Assembly: GCA_020635975.1 (NCBI GenBank) | Contig: JACJYT010000008.1 | Location: 2,443-66,442, forward strand | From: Chitinophagales bacterium | GTDB lineage: Bacteria; Bacteroidota; Bacteroidia; Chitinophagales; UBA8649 | DNA length: 64,000 bases | Reading direction: 5' to 3' | Shown: positions 1 through 64,000 of the stretch, piece by piece | How the letters are laid out: each line of letters starts with the position of its first letter | Position numbering within the stretch: the stretch's first letter is position 1 | Program-made: the position numbers and the translations under genes | Notes under the pieces: model-generated | What the model was told of the DNA's origin: nothing | The model's database searches: none | What the model saw: only the letters and a program-made list of their open reading frames with translations

Positions 1-745
1 TATAAACAATAAGCTTACCATCATCCAAGAGCTCATCTGCCATTTGGAAAGCAGCATTCAGGTAGCCACCAGAATTTCCTTGAAGATCAATAATTAAATC
101 TGTCATGCCCTTACTTTTTAAATCTAAGAGGGCATCTTTAAATTCTTCTGGGGTTTTTGCTGCAAATCGATTTACTTTAATATAGCCGATCTTATCCGTA
201 GCCATATAGGCCGCGTCAACAGAGAAAATAGGAATTTTATCTCTCACTATTCTAAAATCTAGTAAAGATTTACTTCCCCCTCTTTTAATTTTCACTTTTA
301 CTTCGGTTCCTTTATCTCCACGGAGTTTTTCTACCACTCCTTTGTTCGAAATACCATTTCCAGCAACTAGAATATCGTTTATAAATACTATTTTGTCTCC
401 TGCTTGAATTCCTACTTTTTCGCTAGGACCTCCAGCAATAGTTGCAACTACAATAATGGTGTCTTCCAAAATATTGAATTGTATTCCAACACCTTCAAAA
501 TTACCAACTAAAGGTTCGTTCATTTCTTCCACTTCTTCCTTAGAAATATAGACAGAATGAGGGTCTAATTCCTTCAGCATATTGATAATTGCGTTGTCCA
601 CAATCTCATTTTTATTCACGTCATCTACATAGAATTGATCGATATAGTTAATGACGGTTTCAATCTTTTGGATGGCTAAATCATTTTCTTGAGCGAAAAG
701 AGACCCATAGAGCATAGAAGTAATAATAAGTAATTTCCTCATCAT
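1..745 (-). CDS. S41 family C-terminal processing peptidase (N-terminal part; 3' end lies beyond window start)
   Basis: Own translation of the minus strand from ATG 743-745. It starts MMRKLLIITSMLYGSLFAQ (signal peptide) and has a PDZ-like GVGIQF..IAGGPSEKVGIQAGDKI and the S41 motif TDLIIDLQGNSGGYL. The frame stays open to position 1. It is absent from the ORF track because it is truncated. Confidence 0.8.
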   Translation of the reverse strand, partial: MMRKLLIITSMLYGSLFAQENDLAIQKIETVINYIDQFYVDDVNKNEIVDNAIINMLKELDPHSVYISKEEVEEMNEPLVGNFEGVGIQFNILEDTIIVVATIAGGPSEKVGIQAGDKIVFINDILVAGNGISNKGVVEKLRGDKGTEVKVKIKRGGSKSLLDFRIVRDKIPIFSVDAAYMATDKIGYIKVNRFAAKTPEEFKDALLDLKSKGMTDLIIDLQGNSGGYLNAAFQMADELLDDGKLIVY

Positions 746-757
746 ACAAATTTAGGT

Positions 758-1573
758 TTAAATAGCGACATTATGCTCACGAAGAGCATCATTCAAAGAA
801 GTTTTTTTGTCGGTCGATGCTTTTCTTTTGCCAATAATCAAGGCACAAGGAACTTGGTAATCTCCCGCCGGGAAGTGTTTGGTGTAGCTACCAGGAATGA
901 CTACCGATCTTTCTGGTATCCTTTTGTTATACTCTATAGGTTCAGAAGAACTTACATCGAAAATTTTAGTGGAAGCAGTAAGAACTACATTCGCCCCTAA
1001 TACCGCTTCCTTCTCCACATGAACACCTTCAACTACAATGCATCTAGACCCAATAAAGCAGTCGTCTTCTATTATTACTGGACTTGCTTGAAGAGGTTCT
1101 AAAACCCCTCCGATGCCAACACCACCGCTCAAGTGAACGTTTTTTCCAATTTGTGCACAAGAGCCCACCGTAGCCCATGTATCTACCATAGTGCCACTGC
1201 CAACATAAGCTCCGATATTAACGTAACTTGGCATCATTATTACACCCGATTCTAGATGCGAACCGTATCTTGCTATAGCGTGTGGAACAACTCGAACACC
1301 CTGGGCTGCATAATTTTTTTTCAAAGGAATTTTATCATGGAACTCAAAAGGTCCTACTTCAATAGTTTTCATAGCACACATTGGGAAATATAAAACAACC
1401 GCTTTTTTTATCCATTCATGTGTTGTCCAAGCTTCTTTCTCTTTCGATGCAACACGAAGTTTACCTTGATCTAAAAGCAAGATTACTTCTTCTACAGCTT
1501 GTTGGTATTTTTCTACTTGAATTAAGGATCTATCTTCCCAAACTTCATTGATAAGATGTTCTAAATTTTTCAT
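758..1573 (-). CDS. dapD: 2,3,4,5-tetrahydropyridine-2,6-dicarboxylate N-succinyltransferase
   Basis: Track ORF 758..1612. Hexapeptide-repeat core GAYVGSGTMVDTWATVGSCAQIGKNVHLSGGVGIGGVLEPLQASPVIIEDDCFIGSRC. I placed the start at the internal ATG (MKNLEHLINEVW) at 1571-1573. Confidence 0.85.
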   Translation of the reverse strand: MKNLEHLINEVWEDRSLIQVEKYQQAVEEVILLLDQGKLRVASKEKEAWTTHEWIKKAVVLYFPMCAMKTIEVGPFEFHDKIPLKKNYAAQGVRVVPHAIARYGSHLESGVIMMPSYVNIGAYVGSGTMVDTWATVGSCAQIGKNVHLSGGVGIGGVLEPLQASPVIIEDDCFIGSRCIVVEGVHVEKEAVLGANVVLTASTKIFDVSSSEPIEYNKRIPERSVVIPGSYTKHFPAGDYQVPCALIIGKRKASTDKKTSLNDALREHNVAI

Positions 1574-1675
1574 ATTTATAGGGATATTACTTTTTGACTT
1601 ACAAATTAACATAAATCATTCCAATTCGTGGGAAACTATTTAGTCTAAATAATTTTTTAATTCTAATTATTGCGT

Positions 1676-1683
1676 TAATTTTG
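1676..1683 (+). promoter_or_regulatory. putative Bacteroidota -7 box TAATTTTG
   Basis: Matches TAnnTTTG about 22 nt upstream of ATG 1705. No clear -33 TTG found. Confidence 0.3.
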
Positions 1684-1704
1684 CGCAAAACTAAAAACAC
1701 GGTA

Positions 1705-2778
1705 ATGAAAAAAGTCTTACTTAGCATTTTATCATTAGGTATTGTTTTGGCTCAAGCCCAAATTTTTATCAATACAAATCCAAATGCAAATAGTTCTCAG
1801 AAAACGGTTCAAGAAACAAAAACAGAAGTTAATACTACAGTAGAAGAAGTTGTTGAGCCTGTTAAAACAGAAGTTAATACGACTAAAACTACAGTAACGA
1901 CTCCAGTAGTCACAAGTCCGGTTGTTACCACACCAGTTGTTACGACGCCAACGCTTACAACTCCAACAGTTACTACAACTACCGTTACTACTCCTACCAC
2001 TACTACAAATTATTCTGCTCCAAAAGTAGCCTCTAATGTTTCTGAGGATGTTCCTCCGAATGCCGTACCTGGTAAATGCTATGCTCGTTGTTTTGTGGAA
2101 GATAAATATGGTTATGTAAATGAGACGGTAGTAGATCAACCTCAAACTACAAAGCAAATGAAACTTCCTGCTTTAGTTAAAACCGTTTTTGATACGGTGG
2201 TTATTACTCCTCAACAAACTAAAACGATTAACATTCCTGCTCAATATGAGACGATTACAGAGCAAGTTATGATAACTCCTGCTACTACTAAATGGGTGAA
2301 AGGCAAAGCAGATGCTGGATGTTTATCTGCCAATCCAGCAGATTGTCAAGTAATGTGTTTGGTTGAAATACCTGCAGTTTACAAAACAGTTTCTAAAGAA
2401 GTACTTAAAAATCAAGCATATTCTCGTGAAGAAACCATACCAATGCAATACAAAGTGGTTGCTAAGGAAATTGTAATTGAAAAAGAACGCTTAGTAGAAG
2501 TGGTTACCCCAGCTACGTATAAAACAGTACAAAAAAGAGTAGTTGTTGAAAAAGGTGGTTACCAAGTATGGAGAGAGATTTTATGCAGTGATGACCTAAC
2601 ACAAGAAAGAATACTTGATATTCAAAAAGCTTTATTAAATGCAGGATATAATCCAGGTCCAATTGACAATGTTTTTGGTGCTATGACCAAGTCAGCGCTT
2701 ATTCAATATCAAAAAGATAAAGGCTTGCCAGTAGGTAATTTGAATCTTGAAACCTTGAAGGCTTTAGGAGTTAATTAA
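1705..2778 (+). CDS. secreted protein with T/V/P-rich low-complexity region, four PAxY(K/E)TV repeats and a C-terminal peptidoglycan-binding (PG_binding_1-like) domain
   Basis: Track ORF 1681..2778 begins at TTG. ATG 1705 gives MKKVLLSILSLGIVLAQAQ (signal peptide). The C-terminus ILDIQKALLNAGYNPGPIDNVFGAMTKSALIQYQKDKGLPV is typical of a PG-binding domain. Confidence 0.75.
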   Translation: MKKVLLSILSLGIVLAQAQIFINTNPNANSSQKTVQETKTEVNTTVEEVVEPVKTEVNTTKTTVTTPVVTSPVVTTPVVTTPTLTTPTVTTTTVTTPTTTTNYSAPKVASNVSEDVPPNAVPGKCYARCFVEDKYGYVNETVVDQPQTTKQMKLPALVKTVFDTVVITPQQTKTINIPAQYETITEQVMITPATTKWVKGKADAGCLSANPADCQVMCLVEIPAVYKTVSKEVLKNQAYSREETIPMQYKVVAKEIVIEKERLVEVVTPATYKTVQKRVVVEKGGYQVWREILCSDDLTQERILDIQKALLNAGYNPGPIDNVFGAMTKSALIQYQKDKGLPVGNLNLETLKALGVN

Positions 2779-2805
2779 TATTGAACTTTCTAGAAATAAA
2801 GAGAA

Positions 2806-2837
2806 TAGTCGAGCAAACTTGCTCGACTATTTTTTTG
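2806..2837 (+). terminator. intrinsic terminator
   Basis: Perfect 10-bp stem TAGTCGAGCA/TGCTCGACTA with a 4-nt loop AACT, followed by a T7 run. Confidence 0.8.
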
Positions 2838-2876
2838 GTATTAATCTTGGTATATTTGTAATATCATTGCTTAATA

Positions 2877-3287
2877 ATGTTGAAGAAAATACTTTTACTC
2901 CATTTAATCATCTTACTTTTTACTTTTAAAGTAAATGCTCAAGAATCTTTTTTTTCGGAATATACTTATGAAGAGGTCTTAGTTCAAGCCAAAGCATTAA
3001 AAAAGCCTTTTTTTATTGATTTTACGGCTTCTTGGTGCTTGCCATGTAAATTAATGGAAGAAACGGTTTTTCAAGATTATGAGGTGAAGAAGTATACGCA
3101 AAACTACTTTATCGCCTTACAGTTGAATGTAGATGATTTTGATGCTATGATTTTGAGGAGTAAATACGACATAAGCAGCCTGCCTTGTATCTTGTTTTTT
3201 GATGAAAACGGATTGCTCTTAGGTAAAGAAATAGGTTTGCAAACGGGAACTAATTTTTTAAAAATTTTGCAAAAATATTCGAACTAA
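2877..3287 (+). CDS. secreted thioredoxin-fold protein
   Basis: Signal peptide plus a CxxC motif in thioredoxin context (FTASWCLPCKLM). Confidence 0.75.
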   Translation: MLKKILLLHLIILLFTFKVNAQESFFSEYTYEEVLVQAKALKKPFFIDFTASWCLPCKLMEETVFQDYEVKKYTQNYFIALQLNVDDFDAMILRSKYDISSLPCILFFDENGLLLGKEIGLQTGTNFLKILQKYSN

Positions 3288-3292
3288 GTTCT

Positions 3293-4531
3293 ATGCAGGG
3301 GCAAGCAAAAATTCACATTATTGGAGCTGGACCAGCAGGAGCTAGCGCCGCCTTGTTTCTAGCTAAGCACGGTATTGCTAGCGTAATAATTGATAAAGCT
3401 TCTTTTCCTAGAGATAAAGTTTGTGGGGATGCTTGCAGCGGAAAGGTAGCGTGGGTCTTAAAAAAGTTAGATATTCCAAATTGGCAAGAATTTATAAGTA
3501 AAAATGACTCCCTTGCTTCATGGGGCGTTAAATTTTATGGCACCAAGAATAATGAACTCCGAGTTCCATTTAAGTTGAATTACAAAGCCGAAGCTGAACT
3601 TGCACCAGGCTTTATAGCAAAGCGAATCGATTTTGATAATTATCTTATTTCCTTAGTTAAAAAGGAAAGCCTTATCGAATTAGTTGAAAATTGCTCCATT
3701 TCCTATTTTCGAAGGGAAGGAAAAACAGTTTTTTTCGGAAATGACAAACTCAATAAGCATTTCCAAAGCGATATTATTTTAGCAGCTGATGGAGCATATT
3801 CTTATGCAGCAAAATGCCTAATGTCGAGCTCTCCTTTGGAGGAAAATAATGCTTTAGGATTGAGAGCTTATTACAAAGGAGTGAAGGGTCTGGATAAGGA
3901 TGGCTTTATAGAGTTACATTTTTTGGAAGAACTCCTGCCGGGTTATTTTTGGATTTTTCCGCTAGCGAATGGTGAAGCTAATGTTGGACTTGGAATGAAA
4001 AGCGATCTAGTTAAGAAGAAAAGAATAAATCTTAAAGAGCTTTTTGAGAAGGTGGTAAAAGAACATCCTACATTTAAAGATCGTTTTGAACATGCCGAGT
4101 TGATAGACCCAATGAAGTTGCATGGCTTACCCTTGGGGGGACATAAGAATATATCCGACGATAATATCCTTCTCTTAGGTGATGCTGCGGCTCTAATTGA
4201 TCCTTTTACCGGCGAAGGAATTGGAAATGCTATGATTTCGGGCATGTTGGCTGCAGAGCTTTTAATAGACTTAGTTCCGGATCGCAATTTTTCAAAAGAA
4301 GCTTTGGTGGCTTATGATAAGTTGGTTTACAGACGACTGGCAAACGAATTGAAACTCAGTAAGAAAATGCAGGATTTAACCAGCTATCCTTGGTTATTTA
4401 ACTTTATAGTGAATAAAGCTAGAGGAAATAAAGAGCTTAGAGAAACTATTTCCTGCATGTTTGAAAATGTAGATCTAAGAAAAAAGCTTAGCAATCCTTT
4501 GTTTTATTTGAGAGTTTTATTCGGCTCGTAA
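3293..4531 (+). CDS. geranylgeranyl reductase family FAD-dependent oxidoreductase
   Basis: N-terminal dinucleotide fold IIGAGPAGASAALFLAK. GDAAALIDPFTGEGIGNAM motif typical of the GGR family. Confidence 0.75.
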   Translation: MQGQAKIHIIGAGPAGASAALFLAKHGIASVIIDKASFPRDKVCGDACSGKVAWVLKKLDIPNWQEFISKNDSLASWGVKFYGTKNNELRVPFKLNYKAEAELAPGFIAKRIDFDNYLISLVKKESLIELVENCSISYFRREGKTVFFGNDKLNKHFQSDIILAADGAYSYAAKCLMSSSPLEENNALGLRAYYKGVKGLDKDGFIELHFLEELLPGYFWIFPLANGEANVGLGMKSDLVKKKRINLKELFEKVVKEHPTFKDRFEHAELIDPMKLHGLPLGGHKNISDDNILLLGDAAALIDPFTGEGIGNAMISGMLAAELLIDLVPDRNFSKEALVAYDKLVYRRLANELKLSKKMQDLTSYPWLFNFIVNKARGNKELRETISCMFENVDLRKKLSNPLFYLRVLFGS

Positions 4532-4559
4532 AAAAAACTTAATTTTTTTCTTAATTATC

Positions 4560-4590
4560 TTGTATTTCAAGGATATAGAAATTATCTTTG
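4560..4590 (+). promoter_or_regulatory. putative Bacteroidota sigma-A promoter (-33 TTG, -7 TATCTTTG) for tRNA-Lys
   Basis: TTG at 4560-4562, a 20-nt spacer, then TATCTTTG at 4583-4590. This ends 18 nt upstream of the tRNA 5' end. Confidence 0.5.
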
Positions 4591-4608
4591 CAGTCCTTTA
4601 AAAATTAA

Positions 4609-4681
4609 GATTCAGTAGCTCAGCTGGTAGAGCATTACACTTTTAATGTAGGGGTCCTGGGTTCGAGCCCCAGCTGAATCA
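4609..4681 (+). tRNA. tRNA-Lys (anticodon UUU)
   Basis: Hand-folded cloverleaf. Acceptor GATTCAG/CTGAATC, D arm GCTC-AGCTGGTA-GAGC, anticodon arm TTACA-CTTTTAA-TGTAG, T arm CTGGG-TTCGAGC-CCCAG, discriminator A. No encoded CCA. Confidence 0.9.
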
Positions 4682-4685
4682 CTTT

Positions 4686-4715
4686 AATCCCGACTTCGGT
4701 CGGGATTTTTGTTTT
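4686..4715 (+). terminator. intrinsic terminator after tRNA-Lys
   Basis: 9-bp stem AATCCCGAC/GTCGGGATT with a TTCG tetraloop, followed by TTTGTTTT. Confidence 0.8.
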
Positions 4716-5148
4716 ATAGAGCTTTAAAAAATTCTACTAATTGCTCTTTTTGCTCTTCACTTAATTTGGCTTCTTTATGAATTAGCGAATAAGAGAAAAG
4801 CGGCATTTCGTCTTCTTCTATCAATTCAATACACTCGTCTATTTTGTGGGCTCTTTTTTCTTCACTCAGATATTTCCAATCGGAGAAGTTGAGATGCTCC
4901 CTGCCTTCGTTAATATGACGTTTAAGATACCAGCTAACAGGAGCAATTTGACTATACCAAGGATACTTCGTTTCATAGGAATGACAATCGTAACAAGCGC
5001 TCTTAAGTAGGGTAGTTATCTCAGCATTGGTTTGATTATACACTAAGAAGTCGTAATCCTGAAAATTTTCGGGAACCGAGCGATCTATTTTAATAAATTG
5101 TATGGCAATAAGTAAGACAAGCAGCGAAATTATTATTTTAGTTTTCAT
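4714..5148 (-). CDS. membrane-anchored haem-binding domain protein (CxxCH)
   Basis: N-terminal TM helix. CYDCH haem c attachment motif followed by YPWYSQIAPVSWYLKRHINEGREHLNFSDW, which resembles the Haem_bd (PF14376-type) domain. Confidence 0.7.
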   Translation of the reverse strand: MKTKIIISLLVLLIAIQFIKIDRSVPENFQDYDFLVYNQTNAEITTLLKSACYDCHSYETKYPWYSQIAPVSWYLKRHINEGREHLNFSDWKYLSEEKRAHKIDECIELIEEDEMPLFSYSLIHKEAKLSEEQKEQLVEFFKAL

Positions 5149-6946
5149 GAAGATTAATTTTTTTTCCTAATAAAGATATGAGCAAATATAAGAGTATAAA
5201 ACCTATCAGATAAAGCAGGTACCAAGGTACTCCAAAAGCAAATAGAACGCCGCCACAAAGTATGCTTATAAAGCCTACAATCAAAGCATAAGGCATTTGG
5301 GTTCTTACATGACTTATATGGTCGCAATGAGAGGAAAGCGAACTGAGAATGGTGGTATCTGAAATGGGGGAGCAATGATCACCAAAAACAGAGGCTGCAA
5401 GGATAACCGAAACGGTATTCAATAAAACTGGCATAAGCCGTTCTAGGTCGATTTGAGTTCCATTTACACTGGCAATTTTGATAACAATTGGAATGCATAT
5501 TGGGTACATTACGGCCATGGTATTCCAACTCGATCCTGTAGCAAAGGATATTAATGCAGATAAGATGAAAAAGATTAATGGCAACCAATAAGCGTTGAAG
5601 TTATCTGGAACCATGGAAGACAGATAATCTGCTGTCTTCAAATTTTCGATTACCCCCGCTAAGGCCCATGCTAAAATCAAAATAACAACCGCAGGTACCA
5701 TAGTCTTGAATCCATCAATCATACTTTCCATGCTTTCTTTTAGTCCACTTGCACCACTAATTAGAGAAACTAGTATAGCAACAGCACAAGCTAAAAAAGA
5801 GGCCCAAATTAATGCTTTATACGAATCTGCATTAGAGAGAACTCCTCTTAGTTTTTCTGTGAGACTAAGCTCACTTGTCCAAATTTCTGGAGAAGAACCT
5901 GTTATCAGAAGACCAATAATTACCATAAAAATCAAACTTAAAACCGGAATGGCAGCATTTAACCAATGACTAGTTTTGTCTGCCTCTCCTTCAACACTTG
6001 TTTTTTGAGGAGAATTAGCCGCCGCTTGTTCTGCTTGTAACATGGGACCAAAATCTTTCTTCAAATAGATTAGAACAAGCATAAAGAATAAGGTGAAAAT
6101 AGGGTAATACGCATATTTTAAAGAGCCTAAAAAGATAGAATAAGCACTTTGATCTATACTGAGAATATTCTGACTTGCAAGTCCTTTTTCTATTTCCGAT
6201 AATTGATAACCAATCCATGTGGTTACGAAAGCAATGGCTGCAATTGGTGCCGCTGTACTATCTACAATATAGGCTAGTTTCTCTCGAGATACCCTAAACT
6301 TGTCGGTAAGAGGGCGCATAGTATTCCCTACCACAAGACTATTGGCATAATCGTCGAAGAAAATCATACAACCCATTAACCAAGTAGCAAATTGTGCTCT
6401 TCGTGCAGACGTGGCCAATTTAGATACTTGACGAACAACGCCATTCATGCCACCATTTTTTGAAATAATATGTACCATTCCACCAATTAAAACAGAGAAA
6501 ACAATGATGGATAAATGTCCAGTTTGAAGTTCACCACCATCGGTATATGCAATGGCTTGAAGCACATAACTGTCTGCTATTTGGAAAAAGCTACTAAAAA
6601 TCTGTTTGAGCTGAAAACCATTAATGGTAAATACGCCGAAAAAAATACCAAGAACTAAGGCTATGTGAACCTCCTTAAAAACCAATGCTATAAAAATTGC
6701 AATTAAGGGCGGTAAAATGGAAAGCCAAGCAGGGAAGCTCTTTCTTTCATCCCCCTTTATCCATTCTAGGCTTTGAGAATCTTCTCGATAGTAAAGTCCA
6801 TCGCTACTTGCACTTATATCTTCTATTATTTCTTCCTCTCCCTGAGAAAGTGGTAAAAAGTCTTCGTCGTAATCTTCGTATGGTCCTCCCGCAAAAGAAA
6901 AATTATAAAACAGTAAAAAGAGATAGCTTATAAGGATATGTTTCAT
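5138..6946 (-). CDS. Na+/H+ antiporter NhaC-family membrane protein
   Basis: 602-aa polytopic membrane ORF with NhaC-like segments (FFDDYANSLVVGNTMRPLTD, GDHCSPISDTT). It has an N-terminal signal peptide plus an acidic extension. Confidence 0.7.
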   Translation of the reverse strand: MKHILISYLFLLFYNFSFAGGPYEDYDEDFLPLSQGEEEIIEDISASSDGLYYREDSQSLEWIKGDERKSFPAWLSILPPLIAIFIALVFKEVHIALVLGIFFGVFTINGFQLKQIFSSFFQIADSYVLQAIAYTDGGELQTGHLSIIVFSVLIGGMVHIISKNGGMNGVVRQVSKLATSARRAQFATWLMGCMIFFDDYANSLVVGNTMRPLTDKFRVSREKLAYIVDSTAAPIAAIAFVTTWIGYQLSEIEKGLASQNILSIDQSAYSIFLGSLKYAYYPIFTLFFMLVLIYLKKDFGPMLQAEQAAANSPQKTSVEGEADKTSHWLNAAIPVLSLIFMVIIGLLITGSSPEIWTSELSLTEKLRGVLSNADSYKALIWASFLACAVAILVSLISGASGLKESMESMIDGFKTMVPAVVILILAWALAGVIENLKTADYLSSMVPDNFNAYWLPLIFFILSALISFATGSSWNTMAVMYPICIPIVIKIASVNGTQIDLERLMPVLLNTVSVILAASVFGDHCSPISDTTILSSLSSHCDHISHVRTQMPYALIVGFISILCGGVLFAFGVPWYLLYLIGFILLYLLISLLGKKINLHEN

Positions 6947-7088
6947 AGTAAATACTTCTTATAAAGTTTTCTTGAGAGAGTAAATATAAACTTTATTTTA
7001 CAATACTTAATGAGGCACAATTTAATCCTATTTAATGGATAATTTTTTTTACCTTCGGAGCACTTTTTACCTCCTAGTTTCTCTCTAA

Positions 7089-9347
7089 ATGAACACTTTA
7101 CATAAAAACTTTACTCGTCCTTCTGATTGGCCAGTAGGAGAAGATATTGATTTAAAAATACATGATTTACCGCATGATAGTTCTACAACAGAATGGTGGT
7201 ATATTAATGCACACATTAAAGCTGAAAATGGAAGAGAATATTCCATTTTTGCATCATTTTTTAGAAAGTTACTCCAATACGATGAAGAGAAGAAGGAGTT
7301 AGATTATGCTCATTCCATCACTTGGGCAATTATAGATCTTGCTAATGAAATGTATTATAGTAATTCGCTAATTGATCATCGTTCTCCTGAAATTGGATTA
7401 GATCGTTTGAGAAAGGGCGAGATCGTGAAGGATGAAAGGATCCGAAAGTCGGCAATTGAAATGCTTGAAAAAGGAAATGTACCTTATCCTGATAGGCTCT
7501 TTAAGAAGCCAGTAAGCGTTTCTAAATCTCACTTAGATTTGAATTTTGATTCCAACAGTTTTAAGAAAATTGAGGAAGGTAAATACCAGCTTGATTTAAT
7601 AGATGAGGAGCACAAAGTGGCTTGCTTTATGGAATTTGACACTTTAAAACCAGTTATTCGACATGGCGATAATGGGGTAGTTTTTGGTGTTTCTGCGGAG
7701 GATATGTTTTACTATTTCCTCCCTCGAAATAAGGCCAAGGGCTACTTGGAAATTGAAGGAGAGAGAATTCCTTTTAGCCAAGCCTCTGCATGGTACGATC
7801 ATGAATTTGGCAGAAATAGGGATGAAAAGGAGCAAGAACCCGGAATGAGCAAAGATGTTGCTTGGAATTGGATTTCTTCGCAATTGAGCAATGGTTATGA
7901 ATTTACTGCCTATGACCTAATAGATAATAAAAGTGCTGCAGCCTGTGGTTCCTATCTTATACTTATTGATCCTGAAGGCAATAGAAAGCAGATTGATAGC
8001 TTTCAGCTAAGGCCTAAAGGGGAAGATTGGACTAGTACAAGAACCTTCAACGATTACCCTTTAGAGTGGGTACTAGAAGCCCCATCTATCGGTTTGTATG
8101 TTGAAGCAAAGGCGGTATTTCCACATCAAGAATTTGCTACAGTAATTTCTAAACCGGCCTTCTGGGAAGGAAGAGTGGAAGTTAGAGGAAGTTTAGCTGG
8201 TCAAGAAATTGGTGGTCCTGGCTTTGTAGAGCGCAGCGGTTTTGCAAGCTCAGAAAATCTGGAAGAGTTTTTTAAAATAGTAAGTAGGGAAACCATAAAA
8301 TCGGTGAAACACATTCTTCCTAAAAATCCAGAAGGGGAGAAATTGGCAGAATTGGTTTCTCGAAAAGATCAGTTGCATTATACCCATGGAATTGATTCTC
8401 ACGAGTTTTCGAAAGCTTTAATAGAGCCTATTCGTAGCATAATTGATAGGGGAGGAAAATCTTGGCGTTCTTATGCAGCTCTAGCATGCGCAGATATTGT
8501 AGGAGGAAACTCGCAAAAAGCTATTGATTGGCTTGCCTTACCAGAATTAATGCACGTAGGGTCTTTAATAGTGGATGACGTAGAAGATAAGTCGGATGTT
8601 CGAAGAGGTGGACCAAGTTGCCATAAAATGTATAATGAAGCTGTAGCTATAAATGCTGGTTCGGCTTGTTATTTTTTAGGACAAATTGTAATCTATCAAG
8701 CAGAGGAACTAGAAGCAGATAAAAAGCTAAGAATTTATAATCTTTATTTTGAAGCACTTCGAGCTGCGCATGCGGGACAAGCTTTAGATATCCATGGATT
8801 AGACTATATGATGGAGGAAGTTGTGGAGCAGGGTGCAGGAAGAATTTTGGAAGAACGTATCTTGGCAATTCATCGACTTAAATCTGCAGCTCCAGCAAGT
8901 TACTTGGCGCAAATAGGCGTTATTTTAGGTGGTGGATCGGAAATCCAAATTGCAGGCTTGGGCGCTTATTATGAAGCCTTAGGTATATCATTTCAAATCA
9001 TTGATGATACTTTGAATTTGAGAGGATTTAAAGATGGTTTAAAAACAAAAGGAGAAGATATTACTGCAGGAAAAATAACTTATCCGGTGGCAAAGGCCAT
9101 GACTAGATTAAACCAAGAAGATAGAGCACGATTATGGGAAATCGTAAGTGCTAAAACGGAAAAACTTGAGGAAATACGTGAAGCTGTTAACTTACTAGAT
9201 AAGGTACAAGCACTTGATGATTGTGTTCAAGAAGCTCAAGATATTTTAAATGATGCTTGGAAGCTTTTGGATCCCCTAGTAAGAGACTCTATGGTGAAAC
9301 TTAATTTAAGAGCTTTTAGCTGGTATGTTTTAGATAGGCATTATTAA
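7089..9347 (+). CDS. fusion protein: N-terminal AttH/CrtC-like (lipocalin-like hydratase/hydrolase) domain + C-terminal polyprenyl (type-III GGPP-like) synthase domain
   Basis: N-terminal part has HDSSTTEWWYINAHIKAENGREYSIFASFFR and SAWYDHEFG, both AttH/CrtC hallmarks. C-terminal part has LIVDDVEDKSDVRRG (first Asp-rich motif, 8574-8588) and FQIIDDTLNL (second motif, 9003-9017). Confidence 0.75.
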   Translation: MNTLHKNFTRPSDWPVGEDIDLKIHDLPHDSSTTEWWYINAHIKAENGREYSIFASFFRKLLQYDEEKKELDYAHSITWAIIDLANEMYYSNSLIDHRSPEIGLDRLRKGEIVKDERIRKSAIEMLEKGNVPYPDRLFKKPVSVSKSHLDLNFDSNSFKKIEEGKYQLDLIDEEHKVACFMEFDTLKPVIRHGDNGVVFGVSAEDMFYYFLPRNKAKGYLEIEGERIPFSQASAWYDHEFGRNRDEKEQEPGMSKDVAWNWISSQLSNGYEFTAYDLIDNKSAAACGSYLILIDPEGNRKQIDSFQLRPKGEDWTSTRTFNDYPLEWVLEAPSIGLYVEAKAVFPHQEFATVISKPAFWEGRVEVRGSLAGQEIGGPGFVERSGFASSENLEEFFKIVSRETIKSVKHILPKNPEGEKLAELVSRKDQLHYTHGIDSHEFSKALIEPIRSIIDRGGKSWRSYAALACADIVGGNSQKAIDWLALPELMHVGSLIVDDVEDKSDVRRGGPSCHKMYNEAVAINAGSACYFLGQIVIYQAEELEADKKLRIYNLYFEALRAAHAGQALDIHGLDYMMEEVVEQGAGRILEERILAIHRLKSAAPASYLAQIGVILGGGSEIQIAGLGAYYEALGISFQIIDDTLNLRGFKDGLKTKGEDITAGKITYPVAKAMTRLNQEDRARLWEIVSAKTEKLEEIREAVNLLDKVQALDDCVQEAQDILNDAWKLLDPLVRDSMVKLNLRAFSWYVLDRHY

Positions 9348-9375
9348 TGTTCAGTATCGAAATGGAAAACTTGCT

Positions 9376-9885
9376 TTAGCTAATTTTTCCTCTTAAGCCA
9401 AGCTCAATTACTTCCAAATTTTGTAGGCTGCCCCTATTGATTTCAAAGCGCATAAGGGTTTTCATTCTATGAAAGCCATGAATTCCAGCTGCTCCTGGAT
9501 TGATACAAAGCATGTTGTTATATTTTTTATCGCGCATTACTTTGAGTACATGAGAATGGCCACAAATAAAAACATCGGGAGGCTTAACTTGTAATATATC
9601 TCGAACTCTGCTATCATAAGATCCAGGATATCCTCCTATATGCCTGAGCCAAAATTCTATCCCATCTATAGTAAATCGTTGATCTAAAGGAAATTCAGCA
9701 CGAACTTGAATATCATCAATATTGCCATAAACTCCTCTTAATAATTTGAAAGCCCTTAACTGATGAATAAGTTTTACATCGCCTACATCACCAAGGTGCC
9801 AAATTTCATCTACTGCCTTGAAGTATTCGAATACCAAAGGGTCGAGGTAAGAATGAGTATCTGATATAAGTCCGATTTTTAGCAT
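9376..9885 (-). CDS. metallophosphoesterase (YfcE/MJ0936 family)
   Basis: Motifs ISDTHS, HLGDVGD, GNID, CGHSH. Confidence 0.8.
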   Translation of the reverse strand: MLKIGLISDTHSYLDPLVFEYFKAVDEIWHLGDVGDVKLIHQLRAFKLLRGVYGNIDDIQVRAEFPLDQRFTIDGIEFWLRHIGGYPGSYDSRVRDILQVKPPDVFICGHSHVLKVMRDKKYNNMLCINPGAAGIHGFHRMKTLMRFEINRGSLQNLEVIELGLRGKIS

Positions 9886-9897
9886 TTATTCTTTTTC

Positions 9898-10581
9898 TTA
9901 TTTCAAAAAAACTTCCCAATTATCAATAGAATAATTTGACTTTACTCTGGCTTTTTTATCTCTTTTATAATTGTACCAGCAGCTGTGATAACCAAAATTT
10001 CTAGCGCCTTTTATATCCGATTTAGGGTTATCGCCAATTACTAATACTTTAGATTTATCGCCAACAAGGATGCTTTGATGCACCTTGTCAAAGAAAGCTT
10101 TGTGTGGTTTCGAAACCCCTAATTCTTCAGATATGAAAATATGTTCAAAGTAGTTTTTCATGCCATGTTTTTCCAAACGTCGATGTTGGGCGGAACTAAG
10201 TCCATTGCTAATTATTGCGAGCTTATGACTTTCCTTTACTTGATCTAGAAACTCTTGTGCACCATTAATCCAAAAAGAGTAAGTAACCAATTCATCTAAA
10301 TACGAATTTGCCATGCTTACAGGGTCAATATCTAATTTTGCTTCTTGAATAAAGGCTTCAAAACGACCATATTTAACTTCATCTGCGGATATTTTTTGCT
10401 TTTCGTAGTAATGCCAATATTTGGCGTTTATAGGGTAATAGATTTCATAATAAGCTTCAAAATTATCTATTTCTAAAGCTTTCATCAAGGCTTTGAATGC
10501 TAAGCTAGATGCCTTGTTAAAATCGAGTAAGGTGTTATCTAGATCGAAAAGCAAGTACTCATAATTATCCAAGTTCTTCAT
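9898..10581 (-). CDS. HAD-superfamily hydrolase (YjjG-like nucleotidase subfamily)
   Basis: Track ORF 9898..10635. Start moved to ATG 10579-10581 (MKNLDNYEYLLFDLDNTLLDF). HAD motif I is DLDNTL and the late motif is VIGDNPKSDI. Confidence 0.75.
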   Translation of the reverse strand: MKNLDNYEYLLFDLDNTLLDFNKASSLAFKALMKALEIDNFEAYYEIYYPINAKYWHYYEKQKISADEVKYGRFEAFIQEAKLDIDPVSMANSYLDELVTYSFWINGAQEFLDQVKESHKLAIISNGLSSAQHRRLEKHGMKNYFEHIFISEELGVSKPHKAFFDKVHQSILVGDKSKVLVIGDNPKSDIKGARNFGYHSCWYNYKRDKKARVKSNYSIDNWEVFLK

Positions 10582-11809
10582 TAATCTTATTTTTTTGATA
10601 GCTTCTAATAAGCATTTGATAAAAGAAAACGCCAACTACATAAATTGCAGCCGTTAAGAGTAAAATATAAATATAAGCTATTCCTCTTGCTCGGAGAAAG
10701 CCAAAGATGCTAGAACTAATAACCCATGTGCCCGACCAAATAGAACTATGCAAGGCACTAATAAGTTCTTGGTTTTTCTTTCCTACATAGTTCATACTTA
10801 GTTCTGAAGTTAGTGGTCCGGCTGCATTCATTAAAGGTTGACGTAAAACATAGAAGAAGGCCGCTAAGTAGCTTATCCATCTATACTCGGCAAACCATTC
10901 TGTAAATGCTAAAGCTACTAAGAGAAAAACTGCAAGCATTTGCATTCCAGTCACCATAATATTGTAACCAAATTTCTTTTTAAGCTCTGGAATGAAAATC
11001 ACCGAAAGCGCTACAAGACCAAAAGTTAAAGATCCCAAAAGCGAAAAGGAACAATCGGTAAAACCATGAACACTTTTAAAAAAAAGATTGATAAAAGGAA
11101 TCGTGAGACCAGCACCTAATGCAATTAAAAATGCAGGAAGAAGAGCTTTGCTAATACGTTGGTAATCGTATTCTTTCAAGTTTTGAAGGATGTTCTGTTT
11201 TTCTATTTTTTGTTCCGCAATTTTAATTTTTTGGATGAAAAAAATGGCTAAAAAACCGAGCGCACTAAAGAACAATAAGACACTTTTAAGATGAATATTG
11301 ATTAAAGAATTACATCGTAAAAAATAGGCAATCAAGCCCGATATAAAGATGCTTAAGCTGAAACTTTGAAAATATAGCGCTATTGCTTTGGTTTGATTTT
11401 CTTCGCTAGCGTTTTGCATGATAAATGGAATGCCTGGGATATGAAAAATTATAAAAGAAATTCCCCATAAGGACATGCACAAATGGATTAAAAAGCTCTG
11501 GTGACTTGCAATAGAAAGTACTAAGAAAATGCCAGCTAAAGGTGTGGCAATAGCACCTAATTGAAAAAAGCCTTTTAACTTTCTCCCCTTTAGATAAAGT
11601 CCTAAAGGAAAGGCGAGAAGGAGTACCCCAAGAAAGCGGCTTCGAATAAAATTGGCAATTTCTACATCATTAAAGGATTCTTGAAGGAGATAGAAATTTA
11701 GTAATAGAAAAAAAGAAGCGTTACTAAATTGGATAAAGCCTTCAGCCGCTATGAGATAGAGCACATGCTTTTCTAATTGTTTATAAGAAGCTAAGGTTTT
11801 GGTTAGCAA
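10565..11809 (-). CDS. MFS-type transporter
   Basis: 414-aa ORF with about 12 hydrophobic segments. TTG start immediately after the miaA stop, with no nearby ATG. Confidence 0.6.
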   Translation of the reverse strand: MLTKTLASYKQLEKHVLYLIAAEGFIQFSNASFFLLLNFYLLQESFNDVEIANFIRSRFLGVLLLAFPLGLYLKGRKLKGFFQLGAIATPLAGIFLVLSIASHQSFLIHLCMSLWGISFIIFHIPGIPFIMQNASEENQTKAIALYFQSFSLSIFISGLIAYFLRCNSLINIHLKSVLLFFSALGFLAIFFIQKIKIAEQKIEKQNILQNLKEYDYQRISKALLPAFLIALGAGLTIPFINLFFKSVHGFTDCSFSLLGSLTFGLVALSVIFIPELKKKFGYNIMVTGMQMLAVFLLVALAFTEWFAEYRWISYLAAFFYVLRQPLMNAAGPLTSELSMNYVGKKNQELISALHSSIWSGTWVISSSIFGFLRARGIAYIYILLLTAAIYVVGVFFYQMLIRSYQKNKINEELG

Positions 11810-11810
11810 G

Positions 11811-12719
11811 TTAAGACATCTTTGCGTTCAAAAATTCTACAAAATTTTCTATTCTAGCAGCTGGTGTAAACCACGAAATTTCGGCGTCTTTCTTAAACCA
11901 AGTCATTTGTCTCTTAGCGTAGTGTCGAGTATTTCTTTTTATCAGATCTATGGCTTCTTCTTTCGAAATTTTACCCTCTAAAAATTCAAAAATTTCTTTG
12001 TAACCTATGGTGTCTAAAGAACTTAAATCCTTTTTATCGAATAGATTTTGTGCTTCTGCTACCAAACCTTCTGCTATCATAGTATCCACACGATTATTAA
12101 TTCTTTCGTATAAATTTTCTCTTGACCATTGATAAGCGATTTTAATACTTTGAAACTCTCTTTTTTTGGCTGATTTATTCGTGAAATTGGAGTAGGCCTG
12201 TCCACTGGCATAACATACTTCTAAAGCTCGCATTAGTCTTCTGGGATTGTCTAAATCTACTTCTAAAAAATACTTCGGGTCTAGTTGTCGTAGTTCATCT
12301 CTTAGGGCTTGAAGTCCGTGTTCTTTATAAAAATTTAAGGTCTTCAATCTCACCTCTCTTGGAATTTCAGGAAAGGGGTCAATCCCAAAAAGCACAGCAT
12401 TCAAATACAAGCCAGAACCACCTACTAGGATGGCAACATCATTTTTGCTGTAAATTCTATCTAAAACTGCCAGCGCATCTTCTTCAAATTTACCAGCGTT
12501 GTAGTTTTGATCTAGATCTAGAACATCAATAAAATGATGCACTACTTCTTCTTGTTCACTTTTACTTACTTTAGCGGTACCTATGTCCATGCCTCTATAA
12601 AATTGGCGTGAATCTGCCGAAATAATCTCTGTATTATAATGCTTGGCTAGTTCTATCGCTAAAGATGATTTTCCTGAAGCTGTTGGACCTAAAATCGTGA
12701 TTAAAAATTTATTTTTCAT
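11811..12719 (-). CDS. miaA: tRNA dimethylallyltransferase
   Basis: P-loop ILGPTASGKSSLAIELAK, SADSRQFYRGMDIGTAK, and a C-terminal YAKRQMTWFK. Confidence 0.9.
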   Translation of the reverse strand: MKNKFLITILGPTASGKSSLAIELAKHYNTEIISADSRQFYRGMDIGTAKVSKSEQEEVVHHFIDVLDLDQNYNAGKFEEDALAVLDRIYSKNDVAILVGGSGLYLNAVLFGIDPFPEIPREVRLKTLNFYKEHGLQALRDELRQLDPKYFLEVDLDNPRRLMRALEVCYASGQAYSNFTNKSAKKREFQSIKIAYQWSRENLYERINNRVDTMIAEGLVAEAQNLFDKKDLSSLDTIGYKEIFEFLEGKISKEEAIDLIKRNTRHYAKRQMTWFKKDAEISWFTPAARIENFVEFLNAKMS

Positions 12720-12793
12720 AAGCGTCTTAACAATCTTAAGCTAATTTCAGTTCTTTACAATTAATAGTAATAAATTAGCACGAAAGTAGAAAA

Positions 12794-14050
12794 ATGACAA
12801 AGTATAAACTAATTTTTTTTAGCTTTCTTCTGATTAATTATGTTCAAGCCCAAGCCTTAATACAAGGAGTAGTAAGAGATGCTAGTACGAAAGAGAATTT
12901 AGAATTTGTTAGTGTTCTACTAAATAATTCCTTTAAAGGAACTAGTACAAATGCTAAGGGAGAATTTAGCTTAGAAATTCCGGATTATTCCTCTTCAAGG
13001 TCTTTTAGTTTTCAGCGCGTTGGTTATCATAGTAAAACACTAAGTATGGTAGAGTTTATGCGCTCTGACACCATTTACCTAGAGATAGATGAACAATATT
13101 TATCGGAAGTTGTAATTCGACCGGTAAATGCCTTTGAACTGCTTCAAGAAGCTATAAAAAGAATTCCAGATAATTACTACAGTCAGCCCGTAGCTCAGGA
13201 TATATTTTATCGCCAATCGGTATTTTTAAATGAGCAATTAAGAGGCTTGGAAGAAAGCAGATACCATCTTATCAATACCTTTCAAAGACCTAAACTCCCA
13301 AGAAGTGTTAGTGTAAAGAAGGCAAGAGGTTTTTCCAACTTAGAAGAATTGAAGGATTTGGGGAAACTGCTTGCTAATAGTATTGATGAAGATAGTATTA
13401 ATGTTTTGGAAAGTGGAGAAGGACTTTTAGCTTTTAATCCGAAGCTGGAAGACCTAGTTAATGATAAGACTGGTGTATTCAATCCGAATGCGGAGAAGTT
13501 CTATGTTTTCGATTATGTTGGAATGGTTATAAAAGGTGGAAATGTGATGCACCACATTGTTTTTGATCAAAAAGAAGGACTTAAAAAAACTTTGTATCAA
13601 GGAAGCATGTATATCGATACAGTAAGTTTGGCCATAGTTGAATTTAATTCTAAGCTGAGTCCAAGCGGTGTAGACTATCAGAAATTAATACCATTAAAAT
13701 ATAGAATGTTGGCGAAACTAGCCGGCTATAGTTTTCAAATCTCGAATCTTGCATTTAGCGTAGAATATGAAAAATATGAAAATTATTGGATAGTTAGTTC
13801 TGGAGATTTTAAGCTCAGCGGAAGCATCTCTAAACGTAAGGAAAAAACGGTTAATGGTGTACTAAATGTTGATTATACTGTGCTTCGCAACTTCCCTAAA
13901 ACAGAGTATTACAGCAAGAGTTCTAGTTACGATGTAATTCCTTCTAGTCTTGAAAACTTTAAAGAAAAGTATTTTTGGGGAGATGCAAATATTCCTTATT
14001 TACCACAAAATGTAGAGAACAAGCTTAATAAATTACTTAGGGGTGAGTAA
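12794..14050 (+). CDS. CarboxypepD_reg-like domain protein (function unknown)
   Basis: Signal peptide followed by IQGVVRDASTKENLEFVSVLL..GTSTNAKGEFSLEIP, typical of the carboxypeptidase-regulatory-like fold. Confidence 0.6.
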   Translation: MTKYKLIFFSFLLINYVQAQALIQGVVRDASTKENLEFVSVLLNNSFKGTSTNAKGEFSLEIPDYSSSRSFSFQRVGYHSKTLSMVEFMRSDTIYLEIDEQYLSEVVIRPVNAFELLQEAIKRIPDNYYSQPVAQDIFYRQSVFLNEQLRGLEESRYHLINTFQRPKLPRSVSVKKARGFSNLEELKDLGKLLANSIDEDSINVLESGEGLLAFNPKLEDLVNDKTGVFNPNAEKFYVFDYVGMVIKGGNVMHHIVFDQKEGLKKTLYQGSMYIDTVSLAIVEFNSKLSPSGVDYQKLIPLKYRMLAKLAGYSFQISNLAFSVEYEKYENYWIVSSGDFKLSGSISKRKEKTVNGVLNVDYTVLRNFPKTEYYSKSSSYDVIPSSLENFKEKYFWGDANIPYLPQNVENKLNKLLRGE

Positions 14051-15191
14051 TGGGATTTAAGCGATATAACTTGTTATCAAAAGAAACGGAATAATCGGTC
14101 CAAGTGCCATCCCCAGCTCTCGAATCTGACTTGTAATAATCTGTAGAAATAAAATGGGCTCCACTAGATAAGCACAAATTCCATTGGCTGTAATCGTTTG
14201 TTCGTGCTTGAAGTGTACCTTCATCTGCTCTAGTTCTGATAATATAGCCTTGTGCAACTAAATCTTGGATTTGCATATAGGATGCATTAACGCTATTTCG
14301 CATAATGAATGCCGCATCATCATTTCCTGGGTCGCTATTGGTAAAAATCAGTTTGTTCTCCAAACTAGGATTCCCTGCAAGATAGATAGAATTAATGTCG
14401 TCGTTGTTGTGTAGAAACATTACTTTTCCTCTACTTTCATCTATGCTTGGCCAATTGTTTGCAAGAACGGCTTCATTTAGCGTACTAAAATTCCCTCTTA
14501 CATCATCAGGCGTTATGATTTGATTTCTCTCGAATACATCCAAGATTTCATTTTCTAAAGTATTCAGTGCTTGGGCATTGTTCCAAGATTCGGGACTTAC
14601 AAAACCGATACCGGGTACATAATCGTTAACACTATTATTTCCCAATTCTAGAAGGATGAAAATGGGAATATGCTCTGGGTAGGAGGCCGACCAAGCTTTT
14701 ATTTCTTCTAGGGCACTTTTAAAAGTGTAATTGTGGGTATTGAAATCGATATCCGGAATGTGTAGAATTTTTATTCCTGGATTTTGAAGTTCTGGAATGC
14801 CAGAGGCCTCGTCCAATCCTGCTATGGCATTTCCTTTTCTATTATAATACAAACCACCACTTTGATCTAAGTAGAGATCCAACTCTATTTGTCGCACACC
14901 ATAATAGCTAAACTGATCTTTTAAAGGAATATGCTCATAATCTAGTTCGGAGGCAGAATAAGCGGCAGGTAGAAAATTTCCTATAGAAATAATGAAATCC
15001 ATAATCGCCTCATTTGTTCTTAAACGATAGCTATTGTGACTTCCTAAGTATTGCAGTTGATTAATTTTTAAATCGCCAGGTACCTCGCCATCTTGAATAC
15101 TAACTTTTTCCTTTTGAAAGTTTTCCTGATCTTTTTTACAGGCATTTAATGATAGTGCAAAGAGGAGTAGTAGCAGTAAGTATTTTTTCAT
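14037..15191 (-). CDS. lipoprotein, PI-PLC X-domain-like (PLC-like phosphodiesterase)
   Basis: Lipobox LSLNAC and LGSHNSYRL, a PLC-like phosphodiesterase signature. Overlaps the convergent upstream gene by 14 nt. Confidence 0.6.
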   Translation of the reverse strand: MKKYLLLLLLFALSLNACKKDQENFQKEKVSIQDGEVPGDLKINQLQYLGSHNSYRLRTNEAIMDFIISIGNFLPAAYSASELDYEHIPLKDQFSYYGVRQIELDLYLDQSGGLYYNRKGNAIAGLDEASGIPELQNPGIKILHIPDIDFNTHNYTFKSALEEIKAWSASYPEHIPIFILLELGNNSVNDYVPGIGFVSPESWNNAQALNTLENEILDVFERNQIITPDDVRGNFSTLNEAVLANNWPSIDESRGKVMFLHNNDDINSIYLAGNPSLENKLIFTNSDPGNDDAAFIMRNSVNASYMQIQDLVAQGYIIRTRADEGTLQARTNDYSQWNLCLSSGAHFISTDYYKSDSRAGDGTWTDYSVSFDNKLYRLNPITHP

Positions 15192-15299
15192 TCGAAATTA
15201 GCTTTTCTATTCTCCGAATATACTTAATAATTCGCTAACAATTTATTAATACTATGCTAAAGAAAATAAAAGGCTAAATAAATTCTCAAAAAAATGCTT

Positions 15300-18200
15300 T
15301 TAGCGAATAAGCACCATCTTGCCAAGGCCTTTTTTAAAGAAGCGGTCTACTTGTTGTATGTCATAACGATCTATACTCTCGTTATTAATAGAGGTTTTTA
15401 CCTGATAGAAGTACACGCCATTTGCAAGAGGGTCTCCGTATTGATCCTTACCATCCCACCAATAATCGGTTTTGTTTAAGCCTATATGAATTGGACCAAT
15501 TTCATCTTGTCGAATTTGCTTTACCACCGTACCCTTAATATTCATGATAACAATTTCAAAATAATCTGGAATTTCAGATCCTGTTAGCGTGAATATAAAC
15601 TGAGTTCTAGTAGTGAAAGGATTAGGATAATTCAAAACATTGGAAATCATACTGCGGTTTTCAACTTGAAAGCTGATTTTGTAATCATAATATTGAAGAT
15701 CAATTAGACGGTCTTGGGTAGAGCTTGAATTATTACCACTTTTATCTTTAGAACGTACAACAAGTTCGTATAAGCCATCTAGAGGAAACTCCTCTTTTAC
15801 TATAACTTTAGCAATATTTTTGTTGCTTTCTGCGGGAATAAATTGTGTACCTACATCATTATAATTTACTCTCCATAAGCTTCCAGGGGTACTTCCATCG
15901 GTTCCCAAATAACGGAAATAAATGTCGATTAAACTGGTATCGTCTAAAGCTAAGAACTGATTTTCATCTTTGAGTTGAATTAAAATTTCGGGCTTGGCCG
16001 AAACTAAATCGCCATCTAGAATTTTTCTACCATCAAAGCTCACATCCAAGAGCGGGTTGGTATTGTCGCCTTCCACAAAGAAGTTATAAGTGGCAAAGTT
16101 GTTAAAATGGAATTGTTCTATCTGGTAATTTTGTTCAAAAGGATTAGCCTCTAAAATCAAAGTATTTTTCCCTAAATAATTAGCTGAAATAGTATTTAGA
16201 GCATAGCTTAGATGTAAGGTATCGAAGGCAAGAGCACTATCGTATTTGGCATAAGATATACTGGCATTATTCCCATTGTCGATGATACTTTGTTTCACTG
16301 TCATGCTGTCCATGTCAATTTCGCTTACATTTTCTAGCGCTACTTCAAAATGCCACACTTCGCCTTGCATTAAACTATCCTTGTTAACACTAAAGTATTT
16401 TTTAGGATTAATAGCAACTTCAGGAGCCTTATCGTAAAGTACTCGCCAATATTTAGCCTGCATAGGAGTTCTGTCCAAATCATCGCTACTATTCCATTGA
16501 AGTCGCAAATAAGGATAAACTTGCGCATTGATGCCTTGTAAGCTGGTATCCAAGCTAGCGCTGCTAACCGTATAAAGGGTATTTTCTACTCCTGCATTAT
16601 CTACGCCAATAATATTTACACTCTGCACATCCTGACTTGGGTTTTCCTTTGCTTCAAAATCCCAATGAAACGAACCCCAAGCACTAGCAGGACCAATTAA
16701 AGTGCTTTTGAAATTTCCGGAGGACCAAATACCATTAATAGAAAAAGTATTGGTAATAATATCATTAAAAGAAGCGCCTATGTTTACTATGGGATTAAAG
16801 CTTGTATTATTTTTTTGATAAACAAAAATCATAGGGCCATCGGTAGTGTTATTAACAGGACAGGCAAGATTGTTTAAATAAGCAACTAGATTTGGGCTCC
16901 AGTTGCTGTAATTCGGATTGTTTATCGAGTAGATTAGAACGTAGTGGTCGCTCGGAACATTATTAAGATAATCCAAAATTAAATTCGACCAAGGAATACC
17001 TGGAGTAGGGTGGTTAGTTGGCGTATTGCCAGATGCTCTGAAATTGGCAACCGTAATAACATTTTCTATGCCCGAGCAATGGATGTTACCATAGGGACCA
17101 TAGCTGGACGTGCTACTATTGTTGGTCAAATATAAAGGTGTTCCTGTGATGTTGTTTATTACAGCAATAGACAAACCATTAGGGAAGCCAACACCGCCAC
17201 CACAATTATTCATTTTCCAGTTATGCATTTGAGCACCATCTAATTTCCATTCCATTTCTTCGTAGAACAGATTAGGGTAGAGGCCTGTTTTTACATAAAC
17301 CTCACGAGGAACATCAATGAATTTAAACTCTCTATCTGTATCTAAATAAATGGTTTCAAATTTATCTTTCTGCCATTGATAATAATGCGATTGATTCCAG
17401 CCCGGGAATTCTCCATTTAAATAGATGAAAGAAGAATAATTCCACTTGTAAGAAGAACTACTTGAGCTATCTACGCTTACTCGCCAATAATATACCGTGC
17501 TATCTACCATGTTGATAGGATTAGGCCATTCTACAACGCCTCCTGTAGAAAAAACCTTGTATTCTGCCAAAGGAGCTAGAAATAATTCGCTTGTATCCAT
17601 TTGAAAAACATATCTTTTCTCCACTTCAAAAGGATTACCAGTAGATGCTTTTAAAGTGGTGTTTTGATTCGGAACAATAGCAAATTCATAAGGATAAATT
17701 GGATAGATATCGTCTGAACCAATAAAAAGACTCAGATTGTTTAGCAAATAATTGTTGGTTTCAGAGAGTTCATTATTTATCTCGTTGCTTGCATCAATGA
17801 AAATATTAAAATGGTTCAAGCCAAGGCCACTTGAACTTCCGTTTACGGCTAAATTTATGCTAAAAGTATCCTTGTGGTACGGAGCTGGAAATTTCTTAGT
17901 TATCACTTCCTGATTGCCATTGGGAAAAATTCTCGTTAATTCTATATCTATAGAATCGTTAATCGCTTTTCCTAAATTGTAAACAAGCAAATTAACGGTA
18001 AAGGAGTCGATGGAAGTACTAATATTGTTGGGAGTAAAAAATACATTTTGCGCTTCAATGGCATAATCTGGCTCTTCATATTGGTTAAAAGGAAGAGCAG
18101 GGTCACCGTGCAAAGTCATTTCTTGGGCAACCATCATATCCACAGGGTTATTTCCACAACAATTTTCCACGTTTTGAATGGTTTGTTGTATTACTTCCCC

Positions 18201-20387
18201 AAGTGAACTAGCGTAGTTATTATTGCTTAAGCTTTGATAAAAATTGCTTGTGTAAACATTTAAAGAAGAAGAAGAAGATAAATCGGTGGTCGACAAATAA
18301 GCAATGGCTCCTTTTTGGTTTTGAAAAACAAAGCGCTCACTGATACTTTCTGAACCACCATGAATTAAGCCGGAGTTGCAACCATTGGCTAGAAATACAG
18401 GATATTTCCCCAGGTTGGTATAGTTTTCTGGATCGTCGAAACTCAAATCGAATCCACCAGCGTAGGAGTGTCCAAAGAAGGTAATTAAGGAAACCCCATC
18501 GTTAATTCTATTTCTAATCAACTCGGAAGGTAAGGTTTGGATAGGAGCACTAGAATTTTTAAAAACGGAACTAATTTCTGCACCCCAAGATGTTCCCTTT
18601 GCGGTATTGGCATAGCTATTTAAGTAGGCTTTAAATAGGGTTTGTTGACCAATATCGGTTCCTCCACCTAGATGAATAATTTGTTTCATGAAATCTTTTT
18701 GAGCCACCGTTTGATATGGGTCCCCAAAATGGTAAAACTGATCATCGTATTCTTCAATTTTTTGAAGATAGGTACTTATCTGGGAAACACTGCTTGCGGC
18801 TAATCGACCAATGGCAATTTTTGGAACCGAAGATGCGGTATCTGCAGCTAGTAAGATATCGCTACCTGGGTTACCAAAAGTAGGAATTAAGCATTTTTGA
18901 CGGGTAGTAAGATTTGCGGCAGAACGGATTTCTTCGTATTCTCTTGCTTTACCAATAATGAATAGATATTTCGGAGTGATGGTCCAATTATCACTAGCAA
19001 AGTCTACAAAATTTCGAATCGCTTGAGGATGTCTATCAATTCCGTAGCCAAATTGGTCGTAGAGTTGATTTACATCCACTAGAACTACATCATGACTACC
19101 ACCATTCATGCTTTCTCTATGACTAATATATTCGTTGATTTGTGGGGTAGAGATAAACTTCTTGTTGGTAAGAAGAATATAGTCTCCTTGTCGGTTAAGT
19201 TGAGAAAAATTGACAAAGGAAATCTGTTCTAATTCGGTAATACTCGTGTAATTACTAGAATTGTTGGCACGAATTAAGAGCTTTCTTGTTCCATTAGAAG
19301 CAGGAAGCACAAAGCGATGTGCGTTTGCACCAGGAGCATCTAAAGCACTCAGTCTATAGCCGTTAGTTAGGTCGTATAGAATAGGATAAGTACCTTGTTC
19401 ATCTAAATTTTCTATTTCTAGGTATTGCCTATTTCCATTTCCTGCTATACTAAACACCAAGTTCGTTCTGTTGTTAAAGTTGTAGGACCTAGGGTAAGTT
19501 AAAGAATAATAGGCTGGGTTATTTCTGTTCGTACTAGAGCTTGTTGGATGGGCCTCAAAATTTACCGAACTTGTTCCGTTGCTTAATAAACTAGCGGGAT
19601 AGACAGAGGTGGTTTTAACGACATCGTAATCGTTAAACTGGTGGGTAGATAGGGTAGTATTTCCACTTTTTATACTAAAATCATGTGCACCGCTGGTCCA
19701 TGAAACAATAACCGTTTTGAGCTCGCCATCTATGCCTGGATAGAGCATTTCTGTATTGGCATTGTTTGTAAACAAGGGACTAGTATTATTGAATTGTGTG
19801 CCCGAATAAAATCCTTCTCCCTTATCGAATAAAGAATTATACAAAGCTGTCGGATTCGAACTACCACCAACATAGTAGCTTTGTCCAACGCTGAAAGAAC
19901 CAGTATAAATTCTTTCATAGGTGTACATAAAATAGTTTTCTTTACTTGGAAGATTACTTAAATCATTAGTAATGTTGTTAATTCTAGCATTTGCGCCTGT
20001 CTCATTCCAGGTTAAATAGTAAACAGCAGTATCCGAAAATAAACTGTATCTATCGGTTAACTGATACGAAGGATCTCTAAAAAGTCGAGTGTCTAATTTA
20101 CCATCATTAGGGTAAGCGTAAAATTCGATAAAGCTGGCTACGTTGTTGCTTTGTTGAACATAAATTGGAACTTGCACACCATCCCTAAAAACTCTAAAAT
20201 TATCTGGGTCGATAAAATTGAGACCATATTGATTTAGGGCTGCAGTTTCTATTCGGTGAATACCCTCATTAGTTACTTTTATTTTGAAATAATTTTGTGT
20301 GAAATTAATCCACTCATTGCCGTATGGCTGCGCATATAAGCTAGCACAAAGTATCAAAAAAAGAAATATAAGTAGCTGTTTTCTCAT
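15300..20387 (-). CDS. very large C25 (gingipain/PorU-like) cysteine peptidase family protein with C-terminal T9SS-type sorting domain
   Basis: 1695 aa with a signal peptide. Putative catalytic His and Cys in LITFFGHSYAGG and PVFLANGCNSG. The C-terminus NYPNPFTTRTQFIFTL...GVYFYQVKT looks like a T9SS/FlgD-Ig-like CTD. The ATG overlaps the upstream stop (ATGA). Confidence 0.8.
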   Translation of the reverse strand: MRKQLLIFLFLILCASLYAQPYGNEWINFTQNYFKIKVTNEGIHRIETAALNQYGLNFIDPDNFRVFRDGVQVPIYVQQSNNVASFIEFYAYPNDGKLDTRLFRDPSYQLTDRYSLFSDTAVYYLTWNETGANARINNITNDLSNLPSKENYFMYTYERIYTGSFSVGQSYYVGGSSNPTALYNSLFDKGEGFYSGTQFNNTSPLFTNNANTEMLYPGIDGELKTVIVSWTSGAHDFSIKSGNTTLSTHQFNDYDVVKTTSVYPASLLSNGTSSVNFEAHPTSSSTNRNNPAYYSLTYPRSYNFNNRTNLVFSIAGNGNRQYLEIENLDEQGTYPILYDLTNGYRLSALDAPGANAHRFVLPASNGTRKLLIRANNSSNYTSITELEQISFVNFSQLNRQGDYILLTNKKFISTPQINEYISHRESMNGGSHDVVLVDVNQLYDQFGYGIDRHPQAIRNFVDFASDNWTITPKYLFIIGKAREYEEIRSAANLTTRQKCLIPTFGNPGSDILLAADTASSVPKIAIGRLAASSVSQISTYLQKIEEYDDQFYHFGDPYQTVAQKDFMKQIIHLGGGTDIGQQTLFKAYLNSYANTAKGTSWGAEISSVFKNSSAPIQTLPSELIRNRINDGVSLITFFGHSYAGGFDLSFDDPENYTNLGKYPVFLANGCNSGLIHGGSESISERFVFQNQKGAIAYLSTTDLSSSSSLNVYTSNFYQSLSNNNYASSLGEVIQQTIQNVENCCGNNPVDMMVAQEMTLHGDPALPFNQYEEPDYAIEAQNVFFTPNNISTSIDSFTVNLLVYNLGKAINDSIDIELTRIFPNGNQEVITKKFPAPYHKDTFSINLAVNGSSSGLGLNHFNIFIDASNEINNELSETNNYLLNNLSLFIGSDDIYPIYPYEFAIVPNQNTTLKASTGNPFEVEKRYVFQMDTSELFLAPLAEYKVFSTGGVVEWPNPINMVDSTVYYWRVSVDSSSSSSYKWNYSSFIYLNGEFPGWNQSHYYQWQKDKFETIYLDTDREFKFIDVPREVYVKTGLYPNLFYEEMEWKLDGAQMHNWKMNNCGGGVGFPNGLSIAVINNITGTPLYLTNNSSTSSYGPYGNIHCSGIENVITVANFRASGNTPTNHPTPGIPWSNLILDYLNNVPSDHYVLIYSINNPNYSNWSPNLVAYLNNLACPVNNTTDGPMIFVYQKNNTSFNPIVNIGASFNDIITNTFSINGIWSSGNFKSTLIGPASAWGSFHWDFEAKENPSQDVQSVNIIGVDNAGVENTLYTVSSASLDTSLQGINAQVYPYLRLQWNSSDDLDRTPMQAKYWRVLYDKAPEVAINPKKYFSVNKDSLMQGEVWHFEVALENVSEIDMDSMTVKQSIIDNGNNASISYAKYDSALAFDTLHLSYALNTISANYLGKNTLILEANPFEQNYQIEQFHFNNFATYNFFVEGDNTNPLLDVSFDGRKILDGDLVSAKPEILIQLKDENQFLALDDTSLIDIYFRYLGTDGSTPGSLWRVNYNDVGTQFIPAESNKNIAKVIVKEEFPLDGLYELVVRSKDKSGNNSSSTQDRLIDLQYYDYKISFQVENRSMISNVLNYPNPFTTRTQFIFTLTGSEIPDYFEIVIMNIKGTVVKQIRQDEIGPIHIGLNKTDYWWDGKDQYGDPLANGVYFYQVKTSINNESIDRYDIQQVDRFFKKGLGKMVLIR

Positions 20388-21505
20388 AAGCTTTCTTGAT
20401 TTTCAGACTTTTTCTTTTTTGGGAAGCCAAAATGAGCAGAGATTACATTGCTGTAAAACACTTCACTTTCGCCAAGATTAGTAAAGGCATAATCTACATG
20501 GAAGCCTTTAATGTTTAATCCCACTCCAATATTCGGTTGCACTTGTAATTTGTCCTTCCCATCGCTCTGCGAAATCCATTGGAAATTTCCAATTCCTGAT
20601 CGGAGGTAAATAATGTTTTTGTAGTTTAACTCTAAGCCAAAACTAGCATCAAAACTCATAGGATCTGTTCGAAAAAGTACATTTCTTCTTCCATCGGTGT
20701 TGCTAATAATATTTAATTCTGGTTCTATGTAGAATTTATCCTTAATATTAAATTTATAGCCAAGACCTGCGGTGAAAGTTGGTAAAGTAAGTTCTAAAGA
20801 GTTTTCTGGAACCAAGTTTCCCGTAGCTTGCAAAACATCTGCTTCTTCATCTGTAAAGCTAAAAGACCAAGCATTATAAGTGCTTGAAATATCTCTAGCT
20901 GTTAAACCAAATTGCCATCCTTTTTTTCGATATTGTAAACCAGCATCAATTCCAAAACCCCATGCAGTAGCAAAGCTGCCTACTTTTTTATGAATTATTT
21001 TTACATTGCCTCCAACTGACAAACCTTCTATCTTAAATTTTTGTGCATAAGTCAGTAAGAGGGCATATTCGCCAACAGAAAAACGACTGATATTATCGTA
21101 GTTCGGTGGATTGTCTGTTCCAGAAGGAAAGAGAAAAAGTGTATTTGGAATATCATCTATACCAAAGCGATAAAAGGTTAGACCTAAACTTCTTTTCTCA
21201 CTTTCTAGAGGTATGGCCAAGCCTAAATAATCAATTTTAGCTATTCCAGCAAAATACTCACTGTGCATATAGCCTAGTTGAAAAGCATCTTTTATATGAG
21301 CTAAGCCCGCAGGATTATAGTACATGCTATATAAGTCGCTTGTTCCAGCTACTCTCGCATTACTCATTGCCATTCCAGATGCCCCCATACCTAGATTTAG
21401 GAATTCATTGGAATACTTTCTTGCTTTTTGAGCAAACGTGAAACTTAGTATGCCTGTAAACAGTATAAATACAAAGAGTTTTTTATGTAGCATTTTTAAG
21501 TGCAT
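20384..21505 (-). CDS. PorV/PorQ-family outer-membrane beta-barrel protein
   Basis: Signal peptide, then N-terminal FLNLGMGASGMAMSNARVAGTSDLYSMYYNPAGLA typical of the PorV/PorQ family, then alternating beta-strand pattern. An alternative ATG at 21493 is possible. Confidence 0.6.
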   Translation of the reverse strand: MHLKMLHKKLFVFILFTGILSFTFAQKARKYSNEFLNLGMGASGMAMSNARVAGTSDLYSMYYNPAGLAHIKDAFQLGYMHSEYFAGIAKIDYLGLAIPLESEKRSLGLTFYRFGIDDIPNTLFLFPSGTDNPPNYDNISRFSVGEYALLLTYAQKFKIEGLSVGGNVKIIHKKVGSFATAWGFGIDAGLQYRKKGWQFGLTARDISSTYNAWSFSFTDEEADVLQATGNLVPENSLELTLPTFTAGLGYKFNIKDKFYIEPELNIISNTDGRRNVLFRTDPMSFDASFGLELNYKNIIYLRSGIGNFQWISQSDGKDKLQVQPNIGVGLNIKGFHVDYAFTNLGESEVFYSNVISAHFGFPKKKKSENQESL

Positions 21506-22142
21506 TGGTTAATTCATTAAAAAAAGACGGCAAACTTTCTTCTAAATTTCCCTGGAAAGAATCTATTAGAAGTTCCCAATTTTTTGATTTAAAATTAATA
21601 CCTAAGCGCTTTCCGAGAATTTGTTCGAGAGCTTCAATTATCCCTGAATTTTCTCTTAAGCGATAGCCGTATTCGTTTTCTATAAAACCCTTAAAAATAA
21701 GATTTATTTTTGAAGAATTCTTTAAATTAAGCTCATAATGTAGTTTATTCAAAATATTTTCTTCTTGGGCCACTCTTAAGCTTTGGTAGAATTTTTCTGC
21801 AAGCGCATCTTCCTTTAGAAGAAGGTAGCGGTCCATCATAAGTTCTAAAAGGATATGGGCCACTACATAGCTTCTTTCTTGAGGGAGTTCCCTTTCTTCG
21901 ATGCTGCTTTTTATACGCTTACAATACCTTTCAAAAAAGATGTGCTTATGGAACAAACTATCGCTTTTTAGGTGGAATTCTATGCCTTGAAAAATCTCGT
22001 GAGAATGAAGATCTTTTCTATGCTGCAGTTCTTGATTATAAACTTTAGAAAAGCCTCGCATTAGATCGGGAAGCAAATTACCAAAGGCCATATCGTGCTT
22101 TTCCTTGTAGGGTAACAAGTAATAATGCGCTAAAAAATTCAT
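21483..22142 (-). CDS. acpH: acyl carrier protein phosphodiesterase
   Basis: N-terminus MNFLAHYYLL...GNLLPDLMRG resembles E. coli AcpH (MNFLAHLHL...GNLLADFVRG). Confidence 0.65.
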   Translation of the reverse strand: MNFLAHYYLLPYKEKHDMAFGNLLPDLMRGFSKVYNQELQHRKDLHSHEIFQGIEFHLKSDSLFHKHIFFERYCKRIKSSIEERELPQERSYVVAHILLELMMDRYLLLKEDALAEKFYQSLRVAQEENILNKLHYELNLKNSSKINLIFKGFIENEYGYRLRENSGIIEALEQILGKRLGINFKSKNWELLIDSFQGNLEESLPSFFNELTNALKNAT

Positions 22143-22190
22143 ATTCTTGTAACGACGAACTTAGCTTTTAGTTTTAGTAGAGTAGAACTT

Positions 22191-24068
22191 TTATTCAAAA
22201 AAGCGCCAAATTAATCCACCTGCAAAGGTTCTGCCTCTATCCGGATAGTTTAAGGCAGTAAAATAGTTACTTTGTATTAGACCTTCGTTTATGTAATTTG
22301 CCTTGGCAAAAACTCTTAAGGTTTTTACTTTAAAGCTTAAGAAAACATCTAACACAGGAGTGAACTTCATGTTTTGCTGATCTTGAATATAGAATTGTCC
22401 GATCAAAGGATTCCAAGCATTAATAGCGAAGTTAGAATTATAGCGCAAGTCTAGTCCAAATCGACCTAGCATATTGCCTTTAAAGATTTTGCCTTCTATA
22501 TACAAGCTAGATTTTAAATAAACTAATGGCAGGCGAATAGCTTCTGTGGAATTAGTACCTTGCAAGCCAATAAAATTGTCGAAATGCAAAATTTTAAATT
22601 GTAAATCTTTACTAAAATAAGTCTGCCAATAATGACTTACACCATTTAGTTGTTCCGGTTTTGATTCTTGATTGAAATAGATGAAATTGCTTAAGATATT
22701 GTATTCGGCGTGGGCCTTAAATTGAAACTTTTTCAAGGCATAATCCAACGCAAAGCGCGTTCTTTGTTTCTTCTTAAAATTGTTTTCCCAACTAGCTGAT
22801 TCTCTGGTATAAAGACTTGCCTCTATCCAACTTGCTTCTTGTAGTTCGGAAGATGCTGCTAGGCTAAACTCTCCGAATTTCTCTAAGTTATAAGAGAATC
22901 TAGCATCAATTTTCCAGTCATTTTGATTATAGCCTGTAATAAAATAATAAGCACTTAGGTCGTAATTCCAAGCTTTGGATGCTTCGAGGGTACTCCTAAT
23001 TTGGGTTGCAATATGTAAGTTGTTGGTCGTGAATTCTGCACCATTTTGCCATAGTTCTATGTTATCGTGTTGCAGACTAAGTTCTGTACCAAAGTTTCTA
23101 TAGCTCAAACTATCTCGATTCTTTTTTAAGCCAGAATAAGAAAGACTTAACTTATTTGGAATTTGGTGGTAGTATAAGCGATAGTAGGTGGAATCGGTAT
23201 TTTGAAAAAAATCTCCATAGTAGTCAAGCGTGGCATCCTTATCTACAAAAGCATAGGTGTTTTTTTGTGTTCCTGTGCTGTAGCTAAGACTATAGGATGG
23301 ATGGAATTTTTTAAGGGCTAAACTATCCGAAATAGAATCGATGGTATAATAGCCAAAATTATACACATTACTGATGAGCATGTCAAAGTTCTTGTGCTCC
23401 GTTAAACCTTCAGCAATTCTTATGGCATAGAATTCTTTATTTGATTCTAGATTCGATCTATCGTTAATAAAATCGACTTGCAGTCCACCGTTTTCTTCAG
23501 TTTTTACCTTGCTAAAAGCCATGTCGAGCTTTAAGTTATATCGACTATTCTTTGAACTATAGATGCCGTATAAAGAGAAGTCGCCGTTTTTAGCCCTTAT
23601 TTTTCTATAGACGCCATTGGATAAAACTCTATGGAAATTAAGACCATATTCTAAGCGATTTTTAACATTTTGTGCAAAGGATGCCCCAAAAATATTCTCT
23701 CTTTTACTACCCATGTAATAGTAGATTTCTGAGTAGGGCTTATGGATTTTGTAATACTTTATTTTTTCTCTATCAAATTTGTACAAATCAAAGTGAGTCA
23801 TGCCACTTTTAAATCCTTTTTGATCGTCCCATTCAAGACTTAAAGATTGATGCGCTTGCCCAGTGTTTCCCAAATTAAAACTTTCCCAAGTGTCTTTGCG
23901 CATGAAGTTGTATTCTTCCATATTGTTTAAGCTAGAATCGATAGCGATAAGCTTATAGGCTTCCTCGTGGGTATAATAATATTGAGTTTCTGTATGTTGG
24001 GCTTTTGCGCAACTTGCAGAAATTATGCTGAATAAGAGGAAAATAATATCGTGCTTGCTTAGCTTCAA
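22191..24068 (-). CDS. putative outer-membrane beta-barrel protein (putative-porin family)
   Basis: 625 aa with a signal peptide and a Tyr/Phe/Asn-rich alternating pattern throughout. Confidence 0.55.
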   Translation of the reverse strand: MKLSKHDIIFLLFSIISASCAKAQHTETQYYYTHEEAYKLIAIDSSLNNMEEYNFMRKDTWESFNLGNTGQAHQSLSLEWDDQKGFKSGMTHFDLYKFDREKIKYYKIHKPYSEIYYYMGSKRENIFGASFAQNVKNRLEYGLNFHRVLSNGVYRKIRAKNGDFSLYGIYSSKNSRYNLKLDMAFSKVKTEENGGLQVDFINDRSNLESNKEFYAIRIAEGLTEHKNFDMLISNVYNFGYYTIDSISDSLALKKFHPSYSLSYSTGTQKNTYAFVDKDATLDYYGDFFQNTDSTYYRLYYHQIPNKLSLSYSGLKKNRDSLSYRNFGTELSLQHDNIELWQNGAEFTTNNLHIATQIRSTLEASKAWNYDLSAYYFITGYNQNDWKIDARFSYNLEKFGEFSLAASSELQEASWIEASLYTRESASWENNFKKKQRTRFALDYALKKFQFKAHAEYNILSNFIYFNQESKPEQLNGVSHYWQTYFSKDLQFKILHFDNFIGLQGTNSTEAIRLPLVYLKSSLYIEGKIFKGNMLGRFGLDLRYNSNFAINAWNPLIGQFYIQDQQNMKFTPVLDVFLSFKVKTLRVFAKANYINEGLIQSNYFTALNYPDRGRTFAGGLIWRFFE

Positions 24069-24090
24069 GAATTCTTGCTTTTACTATCTA

Positions 24091-24918
24091 TTAGAAAGAA
24101 ATTTCCCGAATTAATTCTTTAATTATCAAACTCATCTTTGGCTCAGCTTCCTTCGCTGCAGCAATTACCATATCATGATTAATATCGAACATGGCCTCTG
24201 GGGGATAGCCACAATCTGAAATTACGGATATACCGAAAACTTCTAAGCCACAATGTCTAGCGGCTATCACTTCAGGTACCGTACTCATGCCAACTGCATC
24301 GCCTCCAAGTATATGAAATGCTTTATATTCTGCTGGGGTTTCAAATGTTGGTCCTTGCACACCCACATAAACTCCTTGGTGACAAGTAATATTGTTTTCT
24401 TTTGCAATTCTACTTGCTATTTCAACGTACTTAGGATTGTAAGCTTTGAGCATGTCGGGAAAACGAGGACCTAATCTTTCGTCATTTTTACCTCGTAGGG
24501 GGTGTACTGGTTGTAGGTTGATATGGTCGGTTATAATCATTAAATCTCCCACTCTTTGAGCTGGGTTCATTCCTCCAGAAGCATTGGAAATAACTACCAA
24601 TTTGCAACCTAAAAACTTCATAACACGAATAGGGAAAACTACCTGCTCCATTTCGTATCCCTCATAGTAATGAAACCTACCACTCATTGCCATAACTTTT
24701 TTACCAGCTATGCTGCCAAAAAGTAATTTGCCGCTGTGTCCTTTTACAGTTACAATGGGAAAATTGGGAATGTCTTCATAAGCCAACTCGAACTCGAGAT
24801 CGATCTCTGAGCTAAAATTTCCTAAACCACTTCCAAGAACAATCCCTATTTCGGGATTAAAATCTTGAATAGATTGAATATACTTAACGGTTTCTTCTAT
24901 GCTTTCTATACTATTCAT
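24091..24918 (-). CDS. purine nucleoside phosphorylase (trimeric PNP/PunA type)
   Basis: Motifs GIVLGSGLG, MSGRFHYYEGY, ISNASGG, VGMSTVPE. Confidence 0.9.
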   Translation of the reverse strand: MNSIESIEETVKYIQSIQDFNPEIGIVLGSGLGNFSSEIDLEFELAYEDIPNFPIVTVKGHSGKLLFGSIAGKKVMAMSGRFHYYEGYEMEQVVFPIRVMKFLGCKLVVISNASGGMNPAQRVGDLMIITDHINLQPVHPLRGKNDERLGPRFPDMLKAYNPKYVEIASRIAKENNITCHQGVYVGVQGPTFETPAEYKAFHILGGDAVGMSTVPEVIAARHCGLEVFGISVISDCGYPPEAMFDINHDMVIAAAKEAEPKMSLIIKELIREISF

Positions 24919-24932
24919 ATTGCCTACTTAAT

Positions 24933-26009
24933 TTATGCTTGCTGATAATCTTCCAAGCTTTTTTCTATGTAAAATTTTATAATGTTTTCAAATCGTTCTT
25001 TCTCCTCCCCAAAATTAATCTTTATTGGTAAACATATAACAGGGATTTTAGCTTCATTAAAGCTAGCGGCATATTCCTGTAATCTTGGTAGATCTTTTTC
25101 TGTGGTAACTAAATACTTAGTATCTCCCGGAATATTGTTGTAAGTCTGAATTATCGACTCAATATCCTGAGTACTAAAGTAATGATGGTCGCTAAAGCTT
25201 CTACTAAAAACTTCTTCAAAATCTTCTTTTAATTTCTCTTCGATTTTTGAATTATTGGCGATGCCACTAAGCAGCAGAATCTTACTCTTGCTGGGTAGTT
25301 GAACTGGGCTAGGTATGCCTTGAAAAACCTGGTAATAGGGAAGATATTGAAGCGAAGAGAAGAATACATGTTGATATGTCTCTAGTTGCAGCTCTTGTTT
25401 TATCTTTGCTTTTTCCTCGAGGCTTAGATTTAGTGGACAATGACTTACAACGATAATATCTGCTCTTTTAGCTCCACTCGAAAACTCTCTTAAATTACCC
25501 CAAGGAAGTAATTCGTCTCTTGTATATAAGAGGTGATAAGGACTTAAGATGATGTTTAATCCTGCACGAACGGAGCGATGTTGAAATCCATCATCCATAA
25601 GAACTACAAAATTGCTTTCTTTTTCACTCAGTAATTGCGGGATGGCGAGAGCTCTATTTTCTGCAACTACTACCTCTATATCTGGGTGTTTCCATTTACA
25701 TAATAAGGCTTCATCGCCTACCTCTTTAGCGGTGCTGTTGGTAAGAACTTCTCTAAAGCCCGATGTGCTTCTTCGGTAACCTCTACTTAAAACGCCAAGG
25801 GGATATTGATTTTTAAGGAACTGAATCAAGTAATCTACATGTGGTGTCTTTCCTGAACCTCCTGTACTAAGATTTCCCACACAAATAATGGGCGAGTCAA
25901 AATAAACTGGTCGCAATAATTTTTGAGCATAGAGAAAATTAATGCAAGCAATTACAAAAGCATAGATTGCAACAAAAGGACTTAAAAATATTTTGGCAAG
26001 TAGCTTCAT
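24933..26009 (-). CDS. lpxK: tetraacyldisaccharide 4'-kinase
   Basis: N-terminal TM helix and P-loop VGNLSTGGSGKTP, followed by LSRGYRR. Confidence 0.9.
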   Translation of the reverse strand: MKLLAKIFLSPFVAIYAFVIACINFLYAQKLLRPVYFDSPIICVGNLSTGGSGKTPHVDYLIQFLKNQYPLGVLSRGYRRSTSGFREVLTNSTAKEVGDEALLCKWKHPDIEVVVAENRALAIPQLLSEKESNFVVLMDDGFQHRSVRAGLNIILSPYHLLYTRDELLPWGNLREFSSGAKRADIIVVSHCPLNLSLEEKAKIKQELQLETYQHVFFSSLQYLPYYQVFQGIPSPVQLPSKSKILLLSGIANNSKIEEKLKEDFEEVFSRSFSDHHYFSTQDIESIIQTYNNIPGDTKYLVTTEKDLPRLQEYAASFNEAKIPVICLPIKINFGEEKERFENIIKFYIEKSLEDYQQA

Positions 26010-26015
26010 GAAGTT

Positions 26016-26684
26016 TTAGGACAAGGCCCTTCTTAGAAAAAGATTGAACTTATGGGCGCTTTTTAAAATGGCAGCAAGTTGTTGAACGGCATCTTCCTCA
26101 AAAATTATATTGGGAGATAAATCTTTCATATAATAGAATCCCTTGTTGAAAAGTAGTTGTTGCTTCTTAGCGTCTTCTTGGAATTCTTTGGGCAAAACTT
26201 TGCCTTTTTCTCCTAAGATTTCAGGAAAATTTGCTTTAAAGTTTTTTTCATCAATTAGCGCTTGAAATTCTTCTAAATTATAGGAAATTTCTTGTCGCAC
26301 TTTATAGAGATTCTCTTTTTCTAAAAAGTAGACTCCACCACCTACCATGCATTTCTCTGGGGAAAGAAAGAGGTAAAATCCTGGGTAAACTTTATCTTTT
26401 CTACCATACTTAGAAATTAAGGCCGTTCTATTCGTTTTGTAAGGGGTTTTATCTGCACTAAAACGAATATCTCTATTAATTCTGAATATGGCATCGCTGG
26501 CTTTGAGAGAAAGTTCCGTATCGAAATTGGAAAGCTCTAAAATTAAGGCTTCCACAAAATTCTCGAAAGCTTCTTTAACGCTTTTTGTATACCTCTTTTT
26601 GTTGAGGTCCATCCAATCTTTATGATTGTTGGCGGCTAGTTCAATGAAAAAATCATGAAAATCTTGTGTAAAATAGTTTGGCAT
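26016..26684 (-). CDS. DUF2461 (TIGR02453) family protein
   Basis: NNHKDWMDLNKKRY and FRINRDIRFSADKTPYKT are characteristic of the family. Confidence 0.75.
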   Translation of the reverse strand: MPNYFTQDFHDFFIELAANNHKDWMDLNKKRYTKSVKEAFENFVEALILELSNFDTELSLKASDAIFRINRDIRFSADKTPYKTNRTALISKYGRKDKVYPGFYLFLSPEKCMVGGGVYFLEKENLYKVRQEISYNLEEFQALIDEKNFKANFPEILGEKGKVLPKEFQEDAKKQQLLFNKGFYYMKDLSPNIIFEEDAVQQLAAILKSAHKFNLFLRRALS

Positions 26685-26685
26685 T

Positions 26686-27690
26686 CTACAAAGATAATAA
26701 GAATTGCAAAGTATCTATATGGTCTGCGTAATCCGCTAACTCAGGCTCTTGACTTTTACCAAAAGGCTCGCTTTTCCAATGCTCAGAAGGCTTGCTTACC
26801 ACCACTTGAAGTTCTTCGTGGTGCTTGATGATATAATCTTGGACTTCCGTTTCATTTTTGTAAAATGAATAGTGTATTGTTGCCAAGCGACTGTGAAGGC
26901 TTGGGTCTTCCTTTACCATAAGAAAATCGTTGGCGAGATGTTCTTCTAAGTTCATTAAAAGCAGCGTGCGGTTATAATCGTAATTGTCTTTGTATAGATT
27001 GTGCTCTGCGAAATGTTTGTAATTATCTAAGTAGGGAAACAAACTCGCTATATCATAGCCTTTAGGAAGAAAGAGTTTTGAAACATTTCTACAACCCAGT
27101 CCGAAATACATAAAAATATCTTTGGCGAGAAGATGTAAATCTTGTGCTGTTTCTGTACCATTTAACACGGCTATACTCGAACGATTCTTGCGCAAGATAT
27201 GGGGCACCTTACTAAAATATTGTTCGAAATAACGATTGGAATTATCGCTACCTGTAGCAATTACAGCATCAAATGCTGCCAAGCGATCTACAATGCTTGC
27301 TTTCCAAGTGATATCTAATTCTTTTAACTGCTTTATGATAAAACCCATTAGAACTTCATCTTTTGAGCTGAGTTTTACTTGTACCTCTGCATTTACAAGG
27401 AAGGCACAGAGTAAATCATGAAAACCGACCAAGGGAATGTTGCCGGCAAGAATTAGACCTAGTTTCTTTTCACACGCTTTTAATTGGTAAGAAGCTAACC
27501 AAGCTTCTAATTTAGTTGGGTCTAGAAAATGATTACGAATAGCAGCTAAACTTGCCTCGATGTGTTCTTTAGAAAACCATTTATTTTTAATCTCCGCCAG
27601 GCGTATAATATCCTCTAGAGCAGGATTCTTTGGGTTAAGAATTTCTTTTAATTCTTGGAGTCTTTCAATTTTGTATTCCATCAAATTCAT
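26686..27690 (-). CDS. acyl-CoA reductase (LuxC-like) family protein
   Basis: Track ORF 26686..27708 begins at TTG; I used ATG 27688-27690 (MNLMEYK). ILAGNIPLVGFHDLL and the overall size resemble Bacteroidota LuxC-like proteins. Confidence 0.55.
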   Translation of the reverse strand: MNLMEYKIERLQELKEILNPKNPALEDIIRLAEIKNKWFSKEHIEASLAAIRNHFLDPTKLEAWLASYQLKACEKKLGLILAGNIPLVGFHDLLCAFLVNAEVQVKLSSKDEVLMGFIIKQLKELDITWKASIVDRLAAFDAVIATGSDNSNRYFEQYFSKVPHILRKNRSSIAVLNGTETAQDLHLLAKDIFMYFGLGCRNVSKLFLPKGYDIASLFPYLDNYKHFAEHNLYKDNYDYNRTLLLMNLEEHLANDFLMVKEDPSLHSRLATIHYSFYKNETEVQDYIIKHHEELQVVVSKPSEHWKSEPFGKSQEPELADYADHIDTLQFLLSL

Positions 27691-27761
27691 GCGGCAAAGA
27701 TAGAACAAAAATTCATCGAGCTAGTGCTAGCTTAGGTCTAAATTATTTAAGTTTTGTTCTA

Positions 27762-29174
27762 CTAATTTAGCTCTTTTAGTCCTAAATCTGTAGCTATTTT
27801 TCTCATTAAACTTAAAGCTTCTTCCTCATTGTTTGCAATTTCACCCTCCAAAATTGCTTCTTTAATATGATTTTTAATGAGACCAATTTCTCTACAAGGT
27901 TTTAAGCCGTAGGTGGCCATAATTAATTCTCCGCTTATTGGGGGTTCGAAGTTTCGGATGTGATCTTTCTCTTCTATTTCTTTTAGCTTTTGTCGAACTA
28001 TTTTAAAATTCTTTAAAATTCGTTTTACTTTTTCCTCGTTTTTGGAGGTGATATCTGCTTCACACAAGAGCATTAAATCATCTACATCATCGCCGGCATC
28101 AAATAGTAATCTTCTTACTGCCGAATCGGATATGCTATCTTTTGCTATTGGAATTGGACGTAGATGCATTTTAACCAATTTCTGAACATACTTCAATTCC
28201 TTGTTTAAGGGCAATTTTAAATTAGTGAAAATACTTTTGGTCATCCTTTCTCCAATAACTTCATGTCCGTGAAAGGTCCAGCCCACATTCTCCTCAAAGC
28301 GCTTCGATTTAGGTTTGCCAATATCGTGCAACAAGGCAGCCCAACGCAACCATAAATTGTCAGAATTCTCGGCCAAATTATCTAGTACTTGGAGACTGTG
28401 ATAAAAGTTGTCCTTGTGTCCTTTTTGCTTTACATATTCCACCCCTTTAAGCTCACTTAACTCTTTGAATATTAAGGGAAGAAGTTTGGTCTCGTCAAGA
28501 AGGATGAAGCCAACAGATGGCTTTGGAGAGAGCATTATTTTATTTAATTCTGTGGTGATTCTTTCTTGAGATATTATAGAAATTCTATGGGCATTATCTT
28601 TTATCGCTTGAATGCTTTTAGGGTCTATAGAAAAATTCAATTGTGTAGCAAAGCGAATAGCTCGAAGCATGCGAAGTGGATCATCTGAAAAGGTGATGTT
28701 TGGGTCGAGGGGAGTTCTTATTAGCTTATTTTCGAGGTCCTTTTTGCCACCAAAAGGATCTAGGATTTCGCCATAAGTTGCTTTGTTTAAAGAAATAGCC
28801 ATAGCATTAATCGTAAAATCTCTTCTGTTCTGATCATCTTCTAAACTACCTTCTTCTACAATAGGGTTTCTAGAGTTTCTTTGGTAAGATTCTTTTCTTG
28901 CACCTACAAATTCCAAATCAAGTCCATGGTATACAAATTGCGCAGTACCAAAATTCTTAAAATAATTTACTTTTAGTTTAGGATTAAGCAATTCTGCAGT
29001 TTTTTTAGCAAGCTCTATGCCGCTACCAACACAAACAAAGTCGATGTCTTTACTTTCTCTTCCAAGAAAAAGATCTCGCACATAGCCACCTACGATATAG
29101 GTATCCATTTCGAGAAGAGCAGCCGCCTCACTAAGCTTGGTAAAAATTGGGTCTTTTAAATCAAATTGCTTCAT
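27762..29174 (-). CDS. CCA tRNA nucleotidyltransferase / poly(A) polymerase family with HD domain
   Basis: GGYVRDLFLGRESKDIDF nucleotidyltransferase motif, RDFTINA, and an HD region LLHDIGKP. Start taken at ATG 29172-29174 (MKQFDLK). Confidence 0.85.
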   Translation of the reverse strand: MKQFDLKDPIFTKLSEAAALLEMDTYIVGGYVRDLFLGRESKDIDFVCVGSGIELAKKTAELLNPKLKVNYFKNFGTAQFVYHGLDLEFVGARKESYQRNSRNPIVEEGSLEDDQNRRDFTINAMAISLNKATYGEILDPFGGKKDLENKLIRTPLDPNITFSDDPLRMLRAIRFATQLNFSIDPKSIQAIKDNAHRISIISQERITTELNKIMLSPKPSVGFILLDETKLLPLIFKELSELKGVEYVKQKGHKDNFYHSLQVLDNLAENSDNLWLRWAALLHDIGKPKSKRFEENVGWTFHGHEVIGERMTKSIFTNLKLPLNKELKYVQKLVKMHLRPIPIAKDSISDSAVRRLLFDAGDDVDDLMLLCEADITSKNEEKVKRILKNFKIVRQKLKEIEEKDHIRNFEPPISGELIMATYGLKPCREIGLIKNHIKEAILEGEIANNEEEALSLMRKIATDLGLKELN

Positions 29175-29245
29175 GAAAAGGCAAAAATACACAACAAATG
29201 TGCATAAACAATTAGTTTCTTAGTCTCTTATAAAAACTTATTGGA

Positions 29246-29253
29246 TAACTTTG
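29246..29253 (+). promoter_or_regulatory. putative -7 box TAACTTTG
   Basis: TAnnTTTG match 16 nt upstream of ATG 29270. Confidence 0.35.
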
Positions 29254-29269
29254 CAGAAAAAAAATATAA

Positions 29270-29650
29270 ATGGCCTTAGATATTGTAGGAAAGTTGCATA
29301 AAGTGTTTGATGTAGAGCAAAAAACAGATTCTTTCAAAACTCGTGAATTCGTAATCGAAACTTCTGGAGAGTATCCTCAGTTTGTGAAATTCCAAACTAC
29401 CCAAGATAGATGTTCTTTGATAGAAGCTTTTAAGGAAGGGGATGAACTAAAGGTGCATTTTGATTTGCGCGGAAGAGAATGGCAAGGTAAGTATTTCACT
29501 AACTTGAATGCATGGAAAATTGAAGCGGCTTCGGCTGCTGCTCCTAGTAGAGATGAAACTTATTCTTCTTCTAATGGAGCAAGCTATTCGAGTTCTAGTT
29601 CGGATATGCCAATGGATGCAAGAGAAGATTTAGACGATTTACCATTTTAA
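29270..29650 (+). CDS. DUF3127 (OB-fold-like) protein with disordered Ser-rich linker and acidic DDLPF C-terminal tip
   Basis: VGKLHKVFDVEQKTDSFKTREFVIET..YPQFVKFQ..DRCSLIE..GDELKVHFDLRGREWQGKYFTNLNAWKIE, then AASAAAPSRDETYSSSNGASYSSSSS and EDLDDLPF. Confidence 0.75.
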   Translation: MALDIVGKLHKVFDVEQKTDSFKTREFVIETSGEYPQFVKFQTTQDRCSLIEAFKEGDELKVHFDLRGREWQGKYFTNLNAWKIEAASAAAPSRDETYSSSNGASYSSSSSDMPMDAREDLDDLPF

Positions 29651-29671
29651 TTAAATTCTAAACTAAAATTT

Positions 29672-30136
29672 ATGGAGAGCCTATACGAGTTTTTAAAACC
29701 TAGTCATAGCATACTCAGGTATTTTTTATTATTGCTGCTCATAGCCACTGTGGTAAAATCTTATTTAGGATGGAAGGGAGCTAAGCCTTTCACGAAGATG
29801 GATGATAAGCTAAGTTTAAGAACTTTTATTTTAAGTCACATCATGTTATTGTTGGGCTTGTTCTTGTACTTTGTTGGACCCAATGGCATCAAATTATTTT
29901 CGAAGGGAATGAGTCAGGTTATGTCTATTTCTGTTTTTAGGTTTTTTGCTGTGGAACATATTTTTGGCATGTTGGTAGCAATTAGCTTAATAACTATTGG
30001 AAGAATAAAGGCTAAAAAGCAGCTAGAGGATCTTGCAAAGCACAAGACCACCTTTATCTATTTTTTGATTGCCTTAATAATAATTTTAGTTACTATACCT
30101 TGGCCGTTTAGGAACTTGGGTACAGCTTGGTTTTAG
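29672..30136 (+). CDS. small integral membrane protein (4 predicted TM helices), function unknown
   Basis: ORF with four hydrophobic segments. No motif recognised. Confidence 0.5.
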   Translation: MESLYEFLKPSHSILRYFLLLLLIATVVKSYLGWKGAKPFTKMDDKLSLRTFILSHIMLLLGLFLYFVGPNGIKLFSKGMSQVMSISVFRFFAVEHIFGMLVAISLITIGRIKAKKQLEDLAKHKTTFIYFLIALIIILVTIPWPFRNLGTAWF

Positions 30137-30138
30137 AT

Positions 30139-30900
30139 ATGAATACATTAAAAATTACAAGAGAAGAGGATTACGCTATCGTTCAATTGGATAGGGGTCG
30201 ATCTAATCCGATTAACCAAGAAATGCTCGATGATTTACAGAGGGCTTTTGAAGCTTTTAGTCTGGATACTAGCGTGAAAGGTGTAATCTTAACTGGCAAA
30301 GAAAAGTTCTTTTCTTCGGGTTTAGATGTAATAGAATTGTATGGCTATAATGAAGAGCAGATTGCAAAGTTGTTTAAGAGTTTGTTTGCCACTATTGGTG
30401 CTTTGTTAGCTTTTCCTAAACCAGTAGTAGCTTCCATTACAGGGCATTCACCAGCAGGTGGTTGTGTGCTTGCTCTTTGTTGCGATTATCGAGTAATGGC
30501 AGCTGGAAAGTATAGAATTGGCTTAAATGAAATTCCAGTTGGAATAATTATACCAGAATATATTTATGAGTTAATGGCCTATTGGATTGGCGCTGGAAAG
30601 GCATTTCAATGTATAGCTAATGGAGCTTTGTTGAGTGGGGAAGAAGCTCGAGCACTAATGCTAATAGATGAGTTAATTGCCGAGGAGGAAGTTTTAGAAA
30701 GAAGTATTCTCCAATTAAAAAAATTCCAAAGTTTTAGTGCCAATACTTGGAGTGTCAGCAAGAGTAACATGAGAGCTCCTTTACTTCAACATTTTAAAGA
30801 ATTTAATGCTTCTAGTCTAGAAGAATTAATGAAGCAATGGTGGAGTACTGAAACTAGAAGTATTTTGGGTGCATTAGTAGCTCAACTTACACAAAAGTAA
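30139..30900 (+). CDS. enoyl-CoA hydratase/isomerase (crotonase) family protein
   Basis: FFSSGLDV and ITGHSPAGGCVLALCCDYRVMA crotonase-fold motifs. Start at ATG 30139 (MNTLKI). Confidence 0.8.
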   Translation: MNTLKITREEDYAIVQLDRGRSNPINQEMLDDLQRAFEAFSLDTSVKGVILTGKEKFFSSGLDVIELYGYNEEQIAKLFKSLFATIGALLAFPKPVVASITGHSPAGGCVLALCCDYRVMAAGKYRIGLNEIPVGIIIPEYIYELMAYWIGAGKAFQCIANGALLSGEEARALMLIDELIAEEEVLERSILQLKKFQSFSANTWSVSKSNMRAPLLQHFKEFNASSLEELMKQWWSTETRSILGALVAQLTQK

Positions 30901-30906
30901 GCATGG

Positions 30907-31755
30907 ATGTTTAGTAAAGGCATAAAACACATGCTTTTGGCTGGTGTTTTCTTTTCCATAATGAACGTTTGTGTAAAGTATTTACAAAATATTCCAGCCA
31001 TAGAAATTGTTTTCTTTAGAAGTTTAATTACCCTTGTTATCAGTGCGGTAATGATAAAACGTATGAACCTTTCCTTCTTCGGGAATAACAAGAAAATTTT
31101 ATTTTTACGCGGGTTTTTTGGTGTTTTAGCGCTTTACTTGTATTTCTCTAGTTTGCAAAATATGCCTTTGGCATCGGCAGTTACTATCCAGCAAATGTCG
31201 CCTATCTTTACTAGCATCCTTGCCATCTTTATCTTAAAAGAAAGTTTGGCATTGCCACAATGGGCTTTTTATTTGATTTCCTTTGTAGGTGTTGCCTTGA
31301 TAAAGGGCTTTAATCCAGACCTGTCCTTTTTGTATTTCTTCTTGGCACTTGCTTCGGCAGTCTTTTCGGCTCTTGCCTATAATATGGTAAGAAAATTAAA
31401 AGACAGCGATCATCCTTTGGTTGTAGTCTTTTATTTCCCGCTTGTAGCCATGCCCTTGGCAGGTATTTTTAGTTTCATGTATTGGGTGCAACCTAGTTGG
31501 CAAGAATATTTATTATTGCTAGGGGTAGGAGTTTCTACTCAGATTGCACAAGTAAATTTGACCAAGGCCTTGCAATTAGAAGAAATGGCCAAGGTATCTA
31601 TCGTGCAGTATCAAACCATTATTTATGCAATAATCTTCGGATTAATTCTTTTTGATGAGCAATACAGTTATCTGACCATTATAGGAATAATCCTTGTTAT
31701 TGGTGGAATGCTTGCCAATATTTGGTACAGTAAATATAAAAAACCTGCTATTTAG
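30907..31755 (+). CDS. EamA/DMT family transporter
   Basis: 10-TM pattern consistent with two EamA-like halves. Confidence 0.7.
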   Translation: MFSKGIKHMLLAGVFFSIMNVCVKYLQNIPAIEIVFFRSLITLVISAVMIKRMNLSFFGNNKKILFLRGFFGVLALYLYFSSLQNMPLASAVTIQQMSPIFTSILAIFILKESLALPQWAFYLISFVGVALIKGFNPDLSFLYFFLALASAVFSALAYNMVRKLKDSDHPLVVVFYFPLVAMPLAGIFSFMYWVQPSWQEYLLLLGVGVSTQIAQVNLTKALQLEEMAKVSIVQYQTIIYAIIFGLILFDEQYSYLTIIGIILVIGGMLANIWYSKYKKPAI

Positions 31756-31817
31756 GCTTTACTTAAGTTTTTCAATAATTATAGGCCTTAAAAAACCATA
31801 GACTCGAGGATTTCTTC

Positions 31818-31825
31818 TAAATTTG
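31818..31825 (+). promoter_or_regulatory. putative -7 box TAAATTTG upstream of leuS
   Basis: TAnnTTTG match 23 nt upstream of ATG 31849. Confidence 0.35.
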
Positions 31826-31848
31826 CAGGCTCTAAAAATAGCAAGAAG

Positions 31849-34800
31849 ATGAGCTACAATCCGAAGGAAATACGAAATAAATGGCAAACTTTCTGGAAAG
31901 AAAGCGAAACTTATAAGGTGAGTAATGATCTTACGAAACCTAAGTTTTATGTACTTGATATGTTTCCTTATCCATCTGGAAGCGGCTTGCACGTTGGTCA
32001 TCCGCTAGGCTATGTAGCTAGCGATATTTATTCTAGATATAAAAGATTAAAAGGATTTAATGTACTTCACCCCATGGGCTTCGATGCCTTTGGTTTACCT
32101 GCAGAGCAATATGCTATTGAAACGGGTAAGCATCCAGGAGTTACAACAGCAGAAAATATTGCCACCTATAAAAGACAATTAAACAATATTGGACTTTCCT
32201 TTGATTGGTCGAGAGAAGTAATTACTAGTGATCCTTCTTATTATAAATGGACCCAATGGATCTTTACCTTAATGTTCAATCATTGTTATTGCAAGGCGGA
32301 AGATAAGGCGATGCCTATTTCCGATTTGCTTGCTCAGTTTGAAAAAGATGGCAATACCAAAACGAGTGCTTTTACCGACTACAATAAAAAGTTTAGTGCT
32401 AGCGAATGGAAGGCTTTCGACGCAAGCGAGAAAGATCAGATACTGATGCATTACCGTTTGGCATATCGCAAGGTGTCTTTTGTTAATTGGTGCGAGGCTT
32501 TAGGCACTGTATTAGCAAATGATGAGGTGGTAAATGGTGTTTCTGAACGCGGGGGACACCCAGTAGTGCAAAAACCTTTGATGCAATGGAGTTTAAGAAT
32601 TACCGCTTATGCCGAGCGACTTTTACAAGGTATTAAAAATTTGGATTGGTCGGAAAGCTTAAAAGCCCAACAAGAAAATTGGATAGGAAGAAGTGAAGGC
32701 GCTACGGTGTTTTTTGAAGTGGCCCCCATCCCTAACCCTTCCCCCTCGGGTGAAGGGAACCTTGGAAAGTGGATAACTGCAAATCCGGGTAGTTATAAAA
32801 GATTAGAAGCTTATGCCAAGGAAATGCGCCAAAATCCTACCACCCAAGAAGCTAGACTTTGGGAAGAATTAAGAGGTGAAAAGTTGGGCGATAAATTTAG
32901 AAGGCAGCATGTCCTTGAAAATTACATTCCTGATTTTGTTTGTTTGGAAAAAAAGTTGATTGTTGAAGTTGATGGAGAAATTCATTTTTACCCTGAAAAC
33001 ATTCAAGCTGATTTGGCAAGAGCAGAAGTATTAGAAGAGTTGGGATATAAAATTTTACGTTTTAAAAATGAAGAGGTAGATAAAAATATCTCTAGAGTCT
33101 TATTGAAAATAAGTGAAGAACTTTCAAAGCGAGAATCTTCTATAGGAACGGAAAGTTCCCCCTCGCCTGAGGAGAGGGGGCTAGGGGGTGAGGCCTTAAA
33201 ATTAGAAATCTTTACCACTCGTCCAGACACTATTTTTGGAGTTACTTTTATGGTAATTGCCCCAGAGCATGCTTTGCTCAATAGTTTAGTAAGCGCTGAG
33301 CAAGAAGAAGCGGTGAAGGCCTATATTGAAGCAACTAAATCTAGGTCGAATGTAGACCGCCAGGCTAGTAAAGAAGTGAGTGGCGTATTTACAGGATCTT
33401 ATGCTATTCATCCTTTTACAGGCAAGCAAATTCCAATTTGGATTGGCGAATATGTGCTCATTGATTATGGAACAGGAGCTATTATGGCGGTTCCAAGTGA
33501 TGATGATAGAGATTACGCCTTTGCTAAACATTTTGGTATCGAAATAATTGATATTTGTGATAAAAGTGCCTATCCTAATGCCACGAAGTCGGATAAGTTA
33601 GGCAAGATGATCAACTCCGATTTTTTAAACGGAATGGAGGTGAAAGACGCCATTGCTCTAGCTATTCAAAAATTAGTAGCACAAGGAATAGGCAACTTGA
33701 AGGTAAATTACAAACTACGTGATGCAAATTTTAGTCGCCAAAGATATTGGGGAGAACCTTTTCCAATTGCTTACGATAAAGAAGGAGCAGCTATAGATTT
33801 GCCCTTAGAAGAGCTTCCTTTAGAGTTGCCACCAATGGACGACATTAAGCCTGTTAATGGTAAAGCACCTTTAAGTAAACTTACTAATTGGAGCTATAAG
33901 GGCATGCCTTTAGACACGGATACCATGCCAGGAAATGCAGGTAGTTCCTGGTATTTTCTGCGTTATATGGATCCTAATAACGACCAGGCTTTTTGTTCCA
34001 CAGAAGCAGTAAGTTATTGGCAAGATGTGGATTTGTATATTGGGGGAACAGAACATGCTGTTGGACACTTAATGTATTCTAGATTTTGGCATAAGTTTCT
34101 TTACGACCTTGGTAAAGTTCCAACGCAAGAACCGTTCAAGAAATTGATAAATCAAGGGATGATTCAAGGCGAGAGTGCTTTTGAATACAAGGTGGTAAAC
34201 GAAAATAAATTCGTTTCTTACAACTTGAAAGATGCGTATAACACCATTCCGATTCATGTGGCGATTACCTTGGTGAATGATAAAGGGGAATTGGATCTGG
34301 AAGCAGTGAAACGGTGGAGACCAGAGCAGGCAGAAGCGGAGTTTGTGCTGGAGGATGGTAAATATATCGTTGGACATGAAGTGGAGAAAATGTCGAAATC
34401 GAAACACAATGTGGTAAATCCAGACGATGTTATTGAGGAGTACGGAGCAGATTGTTTCCGCATGTTTGAAATGTTTTTAGGTCCGATAGAAAACCATAAA
34501 CCGTGGCAAACTAAGGGCATAGATGGCGTAGCTCGCTTTTTGAGAAAATTCTGGAATCTAGCGCACAATGAGGAAGGTGCTTTTATATTGACAAATGAAG
34601 AACCTACAGAAAAGGAAATGAAAATCGTGCACACTTGTATTAAAAAGGTAAACGAGGATATAGAACGTTTTTCATTTAATACCTGTGTTTCTGCTTTTAT
34701 GATATGTGTAAATGATTTGAGCGATTTGAAATGCCATAAGCAGGCGGTAATGTCGGAATTGGTGAAATTAATTTCGCCTTTTGCTCCCCATATTGCGGAA

Positions 34801-35073
34801 GAGCTTTGGCACAAAATGGGAAATACTTCTTCTGTGGTGAAGGATGTTACCTTTCCTCAGTTCGAAGAAAAGTATCTAGTAGAATCGGTAATTTCTTACC
34901 CTGTTTCTATTAATGGAAAAATGCGTGTTAAAATAGACTTAGCAGCAGGTATTTCTCAAGAGCTAGCCAAAGAGCAAGTTCTAGCCAATGAGATTGTACA
35001 AAAATGGATGGAAGGCAATGCGCCTAAAAAATTCATTTTCGTTCCAGGCAGGATTGTGAATATCGTGGTCTAA
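31849..35073 (+). CDS. leuS: leucine--tRNA ligase carrying a 158-codon in-frame insertion
   Basis: HIGH motif (LHVGHPLGY), TTRPDTIFG at the CP1 entry, and KMSKS (VEKMSKSKHN). About 150 aa longer than expected because of the cassette at 32721-33195. Confidence 0.95.
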   Translation: MSYNPKEIRNKWQTFWKESETYKVSNDLTKPKFYVLDMFPYPSGSGLHVGHPLGYVASDIYSRYKRLKGFNVLHPMGFDAFGLPAEQYAIETGKHPGVTTAENIATYKRQLNNIGLSFDWSREVITSDPSYYKWTQWIFTLMFNHCYCKAEDKAMPISDLLAQFEKDGNTKTSAFTDYNKKFSASEWKAFDASEKDQILMHYRLAYRKVSFVNWCEALGTVLANDEVVNGVSERGGHPVVQKPLMQWSLRITAYAERLLQGIKNLDWSESLKAQQENWIGRSEGATVFFEVAPIPNPSPSGEGNLGKWITANPGSYKRLEAYAKEMRQNPTTQEARLWEELRGEKLGDKFRRQHVLENYIPDFVCLEKKLIVEVDGEIHFYPENIQADLARAEVLEELGYKILRFKNEEVDKNISRVLLKISEELSKRESSIGTESSPSPEERGLGGEALKLEIFTTRPDTIFGVTFMVIAPEHALLNSLVSAEQEEAVKAYIEATKSRSNVDRQASKEVSGVFTGSYAIHPFTGKQIPIWIGEYVLIDYGTGAIMAVPSDDDRDYAFAKHFGIEIIDICDKSAYPNATKSDKLGKMINSDFLNGMEVKDAIALAIQKLVAQGIGNLKVNYKLRDANFSRQRYWGEPFPIAYDKEGAAIDLPLEELPLELPPMDDIKPVNGKAPLSKLTNWSYKGMPLDTDTMPGNAGSSWYFLRYMDPNNDQAFCSTEAVSYWQDVDLYIGGTEHAVGHLMYSRFWHKFLYDLGKVPTQEPFKKLINQGMIQGESAFEYKVVNENKFVSYNLKDAYNTIPIHVAITLVNDKGELDLEAVKRWRPEQAEAEFVLEDGKYIVGHEVEKMSKSKHNVVNPDDVIEEYGADCFRMFEMFLGPIENHKPWQTKGIDGVARFLRKFWNLAHNEEGAFILTNEEPTEKEMKIVHTCIKKVNEDIERFSFNTCVSAFMICVNDLSDLKCHKQAVMSELVKLISPFAPHIAEELWHKMGNTSSVVKDVTFPQFEEKYLVESVISYPVSINGKMRVKIDLAAGISQELAKEQVLANEIVQKWMEGNAPKKFIFVPGRIVNIVV
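32721..33195 (+). mobile_element. TIR-bounded cassette encoding a DUF559/Vsr-like endonuclease domain, inserted in-frame in leuS
   Basis: Imperfect inverted repeats of about 40 nt, GC-rich, at 32721-32760 and 33155-33195. The interior encodes AKEMRQNPTTQEARLWEELRG..KFRRQHVLENYIPDFVCLEKKLIVEVDGEIH..LEELGYKILRFKNEEV. The codon-aligned insert 32722-33195 is 474 nt (a multiple of 3) with no stops. Confidence 0.6.
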
Positions 35074-35099
35074 GCTGGGTCTTAGCTTGAATATTAAGA

Positions 35100-35378
35100 C
35101 TAAGGACAAGCTGGATCGCCATCGCAGTCGAGGTCGTCGCAATCAATAAAACCATCTAAGTCGTTGTCGATGCCGTCGGAGCAGATTTCTGCAGTGCCAC
35201 AAGCACTGTTTCCGCTACAGTCAAAATCAGCACAATCGATAAAGCCATCCCCATCATTATCGATACCATCGTTGCACAGCTCCGTGTTATCACTTGGATC
35301 GTCTTCTTTACAAGAAGATAGCGTAGCCATTCCAAAAAGGAAAGCGAGTATTAAAATTGTTGTATTTCTGGCTTTCAT
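35100..35378 (-). CDS. small lipoprotein with two Cys-bracketed DxDxDG (EF-hand/Excalibur-like) calcium-binding repeats
   Basis: Lipobox LSSC. Two repeats: CNDGIDNDGDGFIDCADFDCSGNSAC and CSDGIDNDLDGFIDCDDLDCDGDPAC. Confidence 0.65.
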   Translation of the reverse strand: MKARNTTILILAFLFGMATLSSCKEDDPSDNTELCNDGIDNDGDGFIDCADFDCSGNSACGTAEICSDGIDNDLDGFIDCDDLDCDGDPACP

Positions 35379-35460
35379 AGTCCTTCTTATATTTAGATTG
35401 AACTAAAAATAAGAAATAAATTCAACTTTAGTGGGATAGGAGAACGAAAGTTGCATAAAC

Positions 35461-37716
35461 TTAACGTTGCGCATCCGTTACGGCTATGCTAACTACATTA
35501 AGAATTTCTCTAACTGAAGAACCAATTTGAAGTACATGAACTGGTTTTTTCATACCCAAAAGGAGAGGCCCAATCGACTCTACCTTAGCCATTTCTTGAA
35601 TGAGCTTATAAGCAATATTTCCAGAGGAAAGATTAGGGAAAATTAGAGTGTTAGCACTTTTCTTAGCTAGGTCCGAAAAGTTAAAGAAATCGTTAACCAA
35701 CTCTGTATTAAGTGCAAAATTTGCCTGAATTTCGCCATCTGCTATTAAGTCCTTTTGTTCTTCATGCAAGAGTCTTGCCGCTTCTCTCATTTTAAGCGCA
35801 TCATCGCCTTCGTTAGATCCGAAGTTAGAATAAGAGAGTAGGGCTAAGCGTGGTTCAATTTTTAGTCGTTTTACTGCTTTCGCAACAAGTAGGCTAATAT
35901 CTGCAATTTCTCGAGCACTAGGATTGATATTTACGGTGGTATCTGCAAAGAAAAAGGGTCCGTCTTTGGTAATGATGATGTACATTCCCGCAATTTTTGA
36001 AACGCCTTCTTCTACTCCAATTACCTGCAAAGCTGGCTTAATTGCAGTGGCATAGTTTCTAGTTAAACCAGAAATCAAAGCATCCGCATCGCCAGTTTCC
36101 ACCATGGCCGACCCAAAGTAATTTCTTTCATGCATTAATTTTTCCGCTTCAAAGAGAGTTAATCCACGACGTTTTCTTTTCTCAAAAAGTATTTTAGCAT
36201 AAGCACTTCGTCGCTCTTTTTCGCTTCTTTCTCTAGGGTCAATTATAGTACATTCAAAATTTAAGCTATATTCCGACATCATAGAATGAATAAGCTCCTT
36301 ATTTCCTAAAAGTATAGGTAGTGCAATGCCTTCGTCGGCCGCAAGATATGCTGCTTTCAAAATTTTGTAATTATCGGCTTCGGCAAAAACTACGCGTTTT
36401 GGTTTTTTCTTTGCTCTTTGCGTGATGTTCTTAATCAACTTATTATCTAAGCCGAGTCTGTTTTTTAGCTCTAGTTCGTATTTATCCCAATCTTTAATGG
36501 GCGATTTAGCCACACCGCTTTCCATAGCCGCTTTGGCTACGGCTGGAGCAATGGTATAAATCAAGCGAGGATCTAAGGGTTTTGGAATAATTAAATCTTT
36601 CCCGAAACTTAAATTTCTTTCTCCATAGGCTTCATTTACTTCTTCTGGAACGGTAGCTTTTGCCAGGTCGGCTATAGCTCGAACAGCAGCTAATTTCATC
36701 GACTCATTTATACAAGATGCTCTAACATCTAGAGCTCCTCTAAAAATAAAAGGGAAACCTAAGACATTATTCACTTGATTAGGATGGTCGCTTCTTCCCG
36801 TTGCCAAAATAATATCTTCTCTCGATTCGATAGCCTCTTTGTAAGCAATTTCGGGATCCGGGTTCGCCAAGGCAAAAACTATGGGTGAGGATGCCATAGA
36901 TTTTACCATCTTCTTGCTCACTACATTTCCTTTAGATAAGCCTAAAAAAACATCCGCACCTTGCATCGCCTCTTCTAGACTCAAATCTTTTCCCTCTCGT
37001 GCGAACAAGGCTTTGTGCTCATCCAGATTTTTGCGGTCTTTGGTTAAGAGTCCTTTAGAATCGAACATATAAACATGCTTTGGGTTTACTCCGAGACTTA
37101 AATAAAGTTTAGCACATGATATGGCAGACGCACCAGCTCCGTTGATGACTACCTTTACTTTTTCAATTTTTTTATTGGCTAGTTCTAGCGCATTTAGCAG
37201 GGCTGCTGAAGAAATAATGGCGGTACCATGTTGATCGTCGTGCATTACTGGGATGTCTAATTCTGCTTTAAGTCGTCTTTCTATTTCGAAAGCTTCTGGA
37301 GCCTTAAGATCTTCCAAATTTATACCTCCAAAAGTGGGGGAGATGGCTTTTACCGTTTTGACAAATGCATCCACATCGGTTTCATTAACCTCAATGTCGA
37401 AAACATCAATATCGGCAAATATTTTAAAGAGTAAGCCTTTACCTTCCATCACGGGTTTGGAAGCTTCAGCACCTAAATCTCCTAAGCCGAGTACTGCAGT
37501 TCCATTCGAGATTACTGCCACTAAATTACCCTTGGCGGTATATTCGTATACCGTGTCGGGATTTTTGGCAATTTCAATGCAGGGTTCAGCCACACCTGGC
37601 GAGTAGGCAAGCGCTAAATCGCGTTGGGTACTAGTTGGTTTAGAGGGAATTACCTCAATTTTTCCCTTTCTACCCTGACTGTGATAGTCGAGGGCTTCGG
37701 CACGTTTTGATTTCAT
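35461..37716 (-). CDS. maeB: NADP-dependent malic enzyme (malic enzyme + PTA-like C-terminal domain)
   Basis: 751 aa. The N-terminal malic enzyme domains include LALAYSPGVAEPC and INGAGASAISC. The C-terminal half is phosphate-acetyltransferase-like. Confidence 0.9.
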   Translation of the reverse strand: MKSKRAEALDYHSQGRKGKIEVIPSKPTSTQRDLALAYSPGVAEPCIEIAKNPDTVYEYTAKGNLVAVISNGTAVLGLGDLGAEASKPVMEGKGLLFKIFADIDVFDIEVNETDVDAFVKTVKAISPTFGGINLEDLKAPEAFEIERRLKAELDIPVMHDDQHGTAIISSAALLNALELANKKIEKVKVVINGAGASAISCAKLYLSLGVNPKHVYMFDSKGLLTKDRKNLDEHKALFAREGKDLSLEEAMQGADVFLGLSKGNVVSKKMVKSMASSPIVFALANPDPEIAYKEAIESREDIILATGRSDHPNQVNNVLGFPFIFRGALDVRASCINESMKLAAVRAIADLAKATVPEEVNEAYGERNLSFGKDLIIPKPLDPRLIYTIAPAVAKAAMESGVAKSPIKDWDKYELELKNRLGLDNKLIKNITQRAKKKPKRVVFAEADNYKILKAAYLAADEGIALPILLGNKELIHSMMSEYSLNFECTIIDPRERSEKERRSAYAKILFEKRKRRGLTLFEAEKLMHERNYFGSAMVETGDADALISGLTRNYATAIKPALQVIGVEEGVSKIAGMYIIITKDGPFFFADTTVNINPSAREIADISLLVAKAVKRLKIEPRLALLSYSNFGSNEGDDALKMREAARLLHEEQKDLIADGEIQANFALNTELVNDFFNFSDLAKKSANTLIFPNLSSGNIAYKLIQEMAKVESIGPLLLGMKKPVHVLQIGSSVREILNVVSIAVTDAQR

Positions 37717-37822
37717 ATAAGTTTGCTTTGGTAGTGTAAAGATAAGAATTGCTTACTAGCTCTGAGCAAAGCGCTAAGCTTTATCTGTCCACTTCTCCAA
37801 AAGCTGTACGGTTTGGAATCGA

Positions 37823-38212
37823 CTAAGACTTAGAATCAGTATGTTTTATAGGCTCATAAAGGGCAAAGCGATTTCCTTCTGTATCTAGAAATTGTGCCAT
37901 GTAGCCTACATGTTCTGAAATTAGTCTTCGTGGCATCAGAACTTTTCCTCCGGCTCCTTCTACTTTGTTTAAAACCGTATCTAAATTCTCTCCTCCATTT
38001 AAATAAACTAGAGGTCCTTCGGTTCCAGGTTTTAAATAATCTTCCTGTACAATTGCGCCTCCAATTGCTTCGCCTTCATGCGGGAAAAATGCGTGTTTTA
38101 CTCCTTCCATTTCAGAATAGTGCATTTTTACATCTAAAATGCATTCATAAAATTTGCGACAACGATCGAAGTCGAGGGCTGGAATTTCAAACCAAGTAAC
38201 TATGCTTTTCAT
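37823..38212 (-). CDS. VOC (glyoxalase/bleomycin-resistance) family protein
   Basis: 129 aa. WFEIPALDFDRCRKFYE and the overall size are typical of single-domain VOC proteins. Confidence 0.7.
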   Translation of the reverse strand: MKSIVTWFEIPALDFDRCRKFYECILDVKMHYSEMEGVKHAFFPHEGEAIGGAIVQEDYLKPGTEGPLVYLNGGENLDTVLNKVEGAGGKVLMPRRLISEHVGYMAQFLDTEGNRFALYEPIKHTDSKS

Positions 38213-38252
38213 CTGCTTTTGTTTAGTTTAAGTTTGAAGATAAGAAAAGTGA

Positions 38253-38404
38253 ATTAGAGAAATAGAAAAATAGAGAAATAGAGAAATAGAGAAATAGAAA
38301 AATAGAGAAATAGATGACTAGATTACTAGTCGACTAGAACAACAGTCGAACAGTCGTATGTCTAAAAATCTAAAAGTCTAAAAGTCTGGCAGTCTAAAAA
38401 TCCC
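38253..38404. repeat. 8-bp-period degenerate tandem array 1 (19 units)
   Basis: Hand-phased with no indels: attagaga aatagaaa aatagaga x3 aatagaaa aatagaga aatagatg actagatt actagtcg actagaac aacagtcg x2 tatgtcta aaaatcta aaagtcta aaagtctg gcagtcta aaaatccc. Confidence 0.9.
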
Positions 38405-38500
38405 CCCCCTCTAACTCCCCCCTTGAAAAGTGGGGAGGACGGTTTTCAATACTCACCGTCATTGCGATGAGGTGCTAGCCGAAGAAGCAATCTCATGTTA
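38401..38500. repeat. structured GC-rich element: C-run/G-run hairpin related to the leuS cassette arms, a second hairpin, and a Bacteroidota SLRGA..RRSNL-type repeat fragment
   Basis: C8 run at 38402-38409. Stem CTCCCC (38415-20)/GGGGAG (38432-37). Stem GACGGT (38438-43)/ACCGTC (38455-60). tcattgcgatgaggtgctagccgaagaagcaatctc reads SLR*GASRRSNL. Confidence 0.5.
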
Positions 38501-38525
38501 TATATGATTCACACTCTTAACAAGT

Positions 38526-38735
38526 TTAATCGTTATTTTTCTTCAATCGCATCTTTTCATTTTTGCCTTGACGCAAAAACGAAACAAAAAAGTCAAGACT
38601 GATGATTAAAAAGCTAAAAAGGAGTAAATACAACTGAAGAATCTCTAATGCTTCGCCTAGATCTTCAATACTTTCTTTGATAAGTTGAACCAACTCCCGT
38701 TGTATTAACTCCTTTTCTTAACGCTTTTTACTCAT
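38526..38735 (-). pseudogene. small tail-anchored-type ORF interrupted by an in-frame TAA at codon 6 (or a 55-codon TTG-started ORF)
   Basis: Own translation: MSKKR*EKELIQRELVQLIKESIEDLGEALEILQLYLLLFSFLIISLDFFVSFLRQGKNEKMRLKKNND*. No family recognised. Confidence 0.25.
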
Positions 38736-38768
38736 AGGTCGAGAAGATAGAATTAGAAAAAAAGGAAA

Positions 38769-38848
38769 ATTACAGAATTAGATGACTAGTAGACTAGAAT
38801 AAATGTCGAACAGTCGACAAATCGAATCATCGAATAATCGACAAATCG
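38769..38848. repeat. 8-bp-period degenerate tandem array 2 (10 units)
   Basis: attacaga attagatg actagtag actagaat aaatgtcg aacagtcg acaaatcg aatcatcg aataatcg acaaatcg. It abuts the stop codon of the 38850..40355 gene. Confidence 0.85.
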
Positions 38849-38849
38849 A

Positions 38850-40355
38850 TCAATCCACCAACATCCTCTCCATCCCAACTCTTCTTCCTCCATCATATAC
38901 TCCTACAAAATAAACGCCTGCTGCAAACTTGCTGATATCGATAATTTGCTTGCCAGAATATTGAGGCAAGGACATAGAAAACACTTTTTCTCCTAATAGG
39001 TTATGAATCTGTAAAACCGCTTCGCTCTTGCTTTGCCATGGCAAGAAACCGTAATCTATTTCTACATAAGTACTAGCGGGGTTGGGTTGGAGTAAAATTT
39101 CTATTGGGGTGCTTAGCTCTTTTATGCCCACTCCAAGCGTATCGCAAGCACTGCCGGTTAAAGCGCCTAGGCGGTAGTTGGGGAAGTTTGGTAGACCATC
39201 TGAGCCATCTCTAGGAATAGGTATTTTTACTTCGAAATCACAAGAAACACCATATTCATTTGGATTATGAATAATGTGTATTTCGTTAATCCAACTTCCT
39301 CCTCCTACAATTATTTCTCCTGTTGGAGCCAATTGCATTGATAAAAATAAACGATCTAAAGTAGTGGCTGTGTCTCTATTATGTATTAATTGTTTAGATA
39401 AAATTATATCTTCAATATTTAAGTCATATTGAAATAATCTACCTCCTGTTGCCACATACAAAAATCGATTATTTGGTGCAATTGAGACACTGCCACTATA
39501 TTCATTAGTAAAGTTAATACCAAATTCACTCAGTGGAATCTGTCTTGGGTTACTCAACAAACCACTACAGCGATCAAAATCAAAGATTTCTACGCCATCT
39601 TTTATACTACCTCTTACAAATAAGCTACCGTCGGGACTAAAGAGACTTTGTCCGCCATCTGCATAAAAACTTTTCACACCGAGACATTGTTTATGCACCT
39701 GCATTATAGTATCTGGCGAATACAACAAGGTGTAATAACAATTACTTCCTCCCTCGCTAGCCATAATCCACCAGTCCCTTCCATTACCATGGCGGCAGGC
39801 TGCTATACCTGAAGTATTCATGGTATCTTCTATTAAAGAATTATTTTTACCTTCTATATAGTAATTATTAGTGTTTTTTGTAATCTTAGAATAAAGAAGT
39901 TCGACTCCCACCCCGTAGTCTAAATTAGGAAATACGTAACTATTTGTATCTTCTCTTAAATGAAAAAGTAGATGGCCATTATCATTCAAGGATTTTAAGA
40001 AGATAGCACCATTCCTTGAAGTATATGCACCTGCTGGGATTCCGTCAAATAGCTCCCATATGTAACCATAATTTATCGAATCGCCATTTTCGATTATATT
40101 GCCCAGATTATCATAAATGGCGGCTCCTCCAGTGAATAAAAGTAAATTTCCCGAGCTATCACTTATACTAGCATTGGTTATATGAATTCTTAGAGAAGAA
40201 TCGGGATTTAAGGTACTAAGACTATAGTCTGTTTCCGTAAAATTTATTTGATTCAGCGTTCCAGAACCTAGCAACCATGTATAATCTTCTTTTTGGCTGT
40301 AACCTAGTAGACATAAGAAGTAAGACAGAAGGTATAGAACTAGCCTTTTATTCAT
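38850..40355 (-). CDS. T9SS cargo protein, paralog A (beta-propeller-like, RHGNGRDWW motif, C-terminal sorting domain)
   Basis: Signal peptide and a C-terminal LLQPNPASTYVEIDY...AGVYFVGVYDGG T9SS type-A CTD. Mosaic paralog of 40526..42016. Confidence 0.8.
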   Translation of the reverse strand: MNKRLVLYLLSYFLCLLGYSQKEDYTWLLGSGTLNQINFTETDYSLSTLNPDSSLRIHITNASISDSSGNLLLFTGGAAIYDNLGNIIENGDSINYGYIWELFDGIPAGAYTSRNGAIFLKSLNDNGHLLFHLREDTNSYVFPNLDYGVGVELLYSKITKNTNNYYIEGKNNSLIEDTMNTSGIAACRHGNGRDWWIMASEGGSNCYYTLLYSPDTIMQVHKQCLGVKSFYADGGQSLFSPDGSLFVRGSIKDGVEIFDFDRCSGLLSNPRQIPLSEFGINFTNEYSGSVSIAPNNRFLYVATGGRLFQYDLNIEDIILSKQLIHNRDTATTLDRLFLSMQLAPTGEIIVGGGSWINEIHIIHNPNEYGVSCDFEVKIPIPRDGSDGLPNFPNYRLGALTGSACDTLGVGIKELSTPIEILLQPNPASTYVEIDYGFLPWQSKSEAVLQIHNLLGEKVFSMSLPQYSGKQIIDISKFAAGVYFVGVYDGGRRVGMERMLVD

Positions 40356-40388
40356 GAAATTAAATATAGATAATATTTTTTTGAGAGA

Positions 40389-40524
40389 AATGGATAATTA
40401 GAAAAATAGATAATTAGAAAAATAGAGAATTAGATAATTAGATGACTAGTTTACTAGTCGACTAGAACAACAGTCGAACAGTCGAATAGTCGACAAATCG
40501 AACCATCGAATCATCGACAAATCG
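40389..40524. repeat. 8-bp-period degenerate tandem array 3 (17 units)
   Basis: aatggata attagaaa aatagata attagaaa aatagaga attagata attagatg actagttt actagtcg actagaac aacagtcg x2 aatagtcg acaaatcg aaccatcg aatcatcg acaaatcg. No indels. Confidence 0.9.
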
Positions 40525-40525
40525 A

Positions 40526-42016
40526 TCAATCCACAATCAATTTTTCCATCCCAACTCTTCTTCCTCTATCATATACCCCAACAAAATAAACGCCCGCTGC
40601 AAACTTGCTGATATCGATAATTTGCTTACCAGAATATTGCGGCAAGGACATAGAAAACACTTTTTCTCCTAATAGGTTATGAATCTGTAAAACCGCTTCG
40701 CTCTTGCTTTGCCATGGGAAGAAACCATAATCTACTTCTACAAAAGTGCTTGCTGGGTTGGGTTGGAGTAAAATTTCTATTGGGGCGCTTAGCTCTGTTA
40801 TCCCCACTCCAAGCGTATCGCAGGCACTGCCCGTGAGTGCTCCAAGGCGGTAGTTGGGGAAGTTGGGGAGACCATAAGAACCAGGACGAAGAAGCGGGAC
40901 TTTCACTTCTAAATTACAAGCCACCCCAGCTTGGTCTGGTTGGTGAATAATGTGAAATTTAGATTGCTCTCCAGCACTTATAAATATCTCTCCATTTGGA
41001 GCAATTTGAGATGTTGCAAAGCCATAATTTTGAAGTGTCGCTGTATCCGAATTATGAATTAAAATTTGAGAAGCAAGAATATCCTCACTTTCTAAATCAT
41101 ATTGAAGTATTCTTGCTGAGGAAATCAAATATAAAAATCGGTTATTGGAAGAGACCGCCACCGCTCCAACTGCTAAATTAGATATGCTTAATTCTAATTC
41201 ACTTATAGGAATCTGTCTTGGGTTACTCAACAAACCACTGCAGCGATCAAAATCAAAGATTTCTACACCATCTTTTACACTGCCTCTTATAAATAAGCTA
41301 CCATCGGGACTAAAGAGGCTTTGTCCGCCATCTGTGTAAAAACTCTTCACGCCAAGACATTGTTTATGCACTTGCACTATGGTATCTGGAGAATACAACA
41401 AGGTGTAATAACAATTACTCCCTCCCTCGCTAGCCATAATCCACCAGTCCCTTCCATTACCATGGCGGCAGGCAGTTACGCCTGAATTAAGTAAAGTGTC
41501 CGATACTAAAGAAACGTTCTTTTCCGTAACGGTTAAATCATTAGTGGATACTTTAGTATATGAAATTTCACTACCTAAGCCAGAGTAGTTATTGATGTTT
41601 ACAAAAGTATCTCCTTTTAGATGTAATAATAGAAAAGAATTGTCTTCAGATAAAGATTTTATAAACATGGCTCCATTGACAGCTCTGTACGTCCCAGGGG
41701 TAACTGATGATTGTTCCCAAAAATACCCGTAGTTTATCGAATCGCCATTTTCGATTATATTTCCTAGATTATCATAAATAGCTGTACCTCCAGAGAATAA
41801 AAGTAAATTCCCAGAGCTATCACCTAAACTAGCATTGGTGATATGAATTCTTAGAGAAGAATCGGGATTTAAGGTGCTAAGACTAAAGTCTGTTTCCGTA
41901 AAATTTATTTGATTCAGCGTGCCAGAACCTAGCAACCAAGTATAATCTTCTTTTTGACTGTAACTTAGTAGACAAAAGAAGTAAGATAGGAGGTATAGAA
42001 CTAGGCTTTTATTCAT
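40526..42016 (-). CDS. T9SS cargo protein, paralog B
   Basis: Same architecture as paralog A. The N-terminal ~100 aa, the central RHGNGRDWWIMASEGGSNCYYTLLYSPDTI..block and the CTD are nearly identical, and the segments between them are divergent. Confidence 0.8.
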   Translation of the reverse strand: MNKSLVLYLLSYFFCLLSYSQKEDYTWLLGSGTLNQINFTETDFSLSTLNPDSSLRIHITNASLGDSSGNLLLFSGGTAIYDNLGNIIENGDSINYGYFWEQSSVTPGTYRAVNGAMFIKSLSEDNSFLLLHLKGDTFVNINNYSGLGSEISYTKVSTNDLTVTEKNVSLVSDTLLNSGVTACRHGNGRDWWIMASEGGSNCYYTLLYSPDTIVQVHKQCLGVKSFYTDGGQSLFSPDGSLFIRGSVKDGVEIFDFDRCSGLLSNPRQIPISELELSISNLAVGAVAVSSNNRFLYLISSARILQYDLESEDILASQILIHNSDTATLQNYGFATSQIAPNGEIFISAGEQSKFHIIHQPDQAGVACNLEVKVPLLRPGSYGLPNFPNYRLGALTGSACDTLGVGITELSAPIEILLQPNPASTFVEVDYGFFPWQSKSEAVLQIHNLLGEKVFSMSLPQYSGKQIIDISKFAAGVYFVGVYDRGRRVGMEKLIVD

Positions 42017-42049
42017 GAAATTAAATATAGATAATATTTTTTTGAGAGA

Positions 42050-42265
42050 AATGGATAATTAGAAAAATAGAAAAATAGAGAAATAGATAATTAGAGAAAT
42101 AGAAAAATAGAGAATTAGATGACTAGATTACTAGTCGACTAGAACAACAGTCGAACAGTCGAATAGTCGACAAATCGAATCATCGAATCATCGACAAATC
42201 GAACCATCGAATAGTCGAAAAATCGACAAATCGAACCATCGAACAGTCGAAAGATCGACAAATCT
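42050..42265. repeat. 8-bp-period degenerate tandem array 4 (27 units)
   Basis: aatggata attagaaa aatagaaa aatagaga aatagata attagaga aatagaaa aatagaga attagatg actagatt actagtcg actagaac aacagtcg x2 aatagtcg acaaatcg aatcatcg x2 acaaatcg aaccatcg aatagtcg aaaaatcg acaaatcg aaccatcg aacagtcg aaagatcg acaaatct. The last unit overlaps the M16 peptidase stop codon. Confidence 0.9.
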
Positions 42266-45170
42266 AGTAGGCAAAAATCTCTTCTAAACTAAATTTTTGC
42301 AGCTTGCCCATTTGTTCCAGTTGCTTGAAATCGATTTTCTCTTCATTCCCAATCACACAAATGCTATATTGCTTGCCTTTTATGTGTTTTTCGAAGAAAT
42401 GGTTGAGATCTTCTAAGCTCATCGCTTGCACTTGTTCGTAAATCTTTTGATTTACATCGTAGTCTAAGTTCAACTTTTTGGCTCTTTCATAAGCCCAGTA
42501 AATGCTAGATCCTGTTGTCCAATCACTTTCTAATTTTTTAATTACCGCTTCTTTTGCCGCATCGAATTGCATTTGGGCTTTTGGCATCTCGTTCATCAAC
42601 TCGAACATGGCCTTGCTAGCTTCTTCCAATTTATCGGCTTGGGTTCCGATATAGGCATTTACATAATGACTTTTTTCTGCTTCACTCGGACTAGAATAGT
42701 AGCTATAAGCAGAATAAGCCAAGGCTTTCTTTTCTCTAATTTCTTGAAAAACTATCGACGATAAACCAGCACCAAAATATTCATTGAATAAATTAGCTGC
42801 AGCCAATAAATTCGGATTGTACACTTCATCTTTGGCTAAGAATAAAATCTCTACTTGTTGCATGTCGTAGTTGCTATAAAGTACCTCTGCATTCTCTTTG
42901 GTAAGTTCAGGAAAAATCTTCTTGGCTGGTAATTCTTCTAAATTGCTCACCTTCAAATGGTACTTAGCAATTTTCGCCTTGGCGTCTTCCATCGGGATAC
43001 TTCCGTAATAAAAGATTCTATGCTTCACCTTCATTAAGTCTTTAATCTTTGCACTTAATTTTTCGACATCCATTTCCTGTAAACTAGCACTACTCAGTCG
43101 ATCCGTAAACGGATTTTCCATGCCGTATTTTGCAATAGAAGCCAAGCCCGTTCTTAGGATGGTATTCTTATCTAATTTTGCATTAGCTCTAGCTTTCTCA
43201 ATATCATTAACCAATTCTACATATACTTCGGAGTTGGCCTGAACCTCTGCTAGTAGGTGTTCGAAAAGTTCTAAGCCTTTCTCTAAATTTTCTTCTAAAC
43301 CACTTAAGTAAACGCTTACTTGATCGCTTCCGGCATTAACTCCAAACTCTAAGCCGTAGCGGTAAAATTCTTTGCTTAAATCTTCAGCGCTATACTTACT
43401 TGTTCCTAAATACGGCAAATACTGAATGGCTAAGGCCAATTCCTTATCGGTGTTGCTTCCTATATCTACAAGGTAGTATAAATTGAAAATCTCATTTTGT
43501 TCATTATGAACGTATGCCATCTCTACTTCATCAAGCTTATCAAAAGAAATATCTTTTTTAAAGTCAATAAACTTAGGTTCCAAGCTTAAACTTTTCATCG
43601 AATCTAGTTCTAGATAGAAGGTCGATTTACTTTCTCTGTCCACTTCTACCGCAGAAATTTGAGGCTTAGGAACGCTATGTCGATCCGAAACTCCCATCCT
43701 TTTGTATGCTATAGCATAGTTTTCTCCATAGTTTTCCTTAGCAAAAGCTACCAACTCTTCTTTTGTTATTAACGCCATAGTGTCCAAGTCAAAAATGGCT
43801 TCTTCTAAACTTAGCTCATTAATAAAGGCGTCCAAAGCAAGGTTGGCTCTACCACTATTCGATTCTAACGATTTGATTCTACTTAATTTCAAATCATTAA
43901 CTACCGCTTCCAACAGCCAATCGTCGAATTCTCCTCTTTTAATTTTTTCTACTTCCGCCAACAATAAATCTCGAACTTCTTCTAAGCTTTGTCCTTCTTT
44001 TGGTACACCATATAAGAAGTGAATAGTGTGGTCTTTTAATACTTGAGGAAAGGAGCCTGCACTTAATACTTTTTGTTTTAGCATCAAATCGATGTCTATT
44101 AATCCCGCCTGACTATTCGCTAATAGCATGTCGATTAACTGTACTTTCATCGCTTCTTTGGTCCCTACACCCGGAAATTTGTAGCCCATATAGAGCATTT
44201 CTTGCTGCGGACCAAAAATTTCTTTTACCACAGGCTGCGTTAAAGGCTTGTCTTCTGGCACAACAAGGGGCTCTAAATTTTGGCGCTCCCAACTTGAAAA
44301 GTATTTTTCAATAAGATCGATGGTGGCATCCGGATCTAGATCTCCAGCTAGGCAAATAGTCACATTATTCGGAACGTAATACTTGTTGAAATAGTCGTGG
44401 ATGTTATACATAGAAGGATTTTTCAAATGCTCTCCTAAGCCGATGGTAGTTTGGGTTCCATAAGGATGATTAGGTAGAAGGCCTTCCAACACCGCTTGAT
44501 ATACCCATCTTCCGTCGTTATCTTGCGAGCGATTAAACTCTTCATAAACGGTTTCTAATTCGGTATGAAATAAACGCAGTACTAAAGTTTGAAATCGTTC
44601 TCCCTCAATTTTTAGCCACTTTTCTATTTCGTTAGATGGAATATCGTTTACATAAACCGTTTGCTCATTGGAAGTATAAGCATTGGTTCCTTTTGCACCA
44701 AGAGCGGAAACCATTTTATCGTATTCGTTGGCAATGGCAAATTTCGAAGCTTCTAAAGAAAGGCTATCAATTTTGGCATAAATAGCAGTTTTCTTTTCTG
44801 GGTCCGTTTCTAAACGATGTTCTTCATAAGCCGCTGCAATTAAATCTAAAAGGCGCTTCTCGCTTTCCCAATCTTTAGTACCCAATACATCCGTGCCTTT
44901 AAACATCATGTGCTCCAAGTAATGCGCCAAACCGGTGGTTTCTGCGGGATCGAACTTGGAGCCTGCTTTCACACCAATTAAAGTCTGAATACGAGGCTCG
45001 GTTTTATTAACAGATAAGTAGACACTGAGTCCATTTTCTAAGGTGTATTTTAAGGTATTGCTATCATCTCCTTCAACAACTTCAAAGTCGTGTTGGTAAA
45101 GTTTCTCTACTTTTTGCTTGCACGAGAAGAGTAGGGGAATTAGGAATAGGAAAATACTTATTTTTCTCAT
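42264..45170 (-). CDS. M16 (insulinase/pitrilysin) family zinc peptidase lipoprotein
   Basis: Lipobox LLFSC and HxxEH zinc motif (GLAHYLEHMMFKGT). 968 aa, consistent with a two-M16-unit architecture. Confidence 0.85.
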   Translation of the reverse strand: MRKISIFLFLIPLLFSCKQKVEKLYQHDFEVVEGDDSNTLKYTLENGLSVYLSVNKTEPRIQTLIGVKAGSKFDPAETTGLAHYLEHMMFKGTDVLGTKDWESEKRLLDLIAAAYEEHRLETDPEKKTAIYAKIDSLSLEASKFAIANEYDKMVSALGAKGTNAYTSNEQTVYVNDIPSNEIEKWLKIEGERFQTLVLRLFHTELETVYEEFNRSQDNDGRWVYQAVLEGLLPNHPYGTQTTIGLGEHLKNPSMYNIHDYFNKYYVPNNVTICLAGDLDPDATIDLIEKYFSSWERQNLEPLVVPEDKPLTQPVVKEIFGPQQEMLYMGYKFPGVGTKEAMKVQLIDMLLANSQAGLIDIDLMLKQKVLSAGSFPQVLKDHTIHFLYGVPKEGQSLEEVRDLLLAEVEKIKRGEFDDWLLEAVVNDLKLSRIKSLESNSGRANLALDAFINELSLEEAIFDLDTMALITKEELVAFAKENYGENYAIAYKRMGVSDRHSVPKPQISAVEVDRESKSTFYLELDSMKSLSLEPKFIDFKKDISFDKLDEVEMAYVHNEQNEIFNLYYLVDIGSNTDKELALAIQYLPYLGTSKYSAEDLSKEFYRYGLEFGVNAGSDQVSVYLSGLEENLEKGLELFEHLLAEVQANSEVYVELVNDIEKARANAKLDKNTILRTGLASIAKYGMENPFTDRLSSASLQEMDVEKLSAKIKDLMKVKHRIFYYGSIPMEDAKAKIAKYHLKVSNLEELPAKKIFPELTKENAEVLYSNYDMQQVEILFLAKDEVYNPNLLAAANLFNEYFGAGLSSIVFQEIREKKALAYSAYSYYSSPSEAEKSHYVNAYIGTQADKLEEASKAMFELMNEMPKAQMQFDAAKEAVIKKLESDWTTGSSIYWAYERAKKLNLDYDVNQKIYEQVQAMSLEDLNHFFEKHIKGKQYSICVIGNEEKIDFKQLEQMGKLQKFSLEEIFAY

Positions 45171-45180
45171 AGCATCTAGT

Positions 45181-46899
45181 TTATAGCTCTAACTCTAAGT
45201 CTAAGTCTTCTTTTAGTTTTAGTAGACTTGGATTCGCTTCGAGCATGCGTTGAAATTTATCTTTCTGATTTAATATTACTTTTTGTTTTTTCTCGTTCTC
45301 TTCTACCGGAATTTCAATTTCGAAATTACTTTCCTTAAAACTTCCTTTCAAAAAGCGACTAATGCTTTGGATTTCTTTAAGAATCAAGGTTTTTTCTACA
45401 CTACTATCTGCAATTATTTCAATCACCTTACCTTTAAGCGTAGGCTCCTTGTCGTTAATGATTTCAAAAAGACTCTTGCTTATGTTTTCTTGAATATGAA
45501 CCAACATTTCTTTCCAAGCGAGATTTAGATTTGCAGTGTTTAACTCTAAATTGCCTCTAGGTTCTTGTTCTTCTTCTATTGTTGCGCTTTCTACTACTTG
45601 CTTTTCCTCTTCCTCTAAACCCTTGGCTAAATCATCTAGGTTTAAACTAATGCTAGAACTCCGCCTTGGTTCTGGTTCAGGCTTTTTTTCTTCTAATAAT
45701 TTTTTAGGTATTGCATTGGCTTCCATAGCAACAGCCTTTTCTTCGGGCTTTGTAGGAGCGATAGTTTCTTTTGGAATTACTTGCTTAGGAGTGTTTTTTT
45801 TTTCGGCCAGAATATTTCCTAGCTGCTCACCATCGCTTAAACTTGATAGAAAGGCCATCTTCATTAAGCTGCTTTCTACCAATAAGCGTTTATTTATACT
45901 TTGTGCATAGTTAACATCGCAATCGGAAGCCAAACTTAGGGAGTTGATTAAAAAACTTTGCGGACAAATACTTGCTTGATCCAAGTAGCGCTGCTTTAAA
46001 CTTTCGCTTAGTTCCAAAAGTTTTATCGTTCTTGGATCTTTACAAACCAATAAATTTCTAAAGTGATTACTCAGTCCATTAATAAAATGATCGCCCTCAA
46101 AGCCATTGTAGAGAATTTCATCAAACAAGAGCATGGCTGCAGCCAAATCCGAGCTCATTAGACTTTCAGTAATTCTAAAAAAATAATCGTAATCTAATAC
46201 ATTAAGGCTACTAACGGCAGCTTCATAAGTCAAATTGTTTCCGGCAAAACTTACTAATCTATCAAAAATAGATAGAGCGTCTCTTAAAGCGCCATCTGCT
46301 TTCTCTGCTACTATGTGCAAAGCACTTTCATCGGCGCTAATGCCTTCTTCTTGAGCAATATTTTGCAAGTGCTTAACGATGTCGACCACCGAAATACGCT
46401 TAAAATCGTAAATCTGACAACGAGAAAGTATGGTTGGTAGAATCTTGTGCTTTTCTGTGGTGGCAAGTATGAAAATAGCATAAGGTGGTGGCTCCTCAAG
46501 CGTTTTCAAGAAAGCATTAAAAGCTGCTTGAGATAGCATATGAACCTCATCTATGATGTAAATTTTATACTTTCCATTTTGAGGAGGGATACGAACCTGA
46601 GCAATAAGTTGGTGCATATCATCCACCTTATTGTTGGAGGCGGCATCTAACTCGAAGATATTGAAAGAAAAATCTTCTTGAATTTCATCTAGTTTTTCTG
46701 TCTGACCAGTGTTAACCGCTTTGGCCATAATACGGGCGCAGGTGGTTTTACCAACCCCTCTCGGACCACAAAACAAAAAAGCTTGAGCTAGATGATCGGT
46801 TTCTATAGAACGCTTTAAAGTAGTGGTAATTTGCTCTTGGCCAACCACATCTTCAAAGGTTTTCGGACGATATTTTCTAGCGGAAACGATATAACTCAT
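45181..46899 (-). CDS. dnaX: DNA polymerase III subunit gamma/tau
   Basis: Walker A FCGPRGVGKTT, Walker B IYIIDEVHML, and SRC motif LSRCQ. The C-terminal region is acidic and Lys-rich. Confidence 0.9.
   Translation of the reverse strand: MSYIVSARKYRPKTFEDVVGQEQITTTLKRSIETDHLAQAFLFCGPRGVGKTTCARIMAKAVNTGQTEKLDEIQEDFSFNIFELDAASNNKVDDMHQLIAQVRIPPQNGKYKIYIIDEVHMLSQAAFNAFLKTLEEPPPYAIFILATTEKHKILPTILSRCQIYDFKRISVVDIVKHLQNIAQEEGISADESALHIVAEKADGALRDALSIFDRLVSFAGNNLTYEAAVSSLNVLDYDYFFRITESLMSSDLAAAMLLFDEILYNGFEGDHFINGLSNHFRNLLVCKDPRTIKLLELSESLKQRYLDQASICPQSFLINSLSLASDCDVNYAQSINKRLLVESSLMKMAFLSSLSDGEQLGNILAEKKNTPKQVIPKETIAPTKPEEKAVAMEANAIPKKLLEEKKPEPEPRRSSSISLNLDDLAKGLEEEEKQVVESATIEEEQEPRGNLELNTANLNLAWKEMLVHIQENISKSLFEIINDKEPTLKGKVIEIIADSSVEKTLILKEIQSISRFLKGSFKESNFEIEIPVEENEKKQKVILNQKDKFQRMLEANPSLLKLKEDLDLELEL
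45777..45804 (-). other. candidate recoding/slippage site in dnaX (A10 run with near stops in both alternative frames)
   Basis: The coding strand reads GAA AAA AAA AAC ACT CCT AAG CAA GTA A. The -1 frame gives AAA CAC TCC TAA and the +1 frame gives ACA CTC CTA AGC AAG TAA. Confidence 0.45.
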
Positions 46900-47026
46900 A
46901 GAAGGAGTAAAGTTAGTTTAATTTTATCTTAGCCATTTATTTTAATTCTTAATTTTTATTAACAATTTATCAATTTTCAAAGCATCCTTGATACTAGGAT
47001 TTTAAATGAATTTGAATAATTTTAAC

Positions 47027-47034
47027 TAACTTTG
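47027..47034 (+). promoter_or_regulatory. putative -7 box TAACTTTG
   Basis: TAnnTTTG match only 4 nt upstream of ATG 47039, which would imply a leaderless or near-leaderless mRNA. Confidence 0.3.
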
Positions 47035-47038
47035 TTCT

Positions 47039-47395
47039 ATGCTTACCTTAGTTATTGGTGCTAGCGAGCACCCCGAACGCTATTCGAATAAGGCGATCTT
47101 AATGTTGCAAAAGTTTGGACATGAAGTTCTTGCCCTTGCTTCTAGAAAGGGGAGCATTGGAAATCTTGAGTTTTATACTGAAAAGCCAGACTTTAAACAG
47201 GTCGATACGGTTACTCTTTATATAAATCCACGTATTCAAAAAGAATATTACGACTATATTCTTCGTTTACATCCGCGAAGAGTTATTTTTAATCCGGGCA
47301 CGGAAAACCCCGAGTTTTATACCTTGCTAAAAGAAAAAGGAATTGAAGTGCAAGAAGCCTGCACTTTGGTTTTACTTAGCACGAAGCAATTTTAA
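47039..47395 (+). CDS. CoA-binding domain protein
   Basis: 118 aa. LVIGASEHPERYSNKAILMLQKFGHEV is typical of the small CoA-binding (PF13380-like) family. Confidence 0.7.
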   Translation: MLTLVIGASEHPERYSNKAILMLQKFGHEVLALASRKGSIGNLEFYTEKPDFKQVDTVTLYINPRIQKEYYDYILRLHPRRVIFNPGTENPEFYTLLKEKGIEVQEACTLVLLSTKQF

Positions 47396-47397
47396 TT

Positions 47398-48276
47398 ATG
47401 AAAAATCTTATTTTACTTTTTTTATCTAGCTTACTCCTAGTAGCTTATAGTCAAGCGCAATCTTACGACAAACAGAACCATGAGCTTGGATTTTCTGTAG
47501 GTGTAGCGAATTATTTAGGCGATTTAGCAAAAAATAATAAGCCTTGGTTTTTTGGCGAAACACAAGGAAAGGCCTTCCGACCTGCTGTGGGCGTGTTTTA
47601 CAGAAGTAACTTTCATAAATTCTTGAGTTTTAGAGCGGGGATGAATGTTGGACAGTTGTACGGCAGTGATGCTTTATCGAGTATTGGTACAGGCAGAGAG
47701 GGGAGAAATTTGCATTTCAGATCCAATGTTATGGATCTTACTATGATGTTAGAATGGAATATTTTACCTTATAAAATAGGTCATTATAAACATCGATTTA
47801 CTCCTTATATTGGTTTTGGTGTAGGTGGTTTTTACTTTAATCCAAAGGCTAAATTGAATGGCGAATGGGTTAATCTGCAAGAATTAGGTACAGAGGGACA
47901 GGGCTTAATTGAATATCCCAATAGAACGAAATATTCTAAGATTGCTTTAAATATACCTGTTTCTTTCGGAGGAAAATTAAATGTTGGAAGAAACTGGGCC
48001 ATAGGTATGGAAGTTCAGTATCGCCATACCTTTACCGATTATATAGATGATGTAAGTACTGTCTATCCTAATTTAGATTACTACGACAATAACTACATCA
48101 CTGCCATTGCCGCTGATGCTAGAGCTCTTTCTTATCGCGGAGATAATTTGGATACAAGCAATTTGGAAGACAAGAAAAGAGGAAATTCGGATAAAAGTGA
48201 TGCCTACTTTTTTATACTTTTTAATGTTTCTTGCAAATTGGGTAGCAATAAAGGCTATTGTCCAAGTTTTAGATAG
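47398..48276 (+). CDS. DUF6089-like outer-membrane beta-barrel protein
   Basis: Signal peptide, HELGFSVGVANYLGDL, and an alternating aromatic beta-strand pattern. Confidence 0.6.
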   Translation: MKNLILLFLSSLLLVAYSQAQSYDKQNHELGFSVGVANYLGDLAKNNKPWFFGETQGKAFRPAVGVFYRSNFHKFLSFRAGMNVGQLYGSDALSSIGTGREGRNLHFRSNVMDLTMMLEWNILPYKIGHYKHRFTPYIGFGVGGFYFNPKAKLNGEWVNLQELGTEGQGLIEYPNRTKYSKIALNIPVSFGGKLNVGRNWAIGMEVQYRHTFTDYIDDVSTVYPNLDYYDNNYITAIAADARALSYRGDNLDTSNLEDKKRGNSDKSDAYFFILFNVSCKLGSNKGYCPSFR

Positions 48277-48346
48277 TTAATTACTCTTAAGTTTCTAGTT
48301 CTAGCTAGATTTTTGTTTATTTTTGACTGAAATAAACACTTTAAAC

Positions 48347-49225
48347 ATGAAAATTACTGAAGGAATGCTTAGAGCGGATGCTCTGAAAGGAAAAACTATT
48401 GTTGTAACTGGAGGAGGATCTGGTTTAGGAAAGGCCATGACCAAATACTTTATGGAACTTGGTGCCAATACTGTAATTAGTAGTCGACGCTTAGAATTAC
48501 TTCAAGAAACAGCTAAAGAACTAGAAGCAGAAACGGGATCTCAGTGCTTAGCTGTGCAATGTGATGTTCGTGATTTAGCCCAAGTGGAAGCCATGCGAGA
48601 TGCAGCACTAGCTAAATTCGGCAAAGTAGATATCCTCTTAAATAACGCTGCTGGAAATTTCATAAGTCCAACAGAAAGATTATCTGCCAATGCGTTTAAA
48701 ACCATTATCGATATTGTTTTAATGGGGACCATCAATTGTACCTTAACTTTTGGAAAACATTGGATTGCTAACAAGCAGGAAAAAGGAAATGTACTTAATA
48801 TTGTAACTACTTATGCTTGGACAGGTTCTGGCTTTGTTGTTCCATCTGCTTGTGCAAAGGGCGGTGTATTAGCCATGACGAGGTCTTTAGCTGTAGAATG
48901 GGCGAAGTACAATATTCGTTTTAATGCTATTGCTCCAGGTCCTTTTCCAACAAAAGGAGCTTGGGATAGATTATTACCTGGACAATTAAAAGAAGATTTA
49001 GATATCAGCAAGCAAGTTCCGCTAAAGAGAGTGGGCGAACACCAAGAATTAGCCAACTTAGCAGCCTTTATGGTATCCGATTTTGCAGATTATATGAACG
49101 GCGAATGTGTTACCCTTGATGGTGGAGAATGGCTTAGAGCTGGACAGTTTAATAACTTGGAAATGGTGCCAAGCGAAATGTGGGACCAATTAGAAGCGGC
49201 TATTAGAAGTACGAAAAAGGGCTAA
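48347..49225 (+). CDS. SDR family oxidoreductase (2,4-dienoyl-CoA reductase-like)
   Basis: VTGGGSGLGKAM cofactor motif, NNAAGNF, and a YAWTG..ACAKGG active-site region. The track ORF starts at TTG 48323; I used ATG 48347. Confidence 0.8.
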   Translation: MKITEGMLRADALKGKTIVVTGGGSGLGKAMTKYFMELGANTVISSRRLELLQETAKELEAETGSQCLAVQCDVRDLAQVEAMRDAALAKFGKVDILLNNAAGNFISPTERLSANAFKTIIDIVLMGTINCTLTFGKHWIANKQEKGNVLNIVTTYAWTGSGFVVPSACAKGGVLAMTRSLAVEWAKYNIRFNAIAPGPFPTKGAWDRLLPGQLKEDLDISKQVPLKRVGEHQELANLAAFMVSDFADYMNGECVTLDGGEWLRAGQFNNLEMVPSEMWDQLEAAIRSTKKG

Positions 49226-49243
49226 GCCTAAGTTACTTTTTTC

Positions 49244-49909
49244 TTAGTTTTTAATACACCTAATGGCAAAGCCATAGCCCTGTGGATACAATGGTCTTCT
49301 TGATGTTTTAGAATGTCTCCATAGTCCTAAACCATAAGCATTGTTTGATGGACCTGGAGTAGTACTCCAATAATAGGCCATTTGGTTTTCTGCGTAGAAC
49401 CATCCTATCTCTGATATTTCTCCAGTAGCGCTTCCATTAAATTTAGAACTATTGGATCCATTTATGCCGCTAGAGTTGTAATACCAACCTTTTTTTGATT
49501 TTAGCTTGTGCCCAGCTTTTGATGGGCCACCAAGGTAGGTGGTTAATTTAGTGAAATCTTGGTCTGAAGGTACTCGCCAACCCTCTGGAGCTAATCCACG
49601 AGAATCTACTGCAGCGTACCAGTTATATAACATGCCATATTTCTGGCAATTAGCATCTATAAATTTAAAGCAACAACAAGCCGGAGTTCTCGATTGATTT
49701 GCATTTACCCATTCCGCTTTTGTCTTTGCCTTAAGTATAGCATCTCCATTTTTAAACTTGCTAACAAGCAAGTTTTGAGTTGTCCAAGTTTGATTTCCAA
49801 TTCGTCTTGTAGTATATTCATTGCCCTGAATATCGCGAATGTTTTGAGCAAAGGAAAAACTGCTAAGCAGAGCTAAAACGAATAAGAACTTCAACAATAA
49901 AACTTTCAT
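49244..49909 (-). CDS. FISUMP (Fibrobacter succinogenes major paralogous) domain protein
   Basis: Signal peptide, then YGMLYNWYAA, GWRVPSDQDF, AGHKLKSKKGW and YYWSTT, all typical of TIGR02145-type domains. Confidence 0.75.
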   Translation of the reverse strand: MKVLLLKFLFVLALLSSFSFAQNIRDIQGNEYTTRRIGNQTWTTQNLLVSKFKNGDAILKAKTKAEWVNANQSRTPACCCFKFIDANCQKYGMLYNWYAAVDSRGLAPEGWRVPSDQDFTKLTTYLGGPSKAGHKLKSKKGWYYNSSGINGSNSSKFNGSATGEISEIGWFYAENQMAYYWSTTPGPSNNAYGLGLWRHSKTSRRPLYPQGYGFAIRCIKN

Positions 49910-50024
49910 AAATGTATTTTAGAACGAATATATAAATATATCTTAATATACTACTAAATCGCAGAGATAAATTTATACCGCGTATTATTCTATTGTAAAT
50001 TCTAATATTTTTATTTTTGAAAGA

Positions 50025-53000
50025 ATGAAAAAATTTCTAATCCTTCCTTTACTCTTCAGTGCATTTTTTTCAAAAGCACAATATTCTTATATAGAGAATC
50101 CCGTTTTGTTTCAAGAAAATAAGTGCGATGCCCATGCTTTTTTCCTCTTTGATACCCAAAGTGAGCTAAGAGAGTTTACCAAAAATCCAAACTATCTTTT
50201 ATTAAATGGGGTATGGAAATTTCATCATGCGAATACACCAGAGGAACGCCCACGAGACTTTTATTTGCCAGCTTATGACGTAAGTGCCTGGGAAGACCTT
50301 CCTGTGCCGGGAAATTGGCAATTGTTTGGCTATGATTATCCCATTTACACGAATTGGAAATATCCATTTAAGCCAGATAAGCCTAAGGTGCCTCGCGATT
50401 TTAATCCTGTAGGTTCTTACAAGTATAGCTTCACCTTATACGACGATTTTAATCCACAAGAAAATAACTTACGCTTGCATTTAGGGGGAGTAAATTCTTG
50501 TTTTTTTCTTTGGTTGAATGGCTCTTATGTTGGCTATAGCGAAGACAGTAAATTACCTTCTGAATTTGATGTTGCACAGTACCTGCAAATGGGGAAGAAT
50601 GACCTTGCCATAGAGGTATACCGCTATTGCGATGGCAGCTATTTAGAAGATCAAGACATGTGGCGCTTAAGCGGCATTGAACGAGATGTTTTTTTGTATA
50701 AAGTACCGCAAGTAGAAATCTATGATTATACACTTAGTGCAAGTCTAGACAGTAGTTATAGAAATGGAATTTTGAACCTAGAAGTAGAATTGCATTCTGA
50801 ATCTAGTCGCAAGTCTAAAGTAAATGTAAGGCTTCGTATTTTAGACGAAGATAGCTTGTTATTAACTCGCTTTGCCACCTGTGTTTTAGATGAAGGACTA
50901 GGTGCCATAACAGATGAGTTTCGAACCTTGAAAGAGAAGCTAAACTTTGAAGCGGTACTAGAGAATATTAGCCCTTGGTCGGCCGAAAATCCGAGTTTGT
51001 ACACCCTTAAAATTGACTTGTTGAATGAAGAGAATGAGCTGATACAAACCATAGATCAAAAGTTTGGATTTAAGAAATTGGAAATAAAGAACGGTATCTT
51101 CCTTATCAACGGAGATACAGCCCTAATTAAGGGCTTAAATCGGCATGAACATGATGCGAAATGGGGACATGCCACAGGCTATGCTCCCTATGCTTTTAAT
51201 CTAGAAGATATGCGTCAAGATTTAGAGTTAATTAAATCTTTAAATTTCAATGCTATTCGCACTTCGCATTATCCAAATCACCCTGCCTTTTACGACTTGT
51301 GTGATGAGCTTGGAATCTATGTTTGCGATGAAGCGAATGTGGAAGGCCATTACTATATGATGTTTAAGCCTTTTAACAATTTGGCAAAGGATGCAGATTT
51401 TAAAGAAGCTATCTTAAGTCGCATAAAGAACATGTATGAAAGAGATAAAAATCATACCAGTATTATTATGTGGAGTGTTGGTAATGAAACAGGAACTGGA
51501 CCTACTATGGTAGAGGCTTATGCTATGCTGAAGAGTTTAGATCCAGAGCGACCTGTATTTAATGAGCGTCATTTTTTCTTGAATTGGATAAAGACTAAGC
51601 ACTCCGATTTTAACGGAAATATGTATGCTCCAATCAAAAAAGTAAAGAAGATTATTGCCAAAGATAAGGAGCGACCTTTTATATGGATTGAATATGCCCA
51701 TGCTATGGGGAATAGTTCTGGTAACCTAAAAGAACTTTGGGATTTTATTCGAGAAGAAAAACAAGTTCAAGGAGGATTTGTATGGGATTGGCGAGATCAG
51801 GGCTTGTGGAAGAAGGATGAAAATGGACGAGCCTTTTTAGCTTATGGCGGTCATTTTGAAGCAAAAGGGGTAGCAAATGATCAAAATTTTTGTGCTAATG
51901 GACTCTTAAGTTCAGATGGAAAATTACACCCTGGAGCAAGTGCTTTTAAAAACATTCAAAGTGCTATTCAGTTAGAACAAATTAACGATACTACTTATCG
52001 TTTACTTAACGAGCATAGTAGTGAAGATTTGGAGAATATTGAGCTCTGGGCAAATTGGCGACAGCTTAATGGTTTCGGACATTTTGAAAGTATTAAGGGC
52101 TTGCATTGCGCTGCATTAAGCGATACGGTATTTGTATTTAAGACACATGAAGAAGCGAGTTACATTAACTTTTTTGTGCACCACAAGGGCGAAGTATATT
52201 CCCAAACTTTTGAGCTTAATAAAATGCAAATTCCAGCATTGGAGAGGGATAGTCTTGAAGCAAATTTTGCAGTGGAACATTGCAATAAAAGACTCTGCAT
52301 CTCGAACGAAAAGTTGCGTTTAGAATTAGATAGTCAGGGTTATTTGCACAATTTTAGTTTTGAAGATAAAGTGGTATTTATAGAGGGACCTAGAGCAAGT
52401 TTTTGGAGAGCTTCTACAGATAATGATTATGGTAATGGTGCTCCAAAACGCCTTGCTTATTGGCGAGATGCCGCCGATAAAAGCAACTTGAGTAGATTGC
52501 GTTTAGGCGAAAGTAAAACGCATTATTTTATTGTGGCTACTTATAAACTTCCAAAAGGAAAGGGCAAAATAATCTATAACTATAAGATTTACCCCGACGG
52601 AGAATTAGAAGTACAAATAGATTTTGAGCTAAAGAAAGGCAAGGAAATTCCTAAGATAGGAAGTTACTTAAAGTTGCCCAAAGACTATGATTTTGTGGAA
52701 TATTTGGGTTATGGTCCGGATGAAAATTATTCAGATCGAAAACTCGGACAATGGTTTGGTGAACATTATATCAACATGAGGTCTAAACCACAATATAATA
52801 TAGCTCCACAAGAGTTTCCTTATATTCGTCCGCAAGAATATGGTAACAGAACCGAGGTTTACTATATGAATTTATTAGCGCCTAAGGATACTATTGCTTT
52901 GCTCGGACAAAGCTTCAATTTCAGTACTTGGAACCATAGTTTAGAAGATTTGGATGAGGGCAAAGAAAAGCTAGGTAAAACGAGCATCGAAATTCCAGAT

Positions 53001-53135
53001 AGAAACTATTTATGGCTGAATATCGACTATGCTCAAGCTGGTGTAGGGGGCGATAATTCTTGGGGTCGAAAAGCCTATCCCCAATACTTGCTCAAGGCTG
53101 GTAAATATTCTTTGAAATACTATATTCGGCCTTAG
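50025..53135 (+). CDS. glycoside hydrolase family 2 beta-galactosidase
   Basis: NAIRTSHYPN, WSVGNETG (acid/base Glu region) and IWIEYAHAMGNSSGN (nucleophile region, compare E. coli LacZ ILCEYAHAMGNS). 1036 aa with a signal peptide. Confidence 0.9.
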   Translation: MKKFLILPLLFSAFFSKAQYSYIENPVLFQENKCDAHAFFLFDTQSELREFTKNPNYLLLNGVWKFHHANTPEERPRDFYLPAYDVSAWEDLPVPGNWQLFGYDYPIYTNWKYPFKPDKPKVPRDFNPVGSYKYSFTLYDDFNPQENNLRLHLGGVNSCFFLWLNGSYVGYSEDSKLPSEFDVAQYLQMGKNDLAIEVYRYCDGSYLEDQDMWRLSGIERDVFLYKVPQVEIYDYTLSASLDSSYRNGILNLEVELHSESSRKSKVNVRLRILDEDSLLLTRFATCVLDEGLGAITDEFRTLKEKLNFEAVLENISPWSAENPSLYTLKIDLLNEENELIQTIDQKFGFKKLEIKNGIFLINGDTALIKGLNRHEHDAKWGHATGYAPYAFNLEDMRQDLELIKSLNFNAIRTSHYPNHPAFYDLCDELGIYVCDEANVEGHYYMMFKPFNNLAKDADFKEAILSRIKNMYERDKNHTSIIMWSVGNETGTGPTMVEAYAMLKSLDPERPVFNERHFFLNWIKTKHSDFNGNMYAPIKKVKKIIAKDKERPFIWIEYAHAMGNSSGNLKELWDFIREEKQVQGGFVWDWRDQGLWKKDENGRAFLAYGGHFEAKGVANDQNFCANGLLSSDGKLHPGASAFKNIQSAIQLEQINDTTYRLLNEHSSEDLENIELWANWRQLNGFGHFESIKGLHCAALSDTVFVFKTHEEASYINFFVHHKGEVYSQTFELNKMQIPALERDSLEANFAVEHCNKRLCISNEKLRLELDSQGYLHNFSFEDKVVFIEGPRASFWRASTDNDYGNGAPKRLAYWRDAADKSNLSRLRLGESKTHYFIVATYKLPKGKGKIIYNYKIYPDGELEVQIDFELKKGKEIPKIGSYLKLPKDYDFVEYLGYGPDENYSDRKLGQWFGEHYINMRSKPQYNIAPQEFPYIRPQEYGNRTEVYYMNLLAPKDTIALLGQSFNFSTWNHSLEDLDEGKEKLGKTSIEIPDRNYLWLNIDYAQAGVGGDNSWGRKAYPQYLLKAGKYSLKYYIRP

Positions 53136-54781
53136 TATTCGGCATCATAATCATAGCCATCTTCCAATATCCTCGGCTTGGCTTGGTAAAGACTATCAAA
53201 AAGACTTCTCTCCGCTTCATAGAGTTCACTCTTAATGCCGCTTAGGCTTTGGATGGAATGAAATAAATCGTCGCTCACATAGGCTACATTAGTGCGAGTT
53301 TCGAGCCAAGAGTGGAGCGCCTCATTTTTGCTCTTAAAGCTAGGGGAGAACCAAAGTATAAATGGAATTTCTACATTGGCTTTAGGTAGCTTGCCACTAT
53401 AATCATGACCCATATTTTTGCCTTCATCGTATACGTTCTCGCCATGATCGCCAAGGTATAAGGCAAAACTAGGATTTTGCTCATTCTTTTCTAGAGAGCG
53501 AAGCAAGCTGTCTAACACAAAATCGTTGTACAAAATCGAGTTGTCGTAATGTGCTATAATCTCCTCTTTTTCTGTTGCAGCATTAAACAAATTAAAAGTA
53601 GAGGGATATCTCTTTTTATAACTTACATGGTTGCCCATTAAATGAAGGATAATTAATTTCTTATCGTAGTCTGCCTTCAAAGCTTCTTGAAAAGGAAGAA
53701 AAAGACGTTCATCGTAAGAGGCGTTATTGTTGGCATCGAGAGAATTATTCGTGGTGTTATTTACAAAAATCTTATGGTCGGATTTATTAGCAAACTTAGT
53801 TATTATATTGTCCCAAACTCCAATAGGACTTTGGTTCGAAATCCAATAAGTTTCATAGCCAGCAGAATGGAAAATATCGATCAAATCAACACTTTCATTT
53901 ACTGGTATTGGATTTTCGACATTCGAATTACTGAGCATTGCGAGAACAGAACTTATGGTATTAGAATAGCCAGATACTACATTGCTAAAACATAGTAAAT
54001 CCTGTCTTTGCGTAAGCAAGGGGTTAGTATTTCTATGATAAGCATACAAACTCATGTGGTTTCTATTGCAGGATTCTCCAATAATTAAGACCACAGTTTG
54101 CTGGTTTAGGCTAAGATCAAAACTGATATTCACCTTTCTCGCTGCAGTACTTTGCATTGCTTCCTCATAAGTTTTCATTTCCGTAAGAAAAGATGCTAGT
54201 GTACTAACTACGGGTGGAATACCTTTTCTTATCAATCGATTTTTGTACCAATTCTCCCCAATAAAGGCCAAAGAAATTAGGGCTACCATAAGAAGGGCGA
54301 GCTTAGAAATATTCTCTTTCTTGGGCGTTTGAATCTTCCATAAATTATAAACAAAAAGGGCAATAAAGGGGAGGAGTGCTAGCAGTCCATAGGGCTCCTT
54401 TACTAAGAGTATTTCTAAACTTTCTGAACTTTCTGAAGGATTGGTATTTACCAGAGCTATTAGGCTTAAAACACTTATCGGACCCTTTAACAAACTCCAA
54501 TGAATAATTTCTAAACTTCCAGTGATAAAGTAGAAGCATGCGGCTAGCCGATAGATCCATTTTTTTTGAAAAAGTAAATAGGATAAGGTGAAAAATGGTA
54601 GCCATACTAATTGGATAAGAATATTTCTAGAATCTGCTAAATCTGCATTGATTAAATAGCTTAGTAATATGGGAAAGAGCACTAAGCTTACTAGCAAAGG
54701 AGGATAAACTTGCTGAAGAAAAATTAATATTGCTCTGAATACTCTCAACACTGCCACTAGATTTAAAGTAAAATTAAACAA
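53132..54781 (-). CDS. phosphoethanolamine transferase (sulfatase-superfamily, EptA-like)
   Basis: N-terminal polytopic membrane region. The sulfatase-like domain has LIIGESCNRNHMSLYAY and HLMGNHVSYKKRYP. TTG start, with no ATG until far downstream. Confidence 0.75.
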   Translation of the reverse strand: MFNFTLNLVAVLRVFRAILIFLQQVYPPLLVSLVLFPILLSYLINADLADSRNILIQLVWLPFFTLSYLLFQKKWIYRLAACFYFITGSLEIIHWSLLKGPISVLSLIALVNTNPSESSESLEILLVKEPYGLLALLPFIALFVYNLWKIQTPKKENISKLALLMVALISLAFIGENWYKNRLIRKGIPPVVSTLASFLTEMKTYEEAMQSTAARKVNISFDLSLNQQTVVLIIGESCNRNHMSLYAYHRNTNPLLTQRQDLLCFSNVVSGYSNTISSVLAMLSNSNVENPIPVNESVDLIDIFHSAGYETYWISNQSPIGVWDNIITKFANKSDHKIFVNNTTNNSLDANNNASYDERLFLPFQEALKADYDKKLIILHLMGNHVSYKKRYPSTFNLFNAATEKEEIIAHYDNSILYNDFVLDSLLRSLEKNEQNPSFALYLGDHGENVYDEGKNMGHDYSGKLPKANVEIPFILWFSPSFKSKNEALHSWLETRTNVAYVSDDLFHSIQSLSGIKSELYEAERSLFDSLYQAKPRILEDGYDYDAEY

Positions 54782-54892
54782 TTTTTATTGTCTCTATTCT
54801 AAACTTATTTCAGACTTGAAAGACCATTAGATTAGGCCTATTTCAACTAGCTTAAAGTCCTTATTAAAGACAGTATATTCAGAATTAATCCC

Positions 54893-54900
54893 TATCTTTG
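54893..54900 (+). promoter_or_regulatory. putative -7 box TATCTTTG
   Basis: TAnnTTTG match 38 nt upstream of ATG 54939. Confidence 0.35.
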
Positions 54901-54938
54901 CCGCTCGAAATTTAAAATCACCTAAATCATAATTCATC

Positions 54939-56570
54939 ATGCTTACAGCAAATAATATTTCTTTACAATTTGGAAAACGAGTACTATTCGACGAAGTGAA
55001 TGTTCAATTCACCAAAGGTAATTGCTACGGCATTATAGGGGCGAATGGTGCGGGAAAATCGACTTTCCTAAAAATATTAACTGGTGAGCAAGACCCCACA
55101 AGCGGTTCGGTAGAATTGGAAGCTGGAGCTCGTTTATCGGTACTAAAACAAAATCATTTCGCCTACGACAATTATAGTGCTCTTGAAACAGTGATCATGG
55201 GGCACACGGTACTTTATGCCATCATGAAAGAAAAGGATGCTCTTTATGCTAAGGAGGATTTTACGGAAGAAGATGGTATCAAGGCTGGCGATTTGGAAGC
55301 AGAGTTTGCCGATTTAAATGGTTGGAATGCAGAAAGTGATGCTTCGGAATTGTTAAGCAATCTTGGAATTTCGAAAGAAAAACAAGAAAAATTAATGTCT
55401 GATCTTACTGCTAATGAAAAAATTCGTGTTCTATTAGCTCAAGCTATTTTTGGTGATCCAGATGTGTTAGTACTAGATGAGCCTACCAATGATTTGGATG
55501 TAGAAACTATTTCGTGGTTAGAGAATTTTTTAGCAGATTATCAAAATACAGTGATTGTAGTTTCGCACGACAGACACTTTTTAGATGCGGTTTGTACGCA
55601 TGTTGCAGATATTGATTTTGGAAAAATCCAGCTATTCACAGGTAATTATAGTTTTTGGTATGAGAGTTCTCAATTGATTCTTTCTCAAAGAGCATCTAAA
55701 AACAAGAAGGCTGAAGAAAAAATTAAAGAGTTAAAAGACTTTATTGCTCGTTTCAGCGCGAATGCTGCAAAGAGTAAGCAAGCGACAAGTAGAAAGAAGG
55801 CCTTAGATAAGATTAATGTAGATGAAATGAAGGCCTCTAGCAGAAAGTATCCAGCTATTATTTTCATGCAAGAAAGAGAATTGGGAAATCAAATTTTGCA
55901 ATTATTTGATTTGGGCTATGAGAAGGATGGCGAGGTATTATTTTCTGGACTTAACTTAAATTTGACGAAAGGAGACAAAGTGGGTGTTATATCTAGAGAT
56001 AGTCGCGCTGTAGATGCTTTTTATAAAATTTTAAGCGGAGAATTAAAGCCTACATCGGGAAGATTTGAGTGGGGAGTTACTGTTAAACACGCCTACCTGC
56101 CAAACGAAAATTCCGAATTTTTTGAAGGCAATGATGCCAACCTTATTGATTGGTTGCGTCAATATAGTACAAACAAAGAAGAAGCTTTTGTAAGAGGCTT
56201 CTTAGGTAAGATGTTGTTTACGGGTGAAGAAAGTTTCAAAAGCGTTAAGGTACTTTCGGGAGGGGAGAAAGTTCGTTGTATGGTTTCTAGAATCATGTTG
56301 CAACAAGCTAATGTTATCCTTTTAAACGAGCCTACTTCGCATCTAGATTTAGAGTCTATTACGGCCTTCAATAATGGTGTGAAAGATTTTCAAGGAGTAG
56401 CCTTACTTACCACCCAAGATCACCATTTTATGCAAACCTCTACCAATAGAATATTTGAATTTGGTCCGAATGGCTGCATCGATAAACAGTTTACCACTTT
56501 CGACGATTATATAAGTGATGATGCCAATAAAGCAAGAAGAGAAGCCTTATACCAAGGCGTAAAAATATAG
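54939..56570 (+). CDS. ABC-F (YbiT-like) ATPase with degenerate second nucleotide-binding site
   Basis: NBD1 has Walker A GANGAGKST and Walker B VLVLDEPTNDLD. The linker is RFSANAAKSKQATSRKKALDKI. NBD2 has signature LSGGEKVR, but its Walker A region reads GVISRDSRAV and its Walker B reads ILLNEP. Confidence 0.85.
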   Translation: MLTANNISLQFGKRVLFDEVNVQFTKGNCYGIIGANGAGKSTFLKILTGEQDPTSGSVELEAGARLSVLKQNHFAYDNYSALETVIMGHTVLYAIMKEKDALYAKEDFTEEDGIKAGDLEAEFADLNGWNAESDASELLSNLGISKEKQEKLMSDLTANEKIRVLLAQAIFGDPDVLVLDEPTNDLDVETISWLENFLADYQNTVIVVSHDRHFLDAVCTHVADIDFGKIQLFTGNYSFWYESSQLILSQRASKNKKAEEKIKELKDFIARFSANAAKSKQATSRKKALDKINVDEMKASSRKYPAIIFMQERELGNQILQLFDLGYEKDGEVLFSGLNLNLTKGDKVGVISRDSRAVDAFYKILSGELKPTSGRFEWGVTVKHAYLPNENSEFFEGNDANLIDWLRQYSTNKEEAFVRGFLGKMLFTGEESFKSVKVLSGGEKVRCMVSRIMLQQANVILLNEPTSHLDLESITAFNNGVKDFQGVALLTTQDHHFMQTSTNRIFEFGPNGCIDKQFTTFDDYISDDANKARREALYQGVKI

Positions 56571-56572
56571 TT

Positions 56573-57199
56573 ATGAGCGAGTCTTTGCTAGTTACCGTTT
56601 TACCCTTTGTTTTGATGCCCTTGCTTACAGTAGTAATTGTTTATTTTGCTATTAAGATGGAGCGTAAGCAAATGAATAAAGTGATCAACTTTTATAAGTT
56701 GTATGCAGATAAATTCGGCTTAGCTTATTTTCCCGAATCTAAAGGTATCTTGTGGAATTACACCTATCCCTATGTTTATGGGAAATTAGATAATTTTGAA
56801 ATCAAGCTATATTCCTACAAAACAGGAGGTAAAAACAAAACAACCTATACTGACCTGAGTATTTATTATCAAGGCAATTTAGAGGAATTTAAAATTGCTA
56901 GAAATAAACTATTTCAGAAGATAGGTAAGGCCTTTGGAGCACAAGATATTGTTATAGGAAATCCAGAGTTGGACGAGCTCTATGTATTTAAATCTAAGGA
57001 TGAAGCTTTTTTACAGGGGCTAATCGATAGGGATGTTCAAGAGTTATTGATTCACCTTAAGTCCTTTATTGTTTTTCCTTTAGAAGCTAAGAAAGGTCGT
57101 TTTAATCATAGTCTTATAGGGCATATGGATACGGAACAAAAGCTAGAAAATTTTGAAAAATTGACTGTACTTATGTTGAAGATTTTGAAAAAAATCTAA
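56573..57199 (+). CDS. hypothetical membrane-anchored protein
   Basis: ORF with one N-terminal TM helix, starting 3 nt after the ABC-F stop. No motif recognised. Confidence 0.5.
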   Translation: MSESLLVTVLPFVLMPLLTVVIVYFAIKMERKQMNKVINFYKLYADKFGLAYFPESKGILWNYTYPYVYGKLDNFEIKLYSYKTGGKNKTTYTDLSIYYQGNLEEFKIARNKLFQKIGKAFGAQDIVIGNPELDELYVFKSKDEAFLQGLIDRDVQELLIHLKSFIVFPLEAKKGRFNHSLIGHMDTEQKLENFEKLTVLMLKILKKI

Positions 57200-57204
57200 G
57201 CAAG

Positions 57205-58332
57205 TCAATTACCTTCTTCCAAAAGCTTAGAACTTAATATTTCTCCGAGTTTACTACCTATGGCAACGCCCATGCCGCCTAAACGAACGCCTGCCCAAAG
57301 GCCTTGACTAAGACGTTCAACAAAGGGTAGTTTGTTTCTTCCAAAAGCCATAATGCCTGTCCAACGCATGGCAATTTTTACTTCATGCTTCGGACAAATA
57401 AGCGTCTTTAATTTTGTTTCTAAGTCCTGCTGGATTTTAGAATTCAGTGCAAAGTCATTGGTTTTTTCGGCTTCAAAATCCATGTTCCTTCCACCACCAA
57501 ATAACACCCTTCCTTCTATTTCCCTGAAATAATAATAACCGCTATCAAAATGAAAGATACCTTTTAGTTTTAAGTTTGGAATCTTCTCCGTTACGAGTAC
57601 TTGTCCACGTCCAGGCTCCAAATCTAAGTCTGGCAAAAAAGTTTTTGTAAAAGCATTGGTGCAAAGCACCACATTGTCTGCTGTTAAACTAAACTCTTGC
57701 CCTTCAATAAAAACATGAACGCTAGAACTATCCTCTTCTATTCGATTTACCTTAGCTAGAGTTTTGTATTCAACTCCCAAACTTTGTGCTTTTAGAATTA
57801 AGTTCTTCATCATTTTTCCGGTATGTATGGAACCTTCTACTTGATTAAACACGAGGGCTTTTACATCGGAACTAAAACCAAAATTTGCTTCTTTTAGAGA
57901 TTTTTCGCTAAAGGTATTCTCTCCAAAATTAGGTGCTAAAATTTGATTGAGTTTTGGGATTTGATCTAGTAAAGGAAGCTCGTGCTCAAAAAGTAACTCG
58001 TGACTGCCACTAGCTTGATAATCCATGTTTTTATCGCCTAAGTTCTTTCTTAGCAAATTTAGGCCTTCCCTTCGTAACTTACTCAAGGCGATAAGCTCTT
58101 CTTCACTATGATTTTCTAAATCTGCGAGCATCTCGCTTAAACTTCCCACACAAGCAAAACCGGCATTTTTAGTGCTCGCTCCGGTAGGCAAAAGACCAGC
58201 CTCTACTACAAGTACACTTGCTTTAGGATTTTTTTTCTTTAATTCTATAGCGGTAGAAAAACCCACTATACCACCACCAACAATAAGGTAATTATAGTGA
58301 AGGAAGCTTGATTTTTCCCAAAAAGAAAGCAT
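57205..58332 (-). CDS. FAD-dependent oxidoreductase (DAO family)
   Basis: YLIVGGGIVGFSTAIEL dinucleotide-binding motif. Its start overlaps the upstream stop by 1 nt (TAATG). Confidence 0.75.
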   Translation of the reverse strand: MLSFWEKSSFLHYNYLIVGGGIVGFSTAIELKKKNPKASVLVVEAGLLPTGASTKNAGFACVGSLSEMLADLENHSEEELIALSKLRREGLNLLRKNLGDKNMDYQASGSHELLFEHELPLLDQIPKLNQILAPNFGENTFSEKSLKEANFGFSSDVKALVFNQVEGSIHTGKMMKNLILKAQSLGVEYKTLAKVNRIEEDSSSVHVFIEGQEFSLTADNVVLCTNAFTKTFLPDLDLEPGRGQVLVTEKIPNLKLKGIFHFDSGYYYFREIEGRVLFGGGRNMDFEAEKTNDFALNSKIQQDLETKLKTLICPKHEVKIAMRWTGIMAFGRNKLPFVERLSQGLWAGVRLGGMGVAIGSKLGEILSSKLLEEGN

Positions 58333-59864
58333 TAGTTCTTGTCAATTTGCATTACCACGGCTGCTACGGTATTTGGACTCAAATTGCCTGCAAAGCTAAT
58401 GGTGTTTCCTGGTTTGAAGCTTAGGCCACTCATCATTTTATTGGCAAGTGCTGAATTCAATTTTTCTTGGTAAGTTGAACCAGGAGCTTTGTTGATAGCG
58501 CTATTCAAGGCATTGTAATCGAGCGGCGAAGATGAAATTACTACCGCCATAAAATCTTGAGAACCAATATTATCTGCTTCCATAGAATAGTCGCTAGGAA
58601 AAAGTCGGGTTCCCGTTATACCACAATAAGGCGAGTGTTTGGCGGTATAAGGAAACAAAACATAAGAGCTTTTATCGCTTTCCATTCCGAAAATATAGGT
58701 ATAGCATTCGGCATTATTGCGCACTTCTATTTTGAACTGATCTCCAATTTTAATTGGCTTGCTCGTTCTAAACAAATTGCCATTTACTTGTTCAAATGCT
58801 ATGTTTTTTTCATCGGTATTTTTCACTAAACCAAAGTCAACCTCTAACTGACTTACCTTTGCTTCTTTTGCATTTCCCATAGGGTAGAGGCCGTATGCCT
58901 CTTTCGTAAAGTGGTAGAAGTCTTGATAAGAAATAAAGAAAACTCCTTTGTTTCCCCATTCTTCGCCCCAAGAGTTCATAATTTCAAAAGAGCCTCCATT
59001 TTTATCGTCGTCATAGCCAATTACGCAAAGAGCATGACCACCAAAACCATTCATATAATAGTCAGTCTGACTTGGCTTCCATGTGCTTTTGCCCATCATG
59101 TCCGACATAAAACTTCCCCCAACCATCATTCCTACTACCACCGGTGCGCCTTGGGCTAAATTTTGTTTTATGGCAAGCATATCCACTTTGTAATCGTTGC
59201 CACTTTTTGTTAAGCGATTAAAACCTTTAGTTTTATAGGCAGACATTTGGTTATAATCTTGATTATCGGGCATTATGCTACAAGTAGTTTCATCGTAGGG
59301 GAACTCATTAAAGGGAAGAACACCTTTGTTTTTCATGGTTTCCATAGCATTTTGAATGTAAGCACCCTGACAGCCAGGTAATTTAATTTGATTATAGAGA
59401 GAAGACGGGCTAAAAGCCACTGAGTTTGGCGATTTTCCTGTTTGTCTTGCATAAAGTATGGTTCGAGCAGCATACGAACTAGACCAACCTACACAAGATC
59501 CTTGCTGCCCTTGATTAAGTCGCTTCGGACAAAATTCTAACAAGCTAACTTGAGCAGGAAGAGGATTTTTTACATTATCTGCAAGAGCTTCAAATACCTC
59601 CGCTTGATCATAAACAGCTTCATCAAACTTTCCTCCAGTCTGAAATACGGCGCTTGTGGTTTCTGCAAATTGTTGAGGTCCAGCTATAAAATAATAGGCT
59701 GCTCCAAGAACAAGTACCAGTAGAAGCAACTTAGGATTTTTTAATAAAAGTGGTAGGAGAGCAGTGAGGCAACCACTTCCAGGATTTCCACCTCCACCAC
59801 CAATATTAGGGATCTTATTACCGCCGGTATTAGCGCTTTTATCTTTTACCATTCTTATGGGCAT
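58332..59864 (-). CDS. membrane-anchored C1 (papain-like) cysteine peptidase with C-terminal DUF4384-like domain
   Basis: Gly-rich N-terminus followed by a TM helix. Catalytic Cys context QGQQGSCVGWSS, His context GGHALCVIGYDD, and NSWGEEWGNKG. The C-terminus KIGDQFKIEVRNNAECYTYIFGMESDKSSYVLFP is DUF4384-like. Confidence 0.75.
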   Translation of the reverse strand: MPIRMVKDKSANTGGNKIPNIGGGGGNPGSGCLTALLPLLLKNPKLLLLVLVLGAAYYFIAGPQQFAETTSAVFQTGGKFDEAVYDQAEVFEALADNVKNPLPAQVSLLEFCPKRLNQGQQGSCVGWSSSYAARTILYARQTGKSPNSVAFSPSSLYNQIKLPGCQGAYIQNAMETMKNKGVLPFNEFPYDETTCSIMPDNQDYNQMSAYKTKGFNRLTKSGNDYKVDMLAIKQNLAQGAPVVVGMMVGGSFMSDMMGKSTWKPSQTDYYMNGFGGHALCVIGYDDDKNGGSFEIMNSWGEEWGNKGVFFISYQDFYHFTKEAYGLYPMGNAKEAKVSQLEVDFGLVKNTDEKNIAFEQVNGNLFRTSKPIKIGDQFKIEVRNNAECYTYIFGMESDKSSYVLFPYTAKHSPYCGITGTRLFPSDYSMEADNIGSQDFMAVVISSSPLDYNALNSAINKAPGSTYQEKLNSALANKMMSGLSFKPGNTISFAGNLSPNTVAAVVMQIDKN

Positions 59865-59973
59865 AATCGTTCATTTAGGGTGTAAAAAAACAAAGTTACA
59901 TTTTTTAGCTAAAGCCATTAATAGCGGATGCACATTAACAAAACAATTTGGACATAATTATTATATTTGATCT

Positions 59974-60897
59974 ATGATATCCGTAAAAAATTTAAGTCAT
60001 GATTATTATAAATATCGTGCCTTACAAAATATAGATGTTGAGTTTAAAAAACATGCTATAACCGCCCTGGTTGGTCCGAATGGTGCAGGTAAAACTACCT
60101 TAATTAAATGTATGGTTGGCTTGATGAAACCAACGCAAGGTAAGGTTTTTATAGATGATATTAATGTTTACGAGCAACCTCGAGAAGCCCATCGAAAATT
60201 GGCCTACTTACCTGATTTTTTTGGTTTGTATGATAATTTGACCGTAAAACAACATTTGCAATATGCAGCGGGCTGCCATGCGATGGATGCAAGTTTGGTA
60301 GATGAAGCTATTCAAAGAACGATAGATCAAATAGCCCTTGGCGATAAATTAAATGAAAAAGCTATAGCGCTTTCTCGCGGTATGCGCCAACGCTTAGCTA
60401 TTGGTCAAGCCATTATATCTAGACCCGATTATTTGGTGTTAGATGAGCCTGCCTCAGGCTTAGATCCGGAAGCGAGATTGAGTTTAAGTAAACTCTTTTT
60501 GAAACTGCGAGATGATGGGATGAGCTTAATCATCTCCTCGCATATTCTAGCGGAATTGGAGGAATATGCTACGGAGCTTGTTGTAATTCGTGATGGTGTT
60601 TTATTTGAGGATAAAGCTAGCTCTCGCTTCGATAATGTGGAAGTAGAAAATGTAGTTGGCTTGCTTATTTCTTGCTTAGATGATACAGCAGGTTTAATTG
60701 CTAGTGTTAAGGCTTATGCCCCAGAGCTTCAATTGCAAGAAGAAAGGAGAGGTGTTCGAATTTGGTTTTCTGACGACAAAGATAAGCAAGTTGCTTTACT
60801 GCGGTATTTAGTGGAAAAGGGCCATAAGATTTTTCATTTTGAAGCGATGGAGAAAAGAATGCAGGATAAATATTTTGAAAGTATAGAAAATAAGTAA
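59974..60897 (+). CDS. ABC transporter ATP-binding protein (ABC-2 exporter type, with C-terminal extension)
   Basis: Walker A GPNGAGKTT, signature LSRGMRQR, Walker B LVLDEPASGLD. Confidence 0.85.
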   Translation: MISVKNLSHDYYKYRALQNIDVEFKKHAITALVGPNGAGKTTLIKCMVGLMKPTQGKVFIDDINVYEQPREAHRKLAYLPDFFGLYDNLTVKQHLQYAAGCHAMDASLVDEAIQRTIDQIALGDKLNEKAIALSRGMRQRLAIGQAIISRPDYLVLDEPASGLDPEARLSLSKLFLKLRDDGMSLIISSHILAELEEYATELVVIRDGVLFEDKASSRFDNVEVENVVGLLISCLDDTAGLIASVKAYAPELQLQEERRGVRIWFSDDKDKQVALLRYLVEKGHKIFHFEAMEKRMQDKYFESIENK

Positions 60898-60898
60898 T

Positions 60899-62239
60899 AT
60901 GAATTTGACGGAACTTAAAAAGAATGTTTGGCTATACTTTAGCAAGGCTAGTTTTATAGGTATTGTAGTAGTTTATTTTCTTGCTTTGTTTCTAACCACG
61001 AGTATAAGTGATGAGAGCACTTCTGGAAATATTTACGCTATTAGTATTGGTTTTTTTATTGTGATTACCAGTATTTGGGGAAGTTTTTCGCTATCCAATG
61101 CGCTCCTTTCTGAGCTAAGGAATAGAACTTGGGTTTATCAGAAAATGTCGGCTATATCTGCCTTAGATATGTCCTTTGGAAAGTTATTTGGACCTACAGC
61201 CATGCATTGGCTGGTAGGTGCTATCTTTTTAAGTATAGCCACTTTAGCAAGCTTTAGTAGTCGAGATCATTCCCTTTTATCTCTCTTTCATTTATTCTTG
61301 GGAACCCTCTTTTTGCACGCCTCTTCTTTAGTTTTGAGTCTCTTGGTAGTGCGACAAAAGCAAGACTCTCCAGATACCACAAATTTAAGTGGCAGGCCAT
61401 TTTTATTAATTGCTTTTTTCTTGATTTTAAAGGCAATTGCGTCGAGCTTTAAAACAGATTTAAACGATTTTACTTGGTATGGACTAGCTATAAATTCAGA
61501 CTTTTTTGAAACGCTTAGTCTCCTTGTTTTTGCAATTTGGGCAATTCTGGGGGTCTATAGAAATATGAGAGAAGAATTACAATATCAGAATTTGCCAAAT
61601 TATTGGGTGGCATTTAATGTTTTTGTAGTGTTTTATTTTTCTGGTTTGGTTTTTAAAGAGGTACATGACGGAGTTTATACTGTTTTTAATGGTTTGTTTG
61701 CTTTTGCCTTTGCAATGCATGTACTTCTTACTGTATTAACTTTATTTTTAGAACCCATTAATTTTATGGATTATCTGCAATTTTTTAAAAATTGGGGAAA
61801 GAAGTCTTGGGAGAAAATATATGCCAGCATGCCGCTATGGGTCTTCTCTTTGGCTTTCAGTTTTGTCTTATGCTTGGTACTAAGTTTACAAATGCTAGTA
61901 GATAAATCTTTGAATTTGGGTGAAGAAGAGTCTTATTCTTTTTTATACCCTTTGGTGGCTTTTATGTTCTTATTAAAAAGCCTTTTAGTGAATTTATACT
62001 TGCACCTCAAGCAAACTAAGAAAGCTAATTTCGTATGGTTCTTGTATTTAGCTCTATGGTACGGTTTATTACCAGCAACTATAGGTGGTTTATTTTCTGC
62101 TTATGGGCTCTTTTTATTTTACCCCGCTAATGTAATCTTAAGTGGCAGCGCAAGCGTTTTCTATGTGCTTTTTATGCTGTGGCTAATTCGAAAAGAATTG
62201 AAAAATGGAGAAGCTTCTGAGCTAATTAAAAGCGCTTAA
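60899..62239 (+). CDS. polytopic membrane protein, probable permease partner of the preceding ABC ATPase
   Basis: 446 aa with at least 10 hydrophobic segments. Starts 2 nt after the ATPase stop. No family motif recognised. Confidence 0.55.
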   Translation: MNLTELKKNVWLYFSKASFIGIVVVYFLALFLTTSISDESTSGNIYAISIGFFIVITSIWGSFSLSNALLSELRNRTWVYQKMSAISALDMSFGKLFGPTAMHWLVGAIFLSIATLASFSSRDHSLLSLFHLFLGTLFLHASSLVLSLLVVRQKQDSPDTTNLSGRPFLLIAFFLILKAIASSFKTDLNDFTWYGLAINSDFFETLSLLVFAIWAILGVYRNMREELQYQNLPNYWVAFNVFVVFYFSGLVFKEVHDGVYTVFNGLFAFAFAMHVLLTVLTLFLEPINFMDYLQFFKNWGKKSWEKIYASMPLWVFSLAFSFVLCLVLSLQMLVDKSLNLGEEESYSFLYPLVAFMFLLKSLLVNLYLHLKQTKKANFVWFLYLALWYGLLPATIGGLFSAYGLFLFYPANVILSGSASVFYVLFMLWLIRKELKNGEASELIKSA

Positions 62240-62258
62240 GAGCTCTATGTGTATAGCC

Positions 62259-63590
62259 TTATCTGCCTAAGCCAAAACCCTTCATCATTTTGCTTGCAGG
62301 TCCCATATTTTGCATTTTCTTCATCATCTTACGCATTTCTTCGAATTGCTTTAAGAATTGATTTACTTCTTGCACGCTATTTCCACTACCGTCGGCAATT
62401 CTTTTTCTTCTGTTACCGTTCATTAGTTCTGGGTTCAGTCGTTCTGCTGGGGTCATACTGAAAATAATGGCCTCCACTTTATTAAAGGCATCATCACTAA
62501 TATCAATATCCTTAACTGCTTTGCCAAGACCTGGAATCATACCAAGAAGATCCTTGATATTACCCATCTTTTTAATTTGGTTTAGCTGGGTTAAAAAGTC
62601 GTTAAAGTTAAACTCGTTTTTGGCAATTTTCTTTTGTAGTTCGGCAGCATTTTTTTCATCAAATTGTTGTTGGGCTCTTTCCACAAAAGAGATGATGTCT
62701 CCCATGCCAAGAATTCTTTGAGCCATACGATCTGGATGAAAAACATCTAGCGTATCTACTTTTTCTCCAGTTGAAACAAATTTAATTGGCTTGTTAACCG
62801 TGTATTTGATCGTAAGCGCAGCACCACCACGGGTATCCCCATCTAATTTGGTTAAAACAACACCATCAAAATCTATTCTATCGTTAAAGGCCTGAGCCGT
62901 GTTAACCGCATCCTGACCCGTCATAGAATCCACTACAAAAAGTGTTTCGTCTGGCTGAACTGCTGCCTTCACCGCGGCAATTTCATTCATCATGCTTTCG
63001 TCAACCGCTAAACGACCAGCAGTATCCACAATCACCACATTATAGCCTTGCGCCTTGGCATGAGCAATTGCTTTTTCTGCAATATCTACTGGATTGGTAT
63101 TTCCTTCGTCCGAAAATACAGGAATGTTGATTCCTGCACCTAAGGTTTTTAATTGATCCACAGCGGCTGGACGATAAACATCACCTGCAACCATTAGCGG
63201 ATTTTTTCCTTTTTTCGTTTTTAGATAATGCGCTAATTTGTGGGTGAAAGTTGTTTTTCCACTTCCTTGTAAACCGGCTATGAGAATAACCGCTGGAGAG
63301 CCTTTAATATGAAATTCTGCTGCTTCACCTCCCATTAAATTGGCTAACTCATCCTTTACAATTTTAGTCATGAGTTGACCAGGAGAAACCGCAGTAAGAA
63401 CATTTTGACCTAAAGCTTCCTCTTTAATCTTGTCTGTAAATTCTTTGGCAATTTTGTAGTTAACATCCGCATCAACTAGGGCTCTTCTGATTTCTTTAAC
63501 CGTAGTTGCGATATTAAGCTCTGTTATTTTCGCTTGACCTTTAAGCGATTTAAAAGCACTTTCTAATTTATCCTGTAAATTTTCAAACAT
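62259..63590 (-). CDS. ffh: signal recognition particle protein
   Basis: GLQGSGKTT, DTAGR and TKLDGD GTPase motifs, plus a Met-rich M domain (MRKMMKKMQNM). Confidence 0.95.
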   Translation of the reverse strand: MFENLQDKLESAFKSLKGQAKITELNIATTVKEIRRALVDADVNYKIAKEFTDKIKEEALGQNVLTAVSPGQLMTKIVKDELANLMGGEAAEFHIKGSPAVILIAGLQGSGKTTFTHKLAHYLKTKKGKNPLMVAGDVYRPAAVDQLKTLGAGINIPVFSDEGNTNPVDIAEKAIAHAKAQGYNVVIVDTAGRLAVDESMMNEIAAVKAAVQPDETLFVVDSMTGQDAVNTAQAFNDRIDFDGVVLTKLDGDTRGGAALTIKYTVNKPIKFVSTGEKVDTLDVFHPDRMAQRILGMGDIISFVERAQQQFDEKNAAELQKKIAKNEFNFNDFLTQLNQIKKMGNIKDLLGMIPGLGKAVKDIDISDDAFNKVEAIIFSMTPAERLNPELMNGNRRKRIADGSGNSVQEVNQFLKQFEEMRKMMKKMQNMGPASKMMKGFGLGR

Positions 63591-63610
63591 AAATTCTATA
63601 TCGTTAAATA

Positions 63611-63626
63611 AGCAGTGTCAACTGCT
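63611..63626 (-). terminator. weak candidate terminator hairpin between gap and ffh
   Basis: On the minus strand, AGCAGT TGAC ACTGCT is followed by TATTTAACG. The stem is only 6 bp and the U-tract is poor. Confidence 0.3.
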
Positions 63627-63667
63627 AAATGTTATTTAAATATCCTATAAGTTAGCTAGCTTTATTT

Positions 63668-64000
63668 TTAGTAATACGTTAACCTTCTCACCTTTGCAAT
63701 GTATTTAGCCATACGAATAACCTGACAAGTATAACCATGTTCGTTATCGTACCAAGCGTAAACAACTACTCTTTTTCCGTTATCGCTAACAATCGTGTTG
63801 GTACTATCAATAACGGTTGCTGCAGTACTACCCACTACATCGCTACTTACGTGTTCTGGAGAAATAGAATAGTCGATTTGTTCTACCAAAGCTCCCTCTA
63901 GAGAGGCCTTTCTAAACAATTCATTAACTTCTTCTACACTAGTTGATTGTGATAAGCTAATGCTTAAAATTGCTAAAGACACATTAGGTGTAGGTACACG
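63668..64000 (-). CDS. gap: glyceraldehyde-3-phosphate dehydrogenase (C-terminal part; 5' end beyond window)
   Basis: The frame is open to position 64000. Own translation begins RVPTPNVSLAILSISL (GAPDH motif) and ends ..YAWYDNEHGYTCQVIRM... Confidence 0.8.
   Translation of the reverse strand, partial: RVPTPNVSLAILSISLSQSTSVEEVNELFRKASLEGALVEQIDYSISPEHVSSDVVGSTAATVIDSTNTIVSDNGKRVVVYAWYDNEHGYTCQVIRMAKYIAKVRRLTYY

What the first reader, a model, noticed from the sequence alone, without database searches (positions are those of the whole stretch)
32721..33195. In-frame, inverted-repeat-bounded DUF559 (Vsr-like endonuclease) cassette inside the essential leuS gene
leuS is one continuous 1074-codon ORF. 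Between the conserved ..GRSEGATVFFEV and LKLEIFTTRPDTIFG there are 158 extra codons (474 nt, divisible by 3, no stops). These two strands lead into the CP1/editing domain, and as I recall E. coli LeuRS has only a handful of residues here. The insert encodes a complete DUF559/PD-(D/E)xK-type domain with its acidic residues intact (..IPDFVCLEKKLIVEVDGEIH..). It is bounded by imperfect inverted repeats of about 40 nt: 32721-32760 GGCCCCCATCCCTAACCCTTCCCCCTCGGGTGAAGGGAAC, and 33155-33195 GTTCCCCCTCGCCTGAGGAGAGGGGGCTAGGGGGTGAGGCC. By-eye alignment gives roughly two-thirds identity. Each arm is itself a C-run/G-run hairpin, in sharp GC contrast to the AT-rich host gene. Read in frame, the arms translate as PSPSGEG and SPSPEERGLGGEA linkers. 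This looks like a selfish cassette that survives in an essential gene because it sits in frame in a permissive surface loop. That would be functionally analogous to an intein but with no splicing apparatus. Alternatively it could be a domesticated nuclease module on an aminoacyl-tRNA synthetase.
Basis: partly seen in the sequence, partly recalled or inferred. Interest (0 to 1): 0.8.

Follow-up and report, generated by a model that had tools for sequence, protein, structure and literature searches.

The report
Translated nuclease cassette inside leuS
The essential leucyl-tRNA synthetase gene carries, in frame, a small selfish-looking DNA element (a Vsr-like nuclease gene between hairpin inverted repeats) that belongs to a large family, not found described in the searched literature, sitting inside many housekeeping genes of Bacteroidota and other bacteria.

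Summary
leuS (31849-35073) holds 158 extra codons (32722-33195). They encode a complete DUF559/Vsr-like nuclease (Pfam E=4.6e-34) between two GC-rich 40-nt arms that are inverted repeats (28/41 identical; 0 of 2000 shuffles as good).

It is not a private oddity. 65 of the 120 best LeuRS relatives carry such a cassette at the same CP1 hinge, and 11 carry a second one at the other hinge. Close relatives (about 80% identical) have empty sites, arm-only footprints, or both arms without the core. Cassette lineages disagree with the host tree.

Of the 80 best metagenomic relatives, 69 lie inside long ORFs of about 20 protein families (Leu/Ile/Met/ValRS, RecG, MetH, Acs, RecJ, Tgt and others).

The repeats are conserved as DNA: the hairpin stem shows compensatory changes, and the same repeat is read in all three frames in different hosts. 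The nuclease core is under purifying selection (dN/dS 0.12-0.23) with invariant catalytic residues. AlphaFold places it as a separate domain on two disordered linkers.

Best reading: a selfish, inverted-repeat-bounded nuclease cassette tolerated because it is translated through. The window's copy looks old and vertically inherited. How it moves (homing-like or transposon-like) is unresolved. I found no description in the searched literature.

The parts
31849..35073 (+). leuS (leucine--tRNA ligase), the host gene; one uninterrupted 1074-codon ORF
   Evidence: ORF list. TIGR00396 leuS_bact E=6e-273, with the profile broken at about position 238/239 by the insert. AF2 model pLDDT 83.6.
32722..33195 (+). 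the whole in-frame cassette (158 codons): left repeat, nuclease core, right repeat
   Evidence: Absent from empty-site orthologues P0129/P0137. Translation.
32721..32760 (+). left terminal inverted repeat (TIR): outer C-rich segment CCCCCATCCCTAA plus hairpin 32736-32745/32748-32757. Translated as (A)PIPNPSPSGEGN; predicted disordered linker
   Evidence: Matches the TIR covariance model R1 on the + strand at 23.2 bits. LeuRS residues 295-309 have pLDDT<50. Nearly identical DNA in L005, L007 and L006.
32800..33123 (+). DUF559 / Vsr-like PD-(D/E)xK nuclease core (LeuRS residues 318-425)
   Evidence: Pfam PF04480. PDB 3hrl E=1.5e-38 and I-Bth0305I 3r3p E=1.4e-6 by sequence. Foldseek TM 0.90 to 3hrl and 0.79 to 3r3p. 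Folded, pLDDT 75-87 in the full model.
32926..32985 (+). catalytic motif IPDFVCLEKKLIVEVDGEIH (D362, E373, D375, H379 of LeuRS; D71, E82, D84, H88 of the insert)
   Evidence: These residues are invariant in 30 embedded and standalone relatives.
33155..33195 (+). right terminal inverted repeat: hairpin 33158-33168/33170-33180 plus outer segment CTAGGGGGTGAGGCC. Translated as SSPSPEERGLGGEA; predicted disordered linker
   Evidence: Matches R1 on the minus strand at 30 bits. Residues 433-448 have pLDDT<50.
33214..33231 (+). TTRPDT codons, the conserved threonine-rich motif of the CP1 editing domain, six codons downstream of the cassette. The cassette sits just before this motif in LeuRS and before TTRPET in ValRS
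   Evidence: LeuRS of 38-63% identity to the reference. (ValRS P0042, L010, L070).
38398..38443 (+). candidate solo TIR-like hairpin in an intergenic stretch (weak; membership uncertain)
   Evidence: R1 22.8 bits, E=0.015. Sequence TCCCCCCCCTCTAACTCCCCCCTTGAAAAGTGGGGAGGA. No ORF of 50 aa or more over it.

Best explanation
The segment is one copy of a selfish genetic cassette about 0.45-0.5 kb long. The cassette is a single Vsr-like (DUF559, PD-(D/E)xK) nuclease gene bounded by terminal inverted repeats of about 35-40 nt, each an outer C-rich block plus a G:C hairpin. It has no start, stop or splicing apparatus of its own.

It persists inside an essential gene because it is translated straight through. 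The repeats are C/G-rich sequences that stay open in the reading frames in which they are found (all three are used) and give Pro/Ser/Gly/Glu-rich flexible linkers. The nuclease therefore hangs as an independent domain off the loop between the two strands that lead from the catalytic core into the CP1 editing domain.

Shown here:
- The architecture, and the family's wide distribution in and outside genes.
- Repeated use of the same LeuRS and ValRS hinge sites.
- Presence, absence and decay among close relatives.
- Disagreement between cassette and host trees.
- Nucleotide-level conservation and covariation of the repeats.
- Purifying selection on the nuclease.

Inferred:
- The fusion protein is made and works as LeuRS.
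- The nuclease is active and drives spread. I think the most likely route is cutting cassette-free alleles or sites and being copied in by the host's recombinational repair (homing-like), with the hairpin repeats as the element's cis-acting ends.
- The window's copy descends vertically from one acquisition in the ancestor of its clade and is ageing. Its arms are 68% alike, against 90-100% in many other copies, while the nuclease is still intact.
For: 1. Anatomy. Full DUF559 domain between significant inverted repeats. The AF2 model shows a folded core on two disordered linkers between hinge strands E281-291 and E451-456.

2. Same site in many hosts. 65 of the 120 top LeuRS relatives carry DUF559 between WIGxSxGAxVxF and V(F/Y)TTRPDT. 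11 also carry one at the second CP1 hinge, and P0218 carries one only there. ValRS carries it before TTRPET.

3. Gain, decay and loss. Relatives about 80% identical have truly empty sites (L008), an AT-decayed left arm only (L009, P0130 group), a right arm only (P0167), or both arms with the core deleted at a 3-nt microhomology (L006 versus L007).

4. Mobility signals. Hosts 86% identical (P0231, P0219) carry cassettes only 40% identical, with different arm types. Cassette clusters A, B and D are interleaved on the host tree. Second-site cassettes are polyphyletic: P0190 site 2 is 71% identical to P0237 site 1 but 57% to its own site 1. The ValRS cassette P0042 is 79% identical to P0010, the valS cassette of Draconibacterium halophilum that was called as a separate ORF. 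Cassettes in different host genes are up to 65-69% identical, e.g. Acs versus RecJ and LeuRS versus Tgt.

5. Breadth. 69 of the 80 best metagenomic relatives lie inside long ORFs of LeuRS, IleRS, MetRS, ValRS, RecG, MetH, Acs, a TsaD-family protein, an IcmF-like protein, UvrD-like and Lhr helicases, AroC, MnmE, CinA, RecJ, Tgt, Gmk, HsdR, a type ISP enzyme and DNA methylases.

6. The repeats are DNA-level features. 59 of 79 loci have inverted-repeat scores above every shuffle, and within one element identity reaches 38/38. Stem pairs show compensatory U-A to C-G swaps: 59 cells changed on both sides against 21 in shuffles, 0 of 500 shuffles as high, and slid controls are lower. The same repeat is read in all three frames. 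A covariance model finds left repeats on the + strand and right repeats on the minus strand in loci it was not trained on.

7. Nuclease kept functional. D71, E82, D84 and H88 are invariant. Core dN/dS is 0.12-0.23, against 0.10-0.18 for the host.

8. The nearest solved relative with a known function is a homing endonuclease, I-Bth0305I.
Against: - No experiment shows the protein retains the insert, that the nuclease cuts anything, or that any copy moves.
- No target-site duplication and no common target motif were seen.
- A PD-(D/E)xK nuclease of about 110 aa has no known strand-transfer activity and lacks the extra DNA-binding domain of I-Bth0305I.
- Classical homing needs no terminal repeats, so the conserved repeats are not explained by a pure homing model.
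- Recurrent use of the CP1 hinges could reflect protein tolerance (few permissive loops) rather than DNA target specificity. The distance to TTRPDT varies from 0 to 9 codons.
- In the window's own clade all cassettes are one lineage (cluster C), so this particular copy gives no evidence of recent movement.
- Strong purifying selection on the nuclease would also fit a host-beneficial role.
- Biases: metagenomic loci were ranked by similarity to an arm-containing query; hairpin windows were chosen by a hairpin finder; the host tree is a rough NJ tree; dS is near saturation for many pairs.
Confidence: 0.72

Rival explanations
1. Same selfish cassette, but it moves as a miniature autonomous transposon rather than by homing. 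The nuclease recognises its own hairpin repeats and cuts the element out or nicks it, perhaps through a single-stranded or cruciform intermediate as in REP/RAYT or IS200/IS605 systems. The element then lands at many sites, and selection keeps only in-frame insertions in tolerant loops. Arm-only units would be its non-autonomous derivatives.
For: The repeat pair is conserved within each element, up to 100%. Arm type changes together with nuclease subfamily. Hairpin covariation is present. At least 25 different host sites occur among 80 loci. There are 41 extra repeat units away from cassette ends, 26 of them inside the same host ORFs, several as abutted +/- pairs. Some loci have tandem repeat units (L012). 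Standalone intergenic copies also carry the repeats. The repeats flank a second passenger domain in L067.
Against: No target-site duplication. No DDE, HUH or serine recombinase domain. PD-(D/E)xK nucleases only hydrolyse DNA. Only one cassette occurs in 64 kb of this genome. Exactly the same hinge is hit again and again in LeuRS of 38-80% identity and in ValRS, which random insertion plus selection explains less easily. Arm-only units can arise in place by deletion, as L006 versus L007 shows.
Confidence: 0.3
2. The nuclease is a domesticated, host-beneficial module of the synthetase, for example a DNA- or RNA-directed activity tethered to LeuRS or a regulatory or defence function. The repeats would be relics of how it arrived.
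For: Strong purifying selection on the core (dN/dS 0.12-0.23). Invariant catalytic residues. Long retention in some clades, with core dS close to host dS for L052 versus L064.
Against: The same cassette sits in about 20 unrelated housekeeping proteins and also as a standalone gene. It has been lost repeatedly among close LeuRS relatives without replacement. Different cassette lineages occupy the same site in close hosts. The repeats are kept at the DNA level, which a host function does not need.
Confidence: 0.07
3. It is an inert relic: an ancient one-off domain insertion, now neutral, with no present mobility or activity in any lineage.
For: The window's arms are degenerate, 68% identical, with weak hairpin z-scores. 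Its clade has one cassette lineage with losses only.
Against: Purifying selection and invariant active-site residues. Near-perfect repeats in many other copies. Cassette and host trees disagree. There are many host genes and sites.
Confidence: 0.05
4. The segment is removed before the mature enzyme is made, by an unrecognised RNA or protein splicing step, so LeuRS is normal.
For: The two arms could pair with each other in the mRNA and bring the junctions together. Nothing measured here looks at RNA or protein.
Against: No ribozyme or intron family matched. No HINT or intein domain is present, and there are no conserved splice-junction nucleophiles: the insert starts A-P-I, ends G-E-A, and is followed by variable residues. 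Frame and openness are kept across both junctions in 69 of 80 loci and in 65 LeuRS genes. The repeats avoid stops in whichever frame they are read. Neither would be needed if the segment were spliced from the RNA.
Confidence: 0.04

Closest known systems
Inteins carrying homing endonucleases
   Same: In-frame insertion in conserved, often essential, nucleic-acid-metabolism and housekeeping proteins. Sporadic distribution with empty and decayed sites. Carries a nuclease. Expressed through the host gene.
   Different: No HINT splicing domain and no junction nucleophiles, so the insert is predicted to stay in the protein. It has terminal inverted DNA repeats, which inteins lack. The nuclease is Vsr-like rather than LAGLIDADG or HNH.
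I-Bth0305I / EDxHD Vsr-like homing endonucleases, including the free-standing endonucleases of 'fractured genes' (PDB 3r3p; PMC2677866; PMC3424549 groups Vsr, DUF559 and 3r3p together)
   Same: Homologous catalytic fold, detectable by sequence profile (E=1.4e-6) and by structure (TM 0.79). Associated with insertion sites in conserved genes.
   Different: Those enzymes live in group I introns, inteins or between split-intein gene halves, and have an additional DNA-binding region. Here there is no intron or intein, only about 25 extra N-terminal residues, and hairpin repeats at both ends.
Homing endonuclease ORFs fused in frame to organellar genes (LAGLIDADG ORFs in fungal mitochondrial rps3; the endonuclease ORF at the end of Allomyces atp6) and the phage endonuclease that splits nrdA (from my own knowledge, not checked here)
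   Same: A nuclease gene inserted directly into coding sequence without a splicing element, expressed by read-through or fusion.
   Different: Different nuclease families, organellar or phage settings, no conserved terminal inverted repeats, and single or few host genes rather than about 20 bacterial families.
Rickettsia palindromic elements (RPEs; mentioned in PMC1779305) and yeast mitochondrial GC clusters (PMC4478555)
   Same: [quoted passage not shown] The solo and paired repeat units seen here inside ORFs behave in this way.
   Different: RPEs and GC clusters encode no protein. Here the repeats bracket a nuclease gene. Sequences are unrelated as far as seen. The taxa are Bacteroidota and others.
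REP sequences with their RAYT transposase ('REPtrons') and MITEs (PMC3733652, PMC3184786, PMC10969869)
   Same: A small nuclease gene flanked by inverted copies of a GC-rich hairpin repeat that also occurs alone elsewhere. Arm-only derivatives resemble MITEs.
   Different: RAYTs are HUH/Y1 enzymes and REPs are extragenic. Here the enzyme is PD-(D/E)xK and the element lives inside ORFs and is translated. No target-site duplication was found.
DUF559 family proteins such as E. coli YcjD and N. gonorrhoeae NGO0050 (PDB 3hrl)
   Same: The same domain: 3hrl E=1.5e-38, TM 0.90.
   Different: Those are annotated as standalone proteins of unknown function. The embedded, repeat-bounded form was not described in the papers I could search.

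Membership tests
DUF559 / Vsr-like PD-(D/E)xK endonuclease (Pfam PF04480) | Full-length match to the family profile above the curated cut-off | tested here: met
   117 bits against a cut-off of 20.6, profile positions 2-108 of 109. NCBIfam PRK09767 match E=3e-21, below that equivalog's own cut-off.
DUF559 / Vsr-like PD-(D/E)xK endonuclease (Pfam PF04480) | Conserved acidic and histidine residues of the active site | tested here: met
   D71, E82, D84 and H88 (insert numbering) are invariant in 30 relatives, and the window's copy has all of them.
DUF559 / Vsr-like PD-(D/E)xK endonuclease (Pfam PF04480) | Vsr-like fold | tested here: met
   AF2 core pLDDT above 90. Foldseek: 3hrl TM 0.90, 3r3p 0.79, Vsr 1vsr also matched.
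DUF559 / Vsr-like PD-(D/E)xK endonuclease (Pfam PF04480) | Nuclease activity | not testable with these tools
   Needs biochemistry.
Intein | HINT splicing domain (blocks A, B, F, G) | tested here: not met
   Only DUF559 and MTES_1575 match the insert in Pfam. At 158 aa there is no room for a HINT domain beside the nuclease.
Intein | Nucleophile (C/S/T) at the first residue of the insert and at the first residue after it; His-Asn at the insert's end | tested here: not met
   The insert starts A-P-I and ends G-E-A, and the next residue is L. In homologues the junction residues vary: L, K, E, V, S.
Intein | In-frame insertion in a conserved host protein with sporadic distribution | tested here: met
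Homing endonuclease gene | Optional presence at one fixed site of a conserved gene, with empty and degenerate alleles | tested here: met
Homing endonuclease gene | Housed in a self-splicing intron or intein, or free-standing between genes | tested here: not met
   No Rfam intron match, no intein, and the ORF is continuous with the host. Other family members are free-standing.
Homing endonuclease gene | The enzyme cleaves the cassette-free allele at or near the insertion site | not testable with these tools
   Needs a cleavage assay on the empty leuS site (e.g. the L008 sequence).
Homing endonuclease gene | Element phylogeny discordant with host phylogeny (horizontal spread) | tested here: met
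   Met for the family. Not seen within the window's own clade, where only cluster C occurs.
TIR DNA transposon / MITE | Terminal inverted repeats | tested here: met
   Window: 28/41 identical, P<0.0005. 59 of 79 loci score above all shuffles.
TIR DNA transposon / MITE | Target-site duplication | tested here: not met
   No direct repeats flank the repeats in 50 loci. In the window, GGCC occurs at both edges but is part of the palindromic repeat itself.
TIR DNA transposon / MITE | A recognised transposase (DDE, HUH, serine or tyrosine) | tested here: not met
   Only a PD-(D/E)xK nuclease is present.
TIR DNA transposon / MITE | Several copies within one genome | tested here: inconclusive
   One cassette and one weak solo repeat in 64 kb. 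The rest of this genome could not be read. Other loci hold several repeat units.
REP / RAYT (REPtron) | Enzyme gene flanked by inverted copies of a hairpin repeat that is also dispersed alone | tested here: met
REP / RAYT (REPtron) | HUH/Y1 transposase; extragenic location | tested here: not met
   The enzyme is DUF559, not Y1. 69 of 80 copies are intragenic.
In-frame palindromic elements (RPE-like) | Palindromic repeat inserted in frame and translated within host proteins | tested here: met
   The arms and 26 extra repeat units lie inside uninterrupted host ORFs. That they are translated is inferred.
In-frame palindromic elements (RPE-like) | Non-coding element without an enzyme of its own | tested here: not met
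   The cassette encodes a nuclease.

The most novel reading that the evidence does not exclude
These cassettes are a distinct class of autonomous mobile element, among the smallest known at about 0.5 kb. Its only gene is a Vsr-like nuclease. Its hairpin terminal repeats serve two purposes: they are cis-acting ends at the DNA level, and they are stop-free, frame-tolerant linker-coding sequence. This lets the element colonise essential genes by being translated rather than spliced out. In effect it would be a 'translated transposon' or splicing-free intein analogue, and a natural engine of domain insertion in bacterial proteins.
Probability: 0.4. Interest if true: 0.9.

Novelty: new variant of a known kind. 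Interest (0 to 1): 0.8.

Why it matters
If this holds, there is a third way for a selfish nuclease gene to live inside an essential gene, besides hiding in a self-splicing intron or an intein. The element stays in the protein, using end repeats that stay readable in whichever frame they are read.

Practical consequences:

1. Annotation. Many proteins labelled 'endonuclease domain-containing protein', odd multi-domain synthetases, helicases and methionine synthases, and split gene calls in long-read assemblies probably come from these cassettes.

2. Protein engineering. The insertion sites form a natural, evolution-tested map of places where Leu/Ile/Val/MetRS, RecG, MetH, Acs, Tgt and others tolerate a 150-residue domain.

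3. Enzymology. DUF559 would gain a biological role, and the family may offer small nucleases or nickases with new specificities, possibly for hairpin or cruciform DNA.

4. Evolution. The cassettes give a concrete mechanism for domain accretion, and a system in which the gain-decay-loss cycle of selfish elements can be followed in abundant environmental bacteria.

5. RNA motif surveys. Some catalogued 'sRNA motifs' may really be these repeats (weak hits only).

Tried and rejected
The window's own genome could not be surveyed for further copies.
- The first metagenome scan with a 30-sequence alignment failed because no stretch was conserved enough. A tighter alignment worked.
- Search for target-site duplications or a shared target motif at 50 junctions: none convincing, only AT/T-rich flanks typical of the hosts.
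- Direct-repeat reading of the arms (repeat finder family D4): rejected, because over the full 40 nt only the inverted orientation is significant.
- Ribozyme or intron check with Rfam on the region: nothing but a sub-threshold Chlorobi-1 hit on the left arm.
- Intein reading: rejected on domain content and junction residues.
- Frameshifted valS cassettes in D. halophilum and an ENA contig looked at first like out-of-frame or programmed-frameshift insertions. The breaks are 1-nt indels in G/C runs, with further breaks elsewhere in the same genes, so I attribute them to long-read homopolymer errors.
- Phage and plasmid collections: few and distant matches, so no sign that phages or plasmids are the main carriers.
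- The first dN/dS script timed out and was rewritten. Many pairs have saturated dS and were not used.
- Eight literature searches and three papers read found no description of DUF559 cassettes inside genes. The library lacks most subscription journals, so prior description cannot be excluded.
Full report
**1. The observation**

The window holds one 1074-codon ORF, 31849-35073 (+), which is leuS (TIGR00396 E=6e-273). Between ..GRSEGATVFFEV and LKLEIFTTRPDT there are 158 extra codons.

The insert matches Pfam DUF559 (PF04480) over almost the whole profile (E=4.6e-34), and more weakly the related REase_MTES_1575 and Vsr models.

The two arms (32721-32760 and 33155-33195) align as inverted repeats with 28 of 41 positions identical. 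None of 2000 shuffles reached that score, and the direct orientation is not significant. Each arm contains a 10-11 bp hairpin. In this copy the hairpins are only modestly more stable than shuffled sequence.

The arms are GC islands (0.58-0.60) in a 37% GC window. No second nuclease copy lies in the 64 kb. The window corresponds to a MAG contig, GCA_041392415.1 JAWKMD010000018.1.

**2. The insert is optional and recurrent in LeuRS**

Among the 120 best LeuRS relatives, 65 carry a DUF559 domain. It is always between the WIGxSxGAxVxF strand and V(F/Y)TTRPDT. It is always flanked by Pro/Ser/Gly-rich peptides of the types LTPNPSPxGEG (N side) and SPLSxxRGxGGE(A/V) (C side).

Eleven proteins carry a second cassette at reference positions about 525-533, the return hinge of the CP1 editing domain. 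P0218 has only that one.

The window's closest relatives (77-82% identity outside the insert) mostly lack the cassette. At DNA level:

- L008 (P0129) is truly empty: ..TTTGAAGTTTGTGATGAAAAAATTGAAGTATTTACTACT.
- L009 (P0130 group) keeps a recognisable left arm that has drifted toward AT.
- P0167 keeps only a right arm.
- L006 (P0168) keeps both arms with the core removed, and differs from its filled relative L007 by a deletion bounded by a 3-nt AAC microhomology.

This is the gain, decay and loss pattern expected of an optional element, not of a fixed domain.

**3. Cassette history disagrees with host history**

Across 2016 pairs of site-1 cassettes, host and cassette identity correlate only weakly (Spearman 0.28). 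Hosts 86% identical (P0231, P0219) carry cassettes 40% identical with different arm types. Other hosts 76-79% identical carry cassettes 78-79% identical.

On a neighbour-joining tree of the host parts, cassette clusters A, B and D are interleaved in the larger clade. Second-site cassettes are polyphyletic: P0190 site 2 is 71% identical to the site-1 cassette of P0237 but 57% to its own site-1 neighbour.

The window's own clade differs. All its cassettes belong to one cluster (C) scattered among empty and footprint alleles. That fits one ancestral acquisition followed by several losses.

The window's copy therefore looks old. Its arms are 68% alike, whereas many other copies have arms 90-100% alike.

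**4. The family is far wider than LeuRS**

Homologues of the insert are mostly called as proteins of 110-170 aa. Many show the same arm peptides at both ends. Some are fragments of LeuRS, and P0042 is part of a ValRS gene with the cassette directly before TTRPET.

The D. halophilum protein P0010, 79% identical to the P0042 cassette, also proved to lie inside valS (L010), where the gene caller split it off as a separate ORF.

A metagenome scan returned 80 loci. In 69 of them the nuclease lies inside a long uninterrupted ORF. Clustering and family searches identify the hosts as follows:

- LeuRS (sites 1 and 2, in enzymes 38-63% identical to the reference), IleRS, MetRS and ValRS.
- RecG (6 loci), MetH (3), acetyl-CoA synthetase (3).
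- A TsaD-family protein (2), an IcmF-like MeaB-mutase fusion (2), a UvrD-like helicase (2), chorismate synthase (2).
- Lhr, MnmE, CinA, RecJ, Tgt and guanylate kinase.
- A type I restriction R subunit, a type ISP/MmeI-like enzyme and a DNA methylase.

Cassettes in different host genes can be 62-69% identical, for example Acs versus RecJ and LeuRS versus Tgt or chorismate synthase.

Standalone intergenic copies also exist and carry the same arms.

This breadth argues against a LeuRS-specific function.

**5. The arms are true terminal inverted repeats conserved as DNA**

In 59 of 79 loci the inverted-repeat score between the two flanks exceeds every one of 30 shuffles (mean 38.5, against 16.4 shuffled and 23.7 direct). 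Identity within one element reaches 38/38.

The common form is (G)ACCTCACCCC-YRR-CCCCTCTCC-AAA-GGAGAGGGG. It consists of an outer C-rich block followed by a 7-10 bp stem and a 3-nt loop. Subfamilies have stems CCTTTCC/GGAAAGG, CCCCTCC/GGAGGGG and CCCCCCC/GGGGGGG.

On a MAFFT alignment of 62 repeats:

- 90% of stem cells pair, against 81% in shuffles.
- 59 cells show changes on both sides, against 21 in shuffles (0 of 500 shuffles as high).
- The covariation score is 0.314, against 0.170 shuffled and 0.14-0.21 for slid partners.

One caveat applies: the windows were picked with a hairpin finder, which favours pairing.

The same DNA repeat is read in all three frames in different hosts (left 22/13/9, right 20/17/7). 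It gives different peptides, such as DLTPNPSPKERGT, KPHPQPLSSGEGS and DLSPALSRGEGG. The conservation is therefore at the nucleotide level, not the peptide level.

A covariance model built from the alignment finds left repeats on the + strand and right repeats on the minus strand, including in loci outside the training set. It also finds 41 further units away from cassette ends. Of these, 26 lie inside the same uninterrupted host ORFs, some as abutted +/- pairs. These are arm-only elements.

No target-site duplication or shared target motif was found.

**6. The nuclease is kept intact**

E43, W47, Q62, D71, F72, E82, D84, G85, H88 and R113 (insert numbering) are invariant across 30 embedded and standalone relatives.

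For pairs with unsaturated dS, the core has dN/dS of 0.12-0.23, close to the flanking LeuRS at 0.10-0.18.

A profile of the family hits PDB 3hrl (a DUF559 protein, E=1.5e-38). It also hits the catalytic domain of the homing endonuclease I-Bth0305I (3r3p, E=1.4e-6). The AF2 model of the insert matches both (TM 0.90 and 0.79), and Vsr as well.

**7. Structure of the fusion**

The AF2 model of the whole protein (pLDDT 83.6) shows the arms (residues 295-309 and 433-448) as low-confidence, unstructured linkers. The core (313-431) is a folded α/β domain, set between the two hinge strands E281-291 and E451-456.

From my own knowledge of LeuRS structures, these strands are the connection between the Rossmann-fold body and the CP1 editing domain.

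**8. What it is not**

- Not an intein. There is no HINT domain and no conserved junction nucleophiles.
- Not an intron. No ribozyme family matched, and frame and openness are conserved across both junctions in dozens of hosts.
- Not an assembly artefact. The architecture recurs in more than 100 independent assemblies.

Two valS copies that appear frameshifted (D. halophilum CP048409.1 and an ENA long-read contig) are broken by single-base indels in G/C runs and elsewhere in the gene. I read these as homopolymer errors.

**9. How it most likely works**

Shown:

- A compact cassette (inverted repeat, nuclease, inverted repeat) occurs standalone and in frame inside many conserved genes.
- It is optional, decays, and its lineages move relative to hosts.
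- Its ends are conserved as structured DNA.
- Its nuclease is under selection.

Inferred:

- The host gene supplies transcription and translation.
- The repeats double as stop-free linker-coding sequence, so the host protein survives.
- The nuclease promotes the element's spread.

Two routes of spread fit parts of the evidence.

- *Homing-like copying into cassette-free alleles.* This fits the repeated use of exactly the same hinge in LeuRS and ValRS, the intein-like choice of hosts, and homology with a homing endonuclease.
- *Repeat-directed transposition followed by selection for in-frame, tolerated insertions.* This fits the conserved, co-varying ends, the many sites, the arm-only units and the tandem repeats.

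I favour the first for spread between genomes at a given site, with the repeats as cis-acting ends whose exact role is unknown. The data here cannot decide between them.

A host-beneficial role is possible but unlikely, given the hosts' diversity and the frequent losses.

**10. Novelty**

The searched library (PMC open access plus bioRxiv) yielded no paper describing DUF559 cassettes inside genes. The closest remarks found were:

- A C-terminal DUF559 fusion to a SPOUT methyltransferase (PMC1829167).
- The grouping of Vsr, DUF559 and I-Bth0305I in one clade (PMC3424549).

The phenomenon combines traits of inteins and homing endonuclease genes, Rickettsia palindromic elements, and REP/RAYT units, without meeting the defining features of any of them. 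I rate it a new variant of a known kind (selfish nuclease elements in conserved genes). The library is incomplete, so prior description cannot be excluded.

**11. Limits**

- No wet-lab evidence.
- The genome of origin could not be surveyed.
- Metagenomic loci were ranked by similarity to an arm-containing query, which may inflate the embedded fraction.
- The host tree is a simple NJ tree.
- dS is saturated for many pairs, including window versus L005.
- Hairpin statistics partly reflect how the windows were chosen.

Noticed in passing
window 38398-38443 (+): Intergenic hairpin TCCCCCCCCTCTAACTCCCCCCTTGAAAAGTGGGGAGGA resembles a solo copy of the cassette's terminal repeat (covariance model 22.8 bits, E=0.015). 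It is preceded by a short AGTCTAAAA tandem repeat.
   Followed up: partly
L067:2349-3382 (metagenomic LeuRS, site 1): Between a left arm and a middle arm sits an extra domain of about 190 aa that looks like an alpha/beta-hydrolase (..GHSLGV..). The DUF559 core and right arm follow. The same hairpin arms can therefore bracket a second passenger. A further abutted +/- arm pair lies at 4225-4309 in the same ORF.
   Followed up: partly
L010:4880-5480 and 6018-6102 (Draconibacterium halophilum CP048409.1 valS); L011:4900-5420: valS carries the cassette before TTRPET but is split into 4 ORFs by single-base indels in the G/C runs of the arms and near a further solo repeat (6063-6102). This is probably long-read homopolymer error and is a likely source of mis-annotated 'endonuclease domain-containing protein' genes. 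Real phase variation was not excluded.
   Followed up: partly
window 32703-32763 (-); L035:2989-3022 and 3415-3450; L022:3377-3483: The terminal repeats give sub-threshold Rfam hits to the candidate sRNA motifs Chlorobi-1 (17 bits), whalefall-1 (22-23 bits, both repeats of L035) and sRNA41. Some catalogued 'sRNA motifs' might be these repeats.
   Followed up: no
L002:700-3690 and 3443-4408 (Flavobacteriales MAG): A 996-aa N6-methyltransferase/restriction-type ORF contains a solo arm in frame (..LTPSPSPKERGA..). Several more arm units surround the neighbouring standalone DUF559 gene.
   Followed up: partly
L012:1-122 and 500-590; P0171; L029:3482-3734: The terminal repeats can be tandemly multiplied: two or three units per end, and up to five units downstream of the cassette in L029.
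   Followed up: no
P0054 (Paceibacterota protein, 217 aa): A DUF559 domain is itself interrupted by a short arm-like peptide (..LRDLAPSPSGMAGIRFRRQH..) and is fused through an arm (PPSPSERGTGGEV) to an unrelated C-terminal domain.
   Followed up: no
window 35461-37716 (-) versus L004:13613-15864: The malic enzyme/PTA fusion gene is one intact 751-aa ORF in the window but is split into three ORFs in the NCBI contig that encodes the identical LeuRS. The two assemblies of this region differ.
   Followed up: no
window 35100-35378 (-): A 92-aa ORF with a signal/lipoprotein-like start and two Cys/Asp-rich repeats (C.DGIDND.DGFIDC.D.DC), directly downstream of leuS on the opposite strand.
   Followed up: no
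window 4609-4681 (+); L022:1872-1949: One tRNA gene in the window (Rfam 69 bits). A Flavo-1 RNA (74.6 bits) lies upstream of the cassette-bearing leuS in L022.
   Followed up: no

Follow-up and report, generated by a model that had tools for sequence, protein, structure and literature searches.

Why would a stretch of intergenic DNA keep an exact 8-bp period while the sequence of its units drifts? The question is raised by a locus in a 64-kb stretch of contig JACJYT010000008.1 from a Chitinophagales bacterium (hereafter the window), in the gap between the gene of an M16 family peptidase and that of a T9SS cargo protein. A reading made from the sequence alone had noted 27 consecutive 8-mers filling this gap, and had proposed either selection on spacing or very active slippage as the reason for the locked period. 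On balance we favor the view that this array, here named A3, is a compound octanucleotide long-SSR (minisatellite), grown by slippage and copied locally together with the cargo gene, with no demonstrated sequence-specific function.

The count and the filled gap both hold. Tandem Repeats Finder (TRF) returns period-8 arrays at 42045-42264, along with higher-order periods of 16, 24 and 32 bp; in a sliding scan, lag-8 identity has its peak over A3, at 0.79, where the background of the window is 0.27 ± 0.06; and the unit listing gives 27 head-to-tail 8-mers with no phase break, indel or spacer. The coding strand is the minus strand, on which A3 starts at the TAG stop codon of the M16 gene (42264-42266) and ends with its last recognisable unit, CCATTTCT, at 42047, leaving 30 nt to the ATG at 42016. 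In the register first chosen for the array (42050-42265), position 1 is indeed A in 27/27 units and position 4 is A in 21/27. In all six frames the region is interrupted by stop codons, and the array is non-coding, as had been argued.

Within A3, a 5' arm, a core and a 3' arm can be distinguished (Table 1). The 5' arm is built of higher-order blocks of 32 and 24 bp and could, as RNA or single-stranded DNA, fold on itself through its TCGA palindromes (RNA fold z = -3.96 relative to shuffles); TCGA is carried by only half of A3. The core, which reads CTGTTGTT CTAGTCGA CTAGTAAT CTAGTCAT when divided into 8-mers, contains a perfect 12-bp palindrome, CTAGTCGACTAG, at 42131-42142, and the hairpin GACTAG-TAAT-CTAGTC at 42121-42136, with a 6-bp stem, 3 G-C pairs and a folding energy of about -10 kcal/mol. 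The 3' arm is G-free on the coding strand, with T at 0.61 and C at 0.20 in the 76 nt sampled (42045-42120). The unit families succeed one another in a single register and change stepwise by few substitutions, through CTGTTCGA, CTGTTGTT, CTAGTCGA, CTAGTAAT, CTAGTCAT, CTAATTCT and CTATTTTT; the three families share one register because each derives from its neighbor by few substitutions. Neighboring units differ on average by 2.2 mismatches and units 16-20 apart by 5.5; the rise with distance is broken by a dip at 4 units that marks the 32-bp higher-order repeat.

Table 1. Coordinates in the window of the arrays, their parts, the genes around them and the candidate promoter box.
Feature	Position	Strand	Description	Basis
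A3	42047..42262	-	27 in-phase units, from M16 stop codon to cargo-1 promoter (probable)	TRF, lag-8 identity, unit listing
A3 5' arm	42151..42262	-	14 units of type NNNNTCGA (e.g. TTTGTCGA, TGGTTCGA, CTATTCGA)	TRF, unit listing
A3 core	42116..42142	-	27 nt, CTAGTCGACTAGTAATCTAGTCATCTA	3 copies in window, 0 expected by chance
A3 3' arm	42047..42118	-	9 units of type CTAWTTYT	composition, unit listing
A2	40386..40529	-	18 units; order 5' arm, core, 3' arm; starts on TGA stop of cargo gene 1	
A1a	38774..38853	-	short degenerate copy, 10 in-phase units, after cargo gene 2 stop codon	
A1b	38250..38401	-	19 units, upstream of unrelated glyoxalase-fold gene	
M16 family peptidase gene	42264..45170	-	968 aa; 10 nt downstream of dnaX; TAG stop begins A3	
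T9SS cargo paralogue 1	40526..42016	-	496 aa; Por_Secre_tail (T9SS C-terminal sorting domain)	
T9SS cargo paralogue 2	38850..40355	-	501 aa; mosaic identity to paralogue 1	
Glyoxalase/bleomycin-resistance-fold gene	37823..38212	-	129 aa, downstream of A1b	
Candidate Bacteroidota -7 box TATATTTA	42022..42029	-	5 nt before cargo gene 1 ATG, leaderless-type geometry	

A3 is not alone. Lag-8 identity reaches at least 0.65 at only four places in the 64 kb, all of them within 4 kb (38.2-42.3 kb), and the remaining 60 kb of the window hold no further array copy. The three copies besides A3, namely A2, A1a and A1b, had been overlooked in the sequence-only reading. All four lie between minus-strand genes in one orientation relative to transcription, and three start at a stop codon. 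On the coding strand the copies follow one plan, (NNNNTCGA)n, core, (CTAWTTYT)n, the exceptions being the 5' arm of A1b, which is made of ACTTTTAG units, and the degenerate core of A1a, which consists of CTAGTCTA CTAGTCAT only. The tail of A1a (to about 38734) also shows a 1-nt phase slip. A3 and A1b have the same 27-nt core, from which that of A2 departs by one mismatch; with its adjoining units included, the A1b core is nearly identical to A3 over about 75 nt.

On the minus strand the locus runs in the order dnaX, M16, A3, cargo gene 1, A2, cargo gene 2, A1a, 310 bp of unique sequence, A1b and the glyoxalase-fold gene, and domain matches bear out the earlier assignment of the genes flanking A3 to an M16 peptidase and a T9SS cargo protein. 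The genome is compact, and the arrays make up three of the five largest intergenic gaps in the 64-kb window. Some other features of the window deserve mention: (i) The unique sequence between A1a and A1b (38425-38735) holds a hairpin at 38617-38716 with a 23-bp stem (z = -3.5) followed by a T-rich run, as well as a G-rich hairpin, CCTCCCCACTTTTCAAGGGGGGAG, and a stretch, cttcggctagcacctcatcgcaatgacggtgag, which resembles small repeat elements of other Bacteroidota; this segment may contain a cargo-gene terminator or a small RNA. (ii) The largest intergenic gap (679 bp, 9886-10564) is without an ORF of at least 80 aa, an Rfam match or a repeat. (iii) The leucyl-tRNA synthetase (31849-35073, 1074 aa) has a DUF559 / Vsr-like endonuclease domain inserted at residues 318-425, between its catalytic N-terminal part and its editing domain.

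The clustering of the copies bears on what kind of element they are. Two exclusions made at the outset stand: A3 is not a CRISPR, in which repeats of 21-48 bp alternate with unique spacers of like length and cas genes are usually close by, as its 8-mers are contiguous without spacers and no cas domains occur among the scanned neighbors, and it is not a REP element, having only a short core palindrome and no terminal inverted repeats, with copies that are clustered and not dispersed. A MITE-like mobile or non-autonomous element inserted four times could place about 75 nt of nearly identical sequence upstream of an unrelated gene (A1b) and also of the cargo genes. There are, however, neither terminal inverted repeats nor target-site duplications; moreover the copies are confined to 4 kb in one orientation, with none in the other 60 kb of the window, and neither 185,579 reference genomes nor the metagenome collection contain an exact copy of the 27-nt core. 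We consider insertion of this kind extremely unlikely.

Comparison among the copies instead documents change by whole units. When A3 plus cargo gene 1 is aligned with A2 plus cargo gene 2, the result is a mosaic of segments at 92-98% and at 50-60% identity. In the cargo paralogues themselves (38850-42016), DNA identity is 92-98% in the 5' 300 nt, a middle 240 nt and the 3' 360 nt and 50-60% in between, a pattern that points to segmental gene conversion or cassette exchange and not to simple divergence. Apart from whole-unit indels, the homologous parts of A3 and A2 are 97% identical, which equals the adjoining 5' coding gene-conversion tract; the array is therefore not specially conserved. The indels are of two kinds: in the 3' arm a gap spans 16 nt (two units), and at its 5' end A3 has about 8 units more than A2. 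Both the number and the sequence of units vary among the paralogous copies A3, A2 and A1b.

Whole-unit indels, the decay of similarity with distance, the dip at four units and the loss of phase in A1a are signatures of slippage or unequal exchange. We infer slippage as the process, and current change in unit number from the paralogous copies only. Of the two explanations first offered for the locked period, slippage is thus the one that gains from these comparisons, and selection on spacing is unnecessary, since growth in whole units is enough to preserve the period. Whole 8-bp units, and blocks of 24 or 32 bp, would be gained and lost through replication slippage or unequal exchange; point mutations would spread locally among the units, and the constant period and the stepwise drift would both be by-products. 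The composite of TCGA arm, CTAG core and CTATTT arm would have been duplicated locally with the T9SS cargo gene to give four copies in 4 kb. A2 combines the 5' end of the post-cargo array with the 3' end of the pre-cargo array, a hybrid structure that is expected from a tandem duplication with its end points in the arrays. The array fills the gap from the stop codon of the dnaX-M16 operon to a probable -33/-7 promoter of the next gene. Two incidental effects seem likely: the DNA upstream of the promoter would be AT-rich and G-poor, and the end of the upstream transcript would carry a weak hairpin followed by a U-rich tract; and direct repeats of 80-216 bp flanking a cargo gene would provide homology that favors its tandem duplication, deletion and gene conversion.

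Some observations sit less easily with slippage. The core is identical in two copies despite their differing arms and downstream genes, which could mean constraint and not recency; the 76 nt sampled of the 3' arm contain no G, and this arm adjoins the probable promoter, which is compatible with a selected role; and all four copies share their orientation relative to transcription. The arrays might be functional cassette boundaries, in which direct repeats flanking each cargo gene, with their conserved palindromic cores, promote programmed unequal exchange and segmental gene conversion, or they might be a general Bacteroidota operon-end element placed after stop codons; we give such a role a small chance. 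Were the arrays cassette boundaries, they would produce copy-number and mosaic variation of secreted or surface proteins, like the repeat-flanked cassettes of antigenic-variation loci.

A scan for sigma-70 promoters was uninformative, with fewer matches than in shuffles, and the Bacteroidota -7 motif was used instead. This motif, TAnnTTT[GA], occurs at most 60 nt upstream of 16 of the 29 genes, versus 5.6 ± 2.2 in shuffles. For the genes starting at 47039, 59974, 42016, 40355 and 46899 it lies only 12-16 nt before the ATG, and its position suggests that leaderless or very short-leader mRNAs may be common in this organism. At both cargo genes TATATTTA starts 13 nt before the ATG (the identical box before cargo gene 2 is at 40361-40368), and at both a TTTC lies 18 nt upstream of this -7-like box in the last array unit; in A3 this candidate -33 element (42048-42051) is inside CCATTTCT. 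The cargo genes probably have, on these signals, a -33/-7 promoter with little or no leader. The glyoxalase-fold gene after A1b has no recognisable -7 box. With a promoter right before the ATG, most of A3 would lie upstream of that promoter, in the 3' end of the dnaX-M16 transcript, or both, and not in a 5' UTR. The earlier suggestion of an unstructured pyrimidine-rich UTR thus probably has the geometry wrong, most of the array lying upstream of the candidate promoter.

This geometry leaves room for a promoter tuner, in which the T-rich 3' arm, just upstream of the -33 element, would work like an UP element or as a spacer, and expression of the T9SS cargo would change as 8-bp units are added or removed. 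Secreted and surface proteins are the typical targets of phase variation, as in contingency loci; the candidate -33 TTTC falls in the last array unit, 18 nt upstream of TATATTTA; and the two cargo-gene copies do differ by whole units. The repeats, however, lie outside both the -33/-7 interval and the ORFs, so that unit changes leave core spacing and reading frame unaffected, and the same array precedes an unrelated glyoxalase-fold gene of cytoplasmic type that is without a recognisable -7 box. As described below, similar arrays elsewhere have no gene-class association, and cargo homologues of other genomes have no adjacent array. Tuning of this sort appears quite unlikely.

At its other end, the array might serve the upstream transcript. 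It begins exactly at a stop codon in three copies, and could be the 3' UTR of dnaX-M16, in which the TCGA arm, hairpin and U/C-rich arm terminate the transcript (intrinsically or in a manner like Rho utilisation), insulate it from the next gene or stabilise it. As RNA, A3 folds more stably than shuffled sequence (z = -3.96), and the core hairpin (about -10 kcal/mol) is found in three copies, followed by a U-rich but interrupted stretch; the G fraction of zero and C of 0.20 in the 3' arm fit as well. The gap between M16 and cargo gene 1 has no other terminator-like site, the A1b core is flagged as terminator-like, and for STRR repeats an influence on transcript stability has been proposed (PMC2670836). 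Yet the stem contains no more than 3 G-C pairs and is not directly followed by an unbroken run of U, terminator-like matches in the region are not in excess (4 versus 5.0 in shuffles), and A1b lies downstream of other hairpins, where termination seems unneeded. Strand polarity is opposite elsewhere (24 versus 7, see below), which argues that there is no common RNA-level logic. Nor is there an Rfam match to lend support: a known RNA family was rejected, the sole weak match in the array having E = 0.22, far below the gathering score, and the only above-threshold match in the window being a tRNA elsewhere. Overall we regard a role at the RNA 3' end as unlikely.

Strict 8-bp spacing of TCGA or CTAG, together with the perfect 12-bp palindrome of the core, also brings to mind a binding platform, on which a dimeric protein (e.g. 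ribbon-helix-helix) would polymerise along half-palindromes 8 bp apart. Contiguous operator arrays of 7-8-bp units have precedents: MetJ binds tandem 8-bp metboxes, with 2-5 boxes matching AGACGTCT upstream of methionine genes, and omega binds 7-bp heptads. Operators of the MetJ/omega kind have 2-10 units, a conserved consensus and a cognate repressor gene, and their 7-8-bp spacing serves cooperative binding. A3 is like them in its contiguous, (half-)palindromic units and its period, but it differs in having 27 drifting units, no metbox consensus and no regulator gene among the neighbors scanned. A MetJ-type operator as such was rejected, as no box fits AGACGTCT with fewer than 2 mismatches and only 2 reach that level, and the neighboring genes are unrelated to methionine metabolism. 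TCGA is missing from half of the array, the number of units depends on the copy, and nothing is conserved in relatives. Neither are TCGA and CTAG unusual in the rest of the window, with observed/expected ratios of 0.87 and 0.90 outside the arrays; the same normal frequencies led us to reject a restriction or methylation decoy. The chance of a binding platform seems to us a slim one.

Three proteins of the window have no exact match in the collections searched. The nearest M16 homologues are a partial match at 75% identity in a Flavobacteriaceae MAG and proteins at 70-72% aa identity on metagenome contigs, two of them TARA ocean contigs; downstream of M16, the relatives at 70-72% have neither the array nor the cargo genes. 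About 150-200 nt past the M16 stop, the closest full-length relatives (L492 and L493, 72% aa identity) contain five units in 8-bp phase, CTTTCAA CTATTCAA CTTATCGA CTATTCAA TAATCGA. This stretch resembles the CTATTCGA units of the window and could be what is left of the array, its seed, or a chance match.

Arrays of the same general kind are nevertheless widespread. In 1.54 Mb of unselected Bacteroidota loci there are ten 7-bp arrays and one 8-bp array and none of period 5, 10 or 11, and 0.78 Mb of metagenome loci contain seven 7-bp and five 8-bp arrays. Across 1.68 Mb of Bacteroidota DNA from elsewhere, drifting 7- or 8-bp arrays have a density of about 9.5 clusters per Mb, mostly in intergenic positions. 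A tally over L001-L080, L201-L280 and L492-L571 (2.3 Mb) gives 17 7-bp, 6 8-bp and two 11-bp arrays and none of 5 or 10 bp. Among short non-triplet periods, 7-8 bp seems to be the preferred unit size in Bacteroidota intergenic DNA. Five TCGA at 8-bp spacing were found in at least 120 stretches from very diverse phyla, with several loci in some genomes, and many of the matches listed have drifting or compound units. Among the matches listed, 79 of 123 arrays are intergenic by a crude ORF call, and 23 of the 57 with a called gene on both sides come within 60 nt of each neighbor. Viral contigs contain TCGA-phased arrays at 7 bp (108), 8 bp (57) and 10 bp (46); these counts, and the predominance of 7-bp over 8-bp arrays in unbiased Bacteroidota DNA, indicate that period 8 is not privileged.

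Some individual arrays deserve mention: (i) Unrelated 7- or 8-bp arrays at L513:7948-8029, L560:4482-4561 and L569:5470-5540 extend from the stop of an M16 orthologue to a downstream gene, a different one in each case, and fill the whole gap. (ii) On a metagenome contig, right after an M16 homologue of 46% identity, a compound array of about 400 bp (L548:3785-4189) alternates purine-rich 7-bp units (TAGGAAG type) with pyrimidine-rich 8-bp units (GATCTACT and TTTACCGA types), making it more elaborate than A3. (iii) Two low-GC genomes have compound 8-bp arrays, one at L179:6629-6853 passing from TCGATTGC to ATTAGCAC, the other at L198:4809-5090 with TCGAATAA and then ATGCAACC/ATTCAACC.

The functional proposals that came with the first description were to be judged by association of such arrays with particular genes, and this test weakens them. 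The genes downstream of 49 similar arrays represent 73 different Pfam families with no recurrent class, and cargo homologues occur without arrays: 80 cargo-homologue loci yielded a single 8-bp array, which is not adjacent to the cargo gene, and an association with T9SS cargo was rejected. So was one with M16, as only 4 of 150 orthologue loci have a 7- or 8-bp array at the M16 stop, each unrelated to A3 (P about 0.13 versus random intergenic placement). A common transcription-strand rule fares no better, the purine-rich strand being the coding one in 24 cases versus 7 in other genomes, opposite to the window.

In the loci sampled, then, the intergenic DNA of Bacteroidota regularly includes drifting 7-8-bp arrays, which often start at a stop codon, and our literature search returned no report of 7-8-bp arrays in this phylum. 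Whole-unit slippage produces a strict period together with a drifting sequence, so that their combination is no evidence of spacing selection. Should the class turn out to be functional, in termination, insulation or promoter tuning, this locus would make a handy test case, with four paralogous copies of differing unit counts and two near-identical candidate promoters. Such arrays are also direct repeats, able to drive duplication or deletion of the genes they flank, and can confuse short-read assembly.

We place A3, preferably as a slippage-grown array, among known repeats as a further case of the poorly understood long-SSR/STRR-like class, taken here as head-to-tail units of 5-11 bp in many copies without spacers. 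It has many spacerless units, is intergenic between co-oriented genes, lies near a stop codon and varies among paralogous copies, which are the testable traits of that class. Like contingency loci, A3 is a slippage-prone repeat near genes of surface or secreted proteins. Those of Neisseria and Haemophilus, in the works as cited in PMC4692102, have units of 1-5 nt (7 in a few) inside ORFs or between promoter hexamers. By placement A3 was rejected as a contingency locus, being non-coding in six frames and upstream of the candidate -33 element.

STRR, first reported in Calothrix, are like A3 short-period, hairpin-capable and placed in intergenic gaps. They are heptanucleotides of cyanobacteria, found in intergenic or intercistronic gaps such as hupS-hupL, and their function is unknown (PMC2670836). 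A3 departs from their 7-bp period, few families and genome-wide dispersal with an 8-bp period, a Bacteroidota host and locally clustered copies. With STRR and GGGAATC repeats, one unit family occupies many genome loci; in the 64 kb of the window, the copies of the array are confined to 38.2-42.3 kb.

Rehm et al. 2015 (PMC4692102) describe repeats that are closer in anatomy, the heptameric SSRs (GGGAATC / GGGGAYT) between genes of Xanthomonas and Nostoc; the 'long SSR' class that they cite from Mrazek et al. 2007 is close as well. Of the heptameric SSRs, 89-93% are intergenic, most of them flanked by co-oriented ORFs, and their mean distance from the upstream ORF is 28 nt; close species differ in the length of these repeats, which have no known function and for whose origin slippage tied to the polymerase footprint has been suggested (PMC4692102). 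A3 matches them in having units longer than 6 bp, many copies, variants within the array, an intergenic position and proximity to the upstream stop codon, and differs in its period of 8, in its AT-rich TCGA/CTAG/CTA units, which are unable to form G-quadruplexes, and in carrying three unit families in register. The 'constant repeat size, variable sequence' repeats of Bacillus and other bacteria, with units of 52 or 20-21 nt and several families per genome (Subirana & Messeguer 2021, PMC8161180), present the same paradox of a period kept while the sequence varies, and A3 presents it at a unit of 8 bp.
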